NCBI RefSeq assembly: GCF_009914755.1
Contig: NC_060932.1
Length of the DNA: 64,000 bases
Origin: the human T2T-CHM13v2.0 reference genome, Homo sapiens
Direction: 5' to 3' (one strand)
This document shows, piece after piece, positions 1-64,000 of this stretch (its first letter is position 1; each line of letters opens with the position of its first letter). The position numbers and the translations under genes were made by a program. A model generated the notes under the pieces. The model searched no databases, was not told the origin of the DNA, and saw only the letters and a program-made list of their open reading frames with translations.

Positions 1-1287
<1,287 letters not shown>

Positions 1288-1914
1288 ATCTTTAGCATTT
1301 TTAATACTACTATCCTTCTAAAATTTTCTAGTGAATGCTGATTTTTAGAATTTGCTTTAGCAGGCAATCAGGCTATTTAGGTTCAGACCACAGTTATTAG
1401 CCAAAAGCCTGAGAAGCAATCAGACCACAGTTCTGTCTTGTCCTCTATGGACAGTAATTTACAGTGAGTTCAGCTTTCAAAGCTTTTTCTATGCTATTTG
1501 GGTCATGGACCAGGCAGACCCAAATAGCATAGAAGCACTCAAGGTTTAGTCTGAGATTTGAGCAGTCATTTATGTCATAGTTCTCTTCTTGAAATATAGA
1601 CTACTCTTCTTTGAGTCTGTTCTGTTTACACACAATTTAGAATAAAGCCCAAAACTTATATTAGGTCATAGTAGAATTAGGGGATGCCATTTTTTAGTGC
1701 TCTCCTGTTTTTTTATTTCTCCCACATGCTTGAATGCCCTGGGGCCCTTTTTCCAGTTTCTTTGTTCAGAAAGATGTGATAATTCAGAGCTTTAGCCTTC
1801 TGCACTGATGTGCGATCATGCACAACCAGAGTCAGCTTTAGAGTAAAGTGTTGATATAAGACAGAGGGAAATACTGGGCATTCTTCCCACATTCTTCAGA
1901 CATTTGTCCTAGTT

Positions 1915-1976
1915 CCTTCTCCTAGTCCCTCTGACCAAGAGTCCTTCTCCTAGTCCCTCTGACCAAGAGTCCTTCT
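1915..1976. repeat. 28-bp tandem duplication
   Basis: CCTTCTCCTAGTCCCTCTGACCAAGAGT x2 plus a partial third unit. Confidence 0.9.
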
Positions 1977-2553
1977 TTCGGGGCCTTAGGTACCTGTGCC
2001 ACCACCTGTGTGGCAGAGCAATGCCACAGCTATGGACTGGCTTCACAGTGGAGCCAGGAGAGAAAGGAGATGAAAAAGAAAAATAGAGATCTCCTCCCAT
2101 ATCTAATATGCAAGAATAACTTTTTCCAGTCATTTGGCTAGAAAGAAGACCTTTTTACTCAGTACCTATTGCACTCTTCTAGGATTTAGACCAGTTTGAG
2201 GTCATAATCAGGAAAGAAGGGAGAAAAAAAATTTGCAAACCTCAACCTCCTATGTGTTACTATTCAAATTTTGACTTTAATCCTTAAATCCACCTGATAT
2301 TGTTTACTTTAAGATTTACCAGTAGTTTACCTTTGTATTTTGTCCAGAGAATCTAATTGTGATCAATGGGAAAATAGACTATAGTCAGTTAACTCCATCT
2401 TTGCTGCAACATGCAAATATTAAATAAAAAATAAATGAAAAGCAAAAAGCAAAGAATTGCCAGTGTAGTGTTCTATCTGTGGAAGCCATCTTTTAAAAAG
2501 TCATATGAACTGTTCTATTTTAGAATAGTATCTTACAAAGATCTGTACAGAAG

Positions 2554-13236
<10,683 letters not shown>

Positions 13237-13378
13237 TAGGATACATTTAGTGAGATGACTGGATAAACGGAATCAAGAAAAAGCTTTGTCAAAAACTTAT
13301 GCTTCTTAAAAACTTAATCCTGGGACAGAATCATCTAAAACGTTGTTCCATGTCTTCACTTTGACTCACCCATAAAAA

Positions 13379-13426
13379 CTTCAAGTACAAAGAATGAAAA
13401 ATCTTCAAGTACAAAGAATGAAAAAT
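13379..13426. repeat. 24-bp tandem duplication in the IDO1 promoter (VNTR)
   Basis: CTTCAAGTACAAAGAATGAAAAAT x2, perfect. Each unit carries a TCF/LEF-like ACAAAG. Confidence 0.9.
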
Positions 13427-13601
13427 AACCACATATTTTCTAATGCTCAATATTTTATTTGTAGTGTTGTTTTCTATATAGATATGATAGGTCTTCATGA
13501 TTTTTTGTTTGTTTTCCTTGAACTGATTCCCAAAGTATTAGCCTCATGAATCATGTAGTCATAAGAAACACAGTCATTGTATTCTCTTTGCTGTATAATT
13601 T

Positions 13602-13650
13602 TGGTTTCAGTTTTCCTTACATTTCCTATTCAAGGAACATTTTCCTGTAA
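13602..13650 (+). promoter_or_regulatory. IDO1 distal interferon-response module (ISRE plus GAS)
   Basis: ISRE-like TGGTTTCAGTTTTCC (13602-13616), GAS TTCAAGGAA (13629-13637) and TTCCTGTAA (13642-13650), about 1.1 kb upstream of the ATG. Agrees with the known IFN-gamma-responsive IDO1 promoter. Confidence 0.85.
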
Positions 13651-14616
13651 AATGACAGGTTGAAGAAAACAGCCATAATTTAGTAGAGAATAGCGCGAGA
13701 GCTATTCTAGACTGTAACGAAAGCCATATGCTATCACAATTTAATTTATTTCAAGTACTAATAAGCTGATGACAAAACAGCGATGTCTTTTAGTTTACTC
13801 ACACGAACTATTTCTCTTTTCTCCTTTTGATCATCTAGAGGAACGGGCAACTTGGTTTCTTCTTTAGCTTCCTTGTTCTCATTAAGATTGAACAATGCCT
13901 CTAAAGTGAACCACAGACTTGCATGCAAGCTGAAAACCTTTACCAAATGCAGTCTTAATTTGTACTTTGAGAAAAACATTTTCAAGGTATTTTATCCTTT
14001 TCTCCAACTTTTGACATATTACAAAGTACCCAAATATGCCAGACTGTTGCCTCATCAGCCCCCCGCAGTCAGGTACAGTTAGATGCAAGGCAATCTTCCT
14101 AAAAGTTACTTATTAGAGATGTGAGAAGGGCAAATGCTATCATTGGAAAAACTGACAAAAGTCCCAATAGGAAAAATAAGGAAGTGGAGAGTTACTATGT
14201 TTCTAATTTTTCATGTGCTTCTATTTTTTTCCTACTTCAGAGCCATTGACTAATAGTTGAGTATAACACAGGTTGTGTTTCCGGGCTGCTGAAACATGAC
14301 ACTAATATTTTCAAAGAACTGTGGAAGCCTAAAAGGAAGCCAATGAGAAATAACTAAATGAGAGTTTAGGACTGCAGCCTTCATTTTCATTCAAAGATTT
14401 AAAAGTTTCCATAAAGTAAAATGTTCTTCTCCGGCCACCTGTTTTCATAGTTCTGTGTTTTCCTTCAGGCCTTTCTGGCTTCCTATATGGCAGTAAGAAA
14501 ATGATGTGCTTAATGATTACAAATTTCATATGGAATACGAACTTTCAGTTTGTACATATGATGCACAGAGATGCTTTTGTGGTTTTATTGGTTTTCATAT
14601 TACAAACAAAGAAACT

Positions 14617-14706
14617 AGAAAATGAAACCATTCCAAAAGTGGAAGTAATTTCTCACTGCCCCTGTGATAAACTGTGGTCACTGGCTGTGGCAGCAACTAT
14701 TATAAG
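14617..14706 (+). promoter_or_regulatory. IDO1 proximal promoter (ISRE and TATA-like box)
   Basis: AGAAAATGAAACCA at 14617-14630 (IRF/ISRE); TATTATAA at 14698-14705, about 60 nt before the ATG. Confidence 0.8.
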
Positions 14707-14733
14707 ATGCTCTGAAAACTCTTCAGACACTGA

Positions 14734-29019
<14,286 letters not shown>

Positions 29020-29238
29020 TGTAACCCAACAAGAGCACATTTTATCATAGCAGAGACATCTGTATGCATTCCTGTCATTACCCATTGTAACAGAGCCACA
29101 AACTAATACTATGCAATGTTTTACCAATAATGCAATACAAAAGACCTCAAAATACCTGTGCATTTCTTGTAGGAAAACAACAAAAGGTAATTATGTGTAA
29201 TTATACTAGAAGTTTTGTAATCTGTATCTTATCATTGG

Positions 29239-29263
29239 AATAAAATGACATTCAATAAATAAA
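29239..29263 (+). terminator. IDO1 polyadenylation signals (AATAAA cluster)
   Basis: AATAAA at 29239, 29254 and 29258, about 220-240 nt after the stop codon. Confidence 0.8.
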
Positions 29264-29272
29264 AATGCATAA

Positions 29273-29583
<311 letters not shown>

Positions 29584-29841
29584 AGATATATTCTGTCATA
29601 ATAAATAAAAATGCATAAGATATAATAAATGTTGCTTCATTTATAACCATAATAAAATATTTATTTAGATGAGACCTACTATAAACTGCTTTCAGCAGGG
29701 CTAATAGACTCCTATACTTTCCCTATGTTAATGTGAGACTTTTTCATAATTACCTGTCAACTTGTCTATATTCTTATTACATGATAAGCTTCTTGATGCC
29801 AGGGACACTCTGTATTGTTTACCAGATTTATACATCCCAGC

Positions 29842-33800
<3,959 letters not shown>

Positions 33801-36033
33801 GAATGAAAGAAAGAAATTCATAGTGGTGTATTTCTTCACATGGTTGTTTTCCATAAGTAAGGATAATTTAGCTTAAAATATGTATCGTTTTCATATCAAG
33901 GCTCAAAAAAGTATTCTTTAGCTCTTGCCTCATATAATTCAGTTTTGCATATTAAATGTTGAAGTTATTTATGTATCATTTAATCCTATTTTTTCACTCT
34001 ACTATATTAAATATAATCTCACAAGGAAATAAGATATATTTTTCTCGGTTCACGCCACTCTGAACTTCTCATGCCCTTTAAACAAGAGCTAGTGCAGTCA
34101 TGCAGTTGTAATGGTTGGAAATTAAAGTTTGCTCATTTCCACATAATTGTTTTATGTCAATAAACAATAAACAATTGAAAAGTTAGAAGTTCACACAAGC
34201 CAAAAATTTTTCATATAAACATACACTTAATGGTTTATAAGATTCTTGCCAAATATGAGACAAAATGGCCCACACAGGCAGAAATTCCATCTCTAGATCC
34301 TCTGGGAAACAGCAAACTTATATTTAGAACTCACACCATCAATTACTGCTCCTAATGGTCTTTATATAAGTCATTTAATCTTCAAAGCAATTCTATATAT
34401 TATTACTCTCCTCATTTTACAGATGCAGAGGCCAAGAAATTTGTTCAAGAATATAGCAAGGAAGAGACAATGCTAGGGTATAAATTTGCATAGTCAGGCT
34501 CTAAAGATGAGCTCTTAATTACTATAATATATAGGAGGCAACGTATCCAGCTTCTGTGGGAATACCTCTAGAGAAGGGGATGTCAATAACACATATACAG
34601 CTCAACTCCCTTTTGCACAGACACTCACTCTTTCAGTTGCTTGACATTTAAATATCAATAAAAATGTTTTAACTTTCTCTAATCTCAATTAGCATACAGA
34701 GACAAGACATCATATTGTGTTTCTTTGGGGGTGATTACCTCTGTAATCGTTAGACTAACAAGAAAATTGTGTGTGATAGAGGCACAAAATAGAAAATGAT
34801 TCTTTCTGTTTGAAAAGTTGAGGAATGTTTTTTACAGGAGGTAAGTTTGATACTTAACTTTAAAGTTGAATTGATTGGTGTACCTTCATTGAAAATTTTC
34901 TCCTGAATGTCCAGCATTAAATAAATAAGCAAACATATAAGTTGCTTGTTGACCTAGCCTCATATATAATGCAAGAAGTAAACATAAACATATAAATGTT
35001 GTAAATGAGCATCAGAATCATCTAATATATAGAATCTTCTGGGAGAGCTACTTTTTAAAACTATAAATTAATGATGATAGCTAATAATTACTTAATTCTT
35101 TCATATGCCTCTTACTGTCCAAAAAGTGTCATATACATTAATCACTTGATCAAAACAATGAATCTAGAGACAGGTACTATTACTAGTACTTCTTTTTCCT
35201 ATATGGGAATTGATACCCAATATAGTTCAGTAGTTTTCAAGAGCCACACAGCTATGACAAAGTAAAAGATTGAACCCAGGCAATCTGACTGCAGAATACT
35301 TCAAACCGCTACACAATACAATCTCCTCTCTTGGAAAATGTTCTTTTACAAGGGAACTAGGTTCCTTTTGAACTTTGCTATCACAGTATTGGATAATTGA
35401 CTGCGCAAGTCTCTCCTCAAATTCCCAACTCATGCATGACTTTTTATTAAGTTGTAGCAATAAAAGAGCAGTGGAGGTGGGGTGGAAGAAGACTCATTTT
35501 TGTCTTCATTACTGCTATGTGGAGCAAGGGCCCAAGCTTTTAAAAACAAGAGCTCAGAGACATGGCCCTGGCCTTGGAAGATGCCCTAGAGACGCTGAGG
35601 TGGTTGTACTTTTGCCATAGGAGTGGCAGCCAGAGAACTGAGCCCAATGAATGCAAAGGCTGGTGCCTGGAAATATTGTGACTTTGCCACAGAAAGAAGA
35701 TGGAGAATTTTAAAGTTGGAAATCTGCCTGGTAAGGGATCATTTGCTGGTGTCTGCAAAGTTGAGTCCATACACACTGGTTTGGAAATTTCAGTCCAGAT
35801 GATAGTTAAGAAAGCAGTAAGAATACAGAGAGTCCACAATGAGATGAAAATGCACTGCCAGTTGAAACATCCTCCTACACTGGAGCTTTATAAATATTTT
35901 AAAGACAAGGATTGGATTAGATTTGACATTAGAAATGTACCATAATACAGAAGGCAATGGACACCTAAAGAACAGAATGAAAACCTTCTTAGGAAATGAA
36001 GCTTGACACTTCACCCACCAGGCCACCACAAGA

Positions 36034-36055
36034 ATGTTGCATTTTCATTATTATG
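36034..36055 (+). CDS. IDO2: IDO2 exon 1, coding portion (MLHFHYY-, long isoform)
   Basis: ATG TTG CAT TTT CAT TAT TAT G|GTAAGT splices in frame to 49985, giving MLHFHYYDTSNKIMEPHRP, which I recall as the N-terminus of the long human IDO2 isoform. Confidence 0.85.
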
Positions 36056-36173
36056 GTAAGTACACTGGTAACTTCTTTTCTAACCTCGTATGCATAATGT
36101 AAACATCAAGACTGACAATTTGGGGCTAGCAACTCAATTGGAAAATCACTGTTCTCTATTGTAAAATTCCTAA

Positions 36174-36587
<414 letters not shown>

Positions 36588-37216
36588 TGAGGACACATTT
36601 GACAATGGCACAGTCAAGAACACTACATAAAGTAGTATTGGCAGATTATGAAATAGCAATTGTTTTGGAAGACGGCAAAACCTGAAGTATTTTCAGACAT
36701 GTACATTATGAAGTATTATACCTTCTTTAACTATGTGCAAGTTAAAATCAGTCATAACTGAAAATCAAAAGGGCAATAATGAACATACTTCATCCAGAAG
36801 AGGTATCCACAAAACTTCTGAAAGAGGTCTTAGTATATCCAGGGATGGAGATATTATTACAATGTATTATCCAAATGATGGAAGTTTTCTCTTGCTGATA
36901 GAATGCATCCACCTACTAACATCAGTAAGTACAGGTTTAACAATTTACCAGAAATGTACTGGAGGAAATATGAATATGCTTCCAGATTTATTCTACCTAA
37001 AGGATCTGGCTCTATTTTACAAGGTCATCTATTTTACAAGGTACTGTAGATGCATTTTGATGAAAAAAATTACCCTGCTATTGATTTTGAGGTCTGGTAT
37101 TATGATAGAGCAAAAACTATCCAAAAGAGATTTAATTCAAGTCATTGCAAAATCTTGGAAAATGTGTGAGAAATCTTACACATGGAAAGGAGGAAGTAAA
37201 GATGGTAGCTTAAACA

Positions 37217-37583
37217 TGTGTTCCACTGTGAACAATTCTCTGCAAACCCACCCCCAAAAGTCAAGGAGGCTGACAGGCTGAAGAAAGAGGCTGTCAAATC
37301 TAGTTTCTCAGAAAAAGAAAAATTAATAGGGACTTAAGAACAGAAGCCATATATCTGCCCTGAGATGAGCTGGTGGATCCTCACACTGTTACCCCCAGAC
37401 CCAGGGCTTATATACCACAGGGAAAGACAATTGCAGTAATTTGCTTAACGGCAGGATTTACGGCAAGTACATGCTCTTAAGAGTAGATTAAGTAGTAACC
37501 TTAGAGGCATTCCTAGAACTGGAGTTAATCAGAAGTCAACACAGTGGATTAGCATCCAAGATGGAGTTGCTTTAGCCTCCACA
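37217..37583 (-). mobile_element. Solo LTR (LTR47-like, tentative) inserted in the PLK4 retrocopy
   Basis: Minus strand starts TGTGGAGGCTAAAGCAACTCCATCTTGGATG. PLK4 homology stops (..GSL) and resumes (KEKMKI..) at its edges. Confidence 0.7.
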
Positions 37584-39299
37584 AAGAGAAAATGAAGATA
37601 AATTTGGTCCATGCTAATTAGGGGGTGTTCCATTTGTTTGAAACTGAAATCTATAATTTCCAAAGAAGAAAATAAACGTGGAAGTCGTCCTTCCTTTTTG
37701 GTATGCATAGACAATCTGGCAGTGTTAGGCCCCTAAGGCCTTATCACCTCCTCCTTCTGTGGGTCAAACTTTACAGTGAGAGGAAAGACATCTTTTAAAA
37801 GAAGAATAATCATGACTAGTTTAATCATGACTAGTTCATCTTCCCTGCAATAGATACCCATATTTAACATACCTATTGTACAAAGAATATGATTGCACAG
37901 CTACAACTTTGGGACAAACTCCTTTTCTGCCGCTTTCAATGATCGTCTTCCAAAATCAGAACAGCTTTTGAATTTTATTTTGTGAAAAATGTCGTTTGAG
38001 TGACACAGTAAACTCTGTGGAGCTCTGTGGATACAGTTGAATGATGGCTCCCAGTTTATCATGCAGGTGGGATTATATTCCAACAGTTATGTTTCACAGA
38101 AAGGCAAAATAACCAGGTACGGAAAAAATGAAAAATTTGCAGCTTACATCAAACAGAAATTGCAGTGTCTTTCATCTCTTTAAAGTTTTCTAATCAAAAT
38201 TCTAGTTTTCATCAATTAAAACTTTATTTAGGTAGATACATTTAATAAGTAACTTTTTGTTGGCTTAAAGGGAATGAACTTTATGTAATGTAACTGTCTA
38301 TTTCAGGAAGCTTTTCTATGAGAATTTAAAACTACACCAAAATATCTTCTTTTTTTTTTTTTTGAGACAAGGTGTCACATTGTCTCTCAGGCTGGAGTGC
38401 AGTGGTGTGATCCTAGCTCACTGTAGCCTTGAATTCCTGGGCTCAACTGATCCTGCTACCTCAACCCCCCACGTAGCTAGGACTACAGGCCTGCACCACC
38501 ACATCTGGCTAATTTTTTATATTTTTGTAGAGAAATGGTCTGGCTACGTTGCCCAGGCTGGTCCCAAACTCCTGGCCTCAGGTGATCCTCCTGCGTCAAC
38601 CTCCCAAAGTGTTGGGATTACAGGTGTGAGCAAACCTGCCATCTCAAAACATGTGTATTTTAATGAGACAACAAAGATCAAGGGAACTTTAGTCCTTACA
38701 ATGTAATGATCAAAAAAGTGAAATAGATAATCAACATAACATTGCTTGTAGACCATGCAAACAAACTTATTGCATTTGTATATTTGTAATGAACTGTTTT
38801 ATAATAACAAAATGTAAAATGTGTATTTTATTTGTCCTTTTATTGTTTTCCTACTTCTTAGACATGTTAAGAACTATGGAAAAAGATATGGGAGTTTGTG
38901 AAAATTTAAATAATTCATATTTATATTACAAGAAACAGATATTAGAATATGTTTGTTTTATATTTCTTTTGTAGCAGAATTTTCTAGCCAGGCATTGTGG
39001 CTTACACCTGTAATTCCAGCACTTTGGGAGGCTGAGGTGGGACAATCACTTAAGCCCAAGAGTTTGAAATCAGTGAGGGCAACATAGTGAGACTCTATCT
39101 CTACAAAAAATTCTCTATCTATATCTATATCTATATAAAGGAATTTTGTGAGGAAAACTATATATTTTGTATATAAATGAATTTTATCAGGAAATATATC
39201 TGTAAATGAATTTTATAAAATATAGCATCACTTTATCCTTGATTTATTTCATTTAATAATTATTTTAAAGTAATATACTAATAAACTCATTTTAAAAAC

Positions 39300-39800
39300 T
39301 GCTATGACCATAAAACTATTAGAGATAACATAAGAGAAAATCTAGGTGACCTTGGGTTTGGAGATAACTTTTTATATATAACACCAAAGGCGCAATCAAT
39401 GAAAAAAATGACAAGCTCTATATCACATATCAATATTAAAATGTGATCTGTGAAAGGCATCGTCAAGAGAACAAAAAGACAAGCCACAGACTGGGAGAAA
39501 ATATTTGCAAAAGACATATGTGATAAAAGACAATTATCAAAATATACAAATAATTCTTAAAACTCAAAAATAAGAAAATGAACAACTCAGTTAAATAATG
39601 GGCAAAAGATCTCAACAGAAACCCCATCAAAGAAGAAACACAGTGGCAAGCATATGAAAATATGATCTACATCATATGCCATTAGGAAATTGCAAATTAA
39701 AACAATGAGATACCACTACATTTTTACATTGGTGAAAATTCCAAGTACTGACAGCACTCTCAGTGCTGGTGAGGATATGGTGCAGTAGAAATCCACACTC
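39300..39800 (+). mobile_element. Old LINE-1 ORF2 3' fragment
   Basis: gacaagccacagactgggagaaaatatttgca..aaatgggcaaaagatct-like text..aaacaatgagataccac. Confidence 0.8.
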
Positions 39801-39864
39801 ATGCCGGGCACAGTGGCTCATGCCTGTAATCCCAGCACTTTGGGAGGCTGAGGCGGGTGGATCA

Positions 39865-40497
<633 letters not shown>

Positions 40498-41410
40498 TCA
40501 TGGAAAATGTCACGAAAATAAAAGAGTTAAAAAAAAAAAAAAAGTAGGCTGCAATGCCAGATGCCTGAAAAGTTAATCAACGAAAGGACTTAAATGTCCC
40601 CATTGAATTTAGGAACAAAGAAGTAATTAATGAACTGGGCAAAAACACTCAATGTACCAGCGTTATCGATTTAGAAACTGAAACTAAGTATATCTGATGT
40701 TGCTTTTAGGAAACAAGTAAATGAGGTCCTAAAAAGTTAAACTGTGACCATATTTTCTTTCCTTTTTCTAATTTCTCCTTGGCCCATTTCCAAAAAGCCC
40801 TAATACCCCGACTGATAGAAATGGATACCTTGCTGTGCACTGGTACTACTGTGATTCATGGAAAGCTGATCATGCAACCCAAGACGCCAAAATTCCCAGC
40901 CTTACTGTTACGAAAGAAAGTTTCTAAGCACAATTGTCTCTAGCCAACTTCCTCTTAGTAAGAAAGAGGCCAGGCAGGGCTTCATGCAGGGTACAGCCCT
41001 GAGTTTCTTACTGCGTGGTAAGTTTCTGGGGCTGGGAGTAAAGCAGCGTGACCGAAAGCAGTACAAAGTTCTACCGGACACGCAGATCCCGGTCCTACAA
41101 ATATGAGGTCCATAATGAGACTGAGATATCATTCATCCAACAAATATTTATTGAATACCAAACATTGGGCTTACGGCTAAAGGAAAATACAAAGTTGTGT
41201 TGGATATGGGTTCTGTTTTCAAGGAGCTTATAATCTAATAGGAAAGATGAGGTTACTACATTAGTAGCAATCAGACCAGATAGAACTGGAAGTGTGATGT
41301 AAATGAGGTACAGATTGATTGTAGAATTTTGCAGAAAGAAAACAATTCTGAAGAAATGTTCATGGAAGTATTAGCAGCTGAGATGTATCTTAAAAGATAA
41401 GTGGGGTTCC

Positions 41411-41903
<493 letters not shown>

Positions 41904-43132
41904 TTAGCTTGGTGTGGTGGCAGGTGCCCGTAATCCCAGCTACTCAGGAGGCTGAGGCAGGAGAAATGCTTGAACCTGGAAGGCAGAGGCTACAGTGAGC
42001 CGAGATCATGCCACTGCACTTCAGCCTGGGTGACAAAGCAAGACTCCATCTCAAAAAAAAAAAAAAAAAAAGCCTCCTGAGTAACTGGGACTACAGGCAT
42101 GCGACAATACTCCCGGCTCTCTTTTTAAAAATGAGAAGTAGAAGTAGTGGTGACTGTCAAGAAAGTATTTTGGAAAAATACTATGAATAACCAGACCAAA
42201 GAAACCAAATACCAGTTGTTTCAGGAGCAGTAAATCATTTTTGAGGGCTTGAGCAAAGGTCTTGCTAGGAAGGTGCTTAGGGGTCAGATTTTGGACATAA
42301 TGCCAGGCCAAGAAAATTTGCACTTTATTTCATTAACAATGAGGAGCTCTTGAAAGTTTTATTGGCAGGACCTAAGATAGTTACAGACCCACAAGTAACA
42401 TGGGTCTAGACCTTGGGAACAAGAAAAGTCAAGATCGAGTATGCAGACTTGGGAACCGAGTATAACTAATGGTTAAGATTAAATAAAAATACATAAGAAC
42501 ACTGAGATAGAGAAATGGCTCATTAATGCTGCAAATGTCTGCATGTTTAGGGATGAAATAGAAAAAGAAGTCAGAAAAATACAGTTCAAACAATAGGAAA
42601 GAAAACCAGAAATGCATGATTCTAAGAAATGAATGGGTGGACATGGTGGCTCACATCTGTAATCCCAGCACTTTGGGAGGCCGAGGCAGAAGGATAGCTA
42701 CAGCCCAGGAGTTCAAGACCACCCAGAGCAACACAGCAAAACCCCATCTCTACAAAAAACAAAAATAAAAATTAGCCAAGCATGGTGGTACACACCTGTA
42801 GTCCCAGCTACTCACTCAACAGGCTGAGGCAGAAGGATCACTTGAGCCCAGGAGGTGAAGGATACAGTAAGCTATGATTGCACCATTGCACTCCAGCCTG
42901 GCTGAGAGAATGAGAGCTTGTTTCCAAAAATAAAAAATAAGAAAGGATTTTTAGAATGAGAGGAAAACAACATGAAACATGAGAAAAATAACATTCCCTG
43001 TTATATGGTAGGTGCTTCGCTTATAGTTTCTCATTAATTCATCATGTAATGTCTCTGGGATAAACATTATGGATTTCCTGCAGAAACAGAAGCTCAGAAT
43101 TTTATGCCAGGTGTTGAAAGGCCATGTAGCTA

Positions 43133-43489
<357 letters not shown>

Positions 43490-45199
43490 TCAGTAAGAAA
43501 GTCCCAGACTAAGAGGCATCAAATCAGGATTCTACTCCAACTCTGATGCCAGCTTCCAGGAATACACTTGATAAGTTGTTTCATTCCCATAAATCTTGGG
43601 TGATTCGTGTTTAATGAGAGCATTGAACTGAATCATTTATTCTATGACTCAGTTCTAATATTTCACAATTCTATGGTTGTATAATATTACAGGAAATTCT
43701 TGAGAAGGTGCAGAGGGAATGGATGAAAAAAACCACATGACTAACATAAAAAATAATGGGGCCATCTTTTCATTTGAGATTGAAGGAAAGAACGAGAGGA
43801 CAATTAAACATGCAGAGTCTGAGAACTTGCATTTAGGAGGCATAAGATGCTGAACTGCAAAATTGGTTAGATATTGGGCTGAAGAGAATTGAGAATTTTT
43901 TAATAATAAAAACTCTTGGCAGGGCGCAGTGGCTCACGCCTGTAATCCCAGCAGTTTGGGAGGCTGAGGTGGGTGGATCACTTGAGGTCAGGAGTTTGAG
44001 ACCAGCGTGACTAACGTGGGGAAACCCCGTCTTTAAGAAAAATGCAAAAAATATTAGCTGGGTGTGGTGGTACAAGCCTGTAATCCCAGCTACTTGAGAG
44101 GCTTAGGCAGGAGGATCACGTGAGCCCAGGAGGTGGAGGTTGCAGTAAGCCGAGATTGTGCCACTGTACTCCAGTCTGGATGACAGAGGGACACTATCTC
44201 AAAAAACAAACAAACACTCTTAAGAAATTAGGTGTAGAAAGAATGTTCCTCAATACCATAAAGGCCATATGTAAGAAACCTATAGCTGGCCGGGCGCGGT
44301 GGCTCAAGCCTGTAATCCCAGCACTCTAGGAGGCCGAGGCGGGCAGATCGCGAGGTCAGGAGATCGAGACCATCCTGGCTAACACAGTGAAACCCCGTCT
44401 CTACTAAAAATACAAAAAATTAGCCGGGCGAGGTGGCTGGTGCCTGTAGTCCCAGCTACTCGGGAGGCTGAGGCAGGAGAATGGAGTGAACCCCGGGGGG
44501 CGGAGCCTGCAGTGAGCTGAGATCGCGCCACTGCACTCCAGCCTGGGCGACAGCGAGACTCCATCTCAAAAAAAAAAAAAAAAAAAAAAGGAAACCTATA
44601 GCTAACATCATACTGAATGGTGAACAGTTGAATGATTTCGTCTAAGAACTGGAACAAGACAAGCACGCCAACTCTCACCACTCTTACTCAACATAGTACT
44701 TTAAGTCCTAGCCAGAGCAATCAAACAGGGGAAGTGGATAATTGAGAATGGCTCGAGAGGTGCTGTGGCTCAGTCCTGTTGTCCTGGCACAGAAGGAGCT
44801 GAGGCCAGGCGTTCAAGAATGGCTCCTAGATGTCTCATAAGGAACCATAAATCAAACAACTTTCAAAACTGAAACCTGCGTGAGAACGGTTGCATTAGTT
44901 AATCTGGGAGCTTCCTGCTTTTTTTTAGCTTTCATATTTATCTTAGAGAAAGGGAGGAAGGAGAGATGTGTATGGATACATAAGCATTCAAATACATTTG
45001 TGTATAATCTTATGACCAGAATTCAGGTCCAATGAACAAAAAGGTAGGGTCTTCGGAATTTCCCCAGTGAGATCTATGACCTGAATATTATTACGCAAGG
45101 ATCCACACTAAATACTGGGATTACAGGCGTGAACCACTACACCCAGCCCAGGACTTTCCTGCTGTTAACTCAGGACTACCACAATGTGAGTCTCTGTTC

Positions 45200-45753
45200 T
45201 GTAATGCCCAACCTTGTTTTTACTAACCCCGCTTTTAGACTCCCCGTTTTCCTTTAATCACCTAGCCTTGTTTCCACCTGAATTGACTCTCCCTTAGCTA
45301 AGAGAGCCAGACAGACTCCATCTTGGCTCTTTCACTGGCAGCCCCTTCCTCAAGGACTTAGCTTGTGCAAGCTGACTCCCAGCACATCCAGGAATGCAAT
45401 TAACTGGTAAGATACTGTGGCAAGCTATATCCGCAATTCACAGGAATTCGTCTGATTGATAACGCCCAAAGCCCCGAGTCTATCACCTTGTAATAGTCTT
45501 AAAGCCCCTGCACCTGGAACTGTTTACTTTCCTGTAACCATTTATCCTTTTAACTTTTTGCCTAATTTATTTCTGTAAAATTGTTTTAACTGGACCCCCC
45601 TCCCCTTTCTAAACCAAAGTATAAAAGAAAATCTAGTCCCTTCTTTGGGGCTGAGAGAATTTTGAGCGATAGCCGTCTCTCGGTCGCTGGCTAATAAAGG
45701 ATTCTTAATTTGTCTGAAAGTGTGGCGTTTTTCCAACTCGTTCAGGTACAACA
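45200..45753 (+). mobile_element. Solo ERV1 LTR (LTR6A/B, HERV-S71/HERV-T-like)
   Basis: TGTAATGCCCAACC...GGTACAACA with perfect 4-bp TSD GTTC; TATAAAA and AATAAA present. Confidence 0.82.
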
Positions 45754-45911
45754 GTTCTAGCATCTATTAGCTATGTGGCCTTTCAACACCTGGCATAAAA
45801 TTCTGAACAATGGCTTGGAAATTAAGATACCTTAGCTCTAGTCCTTGCTCTGCTAATAATTAATAGAGTGAAACTGGACAGGGTTATTCACATGTGTGTG
45901 CCTCAGTTTAC

Positions 45912-46610
45912 TGTTAACTGAAGAATGACAAAGTTCATAAATTTGAAAAGGAGAGGTTTCTTATATGGGGTTGCAACCTGCAGGGTGGCCATGCTACAGT
46001 CTGGGAAGCATTGCCTCTGGCTGGAAGCCAGAAACAGGCACTTTCAGGGTCAGAAGAATAAGACAGAGATTTATGCTGAATGGGGTGACCAAATATACAT
46101 ATTCAATAGGCTATAGGAGGAGTTATGAATATTTATGAAAGGAGAAATGTGTACATGTGCAATTTGGCTTCATGCCCCTTCATGGGACCTACATTCAAAA
46201 AATGGCAGCCTTAGCATGATCTGAGGGAGGATCTTTCAGCCCTCTGAGGTCAAAAGTGAAGGAGAGGACAGGAAACCCTCACTGTGTGTTCTCCGTAGGG
46301 GCCAGAACCACTGCATGTTTGGTGAACCTGGCTGGTTGTTATGTTGAAACTGCAAAAGGGAGGGATAACAGTCAGGTGCTTGTTTGATACCAGGGGTAGA
46401 GGAGACTTTCAAAAGGGCTGGTTTCTGTTTAGCCCTTAGGGAAGAATGTCTAAAGAGAATTACCTACAAGGGTATAACGAGGAGTGTCTGACATTCCATC
46501 TAGTAATGAACTAGAACTCAGTTTTCAAGTTAACTCTGGGACCCTCTTAGCCAAGAAGAGGTCCATTCAGTTGGTTGAAGAGCTTAGGATTTCATTTATA
46601 TCTCTCATCA
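45912..46610 (-). mobile_element. ERV1 MER4-group solo LTR (subfamily unresolved)
   Basis: TG..CA bounded; ends in gagcttaggatttcatttat, typical of a reversed MER4-group LTR start. Confidence 0.6.
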
Positions 46611-46631
46611 CTAATCTGCAAAAGCTGGTAG

Positions 46632-47639
<1,008 letters not shown>

Positions 47640-47836
47640 GTAGTACCCACTTCATAAGTGAAATCACTTATCTTAGTGGTAGGGTCCCAAAAGTTGTTTG
47701 GTAGGAGAGGGTTGAGGCTGGGAGAGGTGGCTCATGCCTGTAATCCCAGCACTTTGGGAGGCCAAGGTGGGTGGATCTCCTGAGGTCAGGAGTTCCAGAC
47801 CAGCCTGGTCAACATGGTGAAACCCCATCTCTACTA

Positions 47837-48007
<171 letters not shown>

Positions 48008-48067
48008 TCAAAAAAAAAAAAAAAAAAAAAAAGAAGTAGAGTGTTTAATTAAATAATTTGTTCTTGC

Positions 48068-49085
<1,018 letters not shown>

Positions 49086-49239
49086 TAAATCAATCATAAT
49101 CCTAGACTATGTTACTCAAACTACATACAACACCTTCTGAGCTTCTGGCAGGCCCTTCCTCCCCTCCCTGCTCACCACAGATCACTGGAATAATTGTCTG
49201 CATGTAACTTCTAATTTTGAAGTGGTTGTGGTTTATCAA

Positions 49240-50746
49240 ACCTGGAACATGGCACTTCCAAGTACATGAGCTAAGGTCACAGTAAGACTCAAGCCCCTTC
49301 AACAGAATACCTGGAATTTCTCTGTTAAAGATTTTCTCCTTTACCTGACTACATGTTTGTAATGCAGATCCCTCCAGGAGCGCTTACTTATAAACTGTCC
49401 TGGATCACTAACGCGACATTTTGATGTAAATTAGTTTATCTTGACGTGCTAATGGTAGAAAAAAAGAGAACATGAGGAAACTTGGGTGCTTTCAGGGCTG
49501 GTAGGAAGGATTAAATCTTTGCGGCAATTTCTGAGAAGGGGAAGGAAACCTTGCTAACAATTTTGATAGTTTACTCCATTTGGCTGGAGTAACTCTGATC
49601 CATTTGTCAAATTCACGATGGAGCAGGTACCTGTTAGGGTACAGGTTTGATAAACCACAACCACAGGTCTATTTCATTTCTCCTTTTCCAAAGTGGAACA
49701 AATTTGTCTCTGGGGTTAAAACTGCTTTTCTCATATTGGTGTGTAAGAGAAAATGAGGGAATTTCTTTGAGTTTGTTTGGTTTGTCTGTTTGTTTAAGCA
49801 GCATTTTTTAAATAATTTACTCAGCCCTGTCTCAGAGAAAGTCCATGATGATCTGGAATTCAACCTCAGGGAAAAGTTCTCTCCTGTGCCTGAGACACTG
49901 CGCAACTAACTGGAACCGAAGGATGGAACCTGGGTGTTTAATTTATTAGGAACAATTGATTCTTCAGTGACACTTTCCATGCAGATACTTCAAACAAAAT
50001 AATGGAGCCCCACAGACCGAATGTGAAGACAGCAGTGCCATTGTCTTTGGAAAGCTATCACATATCTGAAGAGTATGGCTTTCTTCTTCCAGATTCTCTG
50101 GTAAGGATAGAGCCTTGGTAAGGATAGGTCAGAATATGTTTCTTGAGATGTTGGTTGGTTTGTTTTTTAAAAATGTATGTGATTATTAAGAGACCAATAT
50201 AAATATCAAGTTGTTTACCTGAGAAAGATGCTACAAAGAGCATAGATTATCATTACTATCAAAAGAGAAGTGACAGATACCACAGAGAACAGGTCAAATG
50301 GAACATTTTTTGTTTCAGTTTCTTTTGACTAGATTGTCAGGCCAGAGAAATTATAAGCAAACCTGTAGTTATCAAGAAAAAGCATGAACTTAAATATAAA
50401 TAAAGAACAAATACAGAGCCTCAGCACCTGGAACATGGCACTTCCAAGTACATGAGCTAAGGTCACAGTAAGACTCAAGCCCCTTCAACAGAGTACCTGG
50501 AATTTCTCTGTTAAAGATTTTCTCCTTTGCATGACTACATGTTTGTAATGCAGATCCCCCCAGGAGCGCTTACTTATAAACTGTCCTGGATCACTATCGC
50601 GACATTTTGATGTAAATTAGTTTATCTTGACTTGCTAATGGTAGAAAAAAAGAGAACATGAGGAAACTTGGGTGCTTTCAGGGCTGGTAGGAAGGATTAA
50701 ATCTTTGTGGCAATTTCTGAGAAGGGGAAGGAAACCTTGCTAACAA
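49240..50746. repeat. Dispersed 321-bp direct repeat (49240-49560 and 50426-50746) flanking IDO2 exon 2
   Basis: ACCTGGAACATGGCACTTCC...GGAAACCTTGCTAACAA occurs twice, with about 7 mismatches by eye. Confidence 0.95.
49985..50100 (+). CDS. IDO2: IDO2 exon 2 (second ATG at 50002); the gene continues beyond the window
   Basis: ttccatgcag acceptor; (D)TSNKIMEPHRPNVKTAVPLSLESYHISEEYGFLLPDSL; donor CTG|GTAAGG. Homologous to IDO1 exon 1 ([16 protein letters not shown]), with a phase-0 donor at the same position. Confidence 0.93.
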
Positions 50747-51325
50747 ACAATACCTCTTTCTTAATTCTACTTAGGGCTCAAATTGTAATGCAAATCTTTT
50801 TCATCATTTAGCCCTTATAAACACTGTTTTTCTCATCTGGTGTGGTCCAAGGCCTAGAACATTAAAACTATCAAAGCTTTTACAGACCATCAGGTGTCAT
50901 CCCCCTCTTTCTACATCTGAGCTAGCTGAAATCCAGAGGAAATGACTTGCTGAAAGTCATGAGTGGCAAAAGCAGAACTAGTTCTGCTTATAACTCTTGA
51001 CTTTTAGTTATTATTATTATTAATTATTATTATTACATCCTAAATGAGGGCCAAGGCCACTCAGTTAAAAATCGTGGGGTCCAGGCCAGGTGCAGTGGCT
51101 CACGCCTATAATCCCAGCACTTTTGGGAGGCCAAGGCAGGTGGATCACTTGAGGTTCAGGAGTTCAAGACCAGGTTGATCAACATGGTGAAACCCCGTCT
51201 CTACTAAAAATACAAAAATTGGCCAGGCGTGGTGGCACATGCCTGTAGTTCCAGCTATTGGGGAGGCTGAGGCAGGAGAATCCTTGAACCCAGGAGGGGG
51301 AGGTTGCAATGAGTGGAGATCATGC

Positions 51326-51818
51326 TGTTGGGAATGAAGTTTTTGGTGTCACAGAAAAAGAATGAACATGGGAACAAATGATCTCTCAGCAAAAGGACCT
51401 TTACTTTCTGCAGAAAGGGTGCTACTCAATAGCTGTCCAGCCACGAGAGCACACCAAACAAAGGAGACAGAGTTATTTATAACCTGACGCATCTACCCTA
51501 CTGCTGTGTCCAGCTTCCATTGGCTGGAATAGGACCTCACATTTTACACTTTACCCAATCGGCTATTAGTTTAAAACTTTTTTAATTGGATAAGGGAACA
51601 GAACAAAGAAAGAAAAGCAAGTTGCCCAGGGATAGTTAAGGAAACATCTCCATATAAGGAATGGCATGCACTATGGGCTGGGGCTTTTCTAGTTCTGTAC
51701 AGACATGCCGGAGCAAGCTACGACAGCTGATTTGGACAGCCACTAATAGTGGCTAGCAATCTTATAGTAAGAAATTGTGACTTTTTATAATCTTTGAAGA
51801 ACTTTCCCATTTCTGACA
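51326..51818 (-). mobile_element. LTR10-family solo LTR inserted inside an Alu (51084-51912)
   Basis: Alu text breaks at GAGATCATGC and resumes at GTGCCACTGCAC (4-bp TSD ATGC/GTGC); TG..CA ends. Confidence 0.8.
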
Positions 51819-52233
51819 GTGCCACTGCACTCCAGCCTGGGCAACAAGAGCGAAACTCGTCTCAAAACAAAACAAAACAAAACAAAACAAAACAAAACAA
51901 AACAAAACAAAACAGCTCTCTACTCTTGGAAGCAGCAGAGTTTTTATCTTCATTTATATCACTCCGGTAACACTCAGAAGTAGACAAGCCTCAGGGTAGG
52001 TATTCAGTAAAAGCCCACTGAATTCCACACTATTCTTTAATCATAGTTAAATGGCAAATTAGGCTGGAGGGTGGGGGTGGAACCTCTCCAAAATTACTGC
52101 AATGACTGCAACATCGGACCCCAAGATTTTTTTTTTTTTTTCTGAGATAGAATCTCTTTCTATCGCCCAGGCTGGAGTGCAGTGGCACTGTGAGAAATGG
52201 GAATGGACCGGACTGTTTCCTCTGACACTGCCA

Positions 52234-52348
52234 CTAGGTTGACCAAGTGTCCCTATTTGTTAGGTACTGGATGGACGCCTGACATGCAAGACTCTCAGTG
52301 CTAAATCAGGAAAGTGCTGGGACAATTCGGATGAGTCGGTCACGCTAA
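52234..52348. mobile_element. hAT MITE remnant (MER94-like)
   Basis: Imperfect terminal inverted repeats TAGGTTGACCAA and TCGGTCACGCTA. Confidence 0.5.
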
Positions 52349-53596
52349 GTTGCACTTAATAGCTCTTGTGACTTTGACTGAATTACAAACATCCCCTGAC
52401 CCTCAATTTTCACATTTACTGGATGGAGATCTGGTGCCACCTCCACTAGATTGCTATGGAGAATGAATGTGAAAGCATTTTCATAAATCCAGTGTAAGGA
52501 CCAGAAGCCAGTCTTCTGACCTTGAGCCAGTGCTTGTTAAAAACTCCACTCTATACATCTAACCCAATTCAGGAATATCCTGCCTAGTTCCAAAGGAAGA
52601 AAAGACCAAATTGCTCTTATTGGGATTAAATGCGTACACTGAGCTGAGGAAAAACAGTATTACAAATGAGCTAAACATGACGTAGATCCACAGTTGTAGA
52701 ATTCCCCTCTTTGTTCTTTCCTCTTTCATAACTACGGAAACAGATGAGAAACATTTACGGCATCAGGTTCTTGTGATGCTCCCTGCCTGATATGCTATGG
52801 TTTTGTTAATGGAATGTCCATTCCTGAGCTTATGCAGAAAAAAGTCCCTTGGGAAAGTGGTTTTACTGTGTTATGTTCATTTTCCCCATAGTTCTCAAAA
52901 TGTACTTCCTTGTTTCAGTTTTAATTTTCTTTCATTGGTGTGACCATTTTCAACTGCTCCCTTTCTGGGAAGAGGTAGCAGACGGACATTTTCATCAAAA
53001 TCTGCCCCAGGTTGCTTCACAGATAAGGAGGGACCCAGCCACTAAAATCACCAGGCAGAGTGTTGCAAGAGTAGATAGAGAATCACAATTGGCTGCCCTG
53101 CTCAAGGGGACACCAGATCTTACTTTCGTTTAGTTGAAAGGCAAGCGTCAGAGTCGGGAGGCTGTACCTTCATGTCCAGTGGCCTCACAGAAGTTCCTTC
53201 AGTATCTCTTTTAGATGAAACTCTTTTAGAAGTTCCTTCAGTATCTCTTTTGGTTTCTCACTATAGATAGTTACTTGAACATGTCTGAAGAAAACGTGGT
53301 CAAGACAGTGAATAAAAAAAATTCTGGTTTTGGGAAGCAGTCTGACTTAGTTTCAAATATTCTATCCCACTGTTTCTGTCAATGTTCAAACCTTTCCAAG
53401 CTCCAACATTTATTGTGGAAAATGTGTGCCTCACCAACTCATGCAAATAAATGTTTCATGTGCCCTACGTGTGTAGAGGGGGCATGGATGTGTGTTTTTG
53501 GAGGGAGGGCTAATTTTTCTTTAGACATGGAGAATACGAGGAAATTAGCTTGGCATCAAGAAGGTTACAGCAGGAGACAAGAGTGAAGAGAACTGA

Positions 53597-62506
<8,910 letters not shown>

Positions 62507-62815
62507 CCAATTGTATGTTTCTAATATGACTTTTCTCCTGAACTTTAAACTGTGTATCCAACTTCTCAGCACAGTCATATCTTTTGATTCCACAGGTAAT
62601 TTAATGTCAATATATTTAAAAATGAATTTACCACCTTTATCCCCACTCTTTGACTTTCACCTGCATTTCTGTTTCAATTCTTGTTTCCATCCATTCATTT
62701 GCTCACCTAATTCATAAACATGGAAATCATCCTCAATTCCTCTTCTTCTTAGCCCAAAAATTCAATTGTGCAGGTTATGCACTGAGAAAAAGAGCCTCAG
62801 GTTAGGGGGATAAAT

Positions 62816-62982
62816 CAGAGATTGGTGAACTTTTTCTGAAGGGCCAAATACTAACTGCTTTAAGCTTGCTTACCATATGGTTTATGTTGCAACTACCAAC
62901 TCTCCTGCTGTAATGTAAAAGCAACCATAGATAGCATGTAAACAAATGAGACAGGCTGGGTGCCAATGAAAATTCACGAAAA
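62816..62982 (+). mobile_element. MER58A-like DNA transposon remnant
   Basis: aactttttctg.aagggcca.ata..ttgcaactac..aaagcaaccataga..gtaaacaaatg..gctg.gt.ccaat.aaa. Confidence 0.6.
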
Positions 62983-63399
62983 TTAATGTAGTTTACTGTC
63001 CCTTGGGTGAGAGTTGGGGGTCACTGAAATTCGGACTATGTCTTACTTGGCTAAACCACAGGCCTAGAGTGGGCCATAAATGGAGCTATTGGGCTAGTGA
63101 TTTTCTTGCCTTAAGCCCCCAGCCCCAAATTTAATAATCACATCATTTTAATTTCATTTTCCAAGTGTATCTTTAATATATGGCTTCTCCTTTCCAAATT
63201 CACTGTCATTACCTAAGTTTAGTCCTTGAACAATATTTTAAAGGCTTCCTTATCTGACTTTATATCTTAAAGTCCTACAAATTTATCTTCCTAAAATTCA
63301 AATCAAACCATGTCACCAACTTACAGAAAGGGAAAATTCATATATTCTACACACAGCACATTTCATGTAACTTTCTAGGCTCATCTTTCATCATCCTTT

Positions 63400-63982
63400 T
63401 GATGCAGGATTTTCTGCTCCTCAGCTCAGCGAAATCCAGGATCTTGTCTCATGACCAGGAAGAATTAGGCAGGTGGACATAGTGAAGGGTGAGGATGACG
63501 GAATTTATTAAGCAAAAGGGGAGTTCTCTGCAAAGAGAGGGGTTTCACCAGCAGTCTCCCACCTCACAATGGAGCACCAGGACTTTCACACACAAACTGA
63601 AAAGGCTAGGCTCCTCCCCAGCATAAGGCATGAATTCCTGGTGGTTCCACCAGTTTTCCTACTATGCATGTGGGTGTGCCCAAGCAAACCATAGGTAGTA
63701 TCAGAAAAGGCAACATTTGATTGGTTAAAAGGCATTATTCACCCAAGCAAACCATAGGTAGTATCAGAAAAGGCAACATTTGATTGGTTAAAAGGCATTA
63801 TTCAGAAAGAATCAATCGGGAAAGGGTGAGCCAATAGGGGAAGTTCTCCCTCTGGGTCACGGGTTTCATCTGGGACCAGGAGTCTGGCCTTTCAGCCTTT
63901 AGACTGTTTTAGGCTTGAAGGTGGGTTTCACAGGGACCCTTCCCTATCTGCCTAGGCATCTGTCTGCCTCCTGCCTCTATCA
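63400..63982 (-). mobile_element. MER61-like ERV1 solo LTR with an internal 63-bp tandem duplication
   Basis: TGATGCAGGATTTTCTGCTCC...GCCTCTATCA with TSD CTTT; 63679-63741 is repeated at 63742-63804. Confidence 0.72.
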
Positions 63983-64000
63983 CTTTCTCTTGAGTTTTAT

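What the first reader, a model, noticed from the sequence alone, without database searches (positions are those of the whole stretch)
35674..36061. IDO2 exon 1, its start codon and its splice donor are carved out of a PLK4 retrocopy
Seen: the IDO2 long-isoform start MLHFHYY (36034-36055) and the donor G|GTAAGT sit inside an intronless PLK4-like sequence. The local frame reads [41 protein letters not shown]. Recalled PLK4 reads [42 protein letters not shown], so the IDO2 initiator is an internal kinase-domain Met and the donor is built on the following Gly codon. IDO2 exon 2 is the homologue of IDO1 exon 1. Inference: exon 1 is a later, lineage-restricted addition, making long IDO2 a retrocopy-host chimera. 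I do not know whether this has been reported.
Basis: partly seen in the sequence, partly recalled or inferred. Interest (0 to 1): 0.9.

Follow-up and report, generated by a model that had tools for sequence, protein, structure and literature searches.

The report
IDO2 first exon from PLK4 retrocopy
The first exon of the human IDO2 gene, with its splice donor and the start codon of the now-withdrawn 420-residue form, is made almost wholly from an old dead copy of the PLK4 kinase mRNA, and most likely serves only as an untranslated leader.

Summary
It matches only PLK4 among solved structures (E 1e-10). The IDO2 Met aligns to an internal PLK4 Met, and the donor GT is bases 2-3 of the following Gly codon.

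The parent PLK4 gene lies on contig C4 of the same genome. The copy is collinear with its exons, lacks its introns, and differs at 21% of 1998 aligned sites. I place it at 35520-39297, wider than annotated, flanked by a 9-nt target-site duplication.

The ATG and GT are inherited. GTAAGT arose from parental GTATAC by at least two changes.

Exon 1 is an addition: IDO2 exon 2 matches IDO1 exon 1, and mouse Ido2 starts in its exon 1. The MLHFH N-terminus appears in 6 of 83 IDO2 models, all anthropoid.

The 420-aa coding sequence was withdrawn in 2024 (review), and 14 ATGs precede its start. The exon is best read as a 5'UTR exon. I found no publication of this origin. It is a new member of a known kind.

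The parts
35488..36055 (+). IDO2 exon 1 (first exon of NM_194294.5), 568 nt. The first 32 nt are host flank and 536 nt (94%) are retrocopy.
   Evidence: Exon coordinates come from the hub's RefSeq table.
35520..39297 (+). PLK4 processed retrocopy, running from the PLK4 5'UTR to the polyadenylation signal. It lacks most of the large central coding exon and carries later Alu insertions. It is wider than the annotated LOC100420480 (35685-38212).
   Evidence: It is collinear with about 18 blocks of parental exons on C4:131183926-131202166, with no introns. The exon 1/2 junction is precisely fused at 35704/35705. Stops and frameshifts are present.
35511..35519 (+). 5' copy of the candidate target-site duplication ACTGCTATG
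   Evidence: 3 matches in the window against 0.5 expected. Two of them sit exactly at the two ends of the PLK4 homology.
39298..39306 (+). 3' copy of the candidate target-site duplication. It directly follows AATAAA (39280-39285) and a run of five A.
35675..35677 (+). Former PLK4 start codon, now ATT
   Evidence: Alignment to the end of parental exon 1
35700..35945 (+). 81-codon upstream ORF in the IDO2 leader. It encodes a decayed PLK4 kinase N-lobe. Its ATG is new (parental ATC) and its context has A at -3 and G at +4.
   Evidence: Pfam Pkinase gives E 1.2e-5 and 25.3 bits, below the 31.7-bit cut-off.
36004..36006 (+). In-frame TGA that closes the frame 9 codons before the ATG. The parental codon is CGA.
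36034..36036 (+). ATG of the former 420-aa IDO2 form. It is an inherited internal PLK4 Met codon, with A at -3 and T at +4.
36056..36061 (+). Splice donor GTAAGT of exon 1. GT is inherited from the PLK4 Gly codon GGT. The parent reads GTATAC at this position.
   Evidence: It is the only site matching the donor consensus at 8 of 9 positions or better on the + strand of 35488-39296.
36263..36597 (-). Alu inserted into the retrocopy, with a (TTG)n run. It now lies in IDO2 intron 1 and splits one parental exon.
   Evidence: It differs from the window Alu consensus at 6.7% of non-CpG sites.
38343..38650 (-). Old Alu inserted into the retrocopy's 3'UTR part
   Evidence: It differs from the consensus at 20% of non-CpG sites and is among the 4 most diverged of 49 Alus in the window.
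35460..35465 (+). ATAAAA, 28 nt upstream of the annotated start of exon 1. This is a possible TATA-like element in the host flank.
   Evidence: Seen in the sequence only. Not tested.
49985..50100 (+). IDO2 exon 2. The acceptor lies 17 nt upstream of the conserved start codon (50002). It is homologous to IDO1 exon 1.
   Evidence: Hub table
49823..50100 (+). Proximal first exon of the other RefSeq transcript. This is the ancestral-type first exon and contains the exon 2 acceptor. 4 ATGs precede 50002.
   Evidence: Hub table

Best explanation
An L1-type processed copy of PLK4 mRNA was inserted, in the same orientation as IDO2, about 14.5 kb upstream of the ancestral first exon of IDO2. It decayed as a pseudogene.

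Transcription that starts 32 nt upstream of the insertion, in AT-rich host DNA, runs through the former PLK4 5'UTR and the first four coding-exon equivalents. At the former PLK4 Gly codon, two or more mutations turned the inherited GTATAC into GTAAGT, the only consensus-grade donor on that strand of the copy. This donor is spliced to an acceptor 17 nt upstream of the conserved IDO2 start codon.

The retrocopy thus supplies 94% of a distal first exon. That exon acts as a long 5'UTR loaded with upstream ATGs. The last ATG of the exon that is in frame with the main ORF, an inherited PLK4 Met codon, happens to be open into the IDO2 frame. It produced the 13-residue extension of the 420-aa model as a by-product.

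Shown here: the retrocopy origin, its boundaries, the inheritance of ATG and GT, and the reading frames. Taken from annotation and a review: the transcription start, the exon 1-2 junction, and the withdrawal of the 420-aa coding sequence. Inferred: that the exon is mainly non-coding and lowers translation.
For: - PLK4 identity: E 7e-27 and 1e-10 to the PLK4 kinase domain, and E 4e-19 to PLK4 polo-box 3.
- Parent gene with introns on C4. The copy is collinear and intronless, and the exon 1/2 junction is fused.
- The PLK4 5'UTR is included from 35524: local score 36, against 11.0 +/- 1.5 (maximum 20) in 200 shuffles.
- There is no similarity to the parental promoter upstream of that point.
- The 3' end lies after AATAAA.
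- The 9-nt direct repeat sits exactly at both ends.
- Decay is neutral. 425 of 1998 sites differ, with 46 indel events. Differences are 21.9, 18.1 and 21.7% at codon positions 1, 2 and 3, chi-square p 0.33.
- ATG and GT are inherited, GTAAGT is derived, and TGA comes from CGA.
- It is the sole donor matching 8 of 9 consensus positions or better in 35488-39296.
- 14 ATGs precede 36034 and 16 precede 50002. The ATGs at 35562 (G/G context) and 35700 (A/G context) open ORFs of 39 and 81 codons.
- RefSeq starts the CDS at 50002 (hub table). The review PMC11593294 says the 420-aa form was removed in February 2024 and is reported inactive in vitro (passages).
- Crystallographers used residues 14-420 (PMC13440583, passages).
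Against: - No transcript, CAGE or ribosome data could be examined. The transcription start and the junction rest on RefSeq.
- The ATG at 36034 has A at -3. The 13-codon ORF is open in 6 of 6 anthropoid models that include this exon. Such models would not exist if the frame were closed, so this is circular.
- If many transcripts start further downstream within the exon, 36034 could be the first AUG and the long form could be made.
- The poly(A) tail is reduced to five A, and the target-site duplication is only 9 nt.
Confidence: 0.85

Rival explanations
1. The 420-residue IDO2 is a real protein. Its first seven residues are a co-opted piece of the PLK4 kinase domain, so it is a true retrocopy-host protein chimera.
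For: The ORF from 36034 is open across the junction. The ATG has A at -3. The same N-terminus is modelled in Homo, Pongo, Macaca, Semnopithecus, Saimiri and Aotus. A 420-aa cDNA was described in 2007 according to the review.
Against: 14 upstream ATGs precede it, two in strong context. The coding sequence was withdrawn from databases in 2024, and the 420-aa form is reported inactive in vitro. Two of the 7 residues (positions 6 and 7) differ among the 6 anthropoid models: YY, SH and YR. That is what neutral drift would give. No other mammal model has this N-terminus.
Confidence: 0.12
2. The retrocopy-born leader is a selected translational control element, for example upstream ORFs that gate IDO2 synthesis, rather than a neutral by-product.
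For: The leader is dense with upstream ATGs. It includes an 81-codon ORF with a new, strong-context ATG. That ORF has stayed open with only one in-frame 12-nt deletion. Its first block is 87% identical to the parent, against 69-89% for the other 15 blocks; only one other block is as high.
Against: The better preservation is post hoc and not significant once 16 blocks are allowed for. The substitution pattern over the whole copy is neutral. No cross-species DNA could be compared.
Confidence: 0.15
3. The retrocopy also brought the promoter: the start of exon 1 lies inside carried-over PLK4 promoter sequence.
For: The parental 5'UTR is CpG-rich (20 CpG in 251 nt). The copy reaches the far 5' end of the mRNA.
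Against: The annotated start, 35488, is 32 nt outside the insertion as bounded by the direct repeat. The 100 nt upstream of 35524 show chance-level similarity to the parental promoter: score 2 against shuffles of 1.5 +/- 1.1. The copy has lost its CpGs, with 1 left in 35524-35705.
Confidence: 0.08
4. The PLK4 likeness at the ATG and donor is chance, or the region is a genomic (not mRNA-derived) duplicate.
For: None found.
Against: E-values of 1e-10 to 7e-27 to PLK4 alone. Collinear intronless blocks span 18 kb of the parent. Exon junctions are fused.
Confidence: 0.01

Closest known systems
Retrocopy-derived first exons of host genes, e.g. CSMD3 and retro_hsap_4001 (Kubiak et al. 2020, PMC7290577, section 3.3.4 read)
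   Same: A processed retrocopy supplies the first exon or exons of a transcript with a more upstream start. It also supplies a short new N-terminal peptide (19 residues there, 7 of 13 here).
   Different: In CSMD3 the new exons replace the normal N-terminus. Here the normal start codon is kept downstream and the extension has been withdrawn from annotation. IDO2 and PLK4 do not occur in the one supplementary file of that paper that could be searched.
Type I exon acquisition from retrocopies (Baertsch et al. 2008, PMC2584115; passages of main text)
   Same: An existing multi-exon gene gains an exon from a nearby retrocopy, often as a UTR or an alternative translation start.
   Different: The passages shown by the search came from that paper's section on acquisition in reverse orientation. 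Here the sense strand and the original PLK4 frame are used. IDO2, INDOL1 and PLK4 are not in the main text (0 occurrences each). Its supplements could not be opened.
RB1 intron 2 CpG island from a PPP1R26 retrocopy (PMC4122923; abstract as listed only)
   Same: A retrocopy in or near a host gene creates a new regulatory or transcript start feature that mouse lacks.
   Different: In RB1 the retrocopy's own CpG island is the active element. Here the copy's CpGs have decayed, and the start lies just outside the copy.

Membership tests
Processed (L1-mediated) retrocopy / processed pseudogene | Collinear with the exons of a parent gene elsewhere, with introns absent | tested here: met
   About 18 collinear blocks match C4:131183926-131202166. 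The parental exon 1 donor GTGAAA and its intron are absent, and the junction is fused at 35704/35705.
Processed (L1-mediated) retrocopy / processed pseudogene | 3' end at the mRNA polyadenylation site with a poly(A) tail | tested here: inconclusive
   Homology ends at 39296, 11 nt after AATAAA. Only five A remain.
Processed (L1-mediated) retrocopy / processed pseudogene | Target-site duplication flanking the insert | tested here: met
   ACTGCTATG lies at 35511-35519 and 39298-39306, exactly at both ends of the homology. The window holds 3 copies against 0.5 expected. It is short, so the support is moderate.
Processed (L1-mediated) retrocopy / processed pseudogene | Loss of coding capacity and neutral substitution pattern | tested here: met
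   There are stops and frameshifts and a large internal deletion. Differences are even across codon positions, p 0.33.
Retrocopy exapted as an exon of another gene | An annotated exon and its splice site lie inside the retrocopy | tested here: met
   Exon 35488-36055 (hub RefSeq table) lies against a retrocopy at 35520-39297. The donor at 36056 sits on a PLK4 Gly codon.
Retrocopy exapted as an exon of another gene | The junction is used in real transcripts | not testable with these tools
   Support is limited to the RefSeq model (hub) and the review's account of a 2007 cDNA. No RNA data were available.
Retrocopy-host chimeric protein | Retrocopy-derived codons are translated as part of the host protein | not testable with these tools
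   The frame is open. However, 14 upstream ATGs precede it and the coding sequence was withdrawn. Translation itself could not be examined.
Protein kinase domain (Pfam PF00069) | Score above the curated cut-off, with an intact domain | tested here: not met
   The 81-codon ORF scores 25.3 bits against a cut-off of 31.7 and covers profile positions 6-73 of 263. The rest of the domain is broken.

The most novel reading that the evidence does not exclude
The retrocopy did more than lend a UTR. By moving the main human and anthropoid IDO2 transcript onto a leader with 16 upstream ATGs, it may have made IDO2 synthesis depend on reinitiation. IDO2 would then be translated mainly when eIF2-alpha is phosphorylated. 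IDO enzymes lower tryptophan, and by general knowledge tryptophan shortage activates GCN2. That would form a feedback loop, with the 81-codon PLK4-like upstream ORF as its gate.
Probability: 0.07. Interest if true: 0.65.

Novelty: new member of a known kind. Interest (0 to 1): 0.4.

Why it matters
It gives a simple origin for the 13 extra residues that have confused IDO2 work since 2007. According to the review read, these include two protein lengths, the R248W/Y359X versus R235W/Y346X numbering, and an 'inactive' long form.

Seven of the 13 residues are a fossil of the PLK4 kinase domain. The other six are former 5'UTR. None has an IDO ancestry. This supports the databases' choice of the 407-residue protein.

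It also shows that the reference human IDO2 transcript starts from a distal exon born from a pseudogene and crowded with upstream ATGs. That may bear on why human IDO2 protein is scarce. It also means mouse Ido2, whose first exon carries the start codon, is not a model for the 5' control of the human gene.

As evolution it is one more clean case of a retrocopy exapted in sense orientation, with the donor-creating mutations visible against the parent gene.

Tried and rejected
- Earlier scan findings were not open.
- The first own-genome search failed because the machine was busy. It worked when repeated.
- A protein search with the 33-residue exon 2 translation was too short. It was re-sent as a 41-residue window reference.
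- Literature, 10 of 10 searches used:
  - IDO2 + PLK4: 5 papers, none on this topic judging by title and abstract only.
  - IDO2 + retro terms: ranking dominated by general retrocopy papers, uninformative.
  - IDO2 + start codon or exon 1 terms.
  - IDO2 + pseudogene + exon: 7 papers, none relevant by title and abstract.
  - IDO2 + Kozak: mostly the author name Kozak.
  - 'PLK4 pseudogene', LOC100420480, PLK4P1, 'PLK4 retrocopy': 0 papers.
- Metz et al. 2007 is not held. I did not try Ball et al. 2007. What they reported is taken from the review.
- Supplements of Baertsch 2008 could not be opened.
- The middle of the copy, read in one frame (36712-37047), gave no PDB match because of frameshifts. 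Two of three pieces gave no Pfam match.
- Dating by divergence gave no firm age (see the full report).
- Upstream of 35524 I looked for carried-over PLK4 promoter sequence and found none.
- A second shared 9-mer, ACTCATTTT (35492 and 39285), turned out to be PLK4 3'UTR sequence on the 3' side. I rejected it as part of the target-site duplication.

Full report
**1. The observation**

The ATG is at 36034-36036. The exon ends at G 36055 and the intron opens with GTAAGT at 36056-36061.

Joined to exon 2 at 49985, the ATG is open through DTSNKI into MEPHRPN at 50002. This reproduces the first 13 residues of the 420-residue database entry NP_919270.2.

**2. Is it PLK4, and more than chance?**

Against all chains of the Protein Data Bank:
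- The translation of 35914-36057 matches four distinct sequences at E <= 1, all PLK4 (E 1.1e-10). The IDO2 Met lies on a PLK4 Met, and the terminal Gly lies on Gly128 of chain 4jxf_A.
- The stretch 35700-35927 matches PLK4 at E 7e-27. The next best kinase is at 1.7e-5.
- The stretch 38004-38183 matches only PLK4 polo-box 3 (E 4e-19).

The window's own genome could be searched. The parent gene lies on contig C4. After fetching 30 kb of it, BLASTN shows the window region to be collinear with successive parental exons spread over 18 kb, with no intron sequence between them. One junction was checked base by base. Parental exon 1 ends before a GTGAAA intron, and exon 2 starts after an AG. In the window the two exon ends are fused at 35704/35705.

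This is a processed retrocopy, as RefSeq's label 'polo like kinase 4 pseudogene' says.

**3. Its true extent**

The annotated span is 35685-38212. I find more at both ends.

At the 5' end, 35524-35669 aligns to the parental 5'UTR. The local score is 36, against 11.0 +/- 1.5 (maximum 20) in 200 shuffles. The former start codon is now ATT at 35675-35677.

At the 3' end, the 3'UTR continues, interrupted by Alus, to 39296. That is 11 nt past an AATAAA.

Exactly outside both ends lies the same 9-mer, ACTGCTATG (35511-35519 and 39298-39306). The whole window holds three copies against 0.5 expected. I take it as the target-site duplication, which puts the insert at 35520-39297.

Upstream of 35524 there is no likeness to the parental promoter. 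Most of the large central coding exon is missing.

**4. What was inherited and what is new**

In the DNA alignment of 36000-36262 to its parental exon (206/287 identities, E 4e-37):
- The ATG is present in the parent.
- The GT is present in the parent, as bases 2-3 of a GGT Gly codon.
- The parent reads GTATAC where the copy reads GTAAGT. As aligned, the difference is a one-base deletion plus a C-to-G change.
- The TGA at 36004 is a parental CGA.

On the + strand of 35488-39296 this is the only site that meets the 9-position donor consensus at 8 or more positions.

**5. Decay and age**

Over 1998 aligned sites, 425 differ. K2P is 0.255, or 0.239 without CpG sites, and there are 46 indel events. 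Differences are even over codon positions: 89/407, 74/408 and 88/406, chi-square p 0.33. The copy therefore decayed without coding constraint.

An Alu inside its 3'UTR part (38354-38640) is among the four most diverged of 49 near-full-length Alus in the window: 20% at non-CpG sites from their majority consensus, against a median near 8%. The copy is therefore older than the oldest Alu class here.

By rates that I recall (about 2e-9 per site per year), the divergence suggests very roughly 60-110 million years.

Two things do not fit well with the upper end, and I leave the age open (note):
- The parent's own synonymous change should add a third-position excess. None is seen.
- A perfect 9-nt duplication is somewhat unexpected at that level of decay.

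**6. How far the exon reaches in evolution**

No non-human genome could be searched. I therefore used database protein models.

With residues 1-60 of the 420-residue human entry as query, 83 proteins passed E 0.001. Six begin with MLHFH: Homo, Pongo, Macaca, Semnopithecus, Saimiri and Aotus. The Saimiri model reads SH at positions 6-7, as PLK4 does, where human has YY.

Among the other 77 are the tarsier, four strepsirrhines, tree shrew, rodents, carnivores, ungulates, bats and Afrotheria, and a few non-mammalian entries (fish, a lizard, unnamed). They begin at the MEP-type Met, at a later point, or with unrelated extensions.

These are models, some probably projected from human, and a model with a closed frame would not be listed. 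They show that the ATG, the short frame and a usable junction exist in New and Old World monkeys. They show nothing about use. Absence of a long model elsewhere is weak evidence.

**7. Exon 1 as an addition**

IDO1 exon 1 and IDO2 exon 2 align at 9 of 13 residues (E 2e-6). Both end two codons later in phase 0. In mouse, exon 1 carries the start codon of full-length IDO2 (PMC5638149, passages). RefSeq's other human transcript starts at 49823 in a longer version of exon 2 (hub table). The exon 2 acceptor therefore lies inside the ancestral first exon.

**8. Is the ATG at 36034 a real start?**

In exon 1, 14 ATGs precede it. Among them are 35562 (G at -3, G at +4, 39 codons) and 35700 (A at -3, G at +4, 81 codons). 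One upstream ORF, from 35996, overlaps it. The proximal leader has only 4 upstream ATGs.

RefSeq's current coding sequence starts at 50002 (hub table). The 2024 review PMC11593294 (passages) states the following:
- A 407-residue and a 420-residue form were both described in 2007.
- The latter has 13 extra residues and is reported to lack activity in vitro.
- Since February 2024 the databases keep only the 407-residue coding sequence.

The 2026 crystal-structure paper used residues 14-420 and 11-420 (PMC13440583, passages).

Among the six anthropoid models, positions 6 and 7 of the retrocopy-encoded residues vary, as drift would give. I therefore read the exon as a 5'UTR exon and the extension as a by-product. 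I give about 0.12 to the long protein being made in meaningful amounts.

**9. Mechanism proposed**

See Best explanation. The start of transcription (35488) is 32 nt outside the insert, in DNA of 35% G+C. An ATAAAA lies 28 nt upstream. That element is an observation only.

**10. Novelty**

The overlap of the pseudogene and the exon is visible in RefSeq. I found no paper that states the origin of the exon, donor or ATG. The searches are listed under Tried and rejected.
- Kubiak 2020 lists 56 exapted retrocopies. IDO2 and PLK4 do not occur in its one searchable supplement.
- Baertsch 2008 has neither name in its main text.

The kind of event is well known, so this is a new member of a known kind. 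Its practical value is mainly for the IDO2 field.

Noticed in passing
35520-39297 versus annotated 35685-38212: The PLK4 pseudogene is about 1.25 kb longer than annotated. It includes the PLK4 5'UTR (from 35524) and 3'UTR (to 39296), and it has a 9-nt target-site duplication.
   Followed up: yes
35700-35945: An 81-codon upstream ORF in the IDO2 leader encodes a decayed PLK4 kinase N-lobe. Its ATG is new (parental ATC) and in strong context. Its first block is 87% identical to the parent, higher than 14 of the other 15 blocks (69-89%). This is post hoc and not significant.
   Followed up: partly
35460-35465: ATAAAA lies 28 nt upstream of the annotated start of IDO2 exon 1, in AT-rich host DNA. 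It may be a TATA-like element.
   Followed up: no
38354-38640: An Alu inside the retrocopy's 3'UTR part is among the 4 most diverged of the 49 near-full-length Alus in the window. This sets a lower bound on the copy's age.
   Followed up: partly
49987-50001 and proteins P0028, P0029, P0030, P0034, P0061: The bases just upstream of the conserved IDO2 start codon read SNKI in frame. Similar residues appear in extended models from Afrotheria and rodents. This points to a conserved stretch of 5'UTR across placental mammals.
   Followed up: no
codon-position counts over 35704-38119: There is no third-position excess of differences between the copy and the parent, although the parent's own synonymous change should add one if the copy is very old. 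Unexplained.
   Followed up: partly
39330-39520: Directly downstream of the 3' target-site copy the sequence looks, by eye and from memory, like the 3' part of an L1 element. The copy may have landed in or beside an older L1.
   Followed up: no
36262-36292: A (TTG)n run of about 10 units adjoins the T-rich end of the antisense Alu that splits the retrocopy.
   Followed up: no
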